The position numbers were made by a program, and so were the translations under genes. Shown in pieces: positions 1 through 64,000 of a stretch of DNA of 64,000 bases (position 1 is its first letter; each line of letters begins with the position of its first letter). The notes beneath the pieces were generated by a model. It ran no database searches, was not told the DNA's origin, and was given only the letters and a program-made list of their open reading frames with translations. Source of the stretch: an uncultured Nitrososphaerales archaeon (lineage in GTDB: Archaea > Thermoproteota > Nitrososphaeria > Nitrososphaerales > Nitrososphaeraceae); NCBI GenBank assembly GCA_963713605.1, contig CAVQMO010000001.1, positions 896,001 to 960,000 on the forward strand, in the 5' to 3' direction.

Positions 1-1090
1 TCTTACCTGCATGAGTGTGTTGAGCTCCTTCTTGATAGTCATGGTCTGTTGAAGTATGTGAGCAAAGACAAAGAATCCGGCTGCCAAGAAAAATGGGAAC
101 CAAACTATTGCTTCATTCAGGCCCAGTGGGATATTTCCTAACGGGGATTCGAACTGGTTGAAACGACCTTCGAGTTTTTTTATTCCGTCAACCACAAACA
201 AAACACCGGCTTCGAAGCCATTTCTAAATCTCTCTAACTCTGTCCTGAACTGGATTATTTTCTCACTTGTTTGAGGACTCATGGCCTGAGTAAATTCTAA
301 TATGCCGTTACTAGGTGCCGAATAAGTTCTTAGATTACGCAACTCATTGGTAACATTGGAGAGATAAGGTGTAGGTCCCAAATCCGTAGCGATTTGGTCA
401 ACAGGAGGTTCAATGAATGGCAAAGTTAGTGTCGAGTTGGGCACTTGATTTGCCGATGTCGATTCAGCAGATATTCGTTTTCTTATCTTTCCGATAAGGT
501 TTTCCACTTCTTGAGCATCAGAGACCAATTGTGATTGTATTGGACTAATAACATTGAATGTTGAAGAGTATAGATTCTTAACTATTAGCGCTGATTGATT
601 GTTCTTAACCTGGAGATTACAATCTACCCATGCCCTACTTACAGGCTGTAGTTGATCGCATGCCGGATTTAATAGAATGAGTTCAATCAATCTCTGAATC
701 CCTGCGTCTGTGAACACTAAGGCCCGTTCTATTTAATAGATAGTGGATCTTATTTAGAGACGCAGCATAGGTTTCTACATCTTGTTTTATCTTTGAATGT
801 TCAATATTGAAATTATTAGACTGTTCCTCTATACGCCTAGATTCGTTTACTATATCATTTAGGAGCCCTATTACCGTAGACGTATCATCTAAAAGCCAAT
901 CAGACCTTGCAAGACGCTCAGACTCTCATCTTTAAAGAATAATACGGCAGAAGCAATAAGAAGAAGAAGAAAATGCCTACACCAACAAGTATTATGAAAG
1001 GATCGCTGGAGGTCAGAAGATCTGTTTTCAAAAGTCTTTTGTATTTCATTAATCTTGTCATCTACCCCCCCACTGTCTCGCTCTGCCATC
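1..1090 (-). CDS. Hypothetical membrane protein, frameshifted, runs off the window start
   Basis: The minus-strand frame is open from about 732 to base 1 (...KKLEGRFNQFESPLGNIPLGLNEAIVWFPFFLAAGFFVFAHILQ...). It probably joins the N-terminal piece MAERDSGG... and a hydrophobic stretch (IILVGVGIFFFFLLLLPYY) in a neighbouring frame. Confidence 0.55.
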
Positions 1091-1275
1091 TCAATTCCTC
1101 TCCTTTTTTTTAACTTAGACACATTAGCGCATGAAATACTATTTCAATTTGACTAAGAGTAGGACCTCATTAACCATTTATGTTAATGAATCACTCGTTG
1201 ATTTAACCCGTTATCCCCAGTAGGTTTCACTCGAGCACAAGATTATTAAGTTGTAATTAAGAAGATTCTGCTGTA

Positions 1276-1674
1276 TTGGAACCGCACACTTATAGAAAAA
1301 GGCCAATCCTTTCACTCATTTTCCTTATGCCCGTCTTTTCATTTACCTACCTCATTCAGGTTGCCGTAGGCCAAAACGAGACTTTGTCTGTTTCCATCGT
1401 TCCTGGTTAGGCTTCTCCATTTAACGGGCAATTTTATCGTTCCGAATGCTGTAACTGTTTCCCCAATACCTCAGTCAGTTGGACAAATCAAGATACCAGT
1501 TCGCATACAATAACTTCAGGTGTTTTCACTACAGGCCCATCTGGTCAGTTCGATTCTGGACTACTAAATACAGGAGCAACATTTACGCATCAATTCGCGA
1601 CCCCTGGAGTATTTACATATTATTGTACTATTTTTCCATTTATGTCTGGGGTAGTGAATGTCACAGCACCGTGA
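1276..1674 (+). CDS. Plastocyanin/azurin-like cupredoxin with signal peptide; disrupted by an in-frame TAG at 1408 and local indels
   Basis: Manual translation gives SVSWTNQDTSSHTITSG...FDSGLLNTGATFTHQFATPGVFTYYCTIFPFMSGVVNV with a hydrophobic N-terminus. The track ORF 1479..1745 is an off-frame reading. Confidence 0.8.
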
Positions 1675-1861
1675 GATATGGAAAAGACTTGATAGAAATA
1701 TCCAAATTAACTTATTCTGCTCTTCTAATGCTATTGACAGTTTGACGAGAGCGGAGTCAATTCCAATTTGGTAACACGTTTGAGGAACCAGATAGGGGAA
1801 GGGGGTGACTATAGGTTCGAAAGTTTTGGGCTTCTTTTTAACAAACCATGACTACTAATCT

Positions 1862-2793
1862 TTACCAGTTACCGCCAAACCCAAATTCGCCTAAATCCAA
1901 CCATTCTTGCTTTATAATTGTCCAAATGTCGTCTGCAGAGGTGCATCTGCGTTTTCTTGCTTTACAAAGTACTTCATTGGGATCCACCCGTACCCTCGCT
2001 CTCCCCAATTTGTTCCCCAAGAGTTCTTGAATAGAAATGCTCCACCTTCGCCCTTTTTCTCGTCATATCCAACTATAGTAACAGCGTGACCACCTTGCAC
2101 TGATTCGGTTGGTTTAGGATAAGGAACGAAACCGCCGTTACCGGCTGCCTCCTCGAATGAGTCAAATACCGTGAAACCCATTCCAAGGCAGAATCCCTTT
2201 CCCAAATATTCTTTCATCCTTGTAGTCAGCTGATCATTCGACGGAATTCCTTTGTCCAATCTAAAGTATTTAGTGACTTGAAAGGATTGAGCGAAACCGG
2301 CGTTAAGTACATCAGGTGTATCGTCGAATTTTGAAACATCATACGGATAGTATTCTTCTGGAGGAGCGCCATAAACTACTAAAGCACCTAATGCGCTTCT
2401 AATGTATGCACCAGTATCTCCTGTCAGGTGGAGGAGCCAACGGGTCGTCTTATAAATGAAGAGCCGCGACAATTCCACGTAACTGCTTTTCCCCCGTTTG
2501 CTCATGTATTCGTACATATTTAGCAGCCATATTTGCGGTGCAGCTACCCAATTGACCTTGATCTTTAACTGGAGAACAATAGTTGCGATTGTCAACTTTA
2601 ACTGGAAGTCTCTTTGCTTTAAATGTCTTGTCTTTAGTTTGCAACAGAGACTTGATTCTAGTATCTTTTTGACCGCTAGTTGATCTCGCTTCTATTATTA
2701 CTTCCTTTCCACGTCGCTGGGTCCATAGTCTTTTATGGAAGGATAGTCCTTCAGCCAACCAAATCTTTTGATCTTGTATCCGAAATCGGGCAT
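1862..2793 (-). CDS. Papain-family (C1) cysteine peptidase, frameshifted
   Basis: Motifs DQGQLGSCTAN (catalytic Cys), GGHAVTIVGYD (His) and FKNSWGTNWGERGYGW (Asn) are split over ORFs 2450..2971 and 1912..2595. The N-terminus reads MPDFGYKIKRFGWLKDYP. Confidence 0.9.
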
Positions 2794-3085
2794 GATTGCA
2801 ATTAATTGTTATAACCTTTAAGTATTCCCAAGGAATTGACTTTAGTAAATGACAGATCAGAATCTCGCCTATTAATTGTGAATACGAAACTGCAAACATT
2901 ATGTCTTTACTGCTATCTAAATTGCCTCTATATCGGTACACTTTCACCGAGCCTGCACCTAAGATCGGCATCCAATGTCAATATAGGGTTAGTGAGTACC
3001 GATAACGACGTAGCTTGGACCAAATACTGATTGAAAACCTTTTCAAATTTTGGTACATGGCCCATGGCTCAAGGTTCGTTAACGC

Positions 3086-4438
3086 CTACATAAACCGAAT
3101 GGGTTGATTTTCATAATCATTTTCATTCTGAGTGTCTTTTAAGAAAATGTCTTCTCCGGGAAACGCTTGGCCTTCGTTGTTTGGTGGGACAAAGAAAAGA
3201 CCACAACCGCGGACGAGAAGCATCCTCGCGCTCCCTGGAATTGGATTTTCCGGATCTCCACCGAAGTTTGCCCTGCCTAGTCCATATTGTAATATCCGGT
3301 ATAAGCGTTCAGTATCGCTCTGGAAACTTACAAAGTTTAATCCGGCACAAAAATAAGGGTAACGTTCTGCAGGTTCGAGGAACTCATAACCCTGCCTAAA
3401 AATGAGATCTGAGGCAGTCCTTTTGCCGTCCTTACCATAAGCCTTAAGCATGCGACCTACATGGCTATCCTCTAAAATCATGTTGGTGCTGTTGCTGTTG
3501 CAATTCTCTTCCGGATAAGAGCGAAAGGACTTGTTTCTATCATCGGTTATTTCATATGTCCCCTCAACAGGACAGCCCATAACCGGGATGTTCCTATCAT
3601 TCTCATCTATTCCAATTATGGGACAACCCGTAGACTTGACTCTGCCCACCAACCTTTCCTGCTGTTTCACTGGGATTGCTTCCCAAGCGCTCAAATCAAT
3701 GGCCATTCTTATATAGGCCATGTAGGTGCCGTTTATGGTCCAATATTCTGCAGGATCCGCTTTTTCCTTGCCTATCGTTATCGCCGACGTACGTTCAGAG
3801 CTTTCAATATTGGAGATGCCGTCATGAAATCCCAACCAACTTCGTTTGTCAGGACGGCTAAATCCGGTATGAAACGATCTCATTACAACAGGAGCGCAGG
3901 CTGTATCTCTCTCAAGCTTCCTTAACGTTTTCCAAGTCTCTACCACTGCTCTATGAGTCGATAATTGGCTATCACCAATAAACTGGATGATGAAATGGTC
4001 GTTTGCAATTTCATTGCGAGCGACATCATCAGCATATTTTAGACCAGTATCTCCGAGAATTGGGCCGCCACCTACCGTAGGCTCGCGGAACAACCATTGT
4101 CCTGCTAGATAACTCGGTTTTGTCCTTTTAATTCCATCAATCTCAAATGTCTTCGGACCAAAACCAATAAGGACAGATAGGTTCCCACTATAGAGGTGAT
4201 TTCCATCAAAGTTAAGACCATCAATAATCCCCTCTTGCAGTTTCAAATATGTATTCCATAGAGCTGACAAAGTGTTCCTAATCTTCGCAGGATGGTGCTG
4301 GTCAGTTGATCTAAGAAAAACAACTGCGAACGAATTGCCAGGTTCATTTCCCTCAGAGTAATATATGCCCTGTTGAAGCCTTCCAGACATTAATGATCCT
4401 TCTAATGTTTCTTGATTTATAAACTCCACCCCGGGCAA
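3086..4438 (-). CDS. Dye-decolorising (DyP-type) heme peroxidase
   Basis: GFHDGISN (GXXDG motif), GTYMAYIRM, QERLVGRVK, SHVGR (proximal His), IFRQGY (distal Arg) and GLNFVSFQ. Confidence 0.88.
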   Translation of the reverse strand: MPGVEFINQETLEGSLMSGRLQQGIYYSEGNEPGNSFAVVFLRSTDQHHPAKIRNTLSALWNTYLKLQEGIIDGLNFDGNHLYSGNLSVLIGFGPKTFEIDGIKRTKPSYLAGQWLFREPTVGGGPILGDTGLKYADDVARNEIANDHFIIQFIGDSQLSTHRAVVETWKTLRKLERDTACAPVVMRSFHTGFSRPDKRSWLGFHDGISNIESSERTSAITIGKEKADPAEYWTINGTYMAYIRMAIDLSAWEAIPVKQQERLVGRVKSTGCPIIGIDENDRNIPVMGCPVEGTYEITDDRNKSFRSYPEENCNSNSTNMILEDSHVGRMLKAYGKDGKRTASDLIFRQGYEFLEPAERYPYFCAGLNFVSFQSDTERLYRILQYGLGRANFGGDPENPIPGSARMLLVRGCGLFFVPPNNEGQAFPGEDIFLKDTQNENDYENQPIRFM

Positions 4439-4506
4439 GGGTTCGCATTCAATACTTATTGTTACATTGCTTAGAAGGAGGACGATCTCGAGTCGTCACA
4501 CATATC

Positions 4507-5869
4507 TCATTTAGACGGCCGATTTACCTTTGATGCCTTTTCTTTTTCCTTCAAAACGAATCTTATGTACTCCTCCAGTTCCTCTCCTTCTAGCGCCGGC
4601 TGAATTCCGCTATTTTCTTCTCACTCGCTAGCCAGTCTTTTTGTAGTCGTCTTGACCTTATTTTCTATTTGCTGTTGCATTTGAGAATTTCCAATTCTCG
4701 ACATAAATCTTAACTCTTTTTCTACGGAGTTATGAATTGAAGATCTAAGTTTATGGTCAAATGAAACGGAGATTGCAGAACTATAAATGCCTATCAACAG
4801 TAGATATGAAGAAATACCAAAAAATGATAGCGTAAGAAGACCGAACGGAGGGTATGGGAGCATGAAAATTCCAGTATCAGGACTCGAGATGGAAAGAAGT
4901 ATTATTCCAAAAGCAGATAACCTCAAATAGTAGCGAATTTTCTCGTCTTGGAGGGTGCTTGATATCTTCCAAAATGCTACACCAAATAGTATTCCTCCAA
5001 TAGATCGTGTCAGTACTAGATTTATTACATTAAAGGTGTAACTCTGAATGGCATTTAGGATTTCATACTGAGCGAATATAATTGATATTATAAATTGAAA
5101 TACACCAAAATAATATGCTAGAGGAATAGCGACAATTAGCCAGAATTTAATAGCACTCCATTTTCTTCTTGTCTGATTTAATAATAGTACCTGAGGCTAC
5201 CCAAAGAGAAACAAATGACGCTGCTGACACATATGATTGAAATTCCTTGAATGAAAAGTTTGTAATATTTGGAGTCGATACAGCGATTCTGGATGAATCA
5301 ATAATGCTGCGGTTGTATTTCATTTCTGACAATATAAGGGTTGCTAAAAATACGGAACCCATAGTGATCATTATCATAGTAACGGCGTATGCAAACACAA
5401 TCCGGTCTCTACCGTATTTGAGCCAAATTATGAATCGAAATGCGAGTATCCCAGTGAGACATGTAGAAAGAAAGACGCTCAGTAATATTGGGATTGTCAC
5501 TGTTAAGGAGTTATATTCATTTAGAACTTCCGTTTGTACAATTACAGAAAGTAGAAAAGCGATTATGACAAGTTGAATTACTAATACCCCGATATACGTG
5601 ATCTTCGTATCTTTTTTAAGATTTCGCAAGTTTGAATTCAGGGTAAGACTTGCTCTAATTATACTTAAAAAAAGCAATTGACACAGAATACACGTCAAAA
5701 CCTGCAACACGAAGAAGAAGTGAACGGGAAAAGAATTTTGTGCCCGAAGATCATAGAATGGAAGATGAGGTAAAATTCCATCTACTAGTAATAGAATTAC
5801 AACTACCACAGTGAGAATTGACGCGGTTGTAGTTTTTGAGTGTAGATTTATCGTATTTTGAATATCCAT
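4507..5869 (-). CDS. Multi-pass membrane protein (roughly 9-10 TM) with charged helical C-terminal tail; frameshifted
   Basis: ORFs 5147..5869 and 4621..4926 join through a hydrophobic frame (FWLIVAIPLAYYFG...GGILFGVAFWKI). The tail ENSGIQPALEGEELEEYIRFVLKEK continues in frame past a TGA at 4621. Confidence 0.75.
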
Positions 5870-6167
5870 TCCTGACGAAGTATCTTGTTTTTATGTGATG
5901 AAGATACATAAATGTATTAACAGCATACCACCAAATGTTTGAATAATCATCTGCGAAGCGATTGAACAGGTTTGGCGGAGAATTAAAACACAGTATGAAA
6001 ATATACTTTGTATCGTCGGCAGAAAGACTGTTCTGTGATTTTCTTTACGGTTCAAAAGAACGTGGATCCTGTTGAGTCTTGAGTACCTTAACAGGCTCGA
6101 CTCACAGCAAGACAGTTCAAAATAGTCCCAATTTCTGTTTTAATAGTCCTACCTACTACCTACTAAG

Positions 6168-6174
6168 TTTAAAT
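6168..6174 (+). promoter_or_regulatory. Putative archaeal TATA box (leaderless transcript)
   Basis: TTTAAAT lies 23-29 nt upstream of the ATG at 6197. Confidence 0.45.
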
Positions 6175-6196
6175 CATAGCTCTTAGAATTGAACCT

Positions 6197-6964
6197 ATGA
6201 GCTTGCTTCAACTCGCCGCGCCATTTTTGACTGTGATTCCTTTAGTCTTTGCCTCCTTAATGTTAATCCCACTTGAAAGTTCCGCGAGCTCTCAAAGCAC
6301 AGAGCCACGCTTCTTTCCAGTTAAATCGTCCCCCTATGGTACTCCATTTCAAGAATGGACCCAAAAGTGGTGGCAATGGTATCTATCAGTTCCAAAGCAA
6401 AATAATCACAACTTTGAAGCAGTATCGGGTTACGTCCCCAAGGAGTGCTCATTTTTACAGAACGCTTCGAGCCCTGTTTTCTTCGTTCCCTATGTATTGC
6501 GAGAAAAAGGAGTTCAGGCAACGGCATCTTGCGAGATTCCTCCTAATAAGGCTGTGATGGTCGGAATTGATAATGGCTTAATGGATTATGGAGATTCTAG
6601 AGTTGAGGAGCCTAAAACAGTTGAAAAGATCACCGAGATGGTGAAAAAGAGTAATGAGTTTCCTGTGGAGTTTGATGTTACCTTGGACGGAAAACCAATT
6701 AATTTGACCAATGAGGAAAAAGATAGGGTTACATCAGCACCGTTTTACATAGTGTTACCTGAGAACAATATCTGGAACGAGGCTCCAAACACACCTTATA
6801 CTGCAGTCGCTGACGGATGGTATTTGCTCCTTGAGCCCCTTTCTCCGGGTAAACACGTTTTGGATTATACTACTGGATATAAGGTTCAACCTTCCCCGGT
6901 TGGACCAGCCAATCCGGAAGGTTACACACAAGAAGTAACGTACAATTTGTTGGTCGGGGAGTAG
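6197..6964 (+). CDS. Exported Trp-rich protein of unknown function, paralogue 1
   Basis: Hydrophobic signal peptide; motifs SPYGTPFQEWTQKWWQW, AVADGWYLLLEPLSPGKH and EVTYNL. Confidence 0.8.
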   Translation: MSLLQLAAPFLTVIPLVFASLMLIPLESSASSQSTEPRFFPVKSSPYGTPFQEWTQKWWQWYLSVPKQNNHNFEAVSGYVPKECSFLQNASSPVFFVPYVLREKGVQATASCEIPPNKAVMVGIDNGLMDYGDSRVEEPKTVEKITEMVKKSNEFPVEFDVTLDGKPINLTNEEKDRVTSAPFYIVLPENNIWNEAPNTPYTAVADGWYLLLEPLSPGKHVLDYTTGYKVQPSPVGPANPEGYTQEVTYNLLVGE

Positions 6965-7260
6965 AAGTTCAAATCGGGGGTAAACCTCCCTATACCTTGG
7001 ATCAAATTTGCGGATACCTCTTATAATCATGAACCGCTGGCTACCAAGATTTCAGTTTTACCTATTGGTATGTTCTTTCTCAATTCAACCCTTTCGTAGG
7101 CAAGGCAAACAGCTGCATGGCCAAGTACCAGAATTTAAGCCCATCTGCTGAGAGGGCAGAAATATTTTTAAACTGCGGTCGAGGTGTCCTATTAAGATTG
7201 AGTAATCAGGAGCAGTGTAAACAGTTTCAAAAGGATCTGTTGGACGAAACTAAATCCAAA

Positions 7261-8029
7261 ATGATCTTGAAAAATAGTGAAATTTTTAGAGGAATGAGTT
7301 ATGGTGATTACCTTCGGGAATGGTTAATTTGGTTACATTCCGACTCTCCTATTTATCGTGGGCATAGGCATGAGATTTGTTATGCTCATGGAAACTTGAG
7401 ACTTTATATACGACAGGGAGACAGGTCGGAGGAAGCAGGCTGATCTCTTTCGGAACAGAGCTCGAAGTGAGAAAATCTTTAGGGGAGATGTTATTTTCGA
7501 GGACACACCAGTATTTGTCCCTGCACGAAGCACTTTTTACAGCGTTGGAGAGGTATATTATCAGGACAATAGGAAGTTGGAAGGCATTGCCGACTGTCAG
7601 TACCTATGCAGAAGAGATCAGCACGAGGGAGGTACTTTCTGGTGCACAATTCGTAAGGACGGGTGTGATGAAGTTGATCTGACCGGCCTTCTCAGTTATA
7701 TTGAAACCCCCTCCTTTGAAATGAGAGTGGCCGAAAAAAGTCCGCTTAGAGATTACTTTGAGATGCCTATCAAGCCTGGCACTTATCCCACATTCTCTGC
7801 GGCAAGAGCCTTGATGATAAAGCGTTTGCCCGAGGGGAAATATCGATTACATTACGGAGGATATGGACGAGGGAGGTATTTCAGCGACTCCGTCTACGAC
7901 TTTATAGTCAAACCCGTCGAAATTGAAGAAGCTATAGATTCAAAGATACGAAGTGAAATAATGTATCCTAAGCATATTGCCGGAATTCCAATCTATGATA
8001 AAGAAAAGCACAAGCTAGATGATCTGTAG
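7261..8029 (+). CDS. Trp-rich family paralogue 2 (divergent); one frameshift near 7400
   Basis: FRGMSYGDYLREWLIWL at the N-terminus and ALMIKRLPEGKYRLHYGG...SDSVYDFIV at the C-terminus. The intervening frame is open. An upstream start at 7117 is also possible. Confidence 0.65.
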
Positions 8030-8094
8030 AGGAAAAATTATCTGCATCATCAAATCTTCAAATATTCTATTATATCGAAAGTAGGCATAACTAC

Positions 8095-8736
8095 TTGTAT
8101 TCTAGACAATCACTGTTATATAGTAAGGAATCTAGCCCTCTTGGAAGAACTTGGGAAGAATGGGTCGAGACGTGGTGGAATTGGTGCTATGCAGAACCGG
8201 AGGCGCTATCTCCGGCTGCAGACACTTCGGGAGCTCTGGCAGGCAAGAACCAAAACGTTCCTAGTGTATGGTTTCTAGCGGGTACTTTTGGAGGAAAGGC
8301 TGAACGCCACTGTATCATTCCAAAAGGAAGATCGATCCTTGTCCCTCTCGTAAACGATTTGATATCTTTCGCGGAATACCGCAACCTCAAAAGTGAAGAA
8401 GAGCTTCGCTCGTACGCGAAAGATGATCTCGATACGACCTCTGTGATAAAAGCCAGTATAGATAAAAATTATTTACGAAATTTAAAAAATTATCGAGTCA
8501 TATCTCGTTCTTTCCATTTGGTTATCCCACTAAATGTCCACGGTAAATTGAGTTTGGCGCATACTAAGGCCGTTTCGGATGGCTATTGGCTCTTTCTTAA
8601 ACCACTTCCTCCTGGACAGCATGTTATTATCATTAGCGGCGAAAAGTCGCTATATGACGACGTTCAGTATGAAGGTTATCGGGGGGAAGACGGCAGGTTC
8701 AAGACCGATGTTATCTACCATGCCACAATAGGATAA
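8095..8736 (+). CDS. Trp-rich family paralogue 3, no signal peptide
   Basis: SPLGRTWEEWVETWWNW, VWFLAGTFGG, CIIPKGRSILVPLVN and AVSDGYWLFLKPLPPGQH. Confidence 0.8.
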   Translation: MYSRQSLLYSKESSPLGRTWEEWVETWWNWCYAEPEALSPAADTSGALAGKNQNVPSVWFLAGTFGGKAERHCIIPKGRSILVPLVNDLISFAEYRNLKSEEELRSYAKDDLDTTSVIKASIDKNYLRNLKNYRVISRSFHLVIPLNVHGKLSLAHTKAVSDGYWLFLKPLPPGQHVIIISGEKSLYDDVQYEGYRGEDGRFKTDVIYHATIG

Positions 8737-9380
8737 TCTCATTTTCTCTACGATAGATGTGGTTTCACTCACCACATACTTCAATCAAAAATTGGCTAGT
8801 ATATGAGCCTAAGTTCTCTCTGGTAATACCACTATTATTGCAGTAATCCATAATCTTAAGCCGATCGAGTGAATGCTGTATAAAAATCGGGCTGTTGATC
8901 TGAGGAGACTAAATAGCATTCCCCATCGGTAAGCCCCGAATGCTTCATTTTACGTATTTTCTTAGACCTCAAACCATTGAATGAATTTCTGTTCATGTCA
9001 AATAAGGAGACATTCTCGAATATTTAAGAAATCTAAGGATTCTTACTATTCTGGGTAGTTAAGGCCCGGGCGGCACCCGTTAATTGTGGCCGCCACATGC
9101 TTCGATGGAAGAACTAGCCAACGAAACATTGCCCGTTACTATTTTACAGAACACAATGATAGTTTTTCGCATATATTTCAATTAATAACACTAACTAATA
9201 AGGATTGAACATAAGGAATCTCGATAATTAAAATTTACTCAGTGATTTATACAAATTTAAGGGACCTAACATAGTCCAACATCCTAAGTTATGCAATATC
9301 AAGATAAAAAAGGTAACCTTATCATTTCGATTCGAGCCGGCATATGACCTAAATAGGAGTCGGTTCAATATTCTATCGAT

Positions 9381-9986
9381 TTGTCGCTTGGTTCGTTCCG
9401 GATAACGTCTCCCCAGCAACGACAATACGGCAAGTCCTTGGCTGAATGGTCTATCTGTTGGTGGAAGTGGCTATTAACTATAGAAAGGGAAAGAAATCCT
9501 GTATTTGATATGGTCGGGACCTTTTCGAAATTAAACCAAAGGGAAGAGGTTTTTTTCCTTTGTCAGACTTTTGAGAGGACAGAGGAAGTACCCAAAAGAA
9601 CATTGACGGTCAAATCAGGCACAATTTTCTTGATGCCTCTAATAAACTATATTTCCACTATGCCTAGCGACGGAAGAAATGAAGAAGAGATATCGACGAC
9701 TGCTATGAAGAAGATGGATTCGATCGCAATAATCGAGTTGTCCATCAATCAAATTGGCTTAAGATTAAGCCCGAAGGACTTCAGATTCAGATCTAATGCC
9801 TTTCATGTTTTGCTGCCATCAAGCAACATACTTGACTTGAAGGGCGGTATCGTTACTTGCGTTTCGGACGGCTATTGGATTATGATCGAAGCAATCAGCG
9901 GACCTCTTGAGATTTCTTCGAGCGCGACTTGCTCCTCGGGTAGAACAAAAATTTCGGCCAAATATTTTATTGAAATCCCTCATTAA
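9381..9986 (+). CDS. Trp-rich family paralogue 4, no signal peptide
   Basis: QYGKSLAEWSICWWKW, VFFLCQT, FLMPLINY and CVSDGYWIMIE. Confidence 0.8.
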   Translation: MSLGSFRITSPQQRQYGKSLAEWSICWWKWLLTIERERNPVFDMVGTFSKLNQREEVFFLCQTFERTEEVPKRTLTVKSGTIFLMPLINYISTMPSDGRNEEEISTTAMKKMDSIAIIELSINQIGLRLSPKDFRFRSNAFHVLLPSSNILDLKGGIVTCVSDGYWIMIEAISGPLEISSSATCSSGRTKISAKYFIEIPH

Positions 9987-10076
9987 ATAATTTTTATGTA
10001 TCAAGGTAGACAGCTGAATGCTTGTCTAACCAATAGAAACATAGAAATATCGAACAATCATCAGTTGGATAGATTC

Positions 10077-10244
10077 ATGCCAATCACAGACGCCGCTAAA
10101 AAACAAATCGCTCAACAGAGGAGACTTTTCTTTAAGGTGTGTTTTAAATGCGGTGGAAGGAATCCAATATCTGCACTTAGATGCAGAAAGTGTAGGGGTA
10201 GTCAGCTCAGGTTGAAAAATAGAACGCTAGGGGCTAAGAAATGA
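10077..10244 (+). CDS. rpl40e: 50S ribosomal protein L40e
   Basis: MPITDAAKKQIAQQRRLFFKVCFKCGGRNPISALRCRKCRGSQLRLK; zinc-ribbon L40e pattern. Confidence 0.95.
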   Translation: MPITDAAKKQIAQQRRLFFKVCFKCGGRNPISALRCRKCRGSQLRLKNRTLGAKK

Positions 10245-10398
10245 TCATTCTTGTTAAAGGACTCTATCGCTAAGCTCAAAATAAGGGCAAATCTGAGCTA
10301 CCTATAGATCTGCAACCTTTAGATATGACGGCACGACAGCTACGCTATTATAGTATGAACAGCTATAAGTTGTTAACTGGAGAATGACTTGAGGCAGT

Positions 10399-10782
10399 AT
10401 GTATGAAACTATCGTCAGTCTGTTTTTTAAGAGCATTGAGCCTCTATATAAATGGCTCAGCGAGAATCTAGTGGCACATGTTATGACTTTTGGTAAGGAA
10501 TTTGGTGCCCTGGTAGTATTTGTTTCAGCTGTTGCGTTTCTATTGATTACGGTTTACTTTATTATGAAACAGGCAAAAAGGTTACCCAAGCGTTACGTGC
10601 TTGAGACGTTTGATCATGATGGAAAGAAAGTTGTGATCCCGGATTTGAGAATTGTGTTTAGTACGTACCAAGTTGCTGCGAGTTACGCCGAATTCTATAC
10701 AAAGATGTATGAATACAAGTATAAGTTTAGGTTGCTTGGAATAAGAGACAGCATTTCAGTTCTTGGACGTCTAAATAAATAG
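10399..10782 (+). CDS. Hypothetical single-TM protein
   Basis: 127-aa ORF with one hydrophobic helix (FGALVVFVSAVAFLLITVYFIM). Confidence 0.65.
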   Translation: MYETIVSLFFKSIEPLYKWLSENLVAHVMTFGKEFGALVVFVSAVAFLLITVYFIMKQAKRLPKRYVLETFDHDGKKVVIPDLRIVFSTYQVAASYAEFYTKMYEYKYKFRLLGIRDSISVLGRLNK

Positions 10783-11180
10783 CTAGTTTCATTCTATTGA
10801 CGTGCCGAAAAATGACCGTGACTCTCAAACACCGGATCTAGTGAAAATCGGCTTCCTGATGAGAGCATTTAGAGGCCGACGTGATTAGTGTTTCATAATG
10901 GTACAAGAGTGGAAATATTTACCTAGTTATTCACCACATTTTGAAACAATTCAGAATAGTTCAGAAATCCTTTGGAATGGGCGAGATAGGAGATTCATAA
11001 AGACTATACTAGTTGTGGCTGGTTTGATACGAAAAAATCTTTAGAATCATATCACTCGACCCTCTTGTCCACCAGAATCTGGAGTATCGGCATGAAATTT
11101 TTCACGAATCTAAATTAAATTAAAAAAGTTAATATCTATGCCAATGAAATGGATATGCTTAGGGATCGTAATAACACTTT

Positions 11181-12906
11181 ATGAAATATCCAAAGGTCGT
11201 ACTTACTGCAGATAGAACACTTATGTCACCTTACAGAGGCATATCTTTAGCATCATTCTTTGGCTGTGCTCCAGCTATTGACGTCAATAGAGATCCATCC
11301 TCACTCTTGTACAAGATACTCGGCCAACAGATAACGCCGAGGATACTCTTTGATTTCATCTGTAACCCGATTGAGAATATTAATGGAGTGGCAAAATATG
11401 CACCATATGGTCTAAGGAAGGTTGAGTCTTCTCTCATCAGGGATGGTTACAGCAGGGATGATGTAGTTGTGGCCCACCCCGATTATGTTGAAAAATTTAT
11501 AGGGCCTGAAACTCAGGTCGTCGGTACGTACGAAATGGACCCACTTGGAATGGGTCCGGTCACGATGACCTTTACATACGGACGCAAACACATGTCCTAT
11601 GACGAATTTTATTGCAGAGATTTGCATCAGCGAATCTCCAAAGCAAAAAAAGAGAATGGAAGTAATGCAAAGGTCATAGTAGGAGCATCAGGAACATGGC
11701 AGTACAACTATGATCCTGCCAAGATTGAAGAATATGGACTCTACGCCTTAGTTGAGGGAGATCTTGGAGGCATAGGCCCGGAAATAGATGGAGCAGGTGC
11801 TAGCTTCTTTGATGCTGCGATAGCCGGGGATTTTGAAACTGCAAATCCATTCAAGAAATCCAAGTTCAAAGTTGAAATTAAAGAGTACAGATCGACCTGA
11901 GCGAAAATATCATGGCCGATTTATCCATTATTGGGATGAGCCATCCGTAGATGAAATCCCTGACATTATAAATCCTAGTATGCACGGGATGGTTGAGGTG
12001 ATGCGAGGCTGTGGGAGAGGATGCAAATTCTGCGACGTTACCCTAAGACCATTGAGATATTACCCTGTTGAAAAAGTACAAAGGGAAATTCAAGTAAACA
12101 TGAAGTACGGTGGAGCTAAAAGCGCATGGATCCATAGCGATGACATTTTTGTCTACGGTTTGAACCCTAGGACTACAAAGAATATGGAGCCAAATAGAGA
12201 AGCTCTAGAAGAGCTCTTCAATGGCATTATGGATACAGGAATTGAGCATACTAACCCTACCCACGGTACGCTTGCAGGCGCAATTGCCAATGAAAGACTC
12301 CTTCCAAATATTTCCGAGATTATAAAATCTGGTCCTGAAAATCATATTGGAATTCAATGCGGTCTTGAAACTGGTAGTACGCGGTTAATTGGAAAATATG
12401 CTGACCGAAAGTTAGCCCCGTTCAAACCAAATGAATGGCATTGGGTTGTAAAACACGGGGTCAAGACATTGAACCAGCACTACTGGGTGCCTGCATTTAC
12501 ATTGATATTGGGTCTGAATAATGACGAGACCCCTGAAGATAGCTGGGAAACTATTCAGTTAATACATGAATTAGAAACGGAACAGCCTGACTCAAAATTT
12601 ACGGTTACACCATTGACGTTTGTCCCAATCGGACTGTTAGAGAAATCTGAATTCTTTGACATTAACAATACAATGGATCCACCGAAGTTGGGAGTAATGT
12701 ACAAAACATGGCAGCATAATTTTAAATACGGTATTCAAAAATTCATGCGAAAAATTGGACGACAGGCTCCTGTGAAGAATTTGTTCTTTGCGGGTTTAGC
12801 GAGATCCTTAGGAGGTGTTCCGTTGAATGCAATGGAAAGATTTGCCAGAAGAAAAGGTCGCGAGCATGAATTAGTTATAGAAAAGATAAAGGCAAGCTAT
12901 TGGTGA
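11181..12906 (+). CDS. Radical SAM protein with B12-binding-like N-terminal region; frameshift near 11890
   Basis: APYGLRKVE motif and EVMRGCGRGCKFC (CxxxCxxC), in two overlapping ORFs. Confidence 0.88.
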
Positions 12907-13005
12907 AATTGATTCCATATACATGACCGATTCTGCGACCTAAAATTTGACGGATGTGGACATCGCTCTACTGGAGCGCCGATGTAATTCACGAGCTTAA
13001 TAGGC

Positions 13006-13476
13006 TTATTTAACTAAATTTAGGATTAATTGCCTTGCCAAGGGAGCAGGAAAATCTAGCCCCGTCGCAACATGCCGAATAATTCGTTTCTGTAGGTTTA
13101 CCCGCCTTAAGGCTCTAAGATGCGACTTCATCGTTTGCTTTGAATCTCGAGACTGCAAAGATTGGATTATTATATGAGCCAAGACCTTCGATTTTTCCTT
13201 CTCTGATTCAAAGGAGCAGAGTTCCTGTTCACAAGCTTCAAATTCTGTTCCGATTCTTTCCAATGCATTAGAAAGCAAATCTTCGAGTGTATAACCGCTA
13301 GTTGAATTGAATCCGCTGTTTTTGACTTTTGGGTCCTCCGTCAGACCGTAACGAAATTCGGGAAGGGGGAGAATAAACGCTTGGGAAGAGTGCAGATTTT
13401 CGTTATGCCGTCTTGCATTAAATTTCCTCGAGAATTCTCGTTGACAAATTGAACAGATCAGGGGAACCCTTGACAT
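13006..13476 (-). CDS. Hypothetical protein with N-terminal C2H2 zinc finger
   Basis: CSICQREFSRKFNARRHNENLH; likely start MSRVP. Confidence 0.7.
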   Translation of the reverse strand: MSRVPLICSICQREFSRKFNARRHNENLHSSQAFILPLPEFRYGLTEDPKVKNSGFNSTSGYTLEDLLSNALERIGTEFEACEQELCSFESEKEKSKVLAHIIIQSLQSRDSKQTMKSHLRALRRVNLQKRIIRHVATGLDFPAPLARQLILNLVK

Positions 13477-13669
13477 CGTCCAATTGTCGAAGGGGAGCAA
13501 ACCAATAAGGTATCTTATGAAATTCGAGTGGCTCAGAGTCACTCGCTAAATTGGTATGTATCTTTTTGAATTTGAACACATCAACGAAAAGATGAGTTGT
13601 ACAATTAATTGAATCTCAACGCAACGCGACGAGTGCTAAATTTAAATTCTCTAATACGATTCGAAATAG

Positions 13670-15232
13670 ATGTGTTACAATTACCGTAAAGATTTTGTTA
13701 GAGAGAGTGTACATGTGGTATTTAGACTACCTTTGTCTCCTTCATTCGATTTTATAAAAAACCGATTCAAGCCCAAGCCCAAACCCAAACTCAAGCCCGA
13801 GTCCTCCAATCAAGCTGACAGGTACTCAAAAGGTGAGAGAAATAATGGTCTAAACCGAAATTCTAGCACAGATGGATACGACCAGAGCGAATTGGCGTTG
13901 GAGCAAAGCGACAGCTCTGACCCTCAACGACTCGCGGAATTGTCGGGAAAAACTATTAGTATTAAGGATGCAACGAATCGGCTTCATAGGATTGAGGAGC
14001 AAAAAACAGGTGAGCTTATCCAACAGCTTTCTCCGATTAGAAACTCTGCACAGGCAAGCTTGCAGTCGATCGTAGACTTGGCGGCCGATCTCCAAAATGA
14101 AGTGATTAAAGTAGAGGATCAACGATTTGAGTCAGCAGTAGAAAATGCTCGGAGCATGGTGATTACTTCGATCCTGAAGGATGCGAATTCCAGTTTTCCC
14201 GAGATAGTATCGTACGATGATGCGATAAAGTTCCAAGGCCGATTAGAATCCCTTACAAATCGCTTTGGTCAGCTTACTGGTTCTCATAGCAAGCTTTTCA
14301 ATGTATTTCTAAAGAAGTATGCTGACAAGTTCAGATCTGAATTCGCAGACTTTACTAACCTGAACAAGAAGACATCAAAATTGATCAAAACCTATGACAT
14401 TGGTTTGGAGGACACAATTGCCTGTAGCCAGAAAATTACTGACTTATCTAACAATTTATCCTCTATGAGCTATTCCAAGGAGAGAATTGCCAACATGTCA
14501 GCAGAAGTAGGGGATTTGGAAAAGGACATTGCTCAATTAATAACGCGCCGACACGAAATAGAACAGTCTGAAGAGTACAAGAATTATGCCCTTCTTGAAT
14601 CTGAATCTAAAGAGTTGGAAAAAAGCAAAGCTGAATTCCGTGAGTATGTATCTGATTTGTTCTCTCATCTCAATCGCGCTTTCACTAAATACTCTTATGG
14701 TGTCTCGAAGAGCGTTGCTGCAAAAATTGACTTACTTTCTAGCACTCCGTGGGAAATATTTTTGAACCAGAGAGAGAATGAATCTAACAATTCCGATTCG
14801 TCAGGTCAAAATACGGAACGAAGCAAAGAGGACCGTGAAAGAATTGAAACTTTCAGAACATTGCTCATTGAAATACGGGGAGCTGTAAATAAAGGTACCG
14901 TTAGTTTAAAGGATTCAGAAAAGGTTTCGACGTATCTGGATAAGGCTATCGATATGTTTCCCAAGATTGAATCTAGAGGGTGGGAGATACAACAAAAGAA
15001 AATAAGCATTACGCAAAAACAAAATCGCAAGGCGTTTAATTCGATAAAATCTCTTGACGATTTGATCCAGCGAAACAAAACAGACATCGCAGAGAAGAAG
15101 ATTCTGATTGCAGAGACACAAACCACTTTCGAAGCAAAGAAGAAGGAAATTCAAGACTTAACTGATTCATGTAGTAACCTGCTAACTGAGATAATTGGAC
15201 AAGAGAAAATTATAATGACAACGAAGGATTGA
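13670..15232 (+). CDS. Long coiled-coil protein (no ATPase motif seen)
   Basis: 520-aa ORF rich in E/K/Q/S with heptad character; the exact start is uncertain. Confidence 0.7.
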   Translation: MCYNYRKDFVRESVHVVFRLPLSPSFDFIKNRFKPKPKPKLKPESSNQADRYSKGERNNGLNRNSSTDGYDQSELALEQSDSSDPQRLAELSGKTISIKDATNRLHRIEEQKTGELIQQLSPIRNSAQASLQSIVDLAADLQNEVIKVEDQRFESAVENARSMVITSILKDANSSFPEIVSYDDAIKFQGRLESLTNRFGQLTGSHSKLFNVFLKKYADKFRSEFADFTNLNKKTSKLIKTYDIGLEDTIACSQKITDLSNNLSSMSYSKERIANMSAEVGDLEKDIAQLITRRHEIEQSEEYKNYALLESESKELEKSKAEFREYVSDLFSHLNRAFTKYSYGVSKSVAAKIDLLSSTPWEIFLNQRENESNNSDSSGQNTERSKEDRERIETFRTLLIEIRGAVNKGTVSLKDSEKVSTYLDKAIDMFPKIESRGWEIQQKKISITQKQNRKAFNSIKSLDDLIQRNKTDIAEKKILIAETQTTFEAKKKEIQDLTDSCSNLLTEIIGQEKIIMTTKD

Positions 15233-15441
15233 GTAGAGAATGGACAAGAAATGGTCTCCCCTACCATGGCTACGTCATCTGACCGGTTTCCGTATTGACG
15301 TTCAATTTTTTGAAATTTCTGGAATTTGTGAAGCTGTCTGTAATTAATCTTGGTTATTTTTTGGTAGATTCAAGTGCCTTTGCAGCACCACTATGAGAAA
15401 GGGAAATAGGTAATGGATGCCTTTAGTCAAGCACAAATAGT

Positions 15442-16137
15442 TTGATACTTGGAAGATTATTGAAGAGGAGTTTCCATATTAAATTCAAAGATCGGACGAG
15501 TGCAGGGGAAATACTTGCAAGTATGCTAGACGATTTTTTCAAAAAGGAAAGCAAGAATGCTCCCATTACGGTATTAGCTATACCACGAGGAGGAGTTATT
15601 ATAGGCGATGCAATTGCCTCTAAATTTAGTCAGAGCGAATTTGATATCGTTATTCCTCGCAAATTGGGTGCCCCCAACAATCAAGAACTAGCAATTGGGG
15701 CAGTGATGCAGGACAGGACGGCATACCTTAATGAACGTGTAATCCAGACGCTCCAGGTTCCAACGGCTTACCTCGAAACCGAAATAGACCGACAAGTGCA
15801 AGAGATTCAACGAAGGATATCTCTTTACCGTTCCGCGTCGAAACCTTACAACATTACAGGTAGATCGGTGGTTATCGTAGATGATGGAATAGCCACAGGA
15901 GCAACCGTAAGAGTAGTAGTTGAGTGGATCAATAATCATGATCCAGCAAATGTGCTAATTGCGGTTCCGGTTGCCCCCGAGGATACAGTCACAGAACTGT
16001 CGAGAGAACGGACTAAGGTTCAGGTCATAACTACGCCATCTGCTTTTGGCTCCGTGGGCCAATTTTATGAAAATTTTGACCAGGTCACCGATGAGGAGGT
16101 AAAAGAAGTTGCCAGAAAATGGGGACTCGTTGAATAG
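15442..16137 (+). CDS. Phosphoribosyltransferase family protein
   Basis: FKDRTSAG, LAIPRGG, RKLGAP and the PRPP loop VVIVDDGIATGAT. Confidence 0.92.
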   Translation: MILGRLLKRSFHIKFKDRTSAGEILASMLDDFFKKESKNAPITVLAIPRGGVIIGDAIASKFSQSEFDIVIPRKLGAPNNQELAIGAVMQDRTAYLNERVIQTLQVPTAYLETEIDRQVQEIQRRISLYRSASKPYNITGRSVVIVDDGIATGATVRVVVEWINNHDPANVLIAVPVAPEDTVTELSRERTKVQVITTPSAFGSVGQFYENFDQVTDEEVKEVARKWGLVE

Positions 16138-16249
16138 ACCATAGTCCAAAACGACCGTGAATTAGTTCAATGCGAACAGTAACGCATCGTGAATGAATGG
16201 GCGTCAACCGTTGAATGTTCTGTTCAGTAAAATACGAGTACTACTAAAT

Positions 16250-16486
16250 CTACGTACTCTCGAGCTCTATTCTAATGACATCACGTAATTCTTTTGGCAA
16301 ATAGCGCTCGCTGTTCTTTTCAGAAAGAAACTTTTTCCAGCCCGTATTTTGGCCCTTGGTGGTCTTCCTCACCGCATCAAACTCTGCTATCAGACTGTCG
16401 TAAACCTGCCGATGAACATAGCAGTATCTCCCTGATTCCGCAGAAGGTACGGTATCTTGACACACCTGACAAGTCTTGCTCGTCAA
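16250..16486 (-). CDS. Small zinc-finger-like hypothetical protein
   Basis: CQVC...YCYVH (CxxC/CxxH). Confidence 0.6.
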   Translation of the reverse strand: MTSKTCQVCQDTVPSAESGRYCYVHRQVYDSLIAEFDAVRKTTKGQNTGWKKFLSEKNSERYLPKELRDVIRIELEST

Positions 16487-16744
16487 GTAATTAACCGTAA
16501 ATATACCAGTAAAGGAAATATATGTTCCTCCTTATTCTTGTCCATTTTTGAGGGCATAGATATTGTGGTCATAAACGTCAATGGTCATAAAAATATGAAG
16601 GTTATCATTCAACAAGCATATTTGAATTAAGGGGGAGTAATTTCTCAAGATATCAAACCTTAGCCTTGTTGCATTTCTAATTTCAACACTAGGGAATAAA
16701 ACCGACTAGAAACTATTATTAGGTTCAAAGTCCTAATACCATCG

Positions 16745-16981
16745 GTGAGTAACTTGGCAAGTAATAGTGATAAAACCTCAAAATCTGGGCAATGGGCCGA
16801 TCTCTTAGCAGAATTGTTTGACAAATTGACGGGGAAGGAGGCTGAAGTGACGTACACGTTTGATAATCTTGAAATTAATGTTCCGGAAGCGGTGGGTCCT
16901 GATGGAAAAACGCTTGGCAGCGCAAAGTGGACTGTAAACGGTAAGGTTTTGATAAAGGCAGAAGCTCACAGAACCGCATAA
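16745..16981 (+). CDS. Small hypothetical protein
   Basis: Protein-like 78-aa ORF (WADLLAELFDKLTGKEAEVTYTFDNLEINVP). Confidence 0.7.
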   Translation: MSNLASNSDKTSKSGQWADLLAELFDKLTGKEAEVTYTFDNLEINVPEAVGPDGKTLGSAKWTVNGKVLIKAEAHRTA

Positions 16982-17088
16982 GGAAAGGTACGGCCTCAGC
17001 CTAGATACCAGACCGTTATTTGAGAATCATGCCCTAACATCTGAATCCTTGGCTACTGATTGCTAGAATGACTAAACAAATGACCGAC

Positions 17089-17364
17089 TTAGTCGAAAGT
17101 AACAGATTCTCTAAATAATCGACGTAAGTTGTCTAACTCATTTGAGCTGAGTTCATCAGAAGATTTATCAACCAGATCCCGGAATTTCTTGGCTCTTTGA
17201 CTACCGATGAGTTCCTCAAGCTCCTTTTCAGATGTGCGACCCTTCCATGCTTCAAATATTTTCACTATTCTTTCCTTAGTTTCAGGACGTAGGTCTTTCA
17301 TTGCATTTTGAATTATCTTGCGACGATCCTTGGCGACGTCTCCTGAGTCAAATACTGCTCCCAA
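17089..17364 (-). CDS. Small helical hypothetical protein
   Basis: 91-aa charged ORF. Confidence 0.65.
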   Translation of the reverse strand: MGAVFDSGDVAKDRRKIIQNAMKDLRPETKERIVKIFEAWKGRTSEKELEELIGSQRAKKFRDLVDKSSDELSSNELDNLRRLFRESVTFD

Positions 17365-17569
17365 TGATACTTATTAATTTTCAAAGGAATAATAAAGTTC
17401 GCTTAACTGCTCAATATTCAATAGGAAGTAGTTACTGAGAATTCCTATCTATTAGTCTACTCATGGATAAGATGCGTGCTTTCAAATAAAATAACATCAG
17501 AACAAAAATTTGTTCACTAGCCTGCTAAGATAAGTCGATGAAATTAAGAATCGTGAATTATTTAACCAG

Positions 17570-17725
17570 CTATCTCCAGAAGACTGAAATGACTCCTAAT
17601 CCCATTATTGCGAGTCCTCCAGCTACTAATGACAATATTCCCAGACCGCCGCCGATTCCCGCAACTGCTATGCCACCGATAATAGTGAGCGCTTCCCCGA
17701 CGCGCCTAGGATTTTTCAGTTTCAT
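17570..17725 (-). CDS. 51-aa glycine-rich membrane peptide (not in ORF track)
   Basis: MKLKNPRRVGEALTIIGGIAVAGIGGGLGILSLVAGGLAIMGLGVISVFWR; a TTTATAA TATA-like element lies about 35 nt upstream on the minus strand. Confidence 0.7.
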   Translation of the reverse strand: MKLKNPRRVGEALTIIGGIAVAGIGGGLGILSLVAGGLAIMGLGVISVFWR

Positions 17726-17956
17726 ATTCGAGATGGGGGTTGTATAATAATCGGAAGATTATAAACGTTAAACTAGAGTACACATCATGAACAAGACTAT
17801 TTGACAACGGTTCCTCCCATTTCTTGTAACTGCCCTATTATCAAAATTGATATTGATCTTGAATAATCATTTAATAGTAATATATCACGCTGTTGAGCAA
17901 TCTTTTATAAAGGGAAGAATAATACTTAATTTGGTTACGAGGTAAGAAAAGGTTCC

Positions 17957-19195
17957 ATGATCGGAGATAATGAAAGGCGCGAGAAGGTAGACGATGATTA
18001 TAAAGCAAATTCCGAGTCTCCGAACGAAAGGGACGGTGCTCAATATAATTCACGAAATCATGATAATAATGCAGAATTGCATGATGATATAATCTTTCAA
18101 GGAGTCTCCTCTGATTTCTGTGTATGTATGCTTGACATAATAAACTCGACTGCCATCACATCTTCGTTAGCTCACGAGGACAAAATTAGAAAGTTCTACT
18201 CGTTATTTGTTAATTCAGTTTCACCTGTGGTTGCGTACTTTGGTGGGAGAGTGCTAAAGACTGGAGGGGACTCGATGATCTATTATTTTCCAAAAACGGC
18301 TGAGGTGCATCGCATTGAGGGCTTTAAGAATGTGCTAGAGTGTGGGATATCACTATTGGACTTGAGAAGCACGGTTAACAGCCTCTATAAAAGAGAAGGA
18401 ATTCAGCCTATCGGGTATCGAATAAGCGCTGACTACGGCAGACTTGAATTAGCAGAGTCTAGGTTTTCAAGAGACCAGGACTTCTTTGGACCGACCATGA
18501 ACTTGTGTGCCAAGATCAATAACAAGGCACCGCCCAATTCAATGGTCATAGGAGGCGATCTGCACCAGGTAATCAAGAAACTGCATTCTCTTGAAAAGCA
18601 ATTCCAGTTTGAAGAAATATCTGAATTTTCCATAGGGCTTAAGCAGAGATATCCTATCCATTTAGTTGTACCAATGGATTTTGATCGTTCTGCGAATTAT
18701 CCAGAACTAAAGGAAGTTATACTACGCCAACACGATGTCCGAACACAAAATGAGGAGCGAGTTCGACTCTCGCATGAACTGTCGTCGCGAATTAGACCTG
18801 AAGGCAATGACACATTTCGTGGAAATATAATGCTAGTTGATGATCAGCCAGATGTGCTCTTTACATACCGATCCTTTCTTGAGAGTCAGGGATTTAAGGT
18901 CCATTCATTTACAGATCCTACTGTGGCATTGAGGCAGTTTGCGAAAGAAGACTCGTCAAAATATGACTTGGTGGTAATGGATATTCGAATGCCGCAACTC
19001 AATGGCTTACAGCTTTACCAGAGGCTTAGAGCAATCAATTCGACTGTTAGGATTCTTTTCGTAACAGCACTTGATGCCGCCGAAGAACTTATTTCATTGT
19101 TGCCCGGCGTGGCAGCAAATCAAGTGATAATGAAACCTGTGAGTAGGGATAGATTTCTTAACTATGTGGATCTCGCAGTCAGAGAAAAAGGCTAG
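17957..19195 (+). CDS. Class III nucleotide (adenylate) cyclase domain fused to a C-terminal receiver domain
   Basis: Cyclase motifs MLDIINST, LKTGGDSMIYYF, YRISADYG and DFFGPTMNLCAKI; REC motifs LVDD, VMDIRMPQLNG, FVTA and MKP. Confidence 0.88.
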   Translation: MIGDNERREKVDDDYKANSESPNERDGAQYNSRNHDNNAELHDDIIFQGVSSDFCVCMLDIINSTAITSSLAHEDKIRKFYSLFVNSVSPVVAYFGGRVLKTGGDSMIYYFPKTAEVHRIEGFKNVLECGISLLDLRSTVNSLYKREGIQPIGYRISADYGRLELAESRFSRDQDFFGPTMNLCAKINNKAPPNSMVIGGDLHQVIKKLHSLEKQFQFEEISEFSIGLKQRYPIHLVVPMDFDRSANYPELKEVILRQHDVRTQNEERVRLSHELSSRIRPEGNDTFRGNIMLVDDQPDVLFTYRSFLESQGFKVHSFTDPTVALRQFAKEDSSKYDLVVMDIRMPQLNGLQLYQRLRAINSTVRILFVTALDAAEELISLLPGVAANQVIMKPVSRDRFLNYVDLAVREKG

Positions 19196-19633
19196 AATGA
19201 GAGCATAGCATTAATCACTTACGCTGATTTGTAAGAGATAAGGCTCGAAAATCTATAGAACCGATTAACCATTATTGTCAGTGGATTTACTTCCAAACCT
19301 TTCTCTTTGTTATTTGTTCTATAATTGATATATAATACTAGGCAACTATTACTATGCAATTACTCGTGTATGAAATTCATTACTAGATGTGGGAGAGTCA
19401 AGAATGGGAGACAGTTGTTTAGCGAAGACCATCGCTGAGGTTATCTGCCACCAGCTATGGACTTTCGACCAGTCCACATATGGTAAGGGGAAAGAATCAT
19501 TGGGTGAATTTGGAGTCATTAAGCCTAATTCCTCCGTTCCTGATTTACCTAGCCTTCGTGAGCTGAACTTAATTTATGATTCACGTTTTTCCTTGAGAAC
19601 CAGGGGTGGAGGAATATCTCCTTAAAGAGAATC

Positions 19634-19985
19634 ATGCTAGTCGATGATGAGGAAGATATCGTACCTCTCAATCACTGCCAGCCTTGAACGTAACGGCTTC
19701 AAAGTAGATGGGTTTACTGACCCAAGGTTAGCCCTTGAACACTTCCTAAAGGGAAAATATGTAATGGTCATTGTTGACATTCGTATGCCCGAAATAGATG
19801 GCTTTGAATTGTACGAGAAGCTAGAGGAAATTGATAAAGACGTGAAGGTTTGCTTCATTACTGGCTTTGAGTTCAACTACCTTGCCCTGAGAGAAATATA
19901 TCCCGCTCTTAACTTCGGCTCTTTCATAAGAAAGCCGGTTGAAACTGATGAATTGGTCAACAAGATAAAACTGGAGTTAGGCTGA
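19634..19985 (+). CDS. Stand-alone response regulator receiver protein; frameshift near the N-terminus
   Basis: MLVDDEEDI in an adjacent frame, then IVDIRMPEIDGFEL, CFITG and FIRKP. Confidence 0.88.
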
Positions 19986-20079
19986 TAATAATGTGAATTG
20001 ACCAATTGAGTGAGTATCTCTAGGCTGTTTGACTTTGCAAACTGAAGACGTATTTAATCCCATTCTGGCTATTAGTATG

Positions 20080-20994
20080 TCACATCTGTTCTGCAGTCTT
20101 GCTCAACGATTCAGTCAAATTCTCTATCTTCTTAGCAAATGGATGAGCAGGATACCTTAAAGCAGTCAAGAATTCCTTTCGAAGGAACTGTATATCACAA
20201 TAGCATGGAATTGAGGACATTATCTTCATTCTAACTTCCCTTGCAAGCAATTCGTCGGTATCCTCGGGTGTTTCAATTATGAAAGCCGAAGGTACTGATC
20301 TGTTACTGGTGCTCATTTCAGGCCTTACAACCAACGGATTTGGGGCACAATATCCAGATACCCTATTTAGTAACAGGAATGACTTGGTCCCAAATTTAGT
20401 GAACGAGCTGTATATTTCTTCGGCCATTTTCTTTGTTCCTTCAATATCAAGGTCTCCGGCTTTAAGGGTTAGAAACAAAATGTCCGCTACAGCTAAGGCA
20501 TTGATAGACCAATATCTTATTCCGGGGCTTGTATCAATGACAATATAGTCTGCATCATAATTTGTTATTAACTGTTCTCTCAACAGGATAAATCTCCTCA
20601 AGAACTGCTTACGAGTGCTATCTGCACCTCCTTCGAGCTTGTAAATTTCCTCCTTCTTTGCATTGCTAAATCCAATCCAGAGCTTGCCTTTCACACTATC
20701 TTTGGTGCCTCGAAGGGAAGAAGACTGCATCTCCTTGCTTTCCATATCGATTTCCGAAACTTTGGGGGTAAGATCTTGCATTACCTCTTCGATATCAGCC
20801 TCTGAGTAAAGATAGTTGTTTATCCATTTTTTAGGTTCAATCATAAAGTACGACTGAAGACTTGGAGCATAAACATCTAAGTCTAGCAAACACACTCTGA
20901 AGCCCGACTTTGCCAACATAGCAGCAAAATTCCCAGCCAGAGTGGTCTTACCGGTGCCACCCTTATACGAGTGAAATGCTATACACTTTGTCAT
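20080..20994 (-). CDS. MinD/ParA-family ATPase
   Basis: Deviant Walker A HSYKGGTGKTT, LLDLD and IVIDTSPG. Confidence 0.9.
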   Translation of the reverse strand: MTKCIAFHSYKGGTGKTTLAGNFAAMLAKSGFRVCLLDLDVYAPSLQSYFMIEPKKWINNYLYSEADIEEVMQDLTPKVSEIDMESKEMQSSSLRGTKDSVKGKLWIGFSNAKKEEIYKLEGGADSTRKQFLRRFILLREQLITNYDADYIVIDTSPGIRYWSINALAVADILFLTLKAGDLDIEGTKKMAEEIYSSFTKFGTKSFLLLNRVSGYCAPNPLVVRPEMSTSNRSVPSAFIIETPEDTDELLAREVRMKIMSSIPCYCDIQFLRKEFLTALRYPAHPFAKKIENLTESLSKTAEQM

Positions 20995-21187
20995 ACGCTA
21001 AGCACTGTTCGGTATTAGTCTGTCAGTTGCTCCTATAAAGAACTTTCCAACATTTTTGAACTTGTGAAATTGTAACATTTGGCTAAAAAAATCCGATGTC
21101 ACAAGCGTCCTCACAATAGAAATCATCTGAGATGCGCCAATCTTAGGCGCACTTGCCCAGGAGACTATAGGTGCACTTTGAGGATAT

Positions 21188-21229
21188 AATGGGATTAGAA
21201 AATAAAAAAATGGGATTAGAAAATGAAAA
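21188..21229. repeat. Tandem 21-nt duplication, forming U-tracts on the minus strand just after the DPS-like stop (probable terminator)
   Basis: AATGGGATTAGAAAAT occurs at 21188 and 21209. Confidence 0.75.
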
Positions 21230-21231
21230 AA

Positions 21232-21825
21232 TTAAAGATGGATCAAGCTACCTTGATCGCCTGTATGTGGTGACTGACCAACAAACTTCCTTCTAAAGTG
21301 ACCAGAGGGCCTTTTTGAAAGTAATTCGATGAACCAGGCTTCGTGTTCAACTTCCTCTTGCATAATGCGTTGAGCAATATCATAGGTACGAGGGTCCTTG
21401 CCTGTAGTCATATCACAAACCTCCCCCCACGATCTTATGGCACACTGTTCCGCCTCTAACAGAACCTTTAGGATCGAGTTGATATCCTCCCAATTATCTG
21501 GTAAATAAGCATCGGGACACCCTGCCTGATCAGCGAATTTTCTAATATCTCTGGGTAGGGCCCCACCGAGTTCATACAACCTGGGAACCATTGCCTCAAA
21601 ATGATTTCTATCCTCGATACGGGCATCTTCGACTATCTCCTTTATTCCTTCTCCTTCGAGGCCGGTGCAATGCATTCTCAAGATAGTATAATAGTAGTAA
21701 GTCGTGAATTCAGCGCCAACACCTTTCGTTATTAGTTCCTTTAAACGATCTATATTCACGCCATTCTTTTCTAGAACTTCTAAAGCCACTATCTTAGGGA
21801 CGTTACCTTTTTCACTGGTTGTCAT
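21232..21825 (-). CDS. dps: DPS-like (DPSL) ferritin-superfamily protein
   Basis: [37 protein letters not shown] and PSGHFRR; characteristic Cys pair (AGCPDAY / EQCA). Confidence 0.93.
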
Positions 21826-21844
21826 ACCAAGAGATATTTTACTA

Positions 21845-21882
21845 TTATATAAAAGGGTTCGTTTGAACTATTTCAATTCAAA
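21845..21882 (-). promoter_or_regulatory. TATA box of the DPS-like gene plus an adjacent inverted repeat
   Basis: TTTTATATAA on the minus strand, 20-29 nt before the ATG; TTTGAA-N9-TTCAAA at 21862-21882. Confidence 0.5.
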
Positions 21883-21970
21883 GGCTGTTAATCATCGGAG
21901 GAAGTATTAATGGATAATTGAGTCCAATCTTTCAATTGAAGACTAAAATATGAGCTGCCCTCGTTACGGG

Positions 21971-23686
21971 TTAATCGAGCGGAATCGTAAAGGAAAATGC
22001 TGCCCCCTTCTCTTTTTTGGGAGCATCTGCCCATATTTCACCACCGTGGGCTTCAACAATGTTCTTTGATATGAAAAGTCCTAAACCCATACCTTTTTCT
22101 GACTTTGACGCGAATTTCTTGAACAGTCTAGGCATGATTTCAGGATCTATTCCCTTTCCGGTGTCTTCAATTCGTACTAGTAATACTCGATTTCCGTTGC
22201 CATTGAGATGCCTCTTAAAATCTTGTATATTATTCTCCTCTGATGCTGAAACAGTAACCGTGTCACCTTCGTCGGAGAATTTGATAGCATTTCCAACTAA
22301 ATTAGTCATTACCTGAGTTAGTCTTGATCTATCTGCCACAACAGACGGAGAAGGGCCCTTGCCCGCTGATCCAAACGTTATTAATGATTCAGTATGACTA
22401 GGAGACAAGGCAGAATCAAATTTTCTATTCTTGTTACGATTGTAGACTAATCTTATATTCCTAGAAAATTCTGATTCATCCAGGGCATCGTTAAAGATGC
22501 CGATCACAATTTCGTCAATATCCAGAGGTTCCTTCAGGAGTTCTAGTGATTTATTCTCAATTCTTGTGATGTCTAAAATATTCTCTGTTAATTCCTTCAG
22601 TCGCTTCGCATTACGTATTATGACCGAAAGTAGTTCTCTCTGTTTTTCCATTTGTACCTCGTGTCTTGACTTAAGAACCTCTGCAAGGCCCAGAATCGGT
22701 TGGATGGGAGCACGAAGTTCATGAGCAGCAATACTGATAAACTCTCTTTGGTCTGTTTGCTGATCCTTCAGCTGCTCACAAAGCGAATTCACCTGATCAA
22801 TCAATTCAACTTGTTTCCAAAGACTTTCGAATATGGCAACATAAGATATGGCGGCAGATTTCGTGTTAGAATAAACCGCGGATCCAAGGGCTTCGTGTAT
22901 GTCGTCTTGTGAATCGTCTTTTAGTTCGATGGCTAATGAAAGCTTTCTATCAACCACAACGACAGTAACCTTGGTCTGCAATGCAGCTTCCATGTTTCTC
23001 ACATTCACATTATCAAACTTGGTCTCTAAAGCCACAGACGCTAATTCTACGTCCTGGTCTGCCGGAGTAAGAATTCTTACTTGAAGATCTTTCCTGGAAG
23101 AAGTCACTTCCTTAAGCAATTCTGGTCCGCCAATCGATATCTGTCTCCTAAAGGCATTTGCGGTAGAAAACATAATTAGTACCTCCTTTTTCGCGGACCG
23201 TATCATCTCAAATGCTATTTTTATAATTTTATCTGGCTTATCGATTATCTGAATAATATCCTGAGTTTCTCCACTCTTCCGAGACTCATTTTGCATTTGT
23301 ATCATTTCGCCTTCATCAGGAGTAACTCGATTCCAAAATGGATCGGAAATGAATTGCTCCAGACCCAACAAGCCAGTTAATCTTTCTCCATAGACACTCT
23401 TTAGGCGTTTGAACATAACAGCGCAATCAGGAGAATCAAATTCATAATTCTTGCCTTCTACAGTCTCTATTATTGGAGAATGCCCAACGCTGCCATCGGT
23501 GGCGCTTGTGCTGTGGGAGCCCTGTGTTTCCATCTTAATCTGCTTACCACAGAGAGCACAATTTCCTTGTGGGCGAGAGGATTTATTAGATTCTGTCCCT
23601 CCTGGTATAACCGAATCGAAGGGGCTGTCATTCTTTTCTTCTTTTCCTCCTACAGTCATCACTCTAAAACTACCATCCATCCACAC
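21971..23686 (-). CDS. Cytoplasmic sensor histidine kinase with TRASH/YHS-like and PLD/TrmB-like input domains
   Basis: H-box AAHELRAPIQPI, N-box NLVGNAIKF, G1 EDTGKGI and G2 GMGLGL; N-terminal CALCG...YEFDSPDC. Confidence 0.92.
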   Translation of the reverse strand: MWMDGSFRVMTVGGKEEKNDSPFDSVIPGGTESNKSSRPQGNCALCGKQIKMETQGSHSTSATDGSVGHSPIIETVEGKNYEFDSPDCAVMFKRLKSVYGERLTGLLGLEQFISDPFWNRVTPDEGEMIQMQNESRKSGETQDIIQIIDKPDKIIKIAFEMIRSAKKEVLIMFSTANAFRRQISIGGPELLKEVTSSRKDLQVRILTPADQDVELASVALETKFDNVNVRNMEAALQTKVTVVVVDRKLSLAIELKDDSQDDIHEALGSAVYSNTKSAAISYVAIFESLWKQVELIDQVNSLCEQLKDQQTDQREFISIAAHELRAPIQPILGLAEVLKSRHEVQMEKQRELLSVIIRNAKRLKELTENILDITRIENKSLELLKEPLDIDEIVIGIFNDALDESEFSRNIRLVYNRNKNRKFDSALSPSHTESLITFGSAGKGPSPSVVADRSRLTQVMTNLVGNAIKFSDEGDTVTVSASEENNIQDFKRHLNGNGNRVLLVRIEDTGKGIDPEIMPRLFKKFASKSEKGMGLGLFISKNIVEAHGGEIWADAPKKEKGAAFSFTIPLD

Positions 23687-23847
23687 ATTGTAAACTCCAA
23701 CAATATCCCAATTGTGACATTATACTGATCTATATCCTTCTGACAGGACACATCCACCTATTTCTTAATTCAATGTGATTTAATATTTTCGCTTTCACCA
23801 CCGTATCAATCTTAGGAAACTCAGTGATACTGACAACTACTGCTTTC

Positions 23848-25347
23848 CTAACTGAATCCAAATTCCTCCCATCTCTTGGAGACTTTAGTCTGAGTTTCTT
23901 CGTCAACAGTAGCGAGAACTTGTATCTCCCGGTTAAATCCCTCCTGATGCCATTTCGTTGTCGCGTCAATTCCAACTTTAGAACCTAGGTTAAGAAGAGG
24001 AGATGAAGGATCTAAAGTATCAGTCGGAGCGTTCTCGATAAACATTAGATCACGTTTGGGATCAGTTCTCGTTGTCACTGCCCAGAGGACCTCATCCATG
24101 TCATGTACATTTATGTCGTGATCCACCGTAACGAACATCTTGGTAAGGGAAAGTTGTCCCATTCCCCAAAGCCCCATCATTACCTTCTTGGCCTGTCCCG
24201 GATATCGTTTCTTGATAGAAATAATCGCAAGTCCTTGAAACCATCCTGCAGGAGGCATTGAGAAATCAACTACCTCTGGATGGAACATCTGTATTAGAGG
24301 CAAGAATGACCGTTCTATTACCTTACCTATGTATGCATCTTCAAGGATCGGTTTGCCTACTACTGTAGTAAGATATATCGGATTCTTTCTCATGCTTATG
24401 CAGGTCAGATTAAAACACGGATAGGGCTCAGGAGGCGTATAATAACCTGTATGATCGCCAAATGGTCCTTCCATTTGTAAATCGTCTGGATCGACATAGC
24501 CTTCCAATACTATCTCCGCAGTTGCAGGAACCTCAAGATCGACTGTATTGCATTTAACTAGCTTAATGCCCTTCTTCCTTACGATTCCTGAAAACAGGTA
24601 TTTGTCCATCCCTTCTGGAATTGGTGCCACAGCGCTAAACATAGTCGCCGGATCTGCTCCAATTACAACTGCGACTGCGATTTGTCTATCTTTACTATCT
24701 TTGGATTCGTTTTTTGACGTTTTATCCTTGAGGATCTCTAGATGTTGTGCTCCGCGTTTGTGTATCTGCCAATGCATTATGGCCTTTCTTGCATTCAGGA
24801 TTTGCATTCTGTATACTCCCATGTTAGTAACTTCAGTGTCAGGATGTTTTGTCACTGTCAAGCCAAATGTTATGAATCTTCCTGCATCACCTTTGAATGA
24901 CTTCAGTATTGGAAGGTTAAATAGATCCGCCTTCTCTTCAGTTAGTACAAGTTCTTTGACTGGTCCATTGTCGATGTGCTTCGGACCATACTCCGAAATT
25001 TCAGAAAGCTTGGGCAGCATTCGAAGCTTGCCAAATACACCGGTGGGCATTTTCATTCTTGTGAGGTCTACAATCCGATTACCTATCTGGGAAAAATCAT
25101 CTTCTTCTAATGCTAACTTTAACCGCTCATTTGATCCGAATGTATTTGCCAATATTGGGATTGTATGATCCTTGACATTCTCAAAAAGAACTGCAGGTTT
25201 ATCCTTGGCATACATGAGTCTACGCATTATTTCAGCTACTTCTAAGTCGGGATCTACCGAGGCCTTTACCCGTTTCAGTTGTCCTTTTTGTTCAAACACA
25301 TCCACGAGATCTCTCAGACTCTCAAGAGTCATGGAACGGTATGTCAT
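23848..25347 (-). CDS. ubiD: UbiD-family decarboxylase (menaquinone-biosynthesis type)
   Basis: NMGVYRMQ, AEIVLEGYV, EGPFGDHTGYY and KVGIDAT. Confidence 0.93.
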   Translation of the reverse strand: MTYRSMTLESLRDLVDVFEQKGQLKRVKASVDPDLEVAEIMRRLMYAKDKPAVLFENVKDHTIPILANTFGSNERLKLALEEDDFSQIGNRIVDLTRMKMPTGVFGKLRMLPKLSEISEYGPKHIDNGPVKELVLTEEKADLFNLPILKSFKGDAGRFITFGLTVTKHPDTEVTNMGVYRMQILNARKAIMHWQIHKRGAQHLEILKDKTSKNESKDSKDRQIAVAVVIGADPATMFSAVAPIPEGMDKYLFSGIVRKKGIKLVKCNTVDLEVPATAEIVLEGYVDPDDLQMEGPFGDHTGYYTPPEPYPCFNLTCISMRKNPIYLTTVVGKPILEDAYIGKVIERSFLPLIQMFHPEVVDFSMPPAGWFQGLAIISIKKRYPGQAKKVMMGLWGMGQLSLTKMFVTVDHDINVHDMDEVLWAVTTRTDPKRDLMFIENAPTDTLDPSSPLLNLGSKVGIDATTKWHQEGFNREIQVLATVDEETQTKVSKRWEEFGFS

Positions 25348-25641
25348 TGCTCTTAACTAATAAATGAATCCAGTGAGTGAGAGAGTACTCTGCCTATGGG
25401 CATTGGAGAATAGTTGACTACACATTCCAAGGGAATTCTGGAGTCGCTGAGAAGGGCTAACACTATTCAAATTACAACTGCTTCCATGGCAAAAGAATCA
25501 ACTTGAGATTTGAATTGTTGATAAGAAGAATAGTCAATAGTTAAACAAGCTAATTCATACCAACGCGAACTGAAGGAATGTGTAAACAGATTAAGTCTAT
25601 AAGGTACTCCAACATGTTTACCCAATGTGTAAAAGGCGTAT

Positions 25642-26418
25642 TTGGCAAAAATAGTAGTAAAAGATGTAACCAAAAGATTTGTGGAACGCAGGACAGGAGC
25701 AGTAGTAACAGCCATAGAGGACATAAATTTTAGCATTGACGAAGGTCAGTTCGTTTGTCTGGTTGGACCATCGGGTTGCGGTAAGTCTACAATATTGAAT
25801 ATTCTTGCCGGCATCGAAAATCCTTCTAGCGGGACTGTGATACTCAATGGAAACCCTGTCGTCGGCACTGGACCAGATAGGATAATGGTATTTCAAGAAA
25901 ACGCTCTTTTTCCTTGGCTTAAAGTAATTGAAAACGTTGAATTTGGCTTGAAGATGGCCGGAGTAGACAAGGCCAAACGCTATGAGATAGCGATAAGATA
26001 TCTTGATATGATGCAACTAACCAAATTTGCTCAATCCTATATCTATCAACTTTCTGGAGGAATGAAACAGAGGGTCGCAATCGCACGAGCATTGGTAATG
26101 GATCCGGAAGTACTTCTGATGGACGAGCCATTCGCGGCGCTGGACTCTCAGACCCGCGATTTACTATTAGTTGAATTACAGTTGATTTGGGCGAAGACTA
26201 GGAAAACAATTGTCTTTGTGACTCACAATATTCTTGAATCAGTCTGTCTTGGGGACAAGGTTATTGTCTTCACAAGCAGGCCAGGACACTTAAAGAAGGA
26301 GATCGCCGTCGATTATAGAAGACCTCGTCTTAGCGAAGATAACAACCTTCAGCCATACTACCGTACTATATTAGATGAAGTAAAGTCTGAAATGATTGCT
26401 GCAAAAAAACTAGAGTAG
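25642..26418 (+). CDS. NitT/TauT-family ABC transporter ATP-binding subunit
   Basis: GPSGCGKST, LSGGMKQR, LLMDEPF and VFVTH. Confidence 0.93.
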   Translation: MAKIVVKDVTKRFVERRTGAVVTAIEDINFSIDEGQFVCLVGPSGCGKSTILNILAGIENPSSGTVILNGNPVVGTGPDRIMVFQENALFPWLKVIENVEFGLKMAGVDKAKRYEIAIRYLDMMQLTKFAQSYIYQLSGGMKQRVAIARALVMDPEVLLMDEPFAALDSQTRDLLLVELQLIWAKTRKTIVFVTHNILESVCLGDKVIVFTSRPGHLKKEIAVDYRRPRLSEDNNLQPYYRTILDEVKSEMIAAKKLE

Positions 26419-26478
26419 AAATGCTACAGAACAACAAGAATCACTTCTTAGTCTCTACCTTCAAATTAGCTTATGCGG

Positions 26479-27270
26479 TCATTGAAATTGAAGGTATTCT
26501 ACGCTTGATTTGAGATAACTTTTAGAACCTCGATTGCAGCCTGCGAAATGGTTTGGTGAGGTGAGCAAGACTTCGTCAGCTATCTTACTCGCTTCAAGAA
26601 TGAAGCTGACGGGATCTTTTGAGTACTCGTGCCAGTCCAACCTTATCATCTGGGCAGACTTGAGATTTTTCTCTGAAGGAATCATTATACATGCCACAGT
26701 TTTTATGCCATGCTGCTTCGCCAAGTTAACGAGTTCTCCCAAGTCAGTTAGAGATTCGATGGATTGTGTAACTAAGGAGTATGGCCCAGAAAGTATCTTT
26801 TTTTCTATCTGAAATCTGTCAGTCACCTTCGAAGGAACAGCCAGACTAAAATGTATGTACCTATCATACTTCTCACTATGCAAATTCCTAAGGATTTCCG
26901 TCGGCTTCAAATTAGACGTTGATAAATCAGGTCCTAGTTCATCCCCTTTCAAAATTAGTATACTTTCAAGGCCTAAAAGTATAGCATCTCCAACAAATTG
27001 CATAAATGAGGTATAATTGCGATCACGAGCCCTTAAGCTGCAACTAATAGGCAAACTGTTTCCAGCACGCCTGATGAAATGAGCAAAAGAAATACCCGAG
27101 ATTCTAGGAACCCCCAAGACCGAATCAGTGATGTGGATTCCATCAACTAACCCAACCAATTCCCCTGCTCTCTTAACCATCGATGACAGCGATCCCCGTA
27201 ATTCATGCTCCTCAAAATAGCGATTTTGTACTGTTTTTGGGGGATTCAGTTCAAATCGTATCTTGCTCAT
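26479..27270 (-). CDS. Methylenetetrahydrofolate reductase-like protein
   Basis: FELNPPK, GIHITDSVLG, SLRARDRN and LILKGD; the C-terminus may be frameshifted. Confidence 0.75.
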   Translation of the reverse strand: MSKIRFELNPPKTVQNRYFEEHELRGSLSSMVKRAGELVGLVDGIHITDSVLGVPRISGISFAHFIRRAGNSLPISCSLRARDRNYTSFMQFVGDAILLGLESILILKGDELGPDLSTSNLKPTEILRNLHSEKYDRYIHFSLAVPSKVTDRFQIEKKILSGPYSLVTQSIESLTDLGELVNLAKQHGIKTVACIMIPSEKNLKSAQMIRLDWHEYSKDPVSFILEASKIADEVLLTSPNHFAGCNRGSKSYLKSSVEYLQFQ

Positions 27271-27666
27271 TTATCCATCATTGGGCTAATATTAAACAGA
27301 ATACTTACATGTTCGACAATGGGGTAATTTTGGGGGGATAGCAGGTTCACCCTTAACAAATTAGCCCTGCAATTATTAAATGCTTTTTAATTTATACGTG
27401 TTACTCGGGAATCATGGTTGGGTTACATGGAATAAATATGGATTAGACTTTTTTTCTCTGACTATATACAATCTCAGGCTTGTGGAGTCTGTACAATTGA
27501 CCCTGGGCTTGGGGTACAGTTATATATTCTACCATCATAGTCATCGATTCTGCCAGTAAGACAGATGTATTTCAATTAAAACATTTAGTCATGAGTCAGT
27601 TATCATGTCCGACTTTGTGATTTAAGCGAAATATAGATACCCTTCTGGTACAATATATCATATAAC

Positions 27667-28233
27667 ATGGACAAGTCGGATCTCCTTGCAAGAATCATGC
27701 CCCATTTAAGTTGGCCGGCATCATTGGGAAATCCGATTTATGAGACATTTAGTCTATCGTCTGTAGTTGTTCTGATACACTTTACTAGATCTTCCCCCCA
27801 TATTCTCCTGACTAAAAGAAGTTCCAACCTCAAATCACATGGAGGAGAGATATCGTTTCCTGGCGGCCGGTATACCAAGGAAGATGATAATTTACTGAAC
27901 ACTGCTATTAGAGAAACGACTGAAGAGATAGGCATCAAACTTTCAAGGGATGACATTTTGGGCTGTCTTAATGCAGTGAGGACGCTTACGTCAAATTTTT
28001 TTATCGTCCCTTTCGTCAGCATTCTACAAAATATAGATCAACCTATTCCGTTCGCAGACGAAGTCGAAGCTGTATTGGATCTTCCTCTGGTATCCCTATT
28101 ATCCACGATGAGTCCAGACACAGAACATGTTTCGATAGACGAATTATACAAATTCAATTACAATTCGTACTTGATCTGGGGAGCGACTGCCCGAATCCTC
28201 AAACAGCTAAGCGAATACATTATCCAGCTATAA
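27667..28233 (+). CDS. Nudix hydrolase, CoA pyrophosphatase type
   Basis: LLTKRSSNLKSHGGEISFPGG, TAIRETTEEIG and IWGATARIL. Confidence 0.92.
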   Translation: MDKSDLLARIMPHLSWPASLGNPIYETFSLSSVVVLIHFTRSSPHILLTKRSSNLKSHGGEISFPGGRYTKEDDNLLNTAIRETTEEIGIKLSRDDILGCLNAVRTLTSNFFIVPFVSILQNIDQPIPFADEVEAVLDLPLVSLLSTMSPDTEHVSIDELYKFNYNSYLIWGATARILKQLSEYIIQL

Positions 28234-28353
28234 TAAGAAATGAACTGGCCTTCGTGCGTCGTGGATAACGCAGGCGAAGACCATCCTCTACTAGCTTTTT
28301 GGTAGATTTAACCCATTATACTTAAAGGAAAATACTACTAGACCCTTAATTTT

Positions 28354-28638
28354 ATGAATACATTCTATAATCTAACCTGGGAGACCTTGAAGATGATGCG
28401 AGTACTTGATCTTGTTGGGAGAATCCTTACACACGGAAATCACGTAGAAGTCAAGAAATCGAATCACGGATTAATGCTAATAGTCAGGCCCCAAAAAGTC
28501 CTTTCTCGTGATATAGGTGGCCTGATAAGAGATGGAGGTTTCAGACTCCAGCGATGCTATAGCGAGCCAGGGGGAGGAGCCGTACTCGTCTTCCTAAACG
28601 ATCGAGTTAAGGAAGGCGAATATGTTGAATATGGGTAG
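28354..28638 (+). CDS. Hypothetical protein
   Basis: 94-aa ORF; the start may be an internal Met. Confidence 0.5.
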   Translation: MNTFYNLTWETLKMMRVLDLVGRILTHGNHVEVKKSNHGLMLIVRPQKVLSRDIGGLIRDGGFRLQRCYSEPGGGAVLVFLNDRVKEGEYVEYG

Positions 28639-28788
28639 GTAACTAGGTAGGTACCTCGATACTACATGCATTCTTTATTGATGCCCTCTCCAGAGGGTTA
28701 GTACAATATGTTTGTATGCTAGTACTATATTGATGCTCTATATACAGAAAGAGAAAAAAGCCAAAGAACAACAATTCTGATCTCGCCT

Positions 28789-30223
28789 TTAAAGCAGCTT
28801 TTTTATCTCTTCCATCGAAGCATTGGTCTTGAAGCCAGTTTGCCTAAATGAAGTTCTACTTCCTCGATATCCTCCTTGAACAATCCGTTCCAAAATTGTG
28901 TTCATTGGAGGCGGGCTTATCTTCAATGCAGAGCCAACTTCGTCAATTGTATAGTAGAAAGGCTGATCATTGAGCTCCAGACTCAGCTAAATGGAACAGT
29001 TGAAATATATGACGAAAGTATTTTTGAGATAATAATTGGACTGATTTCTCTGAACATGGTGATTGTAGTGGTGATAGTAACGATCCTTCTGAATAAGATC
29101 CGATAAAACTACGATCGCTGTTGTTGTCCTTGGAGGGTGGCATAAAGTCACCTCGACTTAAATCGTAGCTTCGAGCACTATAATTATTTCCATTAATGCC
29201 TAATACATCAGAAATTAGTCGTTTATTAAATATCGGTTTAATCCATAGAGGACCAGCAATGGTTAATTTTTTATCATTTTTATTATTGTCATTCCTGCTG
29301 TTGCCTCCACAGATAATACATGTAAGTGGTAATTGAAACATAAACGGATGCTCTCTTCTGTTGCCGCAATTGAAGCAGTGAGTAATATAGCCCAAGTTAT
29401 CAACCAATTTGTTCGCTTCGTTACTGCTCACCCGAACTCTTACGTACACGCGGGAATAATGACGATGGGAATGAGCAAATATAGGTTCTATAGAAAGATC
29501 CATCCTTCCAGCTACTAACCCTAGAAAAGATATTAAAATTCGAATGGCAGTCTCATTTGAATAAGAACAGTTGATGGGCTTACTATAATACTTTCTGAAA
29601 CAAACCTTTGGATATTTTCCATAGAGTACTGCAGTATCAGTTGCAGTAACAGAAATGAGTCCACCATCTGTTACCGCTCTTAGTAAGGAATCTACATATG
29701 GTGACGGGCTGCCAAAGGGGTCAAGGTCCACGATAACGTATCTTTCTTTCTTATGTGAATCACGTTCGTTCAGAAATACGTGTACGTCTTTCTGAGAGTA
29801 TGAACATTTATATTCCACATAATTAAGTTTAGCCGATCCCTTGGCGGCTTCTATGGCAACTGGATTAAGATCATTAAGAATTACCTTATCTACAAGTGGA
29901 GTCTCCTTAGCTACTCTTATTGATCTAGCACCGACACCACTGAATGCATCAGCGAGGGTAATTGGTTCCTTTTTGAACTGACATGAATTCAGCCTAATAA
30001 AGGAAGTATAGATCTTAACAGATATGTCTCTGCTCAGCCTTGCAGCAGGGTTGAAGAATGCTGGAGTTCTTGGAGGAATATTCGTCCGAAGAGATTCTTT
30101 AGGAACAAGAAGAGTAGTACTTCCTTCACAAATTGGCGTGAATTCTTCGGTCAATTGTCGGTCAATTTCATATTTCAGGTTGTCACTTCTATCAATGAAT
30201 CGACCAAATTCATTGTCTGACAA
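28789..30223 (-). CDS. trm1: tRNA (guanine-26 N2)-dimethyltransferase; frameshift near 29000
   Basis: AFFNP, DAFSGVGARSIR, VDLDPFGSP, VTATD, zinc motifs CFNC/CIIC and GPLW. The C-terminus FYYTIDEV...GFKTNA is in another frame. Confidence 0.92.
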
Positions 30224-30528
30224 TGTTCATCAATTCCATCCTTTAAATTTACAAACTAGCTCAACGCATGGTATATTACATGTTTCGAATAGTTGCGGGG
30301 GTGTCGAACAAAGGAAGGTACGTAAGAGGTGAGGCTTCAGATATTGTCATAGAAATTATGACAGTATCAACACTATCGGCAAGTGGGCATATATGGTCGA
30401 ACAATCTGTTGCTTGGTTGAATTAATTTGAAATTAATTACAGCGGCAAGAGGATCAGCGCTATAAGGGAAGGCGAGCCCTTTGGATGAAAACTATAAGTA
30501 AGAAAGCGTATTTTCCTACTCATAACAA

Positions 30529-31311
30529 GTGACCAGGAAAATTAGAGAAACTGTAGTCGATATCCACTACCATCTAGGATTTAAAGTTGATCAGATCTCA
30601 AAACCTGGTGCATTCCCATCTCAAGTTGGAAATCAGACCAACAGAATACTTGGAGGAGTAGATGAAGCTGGGAGAGGCGCAGTGATTGGTCCAATGGTTG
30701 TTGCGGGCGTAAGTTTTAGAGAAAAAGACATGCGTGAGTTGGAACGGATTGGAGTAAAGGATTCAAAAGAGCTTTCCAGAAAAGAGAGAGCCGAAAAATA
30801 TGGGCAAGTTGTCGGAATAGCAAGATCAATCTGTATTTGTGTAGTACAGACTACAGAGATAGATGATCATGTTTCTTTTAATAGACTAAACCATCTGGAA
30901 GCCTTGGCCATGGCTCAGGTTATCGATAACATGAATGCTAATAGCATATTTGTAGACTGTTGCGATGTAAATCAAGAAAAATTTAAAGCCTATATTCTGA
31001 GCAACCTCAAGAGAAGAATTCGAATAAGAAAGGGAAAGCTAGATATTTTTTCATTCCATCATGCAGATAGTTTGCATCTGGCAGTGTCAGCTGCTTCAAT
31101 AGTTGCTAAGGTGATCCGGGAAGAAGAGCTTGGTAACATTAAGAGGGTCCATCAAGGGATCGGTAGCGGATACCCATCGGATAAGAAGACGGCTGGCTTC
31201 ATTAAATCATGGATTGACGAGGCTGGTGTGGCTCCTCCATTTGTCAGAAATTCTTGGTTACCTGTTAAGAAGTTACTCAGGGAACGACAGCAACGACAAC
31301 TTGTACCTTAG
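30529..31311 (+). CDS. rnhB: Ribonuclease HII
   Basis: GVDEAGRG, DSK, VSAASIVAKV and GSGYPSD. Confidence 0.95.
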   Translation: MTRKIRETVVDIHYHLGFKVDQISKPGAFPSQVGNQTNRILGGVDEAGRGAVIGPMVVAGVSFREKDMRELERIGVKDSKELSRKERAEKYGQVVGIARSICICVVQTTEIDDHVSFNRLNHLEALAMAQVIDNMNANSIFVDCCDVNQEKFKAYILSNLKRRIRIRKGKLDIFSFHHADSLHLAVSAASIVAKVIREEELGNIKRVHQGIGSGYPSDKKTAGFIKSWIDEAGVAPPFVRNSWLPVKKLLRERQQRQLVP

Positions 31312-31389
31312 CCTCGAGGCTCAGGAATAGGACGAACAGGGAAAGGCGTTGCAGATTGGAAAAGCTTTGATCCCTTGCGATGGGGCATT

Positions 31390-32061
31390 TTACTTCGAGT
31401 ACAGTGCATAAATCATGCCATGGTCCTTATCAAAGGGTTCAAGGTCAATTATCTGCTGTATGTTGAACCCATTTGATTCGAGTTTCTTTGCTTCCTCCTT
31501 TATCACTACCTTAGGGTCTTTGACCACATCTATACTTCTAGACTTTACAACCAGAAGTAATACTCCTCCCTTTTCTAGGTATACCTTGCAGTTCTCAATG
31601 GCAATATCGGTCTGATCGGGTTGAGCTATATCACAGTATACTATCTGTACCGTCCCAAATACAGAATAATATGATTTTGGCCTACGACCATCTTCAACGA
31701 TTGGAATTATGTTATACCTACGCGTTGCCACATTCTCTAAAAGCTCTCGTGCAACTCTAACCGCAGGCTCTACCGCAAATAGGATACCTTCATTTCCGAT
31801 AATATCCGATATATGACTTACAGTAGTACCTGTTGAAGCGCCTAGATATAATACCCTGGAACCAACTCTAAAGGGAAAATTCTGCATTCCTTTATGAACG
31901 GCCGCAGCTAACTTGCTCCTATACACGTCCCATTGTCTAAATTCCATATGATTATCCTGTATGAGCCGCTCACCGTATACAGTGTTCCCTTTGTCTAAAT
32001 TCGGTGTGGCTAGGCACTTTTGTCCATCAACATATATCCATACCTTACTGTTGCTGTTCAA
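31390..32061 (-). CDS. flpA: Fibrillarin-like rRNA/tRNA 2'-O-methyltransferase
   Basis: VYGE, RSKLAAA, VLYLGASTGTTVSHISDI and DIAQPDQ. Confidence 0.96.
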   Translation of the reverse strand: MNSNSKVWIYVDGQKCLATPNLDKGNTVYGERLIQDNHMEFRQWDVYRSKLAAAVHKGMQNFPFRVGSRVLYLGASTGTTVSHISDIIGNEGILFAVEPAVRVARELLENVATRRYNIIPIVEDGRRPKSYYSVFGTVQIVYCDIAQPDQTDIAIENCKVYLEKGGVLLLVVKSRSIDVVKDPKVVIKEEAKKLESNGFNIQQIIDLEPFDKDHGMIYALYSK

Positions 32062-32142
32062 GTTATCCGTACTCCTTTGTCAGGCTATTTTGAAATACCT
32101 GTAGACTACTTCGGAAAGAGTTTGAATCTCGTTCGAACATTT

Positions 32143-33473
32143 TTAGTCCTGCCTCCTCTTTTTTTTCTTATTACTTCTATATTTCATTCCCCTGCCATAG
32201 CCTCTGTCTCTACCTCTGTCGTCGAAATGTCTACCACCTTTTCCTCTCCCTCCTCCTCCTCCTCTTCCTCTAGGCCCTGAACCGAACCTTTCAAAGGGTC
32301 GGTTTCTTAAGTTTCGATTAGGTCGTTCTGGAGGCGGCTGACTATATTTCTGTTGAATCTCATTTATTCTAAGTTTTAGTTTGTCAGAAAGAGCGATGTC
32401 TTTTTCACCTTTTCTGTAGAGGTCAATCCTTGCAGCAATCGAGGCCTTGGAGGCTACAAATCTTGCTATTTTTCCTCTCTGCCACCTTGGAGCAGAATGG
32501 ATAAGTGGATGTTGAAAAAGAATACCATGTTTAGGAGGTACTAGCACCTGTTTTTAAAGATCTAAACAAGGCCTTTTCTGCACCTAAAACTTGGACGGTG
32601 CTGGACGAAAGGTGCGCAAACCTTTCCAGACTTCCCGCTTTGGCTATCATCCTAGCTCCAACTAAAGGGCTCAAAAGTTCTTTTGTATTTGGTGCAATTA
32701 GCTCCATCGTGCTTTCGATGTGGTCAGCGATGATTCTTCTAAGCTCTGTCTGAAGAATCACCTGGTATGCAAGCTGCTTTACAATTGCCAGGTTTTCCGA
32801 GGTGATATCTCCACCTCTGCTCCTTGCAGCTGCTTGAAGTACAATCTGCGTCCTCTTTTCGTCCAGTCCCAATCTTTCAAGCAGCTCCCCTGTTACGCTA
32901 GTCCTAAATCCTGCTTCTCTAACTATATTTGCATATAGGGATAGGCTCTGGATCAAATTATCGAGCTCAGGAAAATGCAGACCATACCACTCCCTCATTC
33001 TAGTGCCGATTGTGTTGATTATCTTGTCAAGCTCATCTAATGCGCTGACCGCTTGGATTACATGCAGGTCAAGCTCCTCTGATGATTCCTTTATTTTTGA
33101 TGAGGATAGATCGATTGCGAATTTACGTAGCTCGCGCTGCGCCTGTGTCTTGTTAGAAACAAATTCAGCCTTTTCTAGAATAGATTCCTTATGCAATAGC
33201 ATTATTCTAAATTCATCATCGCTCATCAATGTGCTACTAATTCCATTCTGCTGCAGAACGAAATTCAGAGCTCTGATCGTTAGATCTCACGTCTGAGTAA
33301 TCTCCAATATTTCCAATAATCTGTCCCAAACCAGTAAATCTGCCTCCATTCTTAATTAAACGATAAGATTCGATTGGATTCGTGAATTTAGTTGAACCTG
33401 ATACATTTTCATTTTCATCTAAGAGGATGATTCCAAGTTCGCACAATATAACCGAACATTTACCATCCGACAT
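32143..33473 (-). CDS. nop5: Nop5 (NOP56/58) C/D-box RNP protein; two frameshifts
   Basis: [30 protein letters not shown] and RGKIAR spread over three ORFs; adjacent to fibrillarin. Confidence 0.93.
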
Positions 33474-33821
33474 TATTTATCTACAATAATTGTGAGGTAC
33501 TTGAGGCTATTAAAAAGATATCACAGGACGGTAATCATGATATTCAGAATCATCACCTTGGCAGGATTTCAATGAGGGTATTTAAGAAAATTTCGCAATC
33601 AGAAACAGACCATTGAAATTTGTAAGGAGGCAAGCGAGTTGTCACATGGACTTCGTTTACTTAGCATTTCTATTTTTTCGCTTCTTCTATCGATCTTGTA
33701 TCAATGGAGTAGTCCTACCTCTACCTTTTATTTGGCCTACATCTGCAATTCCGGAAACGGCAATCGACATAACCAAGCGGCTAAATCCAGCCAAACAACC
33801 AACAATGTAGCATGACCCATG

Positions 33822-34157
33822 CTAAGGATTATTCGGCACATATCGGTGAGGTCTCATATGTAGGGAATCATTTTTTATTTTGATTATTGATGCCTTGTTC
33901 ATCTGAATTAGCATGGTTCTTAGGGATTCCCTAACCCTGGATTCCCTATCGCTAGAGATCGAAAGTACCTCATAAACCAAATCTTGGAACGATATCCCGT
34001 TACACATATTCCAAAGAGAGACGGCTGTATCACTGACCCGAAATCCTTCGCCCTTGAAATTTATCAAAAGTGGAGTTCCGTCCAAATCGTTACTCACAAA
34101 ACCCCTTCGTAATATGATAGAATATGAATCAATTTTTCTATCCCTTAAACCCAGCAT
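33822..34157 (-). CDS. Small protein resembling a PqqD/RiPP recognition element fold
   Basis: Beta strands (PLLINFKGEGFRVS), then DTAVSLWNMCNG and helices ending LIQMNKASIIKI; matches the PqqD pattern by eye only. Confidence 0.55.
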   Translation of the reverse strand: MLGLRDRKIDSYSIILRRGFVSNDLDGTPLLINFKGEGFRVSDTAVSLWNMCNGISFQDLVYEVLSISSDRESRVRESLRTMLIQMNKASIIKIKNDSLHMRPHRYVPNNP

Positions 34158-34413
34158 TTCGGACCGGTATCTATTTTTGCTCAGAAAGTTATTTAATCAT
34201 TTGTAGATCAATGACCGTTAACCAATTGGTTGAATAAAGTTAAACGAGTTAATCCAATCCATATTTCTTTATTATAGTCACCATTATTGTAGCCAAGCCC
34301 ATCCATCTATTATCAACAATTACTTCAAACTCCTAAAATGTAACAACGTGCAAGAGAAGCGAAACTGATAATGCTTAAATCTAGTTTGAGCCCATCGGTA
34401 ATAGTAGAATTAG

Positions 34414-34884
34414 TTGTCATTTTTCAAGAGATTATTGAGTCAAAACGATAACAAAAGCAAGAATCAAATTCCCGCAAAGGAGGAAAAAAAACCATTAAAG
34501 GCTAATCGCACAATAGTTCTGACTCGGGAAACGGCAGACGGCATTATCACATTTGCTAAGAGCTGGCATCCCAATGAAGGAATATTAATACTTAGAGGGC
34601 AAAATAAACACAAGAAGGACCAAGTACACATTGATGGGTTAGTCGTACCCCCTTTCGCCTCGCATGGTCCATACTACTCAGGTTTCCCAAGTTACGACTT
34701 GCCCTTTGACCTTTCATACGTCGGAACGGCCCACTCACATCCTGGAGGAACGAACCGTCCATCATTGGCGGACTTGAACAATTTCTTTGGATTAGTCTCA
34801 ATCATCATTAGTTTTCCTTATGAAGAGAATTGTATTGGAGCATTTGATCGAAATGGGAAATCTCTTCCGATTATCATAGCGTAG
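34414..34884 (+). CDS. JAB1/MPN/Mov34 (JAMM) metalloprotease
   Basis: PNEG and GTAHSHPGGTNRPSLADL (E...HxH-x7-S-x2-D). Confidence 0.9.
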   Translation: MSFFKRLLSQNDNKSKNQIPAKEEKKPLKANRTIVLTRETADGIITFAKSWHPNEGILILRGQNKHKKDQVHIDGLVVPPFASHGPYYSGFPSYDLPFDLSYVGTAHSHPGGTNRPSLADLNNFFGLVSIIISFPYEENCIGAFDRNGKSLPIIIA

Positions 34885-35021
34885 CAATTTCAGATCCGCC
34901 CGCGAGGCAACCCCAATAGACGGCTAGTCACTTTTGGCCCAAAATATTCAGACCCGAACTTTATCTGGGGTCATATCCTATTATGTCAAATCCTTTGCCC
35001 CTGTGAGCACATTTCAAAACC

Positions 35022-36460
35022 CTAGGTAAATCTCACTTTTGACTGGGTACGCGATCCTCTAGGACTGGTAACCGATTCAATAGCATTTCCAATCAGCGCA
35101 AATGATATGCCTGCCGGAGCGATCAAAATGCCAGGCGGTAGTATCCACCACCAGAGACCTCTGGCAGCTCGCTGAGGCAGTATTTGCGTCATGAAGAATG
35201 CTTCCCCAGGTTGGGATCGAAGGATCACCCAGACCTATAAAACTCAACGTTGCTTCAGCTAATATCGCTGCAGGGTACTGCTAAGGCGATGCTTGCAAAG
35301 GTAAGTGGTAGGAGCTGAGGCAAAATATGCCTCAGAATGATCCTAATATCTCTCTCGCCCATGAGCTTCGAGGCTTCAACGTATTGAAGATTCTTTATCT
35401 GTAACGCAAGACTCCTTGCGACTCTTGCAATGCCACTCCATCCAAAGATGACGAGGAAAAGGGTTATGAGGTAGATACTACTGCCAATAGTAATAGAAAG
35501 GATTATAAGAAAAACGAATGTAGGGAGGGAAATCACGAGGTCGTTGATCCTCATCAAAGCCTCATCAAACCTTCCTCCCTTATAGCCAGCTAGAAGCCCA
35601 TATAACATGCCAATAGTAACTGAAGAGATAGCAGCTGTTAAACCTACAAATAATGCTACAGGGGCACCCCAGAAAATACCTATGCTTAAATCTCTACGTA
35701 AATCATCAGTCCCCATTAGACCGTAGACCTTACCGCCTAGGATTACTTTTGTATTCTCTACTTTGTCCTCCGCACTAAAAAGGTAGTACGTAATATTAAA
35801 TAGGTATTGTCCCTTAAGTACCACCTCTTCGTCAAGGCTAGAAAATATCATCTTTTGGGGTGAAGATAGGTCTGGACTGTAATCGAAAAGTCCGGTGTAT
35901 GCTTGTAAATTGTCTCTAATTGATTCATTTGTGGAGAAGATTCTAGAGCAGTATTCATTTAGGTTAGATGTGCTTTCTGATGATATTGCGCTTGATGGAA
36001 GTGGAGAATTGTATATCATAAAGCTCTCGCCATCCGGCCTGGTGACATCAACCTGGATTACTGGAGGGATGTCACCATATCTTAAGCAATAATCAATGAT
36101 AAAATCTGTAGGAAATGAATTGTAACCGAAGTCAATATCAAACAAGAACGAATTAGTCGGAATGCCCCCGAACGAACTGTTCTGCGTTTTTGCATCGCTG
36201 GGTCCGAAGATCATGTGATTAGGAAGATTAGCTTCTGGAAACAGAGAATTTACCCAAGAGGGTGCGGCAGATTTTGGATAATCAATCCAAATTCCGGGAT
36301 CGTTCCACTGACTAAAGGATTCTAGCGGCACTGCGATAAACGCATAGACAGTCATAGCGACCAAGATCCCTAGAATGAAGAAGCCTGCAATGGCGGCCTT
36401 GGTATGCAGAATCCGACGAATTAATATATTGAAATTACTTTCAGATTCCGAGACTTTCAC
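35022..36460 (-). CDS. Peptide/nickel ABC transporter permease (DppC-like), frameshifted
   Basis: MGTDDLRRD, YVEASKLMG, RHILP and WWWILPPG. Confidence 0.9.
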
Positions 36461-37507
36461 GATGACACCTTAACTCTTGGATCATAGTATGCATAGAGGA
36501 GATCGGCTATCAACATTGTCATCACATAAATTAATGTAAATATGTAAGTATCTTCCCAAAATTATAGGAATATCCATTACGATTATTGCATCATAAAGTA
36601 GCTTTCCAACTCCAGGCCAGTCAAATACTGCTTCTACGATGAAACTACCAGTTATTGAAGCAATTAGGGCAGTGACTATTCCCGTCAAGATTGGAGGAGC
36701 TGCGTTTTTGAGTGCGTGAGAGTATAATATTTTTCTTTTTGGAATTCCCATCACACGTTTTGCTTGGATATAGTCTTCATCCAAAACACGGGATACAAAG
36801 TAACGCACCACAAATGACCAAACTGTAAAGCTCAGCAGGACTAATGTAATCAATGGCAAAATCATGCCGTACAACAGGTCCAAGAAGTAAAATGGTTCTC
36901 CCGGCGAAGTCAATGGCGTAGATCGAGCAGGAAAGATATCAAGGGTAAATGAAAATAACAGTATCATCAACATACCCACCCAAAAGGTCGCAAAGCTATT
37001 ACTGACAACGGCAACAAATGACACGCTCTTGTCAAGAGCCGAACCCCTTTTCTCTGCCATGTATGTCCCTAAAAATAAGCCAATCACAACAACGATCACT
37101 GTAGAAGTTGTAAAGAGCAATACCGTCTTAGGCACTCTCTCCAAGATTATGTCGCTGACATTAGAGGAGCCGCTATCTGATATAGCGTAATTAGATCGGC
37201 CTAGATTAAACGTGAGTACTTCAAAAAGAGTATTGACGAATCTTTTGGGGGAATACCACGGTTCATCCAGTCCAAGATCCTTGGTCTTTAACTGAATTTG
37301 TTCATCGACGTAGGCCTGGCGCTGAGAAATTGTCTTAAACTGAATCTTATCCTGAACAGTTGCTTCAACTACTTCAGCTCTTATCCTATCAGTCAGCAAT
37401 TTGTCCATAGCAGAGCCAAGAAGTATCAGTGTGATAACTACTGTAATAACAACAACTAGAATCCTGTATGCAGTAGTTTTGGCGACAAAAAAGAGAAAAC
37501 TAGTCAT
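36457..37507 (-). CDS. Peptide/nickel ABC transporter permease (DppB-like); frameshift near the C-terminus
   Basis: EDYIQAKRVMG, HALKNA and EAVFDWPGVG; the true end ADLLYAYYDPRVK overlaps the DppC start (GTGA). Confidence 0.9.
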
Positions 37508-37522
37508 CCACGAAACATCTGG

Positions 37523-40177
37523 CTAACTGAAGTTGATGTCATCTATAAATGGTGTAGCTGGCCTGGTCGTCAGAGATGAGACCACCTCGCCACTGAATAG
37601 ATTTCGAATCCAATAAAATTCTGGCTTACCTTCCTGACATTTTATACTCGAGGTGTAGGAACAGACGCTGTATTGCCATGTGATGTACTTAAAATGCAAT
37701 AATTGCAATCCCTTTACTACCCCTGCTGTTGTTGTTGTTGTTGTCTGTTGTCTCGGACCGGACAAGGGGTTAACAGCTATTAGTGTTGTAGTTTGCATAT
37801 CGGGTCTATATGCAGAATCACTTACAGCGAAAACCTTCATTATGCTCGGGCCGGTTGGTATAAGGGTGGTCTTGTTCGCAGGTATCTCTATCGAATATTT
37901 GCCATTGCCGTCTGAAACTGAGGTATTGCCTGAAATTACAGTTCTTCCATCCTTGTCCGAAATAAAGTAAAAGACAGAGGCATTTTCAGCCGGTCTACCT
38001 TGTATGCTAACTGTTACATTTGCCTCGAGCGGACTCTGTCCAGCGACAACGTTTCTCGGTACGGACACCTTATCGATCGATGCGACCTTGGCTGTCTCGT
38101 TACTTTGACCAATGGCCCTTCTCAAATGGATAAGAACTGTCTCTAAATGCTTTGAGAGTTATCACTCGCCCTTCCGGATTGTACGAGTCCAAGTAAAAGG
38201 GTCCGTTACCTATAATTGCGTGCTTGTGTGTATCGATCCATTTGATACTCGCATCATACCTTTTGATTGCTTCCTCAGGGGTTACAGAATCTCTAAGTGG
38301 AACGGGGACAAATCCTTCGGCTTTCATCGCAACCAACTCATTTCTAATCATAGCCGCATGTGAGGGAACTATCAACGATAGCCAAGGCACATTTTTAGAC
38401 GATGCTTCACCATTTGAAAAAGCAGCTTTTCCAGAAGTAACTAGTCTCTCGCTAGCTCGCAGTTATTTCCCACGGAGATTGTGACCAGACGCCCGCCGCA
38501 TCTGCTAACTCCTTGTCGTCAAAATGCCACTGGTCAATATAAGATTCGACTGTCCGGTTATCTAGGAACCTTGTACCCTTTATAAGAGGTAGGCCAGGTT
38601 GCACGCCAGCCATGAACTCTGGATCGTTCGTTAAATCGGAAGGATCGCCAGTATCCTTCCCCCACTCAAAGACAAAATATTGAGGGTAAAGCAGGTCAGC
38701 AGGAGTCATCGGAACTCCGTGATGCCAATTAGAATAAAGGGTGTCGTACTTGACTACTGAAAATGCTGTATTATTCTTTCCAGGACCTTTCCACTGCTGT
38801 GAAGTTGGATCCCAATTTAACGAATCATTGGGAACAATAAGCTTTTCCAATGGCCCTTTGGTTGTTATATTAACCCACGGAGTTCTCATTGGAATTACTT
38901 CTCCAGTATAGGGATCCCTAAATGTACCAGGATCAGACAGGGCTGAGGAAATGTCTCTGCAATATTGATCCTTGCAACCACCAATTCCATTCCACGCTCC
39001 TTGAAATATCTGCTTAACGCCAATGTCAAGGGTATTTGAAGGATCTTGAGTTCGTGCATTTATCAGCGAAAATTTACTAGAAATTCCTGCACCAAAATCA
39101 TTTACAAGACCCGTAAGACCAGACGATGCTACGTAAGGATCGACTAATTGTGCAATAAAAACTCTGACTGCCTCCTGTACTCCTAAATCTGTGGCATTTC
39201 TAACAAGTGAATTTCTCTCCTTTTCGGAAGTAAAATTAAGGAACTGAATTCTTTGCGTTAACTTGTCTATGGTATCATTTTCGTAATTCCAAAATGCAGG
39301 GTTTTGTTGGCCCGGCATATTTCCGAAATATGGGGCGTACATTTGTGAGGGAATCACGGGGTTGTATTTCACAAAACCGCCAGTGCCACCAAAAGCCTCA
39401 GTATATATATTCCATCCAAGATCTTGAGGATCAGAGCCGTAAACTACTGTATTCGCTTTGTTCAAGTCACCATAGTTCCTCTTCACGGTAAATCCTGCCT
39501 TTTCTATCTCTGAAGCTACTCAGCTCTCCAACCGATCTTAGAGGCTGATTGTCACTTCTCATCAGTATTGAAATGGTCACTGGATTCCCATTAAACATCC
39601 ATTTTCCATTTTCTTTCTGGGCACCAGCTTTATTCATTGCGGCTGTTATGATTTGGTTAGCGAGTCTAGGGTTATACCCTAGTCCGGAAGACTCAACTGA
39701 ATCAATTACGTTGAAATACTCAGGCGAGAAGATTCCGTAAGGACCCACAAGAGGCGTACCCAATCCTTTTAGGATTTCATCTACAACAAACTCTCTGTCT
39801 ACTAAATAGTTCATTGTGTACCTCACCTCCCTTAATGAAAAGGGATTCAACGAGCCAGAATTATTTGATGGCGCAGGATTCAGTAGTAATCCAAAAGATC
39901 CGGAAAGTTTGTCATACTCCTTTAGATTCGGAATATTTTTAATTTCGGAGGCTGCTTTCTAGTGGTATTCTAAAATAGTAAGTATCAAGACTTCCTGATT
40001 TCAATTCCTCTAAAGCCACATTGTCGTCTAGATATTGAATGAATCTAACACCATCGATATATGCTCCTGTGCCATTGCTCTGAGCCGCACTAGCAAGAGC
40101 AGGAGTAAGAGAACATAAGTTAGTAGGGCAAGAATGGACAGAATTGGAATTAGAATTGGAATTCTCTCTTTCTTCAT
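37523..40177 (-). CDS. ABC transporter substrate-binding protein (family 5), several frameshifts
   Basis: Signal peptide MKKERIPILIP..., NPFSLREVRYTMNYLVDR, WHHGVPMTPADL and IGNGPFYLDSY; C-terminal Ig-like domain with a Thr linker. The 3' end is uncertain. Confidence 0.85.
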
Positions 40178-40274
40178 ATCTAACCCCACTTCACTAGATA
40201 GTAAACAACTAGGTTCCATTCTTGATTCGAGATTCTGTAATTACAGCAAATTAGGGGGAACGTAAGGTAGAGTT

Positions 40275-40727
40275 CTATAACGAATGGGAAAATTTCGCCA
40301 AACGTCTTCGGTTTTCAAAGTAGCTAGAACTTCCAAGAGGATTCACGTGATTGCTTGATAAATATTTTCTAATGTCTGACGCTATCATAGCTTGGTCAGT
40401 AGCCATTCGACGAGCGTAGTCACTGGGAAATAACTTGGGGATATCCATTCTATCGCTACCCATAGTCTGCTCACCTTCAGTGCGTTGTGATTCAGCATGG
40501 TTGATGCCATTTGAGCTACTATTTTCAGACGGATCTCCATTAATTACGTGACTAGAAGATCCGTCTGCATTAAGAAATGATGGATCTTGTTGGTCGATAA
40601 ATTCGGAGTGAGGTATTTTGTCTCCGTAAGCTGGGGGAATTCTACGACGAATAATTTCATCTGGTATCATTACAAATAGCGTACGTATTGGCGCGATATT
40701 AATTTGTACTGCAAATATTGGCATCAT
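40275..40727 (-). CDS. Hypothetical protein
   Basis: 150-aa ORF with no recognised motif. Confidence 0.4.
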   Translation of the reverse strand: MMPIFAVQINIAPIRTLFVMIPDEIIRRRIPPAYGDKIPHSEFIDQQDPSFLNADGSSSHVINGDPSENSSSNGINHAESQRTEGEQTMGSDRMDIPKLFPSDYARRMATDQAMIASDIRKYLSSNHVNPLGSSSYFENRRRLAKFSHSL

Positions 40728-40986
40728 ATGGCGAGGTGTAGTATTATCACATTACTTTGATATATGATGTTTGATTGCGTTGACTAAATTGTCATATTTT
40801 AGCGCTTTTTCCATAAAATATAGAAACAATATTAATTTATAGTAAAAGCGTTGCGTGTTTTAACTCATACTTGTAAAAATTTCAAATCTGAGTCATAGAT
40901 CCTTATTCAATAGGAATAACTTTATATATTAGAATAAAACATTTATACTAGATGCGGTGTTCTGACAATTTTTCTGGTGAAAAACT

Positions 40987-41902
40987 TTGGTAAAAGACAT
41001 TACTTTGTTCAATGAAAGATGCCCGCGATGCGGAAAGGGCCCCATGGTTACAGATAATTCTAGTGGAGAAATGTTTTGCGGAAACTGTGGGTTTGTGATT
41101 ACAGAAAGAATCGAAGAAATGGGTCCAGAGTGGAGAGCCTTTTCAAAGGAGGAGCATGAGGATAGGAGCCGAGCCTGGTGTGCCTACTTCGCTAGCCATG
41201 CATGATATGGGGCTGGCGACTATCATTGGTCCTATCGATAAAGACGCTTCTGGCAAGCCATTGTCGGCCTCCATGAAAAGCACTATCGAAAGGCTTCGGA
41301 CTTGGGACAGTAGGAGCCAAGTCCATGAGCCGGTAGACCGTAATTTCAGGCAAGCATTTAGTGAGCTCGATCGGCTCAAAGACAAGCTAGCAGTAGGAGA
41401 CGCTGTCATAGAAAAGGCAGCCTACGTATATAGGAAGGCTCTGGAACGGGGTCTGGTGAGAGGGAGATCCATATCAGCATTAGTTGCTGCTGCTTTATAT
41501 GCTGCTTGTAGAGATACCGAAACCCCCAGGACATTGAAGGACATTGCCAATGCAAGCAATATCAAAAAGAAGGATGTTGCTAGGTGTTATCGACTTCTGA
41601 TAAGGGAGCTTGACCTAAAAATGCCTGTAGTCGACCCAGTCAAATGTGTAGCCAGAATCGCAAGCAAGGCAGGGCTTTCAGAAAAGACAAAGAGAAAGGC
41701 ACTTGAGATTCTAAAGAGGGCGGAGGAAGGAAAAATATCTGCGGGTAAGGACCCAATGGGACTTGCGGCAGCTGCACTATATGTGGCTTGCGTAATGAAC
41801 GGTGAGAACAAGACACAGAAAGATGTAGCAGAAGCGGCTGGAGTAACTGAAGTCACAATCAGAAACAGATACAAAGGATTGAAATTGCACCTAAAGTTGT
41901 AA
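40987..41902 (+). CDS. tfb: Transcription initiation factor B; frameshift near 41175
   Basis: Zinc ribbon CPRC...CGNCG, GPEWRAF, HDMGLAT and two cyclin repeats ending GVTEVTIRNRYK. Confidence 0.96.
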
Positions 41903-42211
41903 GTATTAATTAATTTTAGCCTGTACGCAGAGCGGAGCATCTCCATCACAGTATTGAATGATATAATAAAAATACATGAAGTGGGTTTGTAAGAAGTGTG
42001 AAGGGTGTAATAAAGGCATGAATAAATAAAAAATTATATAATACTCAAATGATCTAATCCTCTAAAATAAAGCTTTCTAAGTACCTGTACTCTATTTCAT
42101 GGAGGGAAAGCAGTGTCAATTATCCGTATGAGACTAGAACTATTATACGTTCAAACTATTACATGGAGACGCCAGCACCTTTTAAAAGGAATTCAACGAG
42201 AGTCTGCCAGT

Positions 42212-42520
42212 TCACTGAACTTCGATAGCCTCCTCATTGAAACCCATTCTGAGCAGATAACCCTTGACATCATCCCGATGGTCACCTTGGAGCATTATGA
42301 ACCCGTCTTTTGCAGTGCCACCGCATGCAAACCTGCTCTTCAATTCCTTGATAATACTCTGAACATCACTTTGTTTTGGATCAATACCTTCAATCATCGT
42401 AGTTGTCTTGGAGAAACGCCTTTTTTCTAGTCGAACGATGATCCTTGTGTCTTCTTTCTCCAATTCGCCACAAGCACAAAGATCGTCGGGAAGGCCACAT
42501 TTCTTGCAAATAACCGCCAT
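42212..42520 (-). CDS. sui1: Translation initiation factor aIF1 (SUI1)
   Basis: CKKCGLPDDLCAC, LKSRFACGGT and LQGDHR. Confidence 0.95.
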   Translation of the reverse strand: MAVICKKCGLPDDLCACGELEKEDTRIIVRLEKRRFSKTTTMIEGIDPKQSDVQSIIKELKSRFACGGTAKDGFIMLQGDHRDDVKGYLLRMGFNEEAIEVQ

Positions 42521-42707
42521 CTATTAATAGATACTTCCCCAATTCTTACTTTTAAGCCTTGCCTGATGAGATTGGAATCTCCTGATGGTTACTTACTCAT
42601 ACCATCGCTTGATGCAATAGGCAAAGACATGAAGAGACCTACCGTACCAATTCTCATCCCCTAATCGCAATCTATTTAACCGTCTTAGGGTCCTTAAAAT
42701 TATAGCA

Positions 42708-42881
42708 ATGAGCAGTAGCAGTAAGAAAAAGAATGCACCGCTTCCAGCATCCAGTGCGGGGTTACTTCGATTCTTTGAAGATGAGACTAAGGGGATTAAG
42801 ATCAGGCCCGAATTGGTACTTGGGATAGCCGGTGGGATAATTGGTGTTTCTATCCTCATTCGCCTAGTATTCCCTGTGTGA
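42708..42881 (+). CDS. secG: Preprotein translocase subunit Sec61beta/SecG (not in ORF track)
   Basis: MSSSSKKKNAPLPASSAGLLRFFEDETKGIKIRPELVLGIAGGIIGVSILIRLVFPV. Confidence 0.93.
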   Translation: MSSSSKKKNAPLPASSAGLLRFFEDETKGIKIRPELVLGIAGGIIGVSILIRLVFPV

Positions 42882-44678
42882 AGACAGTTTTTATGTTCAG
42901 TCAGAGAGAAGATAGCGTTTCAAATATACATAAAAGATGGGCACTAACCAAGCTTAATCCATCCACGAGCAAAGTTTCTTTTGTAATTACGTGCTGCGCC
43001 TTTACAGCTCTTGTTGTCCTTACCAATGCTTTCGTAACTGGTGTTGGATTCGATAACATTTCCTACCTCATCTACTATGTCGTAGTGGGCAACATTGCCC
43101 TATTCGCACTGAACTTTTTGGATTATACCCTTTTGAAGGGTACATCTTTAAGCAAACTATCAAAGGTTTTTCATGTATCTGCGTTCTCGTATCTTATCTG
43201 GCTGCTTACTTTGGCCATAGGAATGCTCACTCCCAATTTGATAAGCAGTGATGGTTCTCCAACGAACTCTAGTTATCTACTGGAAGGACTGCTCTTTGTG
43301 GCTGGTTTTAGGATATGTATGTTTAAATCCGTTTTTGGCGCAACATTAGCCCGAGCTATCATTGTAGGACTTGTCGCTCCATTTACTATTCTTTTTTTCT
43401 TTACTCCACTTCCATTTATCCCAGAGGTATTTTCAGACCCGATCGCACTTGGATACGGGCTTGCTCTTGTCGGTATGGGAATTTTGTGGGCGATTATGGC
43501 AGATCGTGCGGGAAGACCAGAGATTAGCAGCACGTTTGAAGTCTTGCAGGCATTTTTGGCAGCTTGGACAGAGAAAGATGGAACAAGATTTGAGCGCATA
43601 GCAGAAGAAAAAGCAGACGAAAAACCTGTCTCTACATTCATGATGAGGTTTTCGCTTGACAAAAGCAATGGATACTCCCTTGTTATTCCCGAAGTCCATC
43701 CTGGTCCTTTCCTTTCTGTGGGAGGCAGTAATCTGCCCTATGTTCTATACAATGCATTTTCGGGAAGGGCGATGGTTCTGCACGGAGTATCTGACCACGC
43801 ATTGAATATTCCTTCCAAAGAAGAGCTGGACAGATACTTGAGGGGTCTCAAATCCGCAAAAAAGCTCTCCTCACACAGCCGTTGTTCGAAGCCGGTCAGA
43901 GTGGAGGATGGTTACTGTAGTGTGACAGGAATTAGATTTGATAATGTCTGTATGTTAATTTTGTCCATGTCTCCAAAAGGTATGGAGGATGTTCCTCATT
44001 CAGTCCTCTCTCAGCTTACCCATTATTCTAAGAAGATGGGATTTGATTCCTTACTCTTAATAGATAGTCACAACGCAATGGGTGCTTCGTTGGACGCACA
44101 GCAAACAGAGCGGCTGCTTAGGACTGCCGAGCGCTGCCTTGACAAACTGGTCTCTGCAGTAGAATATCCGTTTCGAGCAGGCTATTCCAATATAAATGAC
44201 ATACCAGTTGGGACTAGTCTCCAGGACGATTTGGGTGAGTCTGGCTTGGCTGTGCTTGCATTGTGCATTGACAGCAAATGGAACTTGTTGTGCTGGGCTG
44301 ATTCTAATAACATGAAGAATGGCCTGCGTGAGCAGCTTTTGAAAAAACTGACAAGTCAAGACCATCATATAGTTGAGATTCTGCACTTCCGATACCCACG
44401 GTACTTCAGGAAAAAGGACTAGGAATGGCTACTTTGCACTCGGAGAGCTTAGTAAAGAGGATTCGATAGTAGAAGCATTTCAAGCATTATCACTTCGAGC
44501 CATGGATTCAGCAGAGTCTTCGTCGCTGGAGCTGTACTCAGCTATATCAAGGATAAAGGTTATGGGATCGAAACAGCTAAACGATTACTCATCTGCATTA
44601 GATAGATCAATGAGGCTCACAAAAATATTCTTGTGTGCCTTGGGAGTGACGTTTGTTAGTATGACGCTTTTGACTTGA
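42878..44678 (+). CDS. DUF2070-family membrane protein; frameshift near 44385
   Basis: Multi-TM N-terminus, VHPGPF..VGGSNLP, IDSHN, DSNN and TSDTH. Confidence 0.85.
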
Positions 44679-44812
44679 GCTGTAAAAAATTATCGCCGAA
44701 GAATAATCGATTACATTTGTTCTCTTTTGCGAAACCAATCTATACCGCGTTACCTTTGGATTGGCACGAAGTAAACTAAAGAGAATGTGATTTTTTTCGC
44801 TTTTTAGTTGAG

Positions 44813-44887
44813 TGGATGGGGAGAGATTTGAACTCTCGATCACCTGTGTGTGAGACAGGTATCATAACCAGGCTAGACTACCCATCC
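44813..44887 (-). tRNA. tRNA-Val(CAC)
   Basis: Reverse complement GGATGGGTAGTCTAGCCTGGTTATGATACCTGTCTCACACACAGGTGATCGAGAGTTCAAATCTCTCCCCATCCA folds as a cloverleaf with anticodon arm CCTGT-CT-CAC-AC-ACAGG; no intron and no encoded CCA. Confidence 0.96.
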
Positions 44888-45025
44888 AATTTTCTGCGAA
44901 GAGCCAGCGAGTTGCACCTCTCTTACAATGCTAGACCGTATATTTGAATATATTTCACTCGACTTCATCTCCTCTAATCTCTGAGATTATTTTATTCGCT
45001 GACTGCGAATCAGGGTCGATAGCAG

Positions 45026-46303
45026 CTACGTCCCCTGATCAAAGCCCTTCAAGTATTTCTGTTGATCTTGAGTGAGCTGGTCTATATATACTCCCATGGA
45101 ATGGAGCTTCGCCTCGGCTATGACCATATCCTGTTCTCGTTCAATTTCATAGACTCTGGGTTCAAGGGATCCGTGAGTCTGTGCAATCCGGATAACCGAA
45201 AGAAGTTGATTTGCAAAGCTCATGTCCATAACCTCAGATGGATGTCCTTCAGCAGCTGCGAGGTTCACCAGCCTGCCGTCTGCTATAAGGTAAACACCTT
45301 TTCCATTTGACAATTGATACTGGTAAACATGATCGTTTATCAAATTTTTCGCAGCGGCATTTTTCTCTAGAGCATAGACTGAGATCTCTACATTAAAGTG
45401 CCCTGCATTGGCCAACAATGCCCCGTTCTTTAACTTCAATATTGTTTCGTAATCAATTACATCTCTACAACCTGTTGTTGTAATAAATAGATCTCCTATA
45501 GGGGCGGCCTCAGAAACTTTTGCAACTGAAAACCCATCTAGCTTTGCTTTCAGAGCCGCAATTGGATCGACTTCAGTAATGGTTACATTTGCGCCCAAGC
45601 CTGCCGCCTTTCGAGCAATCCCTTTGCCTACATGCCCGTATCCACAGATGACGACATTTTTTCCTGAAATCAGGATGTTTGTAGCTCGAATTATTCCATC
45701 CAACGCTGATTGACCAGTTCCATAGAAATTATCGAAGTCATGTTTCGTCTCTGCATCATTTACCGCAATGATGGGGTATTTGAGAATCCCGCCCCTTTCC
45801 ATGGATCTTAGCCTCACAACCCCTGTTGTTGTTTCCTCCGTTCCTCCATACACCGTTTTGAATCGTTGAAAATCTTTGTGCATCTCTAAGGTAAGATCGG
45901 CTCCATCATCGATGGTTATGTTTGGATCGATCTTCATCGCCGAGTGAATGTCGTCGTAATATTGTTGGGTTGATACACCTCTACTGGCATAAATTGCTAT
46001 TTTGTCATCCTCAGCGAGGGATGCAGCAACATCATCCTGGGTACTGAGGGGATTACACCCGCACCAGGAAAGTTGAGCGCCCAAATCCTTCAGAGATTCA
46101 ACCAATACAGCTGTTTCTTTCGTGACATGAAGACAACCAGCAACCCGGACACTTTCTAACGGTTTGCTTTTTTCATATTGCCTGGTCAAAGACTGCAAGA
46201 CAGGCATATGGGACAATGCCCATTGAATTTTTCTCCTTCCTTCTTTTGCTAAGGAGAGATCAAGAACCCGATAACTCATACTGCTTGGCGATACACGGGC
46301 CAT
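45026..46303 (-). CDS. ahcY: Adenosylhomocysteinase
   Basis: GCLHVTKET, CNPLSTQDD, DDGAD, EETTTG and GRLVNLAAAEGHPSEVMDMSF. Confidence 0.97.
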   Translation of the reverse strand: MARVSPSSMSYRVLDLSLAKEGRRKIQWALSHMPVLQSLTRQYEKSKPLESVRVAGCLHVTKETAVLVESLKDLGAQLSWCGCNPLSTQDDVAASLAEDDKIAIYASRGVSTQQYYDDIHSAMKIDPNITIDDGADLTLEMHKDFQRFKTVYGGTEETTTGVVRLRSMERGGILKYPIIAVNDAETKHDFDNFYGTGQSALDGIIRATNILISGKNVVICGYGHVGKGIARKAAGLGANVTITEVDPIAALKAKLDGFSVAKVSEAAPIGDLFITTTGCRDVIDYETILKLKNGALLANAGHFNVEISVYALEKNAAAKNLINDHVYQYQLSNGKGVYLIADGRLVNLAAAEGHPSEVMDMSFANQLLSVIRIAQTHGSLEPRVYEIEREQDMVIAEAKLHSMGVYIDQLTQDQQKYLKGFDQGT

Positions 46304-46513
46304 ATATTATTTTAACTTCAATAGTCATACGAGGGCTTTTCCTTGTTAACCTGTCATAATATTGAGAACTGGATCTATTCATCGTCGGATATCCATGCGT
46401 GCACAGAACATGAAAATTCGCAAATAGAAATGGTTCGACCAACCTAAGCTAGATTACCATGCTCGAGATAGAAGCGCAAGGTATATGATGATCGGATCGA
46501 TTCTACGTAAAGT

Positions 46514-47023
46514 GTGCGGAAGTTTCAGATAGGAGTGATCGGCTACAACGATGATCGTTGCTCTGAGGTCGCCAAAAGAATAGCATATGAAGTTGGTAAA
46601 GAAATTGCACTCTCCGGCTCAGTGCTAGTCTGTGGGGGTCTTGGAGGCGTAATGGAAGCCGCATGTAGAGGTGCAAAGGAAGTGAACGGCGATACGGTTG
46701 GCATTATTCCGCAAGATAACTTTAGTTTTGCGAACCAATTTTGTGATGTTGTGATTTGTAGCGGTATTGGATTTGCTCGAGATTTCATAGTCGCTACATC
46801 CTCCGACGGAATAATTGCCGTAGGTGGAGGGATTGGAACCCTTATCGAAATGTCTGTGGGTTACATGATCAAAAAGAAAATAGTTGCGATCTCGTCCAGT
46901 GGGGGAGTCTCTGATGTTTACGCAGGCAAGTATCTGGATGAAAGAAAAAGAGTGCTAATTGAGTCGGCGCCAGATGCTAAAACTGCAGTACAATCTATTC
47001 TAAATTATAGGGAAATTACGTAG
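46514..47023 (+). CDS. TIGR00725 / LOG-family protein
   Basis: CGGLGGVMEAACRGA and GGGIGTLIE. Confidence 0.9.
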   Translation: MRKFQIGVIGYNDDRCSEVAKRIAYEVGKEIALSGSVLVCGGLGGVMEAACRGAKEVNGDTVGIIPQDNFSFANQFCDVVICSGIGFARDFIVATSSDGIIAVGGGIGTLIEMSVGYMIKKKIVAISSSGGVSDVYAGKYLDERKRVLIESAPDAKTAVQSILNYREIT

Positions 47024-47179
47024 GTTGAAATCTGTGCACCCTCTGTCGGTGGTCTGGCGTAGCAGCAGTAGGCCCTGAGCGTTGTTACAGGTACAGATGT
47101 TGAAGTTGTTGTAACTTTGTTGTAACTTGCTGTTGTTGCTGTAGCCGTTCATGTTGCTGTTGCCACTTCCACATATGCG

Positions 47180-48325
47180 TTACTCTACAAGTTCGAGGAG
47201 ATATGGGTCAGGAGCATAAAACTTGCCATACTTCTCGGACATCTCATTTAATTTGTCGACAACTCTCTTTATCCCAAATTCTTGTGCAGTCTTCAGCAGT
47301 TCCCTTTTAAGCCCCAGCCCAAGACGAAGTGCCTTTTCTAAATCTGATTGTGAACAGACGCCATTGGAGAGGAGCCAACCTGCGTTGTTTAAAGCGACCG
47401 CCAGCATCACAATAGGATCAAAAGCTGTGGCATCAGCTTGAACAAGGTCTTTTCGCTCATATTTGTCGGATGAATAGGAATAGAAGCCTTCCCCAGTTTT
47501 TTGTCCAAGTTTTTTCTGTTCGAACAATTTTTCGATTAACGGATGCGGGTTGATGACCTTTTCATCTCTTTGATACATTTCGTGGCTTGCCTTGTTGACA
47601 ACATCTAATCCAGTATAATCGGCTAGTTCAAAAATACCCATTGGAAATCCTAATTTGAATTTCATTGCCGCATCTATTTCCTCATAGGTGACTCCATTTC
47701 TTTCCTTACAGAAGACGGCTTCATGAACTAGTGGTATGAAAATCCTATTTACAATGAACCCAGGTACATCCTTCTGTACGAGCACTGGAGCCTTTCCCAA
47801 ATTTTCCACAAAGGCCATTAACCTTTCGACCGTGCTTTGATCAGTCTTGTGACCTCTAATCACTTCAACCAGTTTCATCAGCTGAGGAGGATTGAAGAAA
47901 TGTACCCCTATAAATGACCCAGGACGATCGGTGAGCTCGGCCATCTCACTTATTGGTAGTGTGCTCGTGTTCGATGCAAATAGAGTCTTAGGATCGGCGT
48001 AGGAGCTTACTTCTTTGTAGACTATTTTTTTTAACGAAAGGTCTTCAGGTACTGCTTCAATAACAAGATCTGCATCTTTCAAGCCTTCCTTCAGGTCAAT
48101 CACCGGCACCAATCTGGAAAGGGTCTGCTCAAAAGATTCTTTGGTCATCTTATTCTTTTCAACCAATTTATTTAGTGACCATCTGATCTTATCCATGGCA
48201 TTATCTAGGAATCTCTGCTCGACATCTCTCAGGAGAACCTTGAATCCCGCCATTGCGGCAATTTGTGCTATTCCGTGTCCCATAGTCCCAGACCCTAGCA
48301 CTGTGATATTTGCGATCTTGTCCAT
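47180..48325 (-). CDS. 3-hydroxyacyl-CoA (3-hydroxybutyryl-CoA) dehydrogenase
   Basis: GSGTMGHG, IEAVPE, ASNTS, GVHFFNP and PGFIVNR; plausible 3HP/4HB-cycle enzyme in AOA. Confidence 0.93.
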   Translation of the reverse strand: MDKIANITVLGSGTMGHGIAQIAAMAGFKVLLRDVEQRFLDNAMDKIRWSLNKLVEKNKMTKESFEQTLSRLVPVIDLKEGLKDADLVIEAVPEDLSLKKIVYKEVSSYADPKTLFASNTSTLPISEMAELTDRPGSFIGVHFFNPPQLMKLVEVIRGHKTDQSTVERLMAFVENLGKAPVLVQKDVPGFIVNRIFIPLVHEAVFCKERNGVTYEEIDAAMKFKLGFPMGIFELADYTGLDVVNKASHEMYQRDEKVINPHPLIEKLFEQKKLGQKTGEGFYSYSSDKYERKDLVQADATAFDPIVMLAVALNNAGWLLSNGVCSQSDLEKALRLGLGLKRELLKTAQEFGIKRVVDKLNEMSEKYGKFYAPDPYLLELVE

Positions 48326-48422
48326 TTTATCATCATTCTATCCTTGGAAGGGGGCTTTTAGTTTTGCCTTGAATTGAAAGCAATTTAAGAGAATGATTCT
48401 TTAAAGCCACCTGTATCAGTGA

Positions 48423-49091
48423 TTGGATTTATTTAGATTTACTGCTGACGTGTCCTCTCTTTCAGACCGTATGACAAAGAATTCATCGGCAGAGGTAATT
48501 GATAGACTTGATTTTGTCAGAAATCGCTTGGTCGATCTCTACAAGCGTAATTTAGTAAAAATAAATCACTCTGTCATGGAGTCTGTTTGTTCGAAACACC
48601 TGATAGAATTTGGGTACTGTGTTGATGTTGAGAGAAGGTTAACCGATATTCTGGTCTGTGACGTCTTCGCGAGCAAAGGTGACGGAGAAGCAATAGTTGA
48701 GATTGAAACCGGCTTCATTCCTCCCGAGCATGCTTTGGATCCCACGGCGTACTATGTTGCAAGAATTGCCAGCAAAATCTCTCGATATAGCAAGCATGCC
48801 AACAAATTTGTTCTCGCCACAACTCCTGTTAGCATTTTGCCGATCCCAAATCTATTTAGATTTCCGGTGCGAGCACGGAGAGCCGACGAGATCCAAAAAT
48901 TAAAGCATGTATGTGACAACTATTACAAGGATCCTCCTATAGAAGTCGATGACATTCTCAATGGCAGGCTACATATGATCTATATCATAGACATAGATGA
49001 GGGGAAAATCCAAGAAATGGATGTGGAGACTTATTTCGATCAACTGCAGATCGCTTTTGATCTTTCGACTAGAATAATGGAAAAATTTTAA
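48423..49091 (+). CDS. Hypothetical protein with a PD-(D/E)xK-like pattern
   Basis: VCDVFA...IVEIETG; 222-aa ORF. Confidence 0.65.
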   Translation: MDLFRFTADVSSLSDRMTKNSSAEVIDRLDFVRNRLVDLYKRNLVKINHSVMESVCSKHLIEFGYCVDVERRLTDILVCDVFASKGDGEAIVEIETGFIPPEHALDPTAYYVARIASKISRYSKHANKFVLATTPVSILPIPNLFRFPVRARRADEIQKLKHVCDNYYKDPPIEVDDILNGRLHMIYIIDIDEGKIQEMDVETYFDQLQIAFDLSTRIMEKF

Positions 49092-49299
49092 GTTATGATA
49101 GTTTCTCTAGTATGAGGCTAATAGTCGTCGTTGTCGAAGTACATCAAATTAAACAACAACAACATCATTGTTTCAAATCAACACACCTAAATTCTTCCTT
49201 ATGTTAAAGTAATAAGATTCTGAACAAGCAATTTGTGAATGCATAGTTATACTAATCTTCGTCCTACCGCTTAATAGATATGTAAAAGGAAGTCTTGCG

Positions 49300-50153
49300 A
49301 TGTCTGACAACAAAGAATTGCTAACGATAGCAGTCATAGCTGGCAGCATTGATGATGGTGTTAGGTACTTCGATACCATCAAGCGTATTGGCAAGCACTA
49401 GTATTGAAGCCGCACAACCAAGTGACGATAGTGGAAACGATGACACTAGTAATAGTGGCGGTGGTGATGGCGGTACTGACAACAGCAATGATGATAGGCA
49501 GCAGCAATGACAGCGGTGATAGCGGTAGTGAAGATAACAGTGGAAATGATGAAGATAGTGGTAATGATGATAGTTCCGACTCAAGCAACAACGGCGGCGT
49601 CCCTGAAGAGTATCTGGGAGAATATTCTACATGCGTTACAGATCTTTCCTCAGATGACAGCATTTTGAGCCAAGATGATGTAGTTGATTGTTATGGCCAA
49701 GTTTTTGGTCCTAATCCGACTCATGAGCTAGGCCCATTGATGCAGAATGCTCCAACGTCGCCTGCTACAAATATGCCAGGATTTGAAAACATGCCATCCG
49801 CACTGCAACAGCCCGGAGATCAACAACAGATGCAGCCATTAGGTCAAACTCAACCACAGGACGGACAACAACAAGTACAGCCGTTAGGTCAAACTCAACC
49901 ACAGGACGGACAACAACTACCAATTCAACAACAACAATCATATCCTGCAGGAGGAGATCAACAACAAGTACAGCCTCTAGGTCAAACCCAACCACACGAC
50001 GGACAGCAACTACCAATTCAAAAACAACAGCAACAACCACAAACTGGCCTAGGAGACCAGCAACAAATGTCGCCAACACAGCTTCCAATTGACGCGGGAA
50101 TCTTGGATGTAGATACGATCAAGGAGATAGTTAAGAACAGATTGGCGCATTAG
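49300..50153 (+). CDS. Secreted low-complexity protein (D/S/G/N tract plus Q/P repeats); frameshifted N-terminus
   Basis: Signal-like MSDNKELLTIAVIA.../LMMVLGTSIPSSVLAS, then SDDSGNDD..., a Cys pair and Q-rich repeats. Confidence 0.7.
49821..50070 (+). repeat. Intragenic 45-nt repeat (QQQ[MV]QPLGQTQP[QH]DG x3) with QQLPIQ spacers
   Basis: TAGGTCAAAC(T/C)CAACCACA(G/C)GACGGACA occurs three times. Confidence 0.9.
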
Positions 50154-50277
50154 AGACCAGCTGTCTGTGAACTCAAAAAGATCTAGCAGTCAGCTAATTC
50201 TTCCCTCTTTTTTGGACTCTGAAATATTCGCAAGGATTAAAGAACTAAACTCTTCAGTTAATTGCGAAAATTGCCTC

Positions 50278-50785
50278 ATGAATCTATTTGCCATACTTTT
50301 GAAGCAAGATGACCCATCAAAATGTACCGCTACGAAACTTGCAAGATTTCATCTATTGAAAACGATCGTCCGGCCTAGGCATGATACTCTGATCTTGAAC
50401 CCATATTCTAAAGTTTGTTTGACACGAAACGATCGAGGCCTCTCATCAGCCCTATGCGTAATTGATTGCTCGTGGGAACGATCTGATACGATTCTTCAGA
50501 ATCAAAAATGGCGATCTTATCCTCTATTGCGCCGACTCCCTGCATTATTGGCCGGAAATCCAATCAATTATGCCAAATTGGGGAAACTTTCAAGCGTTGA
50601 GGCACTTTCAGGGGCACTTTTGATACTGGGATATAATTCAGAAGCATTTGCTATCCTTGACAAATTCAAATGGGGACACACCTTCTACGAGCTTAAATTT
50701 GCATGTTTTAAAAGACTATTCTAAAGCTGAGAATGAAGGTGAAGTGTATGATATCCAGCGTCAGTATTTTGAACAAGGAACTTAA
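50278..50785 (+). CDS. tsr3: 16S rRNA aminocarboxypropyltransferase Tsr3; frameshift near the C-terminus
   Basis: QDDPSKCTATKL, IDCSW, RRLPALLAGNPINYAK, LSSVEAL and FKWGHTF. Confidence 0.92.
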
Positions 50786-50811
50786 ATTATGGTTAAGAGC
50801 AATGATGAGCT

Positions 50812-51115
50812 GAGAGGTGGTGAGGTGGTGTGTGGGTTACTCGAAAGAGAGGAAACTCCTCCCTCTATGCAGGCACTCGGATCAGAGATGATCGAATCGG
50901 AGACGGTCGGCTCCGGAACAGAAAAGACATCCAGCCTGGACGAATAATCAAGCTGTGATGGTGAATAGCCTGAGTGTCCTTAACTGGAATGAAACTGCCG
51001 TCCCGAGTGGAGCAAGGCCAAACTGAGCAAAGACCCTGCAAGCAGCTAAGGTCAGGCCGCTAAGCGGAATCCCACTTAAAACAGAAGGAGGGTTATTGCC
51101 AGGACACCATTTCTC
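50812..51115 (+). ncRNA. rnpB: RNase P RNA
   Basis: CR-I GAGGAAACTCC, CR-V AAAACAGAAGGAGGGTTA, ACAGAAA, GAAAC and GGAGCAAG; terminal helix GAGAGGTGGTG pairs with CACCATTTCTC. Confidence 0.92.
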
Positions 51116-51204
51116 GGTTTGTTTTAGCACATTGCTTTTATTTTGAATGGGGTTAGGTACTAATTAATACAGGATAATCCACAAATATTTGATAATCTGG
51201 TTAG

Positions 51205-52167
51205 TTGAGAACTGCAATTTTTCCTCCTACAAACGCCTCGCGAGAACTGGCAGACACCTATGGCTACCACGAATGGATAATTAGCCGCTTCCTTGAATAC
51301 ATGCCGGATGTGGAGAGATGCTTGGCCTTGATGGAATCATCTTCAAGCACATACATCCGAACGAACACCCTAAAGATTGACCCAAAGTCTCTCCTGAACT
51401 TGCTTGAAGCTAGGAATATTGAGACAGCATCTACAGAGTTACCTGAAGTTTATAGAGTAGTTAATACTTCCTTACCAATTGGAGTGACTCCCGAATACCT
51501 AGCGGGATTATATTTCATTCAAGATCTCAACTCTTGTATCTCAGTTGAGGAACTGGATGTTTTATCCAATCAACAAAACATGGACATGGCTTGCGCCCCC
51601 GGGGGCAAAACAACTTTCATGGCGCAGAAAATGTGCAACTCAGGGGCGATATGCGCTATTGAGTATAACCGAAGACGGATCCCATCAGTGATTTTCAATT
51701 TGGCAAGATGTGGAGTTCTTAACAGTTCAGTATACAATATCGATGCTCGGTCTGCTGGCAGCTTGAAGATGAGATTCGATCGGGTGCTACTTGATGCCCC
51801 ATGCACATGTGAAGGTATTATTTCCAAAGACAAGACAAGAAAAACTAGCCACGAACCGTCTGATATTGAAGTGTCGAGCCGACGACAGCGGGAGATGCTT
51901 TTAGAGGCAACCAAGGTTGTTAAGCCAGGAGGCCTCATAATTTACTCTACATGCTCCTTTGCACCGGAGGAGAATGAAGTAGTGATAGATGATTTGCTGG
52001 AGGTCTTAGGTAATTCGATCGTCATCGAACCCGTTCAACATGGTGTGCCAGGCTTGACGCACTTCGGCGATCGAAAATTTCATTCAAACCTCACTCGTAC
52101 AGGCAGGCTATATCCACATTTGCATAATACAGTTGGTTTTTTCATTGCAAAGCTAAGGGTGTGCTGA
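51205..52167 (+). CDS. NOL1/NOP2/Sun-family RNA m5C methyltransferase
   Basis: IRTNTLK, DMACAPGGKT, LLDAPCT and YSTCSFAPEENE. Confidence 0.94.
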   Translation: MRTAIFPPTNASRELADTYGYHEWIISRFLEYMPDVERCLALMESSSSTYIRTNTLKIDPKSLLNLLEARNIETASTELPEVYRVVNTSLPIGVTPEYLAGLYFIQDLNSCISVEELDVLSNQQNMDMACAPGGKTTFMAQKMCNSGAICAIEYNRRRIPSVIFNLARCGVLNSSVYNIDARSAGSLKMRFDRVLLDAPCTCEGIISKDKTRKTSHEPSDIEVSSRRQREMLLEATKVVKPGGLIIYSTCSFAPEENEVVIDDLLEVLGNSIVIEPVQHGVPGLTHFGDRKFHSNLTRTGRLYPHLHNTVGFFIAKLRVC

Positions 52168-52200
52168 TTATCTTTTGCTATAGTTATTTAGTGAGCAGAC

Positions 52201-52743
52201 TTGATACCATATAGAGAACCAACACATCAGGAACTTACTGTGTTGCGCAGAAGCTTCGACCATTGGGGAATATTTGATTACGTTCTCGACAAAGCGATAC
52301 TTGTTAGTGAAAAAAAATTGAATGACTCAAAAATTAAGGAAGTGTGTTTAACCACAAAAGATAACTTTAATTTGATATCCTCGAACGTATCGTTGTCCCA
52401 TACTGGGATGTTAATTGGACACCTGAAGAGAAGGAGTTTTGTCCCATCTATGGCGGGAGCAGACTTGATTGCTAGAGTAGGCTCTAACTTTCCATTTGTT
52501 ACAGTGAACCAAGCTGCTGAGGCATTGGTATTGTATGGCCGAGATATAATGTACGGTTCTATTGTGAACTTTGGAAATCTGAGTAGAAATAATACTATTC
52601 TAATAATTCTTGATGAAAATCGAGTCGCTATTGGCCTAGGAGTAAATACTGTGCCTATTGGGAAAAATATCCAGATATTGGATAAGAGAATCGTCATAAA
52701 GACGATAGTGGACGCTGGACACTACCTAAGGGATGAGCGATAG
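52201..52743 (+). CDS. NIP7-like PUA-domain ribosome biogenesis protein
   Basis: AEALVLYGRDI, AIGLG and DAGHYLR; lies downstream of the Nop2 homologue. Confidence 0.75.
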   Translation: MIPYREPTHQELTVLRRSFDHWGIFDYVLDKAILVSEKKLNDSKIKEVCLTTKDNFNLISSNVSLSHTGMLIGHLKRRSFVPSMAGADLIARVGSNFPFVTVNQAAEALVLYGRDIMYGSIVNFGNLSRNNTILIILDENRVAIGLGVNTVPIGKNIQILDKRIVIKTIVDAGHYLRDER

Positions 52744-52949
52744 GTGGATGCGTGGGAGAAACATGAACAAAGGGTAATAGGCCAGTAAGATCTACCTCCC
52801 GCGTTTCTAGTGAGCGCAGTAGGAATCGATATTACGACTGTTACTAACACCACTCATATAATTGGAATAAGCCTTCACATTTGCAAGATATTGATTCAAT
52901 TGTACTACTATAAAAAAGCGAGATAGTACGATTCTCTGTTCAGGTACCT

Positions 52950-54113
52950 CTATTTTCTCGTCTTTATTAGAACGAAAACAGCAACTGCACCCATCATGCC
53001 TCCGAGAACCAAAAGGACTTGTATCGGAAATCCTCCAGTTGCAGTAGCAGTTCCGGCCGGGGGCTCTTGAGTTACGACAGCAAACTCTGAATCGCCGCTC
53101 TTTTGTATCTTCGAGAAACCGGCTATGGTCATTTGTGCTGACACTGGAGGTGTAGTAGAGTCAACTGTAATCGGTGTGCCATCCATGGTAGCACTAGCTT
53201 GCTTCTCTGTTTCTTGGAACGTCCCTTCTCTAAAGCTCGCTTTCCCCCAGAGAATATATCGATACTACTCTTGCACCCCCTATCTCCTCAAATCCAGAGC
53301 CTGCAGCGCCAGTCTTGGCTACCAGTCGGATCAAAGAGAAAGTGCCATGTATCCATCGGTCGTCCTACATCCTGAAAATTAAACAACGGATCTCCCATAA
53401 TTGCCTGCTGCTTCAGTGTTCATTAATTGATTTGCTACACTTGAATGATTAGCTTGCAGAAGGCCAATAGGGTGGTTGACGTCAATGTCTCCATACGGGG
53501 AAGAAAGGGTTATGGGATCTGCTATGTTGATGGACCTCCAATCCAAGTCAACTACATCCGCAGTACGATTCTCGCTAGATAACGTAATTCCAGAAATAAA
53601 CGAAGGCTTCAACTGTACATTGTATGAAAGTGATAACTCATCTTCAGTTCCTCTCAGCTGGCCAGTGTAGGTCAGACTGGCATTTGTGATTCTCACAGCA
53701 CTGTTCTTTTGCGATGCCATCGCATCGTTGAACGCCTGTATAAGCTGTGGCATGCCATCCTCGTCAGCTTTCATAGTGAATCTCACGGTTTCGGATTTGC
53801 CATTAAACTCCTGGGCTAAAGGGCTATTCGGAGGATACTTGATCGTCAAAAATCTAATAGCGCTCCAATCGACTTCGCCATGGCCTGTAGTAGGCACCAA
53901 CGATGCAGTCATCTGAACTGCTTGAACATTCGAAATCTGACTAAAGAGCAGGATGGAAAACAAACCAAAGGAAAGAATGAGAATCAAAACCTGCACATCA
54001 GAAATCATCGTTTTCTTGCTTATATTCTTTTTTGAAACTAAGTATTGGAAAATGAGGGCAAACTGAAAAGGCGACTTGATCAGGCATAAACTATTGTAAT
54101 AATCACAACACAA
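52950..54113 (-). CDS. Exported protein with C-terminal membrane anchor, frameshifted
   Basis: Signal peptide (LILILSFGLFSILLF...VQA) and C-terminal TM FPIQVLLVLGGMMGAVAVFVLIKTRK. The real start is probably the internal MISD. Confidence 0.7.
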
Positions 54114-54197
54114 CTATGCATGAGACGAAAGCAGCAGCCAAAACTACATCTATAACGAAAATTTTACATTCCCAAATATTCTTTTAAAACCCATCCT

Positions 54198-55122
54198 TTG
54201 ATTACTATTCTTTCCGGTGGCACAGGTTCCATGAAACTAGTACCGAGGGCTTAGTAAGATTGACAACTCAATCGCAGTTATCTTGAACGTGGGCGACAAT
54301 GTATGGAAATATGGATTGTACATTTGTCCTGACATTGACACCATATTCTACGGTTTGTCAGGTCTGCTTGATGTCGCACGGGGATGGGGCATAAAGGGTG
54401 ACACATTCAACTTCATGGACCAGATTGGTGGACTAGGGCTAGAAAATTGGTTTCGAATAGGTGACCGTGACTTGGCAATCCATGTACTCAGAACAGAGCT
54501 GATTGGAAAGGGTATGACACTGACTCAGGTAACTGAATATTTTCGATCTGCATACAAGCTAAGGGCTGAGCTACTTCCAATATCTGATGATTATATCGAA
54601 ACTCGCATTGTCACGAGCCGTGGTGAAATGAATATACAGGAATTCTGGGTTAAGAATAAAGCTGTCCCCAAGGTAATCGGAGTAGCATATAAGGGAGCAA
54701 ATAATTCACGGATGACGGCCAGAGTCCTGAGACTTATACGTAGCTCAGAACGAATCATTATTGCGCCCGCCAACCCCATAAGCAGTATAGGGCCATTGCT
54801 TGCAGTCCCTGGGGTTAAGGATGAATTGGTCAAAGTCAAGACGAAGGTGATCGCAATTTCTCCCATAGAAGGCAAACAAGCATTCAGCGGACCAGCCACC
54901 AAGTATATGAAGGCCCTAAAACTGGATATATCTCCAATGGGAATAGCCAAGTATTACTCCGATATTATAGGTTCGTTTGTTATTTCGAAAGGGGACCGGG
55001 TGTATGAACGCGCGCTCAAGAGGTTGGGTTTGAATGTTTATTTTACCAATATTGCAATGAACTCATTACTTGAAGAACGCAGGCTAGCTTCGTTTGTCAC
55101 GGGCATTACTAGGGAACCATAG
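54198..55122 (+). CDS. cofD: 2-phospho-L-lactate transferase; frameshift near 54243
   Basis: ITILSGGTGSMKL upstream, NVGDN, ICPDIDT, IGDRDLA and ANPISSIGP. Confidence 0.94.
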
Positions 55123-55130
55123 ATAGTAGC

Positions 55131-55892
55131 ATGGACACATGTGCAATTGTTCCGGTAAAGAGATTTGATCAAGCCAAATCCAGGCTTTCGGTTCTCTTGG
55201 ACAAAGAGCAACGCATCGAATTATCTGGTCTTTTATTGCAAGACACGCTGAACACCCTTTTACTCTGCCATGAATTGGCGAAAATTATTGTAGTGTCAAG
55301 CGATCCCTTGGTGAAGGAGATAACCCAGAATCTAGGATTGGAATGCTTGATTCAATCTGAAGACAAGGGCGTCAACAGTGCAGTTATGTACGCAGACAAA
55401 TTTCTGAGCGGCAGTGGGAAATGGATAAGCGTTACAATACCATGTGATTTACCACTTCTCCTTCCAAAGGATATAGACGGCGTGTGTCAGTTAATCCCTA
55501 AGAAAGGAGCTTGTGTCATTATATGCCCTTCATATAAATTCGATGGAACTAACTTGCTTGCACGGAACCCATTTAACATTATCAGCGATACTAGATATGA
55601 TAATGACAGCTTTCAGGGTCATCTTGAGTCTTCGATAAAAGCGGGGGCAAATACAAAGGTATTGCTATCCACCCGGTTAATGGTTGATCTCGATACACCT
55701 GAGGATCTGCGGCTTGTCTTGAGCAAAGATGCATCAGCAAAGAAGTCGATCTCCTACCTCTGGAAGATCAAGAAAGATCATTTTGGCGCATCTTCCGCAT
55801 CCGCCACAGTAAAAACAGGGACAAACACAAGAAAGAACCCAGACTCATCTGATCTCCCCTCGACATCAGCCAGAGACCTCCAGTGTCAGTGA
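55131..55892 (+). CDS. cofC: 2-phospho-L-lactate guanylyltransferase
   Basis: AIVPVK...AKSRLS, PCDLPL, DGTN and DLDTPEDL. Confidence 0.93.
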   Translation: MDTCAIVPVKRFDQAKSRLSVLLDKEQRIELSGLLLQDTLNTLLLCHELAKIIVVSSDPLVKEITQNLGLECLIQSEDKGVNSAVMYADKFLSGSGKWISVTIPCDLPLLLPKDIDGVCQLIPKKGACVIICPSYKFDGTNLLARNPFNIISDTRYDNDSFQGHLESSIKAGANTKVLLSTRLMVDLDTPEDLRLVLSKDASAKKSISYLWKIKKDHFGASSASATVKTGTNTRKNPDSSDLPSTSARDLQCQ

Positions 55893-56554
55893 TCCAATAT
55901 TATATGCATCCAAACGCAACCCTTCTTGTAGACTGTCTTTGCGCCATCTGTGAAGGGACCATGACTTTCGATGACTTCAGGGATTCAGCAGGCATAAGAG
56001 GTGTGACTGTTGCGAATGAAATCCTGAAATTCCTGGTAGAGAGAGGGATAGGCAAGCGCCCTAGCAGAGCACTTCTTTCATTCACGTCGACTGATAGATT
56101 GAAAACGTCAATTTTAGCAGTCAAATTAGGCGCTGACATCATGAAAATCTCCCAATATCTGTCTTGGCAAGACTTCGAGATGTTCGCATCAGAGATTTTG
56201 CTCAACTGTGGGTTCCAAACTATGAACAATGTTAGATTCACCAAGCCCCGAGCAGAGATCGATATTGTTGCTACCAAATCTCAGTTAAGCCTATCTGTCG
56301 ACTGCAAACATTGGGCCAACAATGGGCGTAGTGCACTAATTGAACACTCTCGGAGACAGATTCAAAGAACAGAGCGATTACTTAGTAGTCCATTTGGATT
56401 TAGAAATGTAGTTCCTGTGTTGCTCACCATTTATCCGAACTTTCAACCTTGCAATTCCAATCTTGTTCCTATTGTTGACATAAACAAGTTTCGGTGCTTT
56501 GTAAATGAAATAGAGTACAATATGGATAAAGTACTCTGTATAAGCAGAGACTAG
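55883..56554 (+). CDS. Restriction-endonuclease-like (Mrr_cat/PD-(D/E)xK) protein
   Basis: SWQDFEMF, EIDIVA and VDCKHW. Confidence 0.8.
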   Translation: MSVIQYYMHPNATLLVDCLCAICEGTMTFDDFRDSAGIRGVTVANEILKFLVERGIGKRPSRALLSFTSTDRLKTSILAVKLGADIMKISQYLSWQDFEMFASEILLNCGFQTMNNVRFTKPRAEIDIVATKSQLSLSVDCKHWANNGRSALIEHSRRQIQRTERLLSSPFGFRNVVPVLLTIYPNFQPCNSNLVPIVDINKFRCFVNEIEYNMDKVLCISRD

Positions 56555-56611
56555 ATCTGACCAAGAGTTATTCTTGATTCAGAATTCCGGATTTAAATTA
56601 CTGTTGTAAGT

Positions 56612-57097
56612 TTATACATTTAGCAGTTTGTGGGCTTCCCAAATTTTGTCGCTTATATAATGCACCGTCTGGATAACATAGCCTTTCTGTTCTGCAACCG
56701 CCTTGTCGCTATCAATTAATGCTATACCAACGGCCAAGGGTTTGCTATGTACTTCGTCCTTAATCACAACTATGCTTCCCTTTTCAAAGTTATCAAATGC
56801 CGTAATTCCAGGTCTTGTCACCTTTGCTCCATTGCAGACAAAGCGAACGGCTCCCATATCGACCGTAATTGAAGGGAATCGAGCCAGGAGCGAGATGTCT
56901 CCAAGAAAGGGAACAATGTACTTCTCCTTGCCTACTTGAACTGCAGTAAATTCGTCAGTTTTGTAGAAAGATTCGTCACCGTCTACTTGGTATTCTTTAA
57001 TAGTCTTCATTTTAGGAACAATATTCGTGGGCCAGGAAGCCTCGATCCTCTTGACGAGCAATGCTGTGTCTCGTTTAGAGAGAAAGGTCGACTTCAT
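56612..57097 (-). CDS. PUA-domain RNA-binding protein (MCTS1/Tma20-like)
   Basis: VDMGAVRFVCNGAKVTRPGI, PLAVG and HYISDKIW. Confidence 0.9.
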   Translation of the reverse strand: MKSTFLSKRDTALLVKRIEASWPTNIVPKMKTIKEYQVDGDESFYKTDEFTAVQVGKEKYIVPFLGDISLLARFPSITVDMGAVRFVCNGAKVTRPGITAFDNFEKGSIVVIKDEVHSKPLAVGIALIDSDKAVAEQKGYVIQTVHYISDKIWEAHKLLNV

Positions 57098-57137
57098 ATG
57101 ATTCTGACTTTTAACCTAATCATAATTCCAGTAGTCC

Positions 57138-58317
57138 TTAGTTTCTCTCTGTTCTGTTATTGATAGGTATGTATTCACAGCCCATGGGTCCACAATATTT
57201 ACCAACATACAAAGCTTTCGGTCTGTATAGTGCGGGTCTAGGAGCAGCTTCAGCAAATTTTTCTTCAATAATGTGACTAGTCCATCCTGCAATCCTGGAA
57301 AGGGCAAAGATAGGAGTATTGAGCTCGATTGGTATTCCCATACTATAATACAATGACGCACTGTAAAGATCCACATTTGGATATATTGGTTGTTTCTTGT
57401 GTTCTCTCATATACTTCCTAGTGGTATCCTCTACCTGAGCTGTGATATCGTACCAGGGTGTACTTCTTTTTCTTGAGATGATTTTTGATAGCCTCGCCAG
57501 AATATCTGCTCTAGGATCGGTTGTCTTGTAGACAGCGTGACCCATACCCATAACCCTCTCTCCACGATCGAGTCTGGTCTTCACCCATGTATCGACTTTA
57601 CCCACCCTTCCTATTTCGAGAAGCATTTTCATTACCTGTATGTTTGCTCCACCATGCAATTCTCCAGAGAGCGCGCCAATTGCACCCCCAATGCAGGCGT
57701 ACATATGTGCCCTTGTAGATGCAATTTCTCGTGCTGCGAATGTAGAAGCATTGAAACTATGTTCGGCATGGAGAATTAAAGAAATGTCAAATATTCTAGA
57801 TTCCTCTTTAGACGGCATTTCTCCTGTCAGCATGTAAAGAAAGTTAGATGCATGATTCGCGCTATCGCCAAGTGGTTCTACAGCCTCATTTCCCTTTCTA
57901 ATTCGGTCCCATGCTGCCAACAAGCGTCGCAATCTTAGCTGTCAGTTTTATCGCCCTCTTGAGGTTTGCTTCCTTATCATCGCTGGTCATGTCAGGATCG
58001 TAATCTGGTAGCTCCGAGATAGTCGATTGAATCACATCCATAGGTCTGGCTGTTTTTGGTCTATTCTTCATATTATCGGTGACGGATTGTGGAATATGCC
58101 TTTCACTAGATAATTGCTCGGAAAACTCTTTGAGATTGTCTTTGTCTGGCAAGTCTCCGAAGAGCAAAAGGTAGGACGTTTCTTCAAATGTAGAATGGTT
58201 GACAAGATCAAAGATATCATAGCCACGATAAATGAGTTTACCATTTTCACCATCAATAGAGCAGATCTTAGTATCTGCAACTTCAATATTTCTTAAACCG
58301 ATATTCCTTGTATCCAT
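57138..58317 (-). CDS. gltA: Citrate synthase; frameshift near 57920
   Basis: LIYRGY, HAEHSFNAST, LHGGAN, MGMGHAVYKTTDPR and PNVDLY. Confidence 0.95.
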
Positions 58318-58657
58318 CTGATAACTCTTGGTTTTTCTCACTTTCTATATTAAAGTAATGCACATATGAATTCTTCCAATATTCCTCTAACGTGAAGAAA
58401 CTAATCAAGAAGAATGCCAGTATATTTTGAAGTATCTGGAAAACTAAAACGCCGATGATTGACGCATCTTGCTCAAAGCGTTTTGTCTGCTTTCTAGTCA
58501 GATTTTGTAGAAACGCCTTCTGTGTTCTATCCATAAATCCCTGTGTTTTAGCAACGAAAAGTATGCTTTGAAAATATGCTCAATTAGTAACAAACCGATG
58601 ACCTTACACGCAGAGAACATATCACTTTTAAGTAGGTCATGGAAGTGAACTAGTACA

Positions 58658-59446
58658 ATGGTCTTTGGTAGGGACATTAGACTCAACCGGATCTTAAGGG
58701 ATGGAAAAATGGTGTGTATTCCCATGGATCATGGGATTACCAATGGTCCAATATCCGGCTTGGAGGATGTTCACGGCGTCATATATGATTACCAAGACGC
58801 AGGATTGACTTGCGTCTTAATTAACAAAGGGATCATTAAATCGATGCCAAGGCCTCCTAAAATAGGATTGATTGCTCATCTCTCGGCTAGCACGGTATTA
58901 GGACCTTCTCCAAATCGAAAGATACTCATAGGTAATGTAGAAGAGGCCATCAGGCTTGGTGCCGATGCCGTATCCATACATTTGAATATTGGTTCCAAAG
59001 AAGAGCCAGAGATGCTGCAAAAATTAGGGATCATCTCTGACCAATGTGATGAATGGAGTGTTCCATTGGTAGCGATGATGTACCCTAGAGGAGAAAATAT
59101 TAAGGATCCACATGACCCAGCAATCGTCGCGCATGCTGCCAGGATAGGTGCGGAAGGGGGTGCTGACATGATTAAGACGGTATATACGGGAGATATTGAC
59201 TCGTTTAGAAATGTAGTTAAATCCTGCCCAGTACCAATAGTAATAGCTGGAGGTCCTAAGGCAACCAGTGACGCAGAGATCATGCAGCTATGTTACGATG
59301 CGATGGAAGCTGGAGCTAAAGGGATTACGTTTGGTCGAAATATTTTTCAACACAAGGACCCCTTCATGATAATTAAATTGCTAACAGAGATTGTCATATC
59401 TGGAAAAACTCCTGAAGAGGCGAGAATTATTTCTGCACACAAATAA
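58658..59446 (+). CDS. aroA': 2-amino-3,7-dideoxy-D-threo-hept-6-ulosonate synthase (DhnA-type aldolase)
   Basis: PMDHG, AMMYPRG, GADMIKT, AGGPK and GRNIFQH; first gene of the aro operon. Confidence 0.92.
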   Translation: MVFGRDIRLNRILRDGKMVCIPMDHGITNGPISGLEDVHGVIYDYQDAGLTCVLINKGIIKSMPRPPKIGLIAHLSASTVLGPSPNRKILIGNVEEAIRLGADAVSIHLNIGSKEEPEMLQKLGIISDQCDEWSVPLVAMMYPRGENIKDPHDPAIVAHAARIGAEGGADMIKTVYTGDIDSFRNVVKSCPVPIVIAGGPKATSDAEIMQLCYDAMEAGAKGITFGRNIFQHKDPFMIIKLLTEIVISGKTPEEARIISAHK

Positions 59447-60495
59447 AAATAAGGTTCTAATCATCAAGCCGGACTTCAACGAAATTGATGCTAGCCGATT
59501 TTTTAAAGCCATTCCTAGTCAACACATCGTCTATGCGAATCCGGAGCTGAGTACGCGGGTCACATGCCAAAACAATGTATGAATCAACGGAGGCCGATTA
59601 TGTAGTATTTCGGGAGATTGACCAACTCAGAGAGTTTCATGACCCTGAGAAAGTCAAAGGATTTTACAAAAAGATAGTGAGCAATAAAGATTTAGATCAA
59701 ATCCTCAAAGCTGCCGAAGTGGGTGCCAATTTTATTATCGTAGATACACAGGATTGGAGGATCATACCACTTGAGAATGTAATAGCAACTTTGCAGAGGA
59801 CAAACACAAGAATATATGCTCCGGCGTCAAGTTCTAAGGAGATAAGGACTCTTTTCTCTGTTTTAGAGCTAGGAGTAGATGGTGTGATCCTAACAACCCG
59901 AGATCCTAATGACATAGAAGGTGCCGCGCAGTTGATGGATCCTAATAATTTGAGCGTTAGTATATTGAAGATACAAGAAGTCAGAGACGCTGGAATAGGA
60001 GAACGCGTTTGCATTGATACAGCCTCAATTCTAGGAATGGGAGAAGGGGTCTTGGTGGGCAGCAAATCGAACTTTCTTTTTCTGATACACAACGAATCTC
60101 AAGGCTCTTCATTTACATCACCTCGACCATTTAGGGTCAATGCGGGTGCTGTTTACTGCTATACCTTAGTCCCTGGCGAGAAAACAAAATACCTTTCAGA
60201 GATTGAATCAGGATCTGAGGTCCTTGTTATTGGCAAAGGTGGAAGAGTCAGAGTCGTTACTGTTGGTCGCTCAAAAATTGAAACAAGACCTCTTACTATG
60301 ATTGTGGGCGAATCGAACGGCCAAAGAGGTACGGTTATTCTTCAAAATGCAGAAACTATTCAATTGATAGGGGAGGACGGTTCATTGATTCCAGTCACCG
60401 ATCTGAAGGTTGGTGACTCCGTGCTTGGAGTTGTTCAGCCTAGCTCGGGGAGACATTTTGGAATGGAAGTATCGGAATATGTATTAGAGAAATAA
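59433..60495 (+). CDS. aroB': 3-dehydroquinate synthase II; frameshifted N-terminus, start approximate
   Basis: WRIIPLEN, GERVCIDT, RPFRVNAG, LQNAETI and GRHFGM. Confidence 0.93.
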
Positions 60496-60541
60496 ATTGT
60501 GTAAATAATAATACCTTGGAGAGTCCATTTTTTTAAAGCAT

Positions 60542-61450
60542 TTGGAATATCTCCACACGGTTAAAGTAGACTGCTATATGCTAGTCCAGAAGAATCCATT
60601 GGATGATATTATTGCCGGGGATTGTAAGAACATATTGTCATGCATCCCAGAAGGCTCAGTTCAAGTAACAGTTACTTCCCCACCTTACAGAAACGCAATC
60701 GATTATGATATGCATGCTTCAGGAACAGGGGGATACTACAGAGGCAAGCATCAAATAGAAACAGATCAGTATCTACTCGAGATGCAAGAAATCTTTAACG
60801 AAAAGATCTACCGGGCGACTAAAGAGGGTGGATACTGTTGTATAGTAATAGGAAATGAAGTGGTAAACGGGACCATCTTACCTCTGCCACATATGTTACT
60901 TTCGAAACTTGTTCAGCCATTTGGTAACTGGCATTTGCATGAAGAAATTATTTGGCATAAGGTTACTGGGGGCACCAACAGGTATGGGTCTTTTGTGATG
61001 AATCCATATCCAAAATATTTCAGGGCTAATATTATGCACGAGTTTATTCTTGTTTTGAGAAAGGGTGATGTCTCAGTAGGGAGAAGAAGGAAGGAGGCCT
61101 TGCCAGCTACTCATGAAGAATGGACGAAGGAAATTGCTAATTCGATTTGGCATATAACTCCAATTCCTCCCGGGTACATACGTCATCCCTGTCCATTTCC
61201 AGAAGAAATTCCATACAGATTAATGAAGTTGTATTCATACAAAGGTGATACAGTTCTAGATCCGTTTAATGGTAGCGGACAAACTACAAAAGTCGCATCT
61301 CATTTTGGACGCCATTTTATTGGAATTGAGATAATTGAGGATTATGTGAAACTTGCACTTGCGAGGCTAAATGAGGAAAAACTGCACATCCGTCCCGAGG
61401 CACTAATAGCCAAGTGGAAGAAGATTCCATCCCACTGCACATCACGATAG
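60542..61450 (+). CDS. Orphan amino (N4-C/N6-A) DNA methyltransferase, beta class
   Basis: Catalytic TSPPY precedes HPCPFP and the SAM-binding VLDPFNGSGQT; the start may be Met at 60578. Confidence 0.92.
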   Translation: MEYLHTVKVDCYMLVQKNPLDDIIAGDCKNILSCIPEGSVQVTVTSPPYRNAIDYDMHASGTGGYYRGKHQIETDQYLLEMQEIFNEKIYRATKEGGYCCIVIGNEVVNGTILPLPHMLLSKLVQPFGNWHLHEEIIWHKVTGGTNRYGSFVMNPYPKYFRANIMHEFILVLRKGDVSVGRRRKEALPATHEEWTKEIANSIWHITPIPPGYIRHPCPFPEEIPYRLMKLYSYKGDTVLDPFNGSGQTTKVASHFGRHFIGIEIIEDYVKLALARLNEEKLHIRPEALIAKWKKIPSHCTSR

Positions 61451-61587
61451 TTTAACCCAACCTTTTCGGCATGAGTAATTTTCATTAACCTACTTGTGTC
61501 TAGGACGCTGGAGGTTACCTAACACTATTTCTTCTTTATTGATGGCAGCTCAAAAATATATGTTCAAGAGATTCCAATAGTCCTAAG

Positions 61588-62286
61588 ATGAAGATTTGCG
61601 CATCCATAACGGAGATAGAATCCAAAGAATTCCGTAAATCTGCTGTTCGAGCATTTGATATGGGAGCCAGTTTTCTGGAGATTAGGTTTGATTATATCGC
61701 GACTAACAGGTTTTCTGAAGCATTAGCCGCAGTTCGACCATTCAGAGCAAAATGCATCTACACGTTAAGAAGGATTGGCCAAGGTGGAAAATTTGACGGA
61801 TCCGAAATACAGCGTCTTAGCTATTTGAGAGAATTAGCCAGCGAACTACCAATGATGATTGACGTGGAGTATGAGACCTTACAAGAATGTCCTGAAATTG
61901 GCACCTTTATCAAGTCATTAAAAATACCAATGCTTTTGTCCTGGCATGACTTTAAGTCAACACCCTCGGCAAATGAATTGTCAGAATTATTGGTTCTGAT
62001 GAACTCCTATAGCAATAATAATAAACTGGTTACTATGGCCAATTCTTTAGAAGACACACTGAGAATTTTGAACCTCTACGAAACTGTCGACAAGTCGGTG
62101 AATCTTGTGGCATTCTGCATGGGAGAGATTGGGTTAGTTTCAAGGGTGCTCTGTGCTTTGCAATCTAATTGTCCGTTCACTTACGCCTCACTTGATCGGC
62201 CTGTGGCTCCTGGTCAGTTTACGATAGAACAAATGAAAAAGTTGCATAGAATGATTATTCGGGACGATTCCCACGACGGAGGTTGA
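61588..62286 (+). CDS. aroD: Type I 3-dehydroquinate dehydratase
   Basis: EIRFD, TLR...GG, SWHDF, FCMGEIG and APGQ. Confidence 0.93.
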   Translation: MKICASITEIESKEFRKSAVRAFDMGASFLEIRFDYIATNRFSEALAAVRPFRAKCIYTLRRIGQGGKFDGSEIQRLSYLRELASELPMMIDVEYETLQECPEIGTFIKSLKIPMLLSWHDFKSTPSANELSELLVLMNSYSNNNKLVTMANSLEDTLRILNLYETVDKSVNLVAFCMGEIGLVSRVLCALQSNCPFTYASLDRPVAPGQFTIEQMKKLHRMIIRDDSHDGG

Positions 62287-62290
62287 AGAG

Positions 62291-63124
62291 ATGAGGACAT
62301 ATTGCATAATTGGTGATCCTGTGAGTCATTCACTATCCCCTGCAATGCACAACGCAGCTTTCAAATCGTTATCCCTGGACAATGTTTATATCGCATATAA
62401 GGTTTCATCTCATGAACTTGCATCCTCTGTCGAATCATTAAGATCCGTCAAGATATCAGGATTCAATGTTACGATTCCTCACAAAACAGCGGTGTTGCAG
62501 TACCTAGACGAAGTTGATCTCCTCTCGCGCCAGGCAGGGGCGGTTAACACTGTACTAAATATTGATGGTAAATTCAAAGGCTTTAATACTGACATTCAAG
62601 GTTTTCTCCAGCCCCTTCTTAACTGCGGAATAAATTTCAATGGTTTGTCAGTACTCCTCTTCGGCGCGGGAGGTTCAGCTAGGGCTGTTGTCACATCCTT
62701 GTCTAATGTCAGAGGTATTTCTAAATTAGTTGTTGCCAACAGAACTTATAGCAAATCATTGGAACTGTCTAAACTAGCAGACCTCGGCGGATTGACCTGC
62801 TCAGTCTCAATGATTGAAGAAGCGAAAGTAATGGCAAAACGTTTCGATCTCATAGTAAACGCCACATCTGTGGGGTTACAATCGAATGAATCAATTTTGG
62901 ATAGTGAAGATATTGATGGGAGCAGCACAATATACGATTTGGTATATAGACCTGTTATGACCAAGCTCTTGGAAAACGCTCAGGAAAAAGGAGCAAGGGT
63001 CATTTACGGATATGAAATGTTGCTTGAACAAGGAGCTCGGGCATTTGAGATTTGGACAGGGTTGAAAGCACCTATCCCTGCCATGAAAAAAGCTCTATTT
63101 GGGGTATTTCAAGAGCCAAAATGA
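62291..63124 (+). CDS. aroE: Shikimate dehydrogenase
   Basis: GDPVSHSLSPAMHN, NVTIPHK, GAVNT, NTD and GAGGSA. Confidence 0.96.
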   Translation: MRTYCIIGDPVSHSLSPAMHNAAFKSLSLDNVYIAYKVSSHELASSVESLRSVKISGFNVTIPHKTAVLQYLDEVDLLSRQAGAVNTVLNIDGKFKGFNTDIQGFLQPLLNCGINFNGLSVLLFGAGGSARAVVTSLSNVRGISKLVVANRTYSKSLELSKLADLGGLTCSVSMIEEAKVMAKRFDLIVNATSVGLQSNESILDSEDIDGSSTIYDLVYRPVMTKLLENAQEKGARVIYGYEMLLEQGARAFEIWTGLKAPIPAMKKALFGVFQEPK

Positions 63125-63975
63125 ATAGATCAATTCGTGTAACTATGCACGGAGCTGTGTCTGTTGTGAATGCAGTGGCAAATGGTCATGGGTCTGCTTT
63201 GGGGATATCACTTAAAGTGGTCGCAGATTTGTCTATCTCTGCAGGAAAAGGAGTTTATTTGCAGTCTAAGCAAGGTGAGAAGCTACTCAACACACTCGTT
63301 AGGAGAGCGTTACCAAAGACTGTACTGTTAGATCATAAAGTTCGAATTGAGATCAAATCAGAGATTCCTGTTGGATTTGGATTGAAGAGCTCCAGCGCAG
63401 TATCAAGCGCAGTTGCGCTGGCAATTCAGAAGTTCCTCGGTGAAGAGATCGATGATGCAAAAGTACTTAATCAATCTGCCGATGTTTCAATTGACGCTGG
63501 CGTTTCATTGACAGGAGCCTTCGATGATTCAGCTGCCTGTTATTTTGGTGGATTTGTAGTTACCGATAATTTTTCTAGAAAGCTCATAAGAAGAGAACTT
63601 GCTTCAGAGAACCTTTCTGCAATTATTTTACTTCCAGCTCGTGTATCGAGAGGGAATTTATTTAATTTATACCTTGCTCCAGAAATATTCGATCTAGCAT
63701 TTAAGATGGCATCGGAAGGAGACTATTGGAAAGCAATGAAGCTTAACGGAATGGCAGTCGGAGCGCTATTGGGTAACGATTATACTCCTGTCATATCGGC
63801 GATCAAGGAGCATGCCCTTTCTGCGGGGATCTCAGGAAATGGACCATCAGTAGTGGCAATTGCTGACTCTAAGCACCTCAAGGCTTTGACGTCATCTCTG
63901 TCCAGCTTCGAGGGCCAGGTATTAATATCAAAGGTTAACAATCAAAAGGCAACAGTAGAAGACTTCGATGGTTAA
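63121..63975 (+). CDS. aroK: Archaeal (GHMP) shikimate kinase
   Basis: GAVSVVNAVA, SEIPVGFGLKSSSA, TGAFDD and SGNGPS. Confidence 0.94.
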   Translation: MNRSIRVTMHGAVSVVNAVANGHGSALGISLKVVADLSISAGKGVYLQSKQGEKLLNTLVRRALPKTVLLDHKVRIEIKSEIPVGFGLKSSSAVSSAVALAIQKFLGEEIDDAKVLNQSADVSIDAGVSLTGAFDDSAACYFGGFVVTDNFSRKLIRRELASENLSAIILLPARVSRGNLFNLYLAPEIFDLAFKMASEGDYWKAMKLNGMAVGALLGNDYTPVISAIKEHALSAGISGNGPSVVAIADSKHLKALTSSLSSFEGQVLISKVNNQKATVEDFDG

Positions 63976-64000
63976 GATATCTATCCAAAGATCACAACTG
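63968..64000 (+). CDS. Probable start of EPSP synthase (truncated by the window end)
   Basis: An ATG overlapping the aroK end reads MVKISIQRSQL; the call rests on operon position only. Confidence 0.45.
   Translation, partial: MVKISIQRSQL

Follow-up and report, generated by a model that had tools for sequence, protein, structure and literature searches.

A gene cassette that recurs in soil ammonia-oxidizing archaea of the Nitrososphaeraceae probably serves both to produce and to perceive a small secreted peptide, with cytoplasmic copies of an unnamed domain family (W) maturing the peptide and an exported W sensing it together with a multi-pass membrane protein (M). The gene content, linkage, domain fusions, co-occurrence, and conservation of the peptide family described below were observed directly. 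Within the 64,000-nucleotide stretch of archaeal DNA that we analyzed (the window), the genes are arranged as follows:

1912..2971, minus strand: C1 protease, on the same strand as M and the DyP peroxidase; not a member of the cassette
3086..4438, minus strand: DyP peroxidase of the long type, without a signal peptide (Pfam Dyp_perox_C); optional cassette member
4507..5869, minus strand: M, a ~450-aa, 10-helix membrane protein and candidate receptor; its family is fused to HisKA/HATPase or W elsewhere
6197..6964, plus strand: ORF1, predicted exported W domain with a hydrophobic N-terminus, facing M head-to-head; candidate outside ligand-binding partner
7261..8029, plus strand: ORF2, divergent cytoplasmic W subtype in its own clade, matching the family profile; frameshift near 7400
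8095..8736, plus strand: ORF3, cytoplasmic W of the subtype that is fused to the M tail; candidate receptor-tail adaptor or output
9080..9172, minus strand: precursor peptide of 30 codons with an amphipathic leader and a C-G-G-H-N end, head-to-head with ORF4
9381..9986, plus strand: ORF4, cytoplasmic W with a conserved Cys in its C-terminal hairpin; candidate peptide maturase or peptide-binding subunit

The first-pass annotation had described four co-oriented, paralogous W genes starting at 6197, 7261, 8095, and 9381, and all four were present. ORF1, ORF3, and ORF4 align pairwise at 25–28% identity (E 5e-18, 3e-12, and 2e-20); ORF2 was undetectable pairwise, and both of its pieces matched the W family profile (E 2e-16 and 8e-8). 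Only ORF1 is predicted to be exported, as had been proposed: a hydropathy scan found a hydrophobic N-terminus in it alone, with a peak 15-residue hydropathy of 2.59 vs. 0.02, −0.41, and 0.81 in the other three. The divergently oriented multi-pass protein with its helical tail was likewise recovered, in that a full-length homologue with 70% identity to the window M was modeled as ten long helices plus a tail, and the DyP peroxidase and then the C1 protease do follow M on its strand. The first-pass annotation had not included the 30-codon gene ending in His-Asn. A frameshift at ~5190 breaks the M reading frame in the assembly; short-read contigs from two of four runs lack it, and it is therefore an assembly error. 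The 9-letter loose end of one contig at 7402 weakly suggests that the ORF2 frameshift is an assembly error as well. An in-frame TGA in M (4621–4623) lies outside every short-read contig. The sequencing runs listed as containing the sequence included none of RNA, which is no indication either way about expression.

The W family comprises 9,223 sequence clusters, has no Pfam model or close solved fold, and is predicted to form a beta-sandwich (pLDDT 94 for the AlphaFold model of ORF3). Folds and localization of the cassette proteins are predictions throughout. Searches of Pfam, NCBIfam, PADLOC, and PDB sequences returned no match for W, M, or the peptide, and W showed no recognizable catalytic motif and no solved relative. 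No close fold was listed among 48,161 chains, which does not prove that the fold is new, and a Foldseek match to Pfs230 (E 1e-4, TM 0.24) was discarded as meaningless. In trees, ORF2 groups with 21 sequences from other loci in a clade of its own (support 0.99), ORF3 shares a clade with the W parts of M-W fusion proteins (0.996), and ORF4 falls in another (0.998). The W parts of the seven fusions are 40–50% identical to ORF3 vs. 23–30% to ORF1 and ORF4. W was absent from the phage records searched and M from the plasmid records searched, and three bacterial W neighborhoods contained no M and shared no context.

Neighborhood linkage between M and W was borne out across Nitrososphaeraceae. In a metagenome scan whose patterns favor the window's M subfamily, W lay within 1.5 kb in 52 of 53 informative M loci, meaning those with at least 600 bp upstream (27 of 80 loci were left out for short flanks). 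The pair was head-to-head in 45, and in 40 of these the W had a hydrophobic N-terminus (27 of 32 clusters at 70% M identity). Across five genomes, W was found within 0.8 kb of 9 of the 20 near-full-length M genes. In the window's own genome, a W neighbor was found for 5 of the 24 M hits, at 4 of 23 loci; random placement gave a mean of 0.32 and reached that number in 0 of 5,000 placements, and 0 of 42 kinases taken as a control adjoined W. The remaining 19 of these 23 loci had no W neighbor, six genomes contained only M copies without a W neighbor or for which W was not found, and M was missing from 58 of 79 loci selected for exported W. M and its facing W also co-diverge (pair identities, r = 0.87 over 31 pairs; 0 of 2,000 permutations), a pattern that kinship alone can give, and ORF1 is most closely related to those W genes whose facing M is itself nearest to the window M. 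Complex prediction for a cognate M and exported W scored 0.00, giving no answer either way.

M is predicted to carry three extra N-terminal helices, a seven-helix core, and a cytoplasmic helical tail. Residues 119–420 of the model align to seven-helix proteins, including rhodopsins, at Z 10.9–12.0 and rmsd 4.0–4.5 (6ab9, Z 11.7, rmsd 4.3, 224 aligned; 8jmt, Z 11.1; Ste2 7qbc, Z 10.9), scores below the level at which the tool stops advising caution with helical bundles, so that they may reflect no more than a common arrangement. A Foldseek search with the M model gave no match at E ≤ 0.001. The closest Pfam-bearing Atlas cluster is HisKA_7TM; its feature score of 0.82 offers no more than a lead, and M had no Pfam match to that family (PF16927). 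Other family members are fused to HisKA/HATPase histidine kinase modules, and seven proteins carry an ORF3-type W at the cytoplasmic tail; the window M stops after the helical tail, without a kinase domain. The kinase fusions and the predicted seven-helix core support the view that M behaves like a receptor. Because four of the five kinase-fused M belong to a clade that lacks W, a kinase output is not established for W-linked M; that clade is located behind other small signal-bearing ORFs (six loci). M showed no internal repeat of the kind seen in inverted-repeat secondary transporters (hhalign probability <0.2% over five splits). One source labels a relative MFS; P0169 had no Pfam match.

The peptide family holds ~35 leader-bearing precursors, all found only beside W genes, although 34 of the 35 counted were themselves profile seeds in the second round. 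A profile built from 21 seeds recovered 13 held-out precursors, all in W loci, with the ends HQ, HN, GN, CN, and RN. All 30 precursors compared ended in Asn or Gln. Judged from sequence comparison, the precursor is under coding constraint: third-position differences exceeded second-position differences in 11 of 11 close pairs. No peptide occurred in 37 W-less loci, and only 4 of 148 one-W loci had one. Moreover, 25 of the 34 peptide loci had a Cys-hairpin W of the ORF4 type, compared with 7 of the remaining 165 W loci. Among the 24 loci with 3.5 kb on each side of M, 15 had cytoplasmic W and the peptide, 8 had exported W only and no peptide, and 1 was discordant. Since cytoplasmic W accompanies the peptide (15 of 15) and is missing from receptor pairs without one (0 of 8), the inside W copies are for the most part better read as machinery for making the peptide than as a relay for an outside ligand. 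The peptide was undetected in 20 loci with at least two W hits, several of them short or cut; one (L048) has six W. Of 30 peptides, 17 were preceded by a simple TATA-like pattern, a count made without a control set, and scans for sigma-70 promoters and terminators stayed at chance level, such models being ill-suited to archaea.

Some cassettes also include enzymes. The window's DyP, the only one in its genome, has intact GxxDG, proximal His, and distal Arg, which are invariant across 11 cassette DyPs, and long DyPs adjoin W genes elsewhere; DyP is an optional component of the cassette. YcaO occurred in 5 of 101 related loci, with none in the window's cassette (the genome's YcaO is at C1:811009), and the best model for the cassette YcaO was TIGR03266 (McrA-glycine thioamidation), at a score under the model cut-off. 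Tails covary with these enzymes, a correlation inflated by kinship: GGH[NQ] tails were found in 7 of the 11 loci with DyP compared with 1 of 24 others, and longer precursors with an RT[PH]G motif in all 5 peptide-bearing YcaO loci but in 1 of 29 others. A response regulator was present in 4 of 101 loci, and no other regulator gene recurred. The C1 protease was rejected as a component, having been seen in 1 of 159 related loci.

We propose that the leader would target the precursor to the membrane, where a short C-terminal piece would be released. W of the ORF2 and ORF4 types may bind or process the precursor, and YcaO or DyP could serve as optional tailoring enzymes. The predicted exported W would then catch the peptide outside and present it to M, as a binding protein and receptor pair, and the signal would exit via the cytoplasmic tail of M, through a kinase module in some M and ORF3-type W in others. 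Pairs of exported W and M that lack a peptide gene might be listen-only copies. A 2025 paper describes intercellular signaling in archaea as little studied, and its available portion names small molecules, not peptides (PMC12240190). The cassette supplies a defined precursor together with putative maturases and a possible receptor, in the archaea that dominate nitrification in soil, and archaeal peptide signaling thereby becomes directly testable. The large W family also gains a candidate function, and the cassette is a possible handle on soil nitrification. We found no description of the cassette in the literature; the supplements of PMC5847659 and PMC13581589 may list M-kinase proteins.

The peptide could instead be a ribosomally made copper or nickel chelator, whose His/Cys/Gly tail binds metal, with exported W capturing the loaded peptide and M importing or sensing it. 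Gly-Gly-His is an N-terminal copper site, and ammonia oxidizers have a high copper demand. The penultimate residue is His in 27 of 30 precursors, Cys and Gly-Gly-His are frequent in the tails, and the tailoring enzymes YcaO and DyP belong to the cassette. However, the tails are highly variable, three of them being without His, the neighbors of 101 loci include no recurrent metal transporter or metal regulator, and M carries kinase fusions and no transporter-type repeat, so that we consider a chelator unlikely. A modified antimicrobial peptide as the product, with M and exported W serving in export or immunity and solo pairs being orphan immunity genes, is quite unlikely. Such a role would suit the variable tails, the common solo M-W pairs, and the RiPP-like content of leader-bearing precursor and YcaO near the thioamidation model, yet the kinase fusions and predicted seven-helix core fit a receptor better, PADLOC anti-phage profiles matched none of seven proteins, and no exporter, ABC type included, or protease gene recurs among the neighbors of the 101 loci.

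The first-pass annotation had envisaged a trans-membrane sensing or ligand-relay module. In this model, as considered here, a small molecule would be bound by W on both sides of the membrane and relayed by M, which would leave the peptide incidental or a regulatory leader. Its sensing half is supported by the M-W linkage, the receptor-like M, and the inside W fused to the M tail. Exported W fused to dCache_1 in other genomes and W appended to bacterial surface proteins in the manner of a binding module also agree with ligand binding. By contrast, a relay role looks less likely for most of the inside copies, as cytoplasmic W tracks the peptide gene almost perfectly in the well-flanked loci and does not follow every receptor pair. 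The coding constraint, the covariation of tails with enzymes, the differing orientation and position of the peptide gene between loci, and the lack of unusual structure in its RNA (z −1.0) also argue against an incidental peptide or leader, and as a whole this model is very unlikely. A protease-inhibitor locus, in which W would inhibit the adjoining C1 protease in the manner of chagasin, is hardly credible: the best structural match of W is indeed EhICP2, an inhibitor of cysteine proteases (Z 5.3, rmsd 5.4, 102 aligned), but plain Ig domains tie with it, and the protease is almost absent from related loci.

Several known systems offer parallels. Among seven-helix receptors (class D GPCR Ste2, adhesion GPCRs, HisKA_7TM kinases, and microbial rhodopsins), the likeness is the structural alignment of the predicted M core, and two papers mention kinase sensors of the seven-helix kind in archaea (PMC13581589; PMC5847659). 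M differs in its three extra N-terminal helices, in its 7–15% identity with no sequence match, and in its coiled tail fused to a kinase or W. Unlike microbial rhodopsins, it has no retinal-binding Lys among the positions conserved at 80% in its last helix, and no G protein or arrestin partner appeared among recurring neighbors. As in the YcaO RiPP clusters of thioamitides, YcaO sits beside a leader-bearing precursor in some cassettes, but here it is optional and the core genes are W and M. Eight TfuA-YcaO clusters in Thaumarchaeota are described in PMC8120280; no TfuA was seen among recurring neighbors.

The C-terminal His-Asn diad is shared with the plant hormones RGF, IDA, and CLE, and plant LRR receptor kinases, according to 10.1101/692228, read it through an RxR motif. 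Archaeal tails differ in also ending in His-Gln or x-Asn, no precursor or receptor homology was seen, and the shared end is likely convergence. Because of this common diad, we also considered that W-made, GPCR-fold-read archaeal peptide hormones might engage in cross-talk with plants, either by reaching plant receptor kinases or through listen-only pairs that read plant peptides, which is a long shot.

LuxP and LuxQ pair an exported ligand-binding protein with a membrane sensor, and exported W is similarly encoded beside M and co-diverges with it. Still, W is a predicted beta-sandwich rather than a periplasmic binding protein fold, and its proposed ligand is a peptide. In agrBDCA and comQXPA, systems of peptide quorum sensing in Gram-positive bacteria, a short leader-bearing precursor, adjacent maturation genes, a polytopic membrane sensor, and variable tails recur as they do here, and some M are kinase-fused like those sensors. 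W and M had no Pfam or NCBIfam match to AgrB, ComQ, AgrC, or ComP, and no AgrB- or ComQ-type gene was among the recurring neighbors. The cassette further differs in its archaeal host, in a window M without a kinase, in the exported binding protein of its proposed sensor, and in a single unnamed domain family that is predicted to occur on both sides of the membrane.

The four open reading frames and the divergent membrane gene described in the first-pass annotation are present, and ORF1 alone among the four has a hydrophobic N-terminus, where that annotation had noted a signal peptide. The region contains the following genes.

1912-2971 (-): gene for a protease of the C1 (papain) family, interrupted by a frameshift
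3086..4438 (-): DyP peroxidase
5869->4507 (-): M, a ten-helix membrane protein
6197, 7261, 8095 and 9381 (+): ORF1 to ORF4, members of the beta-sandwich family W
9080-9172 (-): precursor peptide gene
from the 9996 region (9996-12906, +): rpl40e, marking the cassette end
11181-12906 (+): radical-SAM-like gene, split by a frameshift and labelled from its CxxxCxxC motif alone

The assembly (4.1 Mb), whose relatives carry the label Nitrososphaeraceae, is rich in frameshifts; one in the M gene at ~5190 is missing from short-read contigs in 2/4 runs, and in the assembly the same gene also reads TGA at 4621-4623. The C1 protease recurs in 1/159 related loci and was rejected as a cassette member. No Pfam, NCBIfam or PADLOC model covers W or M, sequence searches returned no solved relative, and literature searches (supplements excepted) turned up no account of either family or of the peptide.

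By profile search, W comprises 9,223 clusters at 50% identity. In the confident AlphaFold model of ORF3 (pLDDT 94), two helices, one of them rich in Trp, sit on an elaborated beta-sandwich, and even the strongest structural matches are weak (Z 5.3 to an ICP inhibitor, 4-5 to Ig domains). Bacterial W domains stand alone or as tandem copies in surface proteins that also carry Ig, HYR, PKD, dockerin, phytase-like or GDSL domains, and other W proteins are fusions to dCache_1, Pterin_4a or EAD8. From this pattern we infer that W may behave as a binding module. The Pterin_4a fusion occurs in three proteins (P0263, P0275, P0336) and the EAD8 fusion in one (P0270); exported W-dCache_1 fusions, with no membrane anchor behind, come from several genera (loci L006:1348-3108, L014, L020, L011, L015, L018). 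Single W genes also lie on bacterial plasmids (L132, a Ralstonia megaplasmid; L131; L133); Ralstonia accounts for 99/117 plasmid records, every one annotated as hypothetical or unannotated.

W was found in 34/41 Nitrososphaeraceae genomes and in 0/117 genomes from other families of the class. The four window copies had been called paralogues: ORF1, ORF3 and ORF4 are 25-28% identical, and the relatedness of ORF2 is visible by profile only. The suggestion that their duplications are old was borne out. Judged by sequence, the copies are old subtypes and not a local array, because they form four separate clades, each common to other loci (tree support 0.95-1.0), and locus L057 carries the same W set plus DyP in a different gene order. 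Elsewhere in the window's own genome (G000), C-terminal W fragments stand alone at C2:73791, C3:81841, C3:333978, C10:264013, C10:193858 and C12:127599, possibly as decayed copies or assembly breaks.

A full-length M homologue (70% identical) was modelled as ten long helices with a helical tail (pLDDT 82). Over residues 119-420 the model aligns to seven-helix proteins (microbial rhodopsins, adhesion GPCRs, Ste2; Z 10.9-12.0), which, as the tool warns, may reflect a common helical arrangement; Foldseek gave no match at E<=0.001. M lacks a retinal Lys and shows no internal repeat. Among the genomes of the class searched, M is confined to Nitrososphaeraceae (0/117 others). The tail is followed by an ORF3-subtype W domain in seven database proteins, and in some M by two unassigned domains, HisKA and HATPase. 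Two genes of this kinase-fused kind lie in G000 (C5:15939-18470 and C5:87210-90351), and an M loop of the first contains EQEEVGH repeated five times. One clade of the M tree (support 0.94) takes 25/26 W-less M and 4/5 kinase-fused M; the remainder of the tree is W-linked M.

The expected neighbourhood linkage of the two families recurs well beyond the window. From 80 metagenomic loci chosen by M alone, 53 with at least 600 bp upstream were counted, and W lay within 1.5 kb of M in 52 of these, the scan patterns being biased towards the window's M subfamily. The pairs were head-to-head in 45, with a hydrophobic W N-terminus in 40 of those 45. Across five whole genomes, W lies within 0.8 kb of 9/20 near-full-length M (seven partial matches excluded), and in the window's own genome 4/23 M loci are W-linked vs 0/42 for a kinase control (random mean 0.32). 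M and the facing W also co-diverge (r=0.87, 31 pairs), for which common descent could account. The link is not obligatory, because six genomes have M without any W found and 58/79 loci chosen by exported W have no M.

The first-pass annotation missed the peptide gene, which faces ORF4 and encodes 30 residues with a C-G-G-H-N end. A profile built from 21 His-Asn seeds recovered 13 held-out peptides, every one in a W locus, ending in HQ, HN, GN, CN or RN. Members were found in 31/51 loci with two or more W, 4/148 one-W loci (one probably spurious) and, by profile scan, 0/37 loci without W; since most positive loci had served as seeds, this co-occurrence rests chiefly on the negatives. All precursors join an amphipathic leader of ~14 residues to a variable tail. 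Asn or Gln closes the sequence in 30/30, and in 11/11 close pairs there are more changes at third than at second codon positions. Of the 24 loci in which M is flanked by 3.5 kb in both directions, 15 combine cytoplasmic W with a peptide, whereas 8 have exported W only and lack the peptide; the single discordant locus, L043, has a frameshifted W. W of the ORF4 type, which has a conserved Cys in its hairpin, is found in 25/34 peptide loci vs 7/165 other W loci. In one YcaO cassette (L044:11855 onward), the core-coding stretch is repeated just past the peptide stop as a tandem tail copy. Small ORFs whose leader resembles that of the precursor, with neither W nor M nearby, occur in G000 at C3:26748, C3:373607, C12:14237 and C1:34191, two of them terminating in aromatic-Asn.

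Observed gene content and co-occurrence, together with predicted folds, lead us to favour, with moderate confidence, a cassette made of a sender and a receiver module, with listen-only receiver pairs elsewhere; we infer all of its biochemical steps. The sender would consist of the precursor with ORF2-type and ORF4-type W, DyP or YcaO being optional, and cytoplasmic W would mature the peptide. The receiver would be exported W and M, the M tail carrying either a kinase or an ORF3-type W, and exported W-M pairs elsewhere would only listen. In six loci of the W-less clade, M lies behind other small signal-bearing ORFs, which could represent a second peptide-M pairing and would offer supporting context; such ORFs are Asn-rich at G000 C5:153608-157415 and C6:30919-34029, L231 and L238. 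Against this reading, no exporter, protease or regulator gene recurs among cassette neighbours.

The catalytic motifs of the cassette DyP are intact. DyP occurs in 14/101 M-W loci; leaving aside two close pairs, identity between the M of these 14 is 25-65%. Across the 41 genomes 8/8 long DyPs lie within ~2.5 kb of W (7/7 leaving out genome G034), and neither of the 2 short DyPs does. YcaO occurs in 5/101 M-W loci; a hydrolase-phosphoribosyltransferase gene adjoins the cassette in 8/101 (e.g., L082:1847-3232, L036:3077-4432). Precursors at YcaO loci are 38-40 residues long with an RT[PH]G motif in 5/5 cases vs 1/29 elsewhere, and Gly-Gly-His tails mark 7/11 DyP loci vs 1/24 others, although these loci are kin and nominal p-values overstate the strength of the association. 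At an N-terminus Gly-Gly-His is a copper site, and the peptide could itself be a metal chelator, which we regard as unlikely. That it is an antimicrobial, with immunity genes included in the cassette, seems less likely still; a small-molecule relay is slightly more doubtful again, and protease inhibition by W is very unlikely.

The sender and receiver reading can be set beside known signalling systems. A His-Asn end is common to the plant RGF, IDA and CLE hormones (10.1101/692228). The likeness of the archaeal peptides to these hormones is most likely convergence. Among microbial systems, LuxP-LuxQ and ComX-ComP serve for comparison. Although the cassette shows no match to the maturase of Gram-positive peptide quorum sensing and the window's M has no kinase, the working proposed here is similar.
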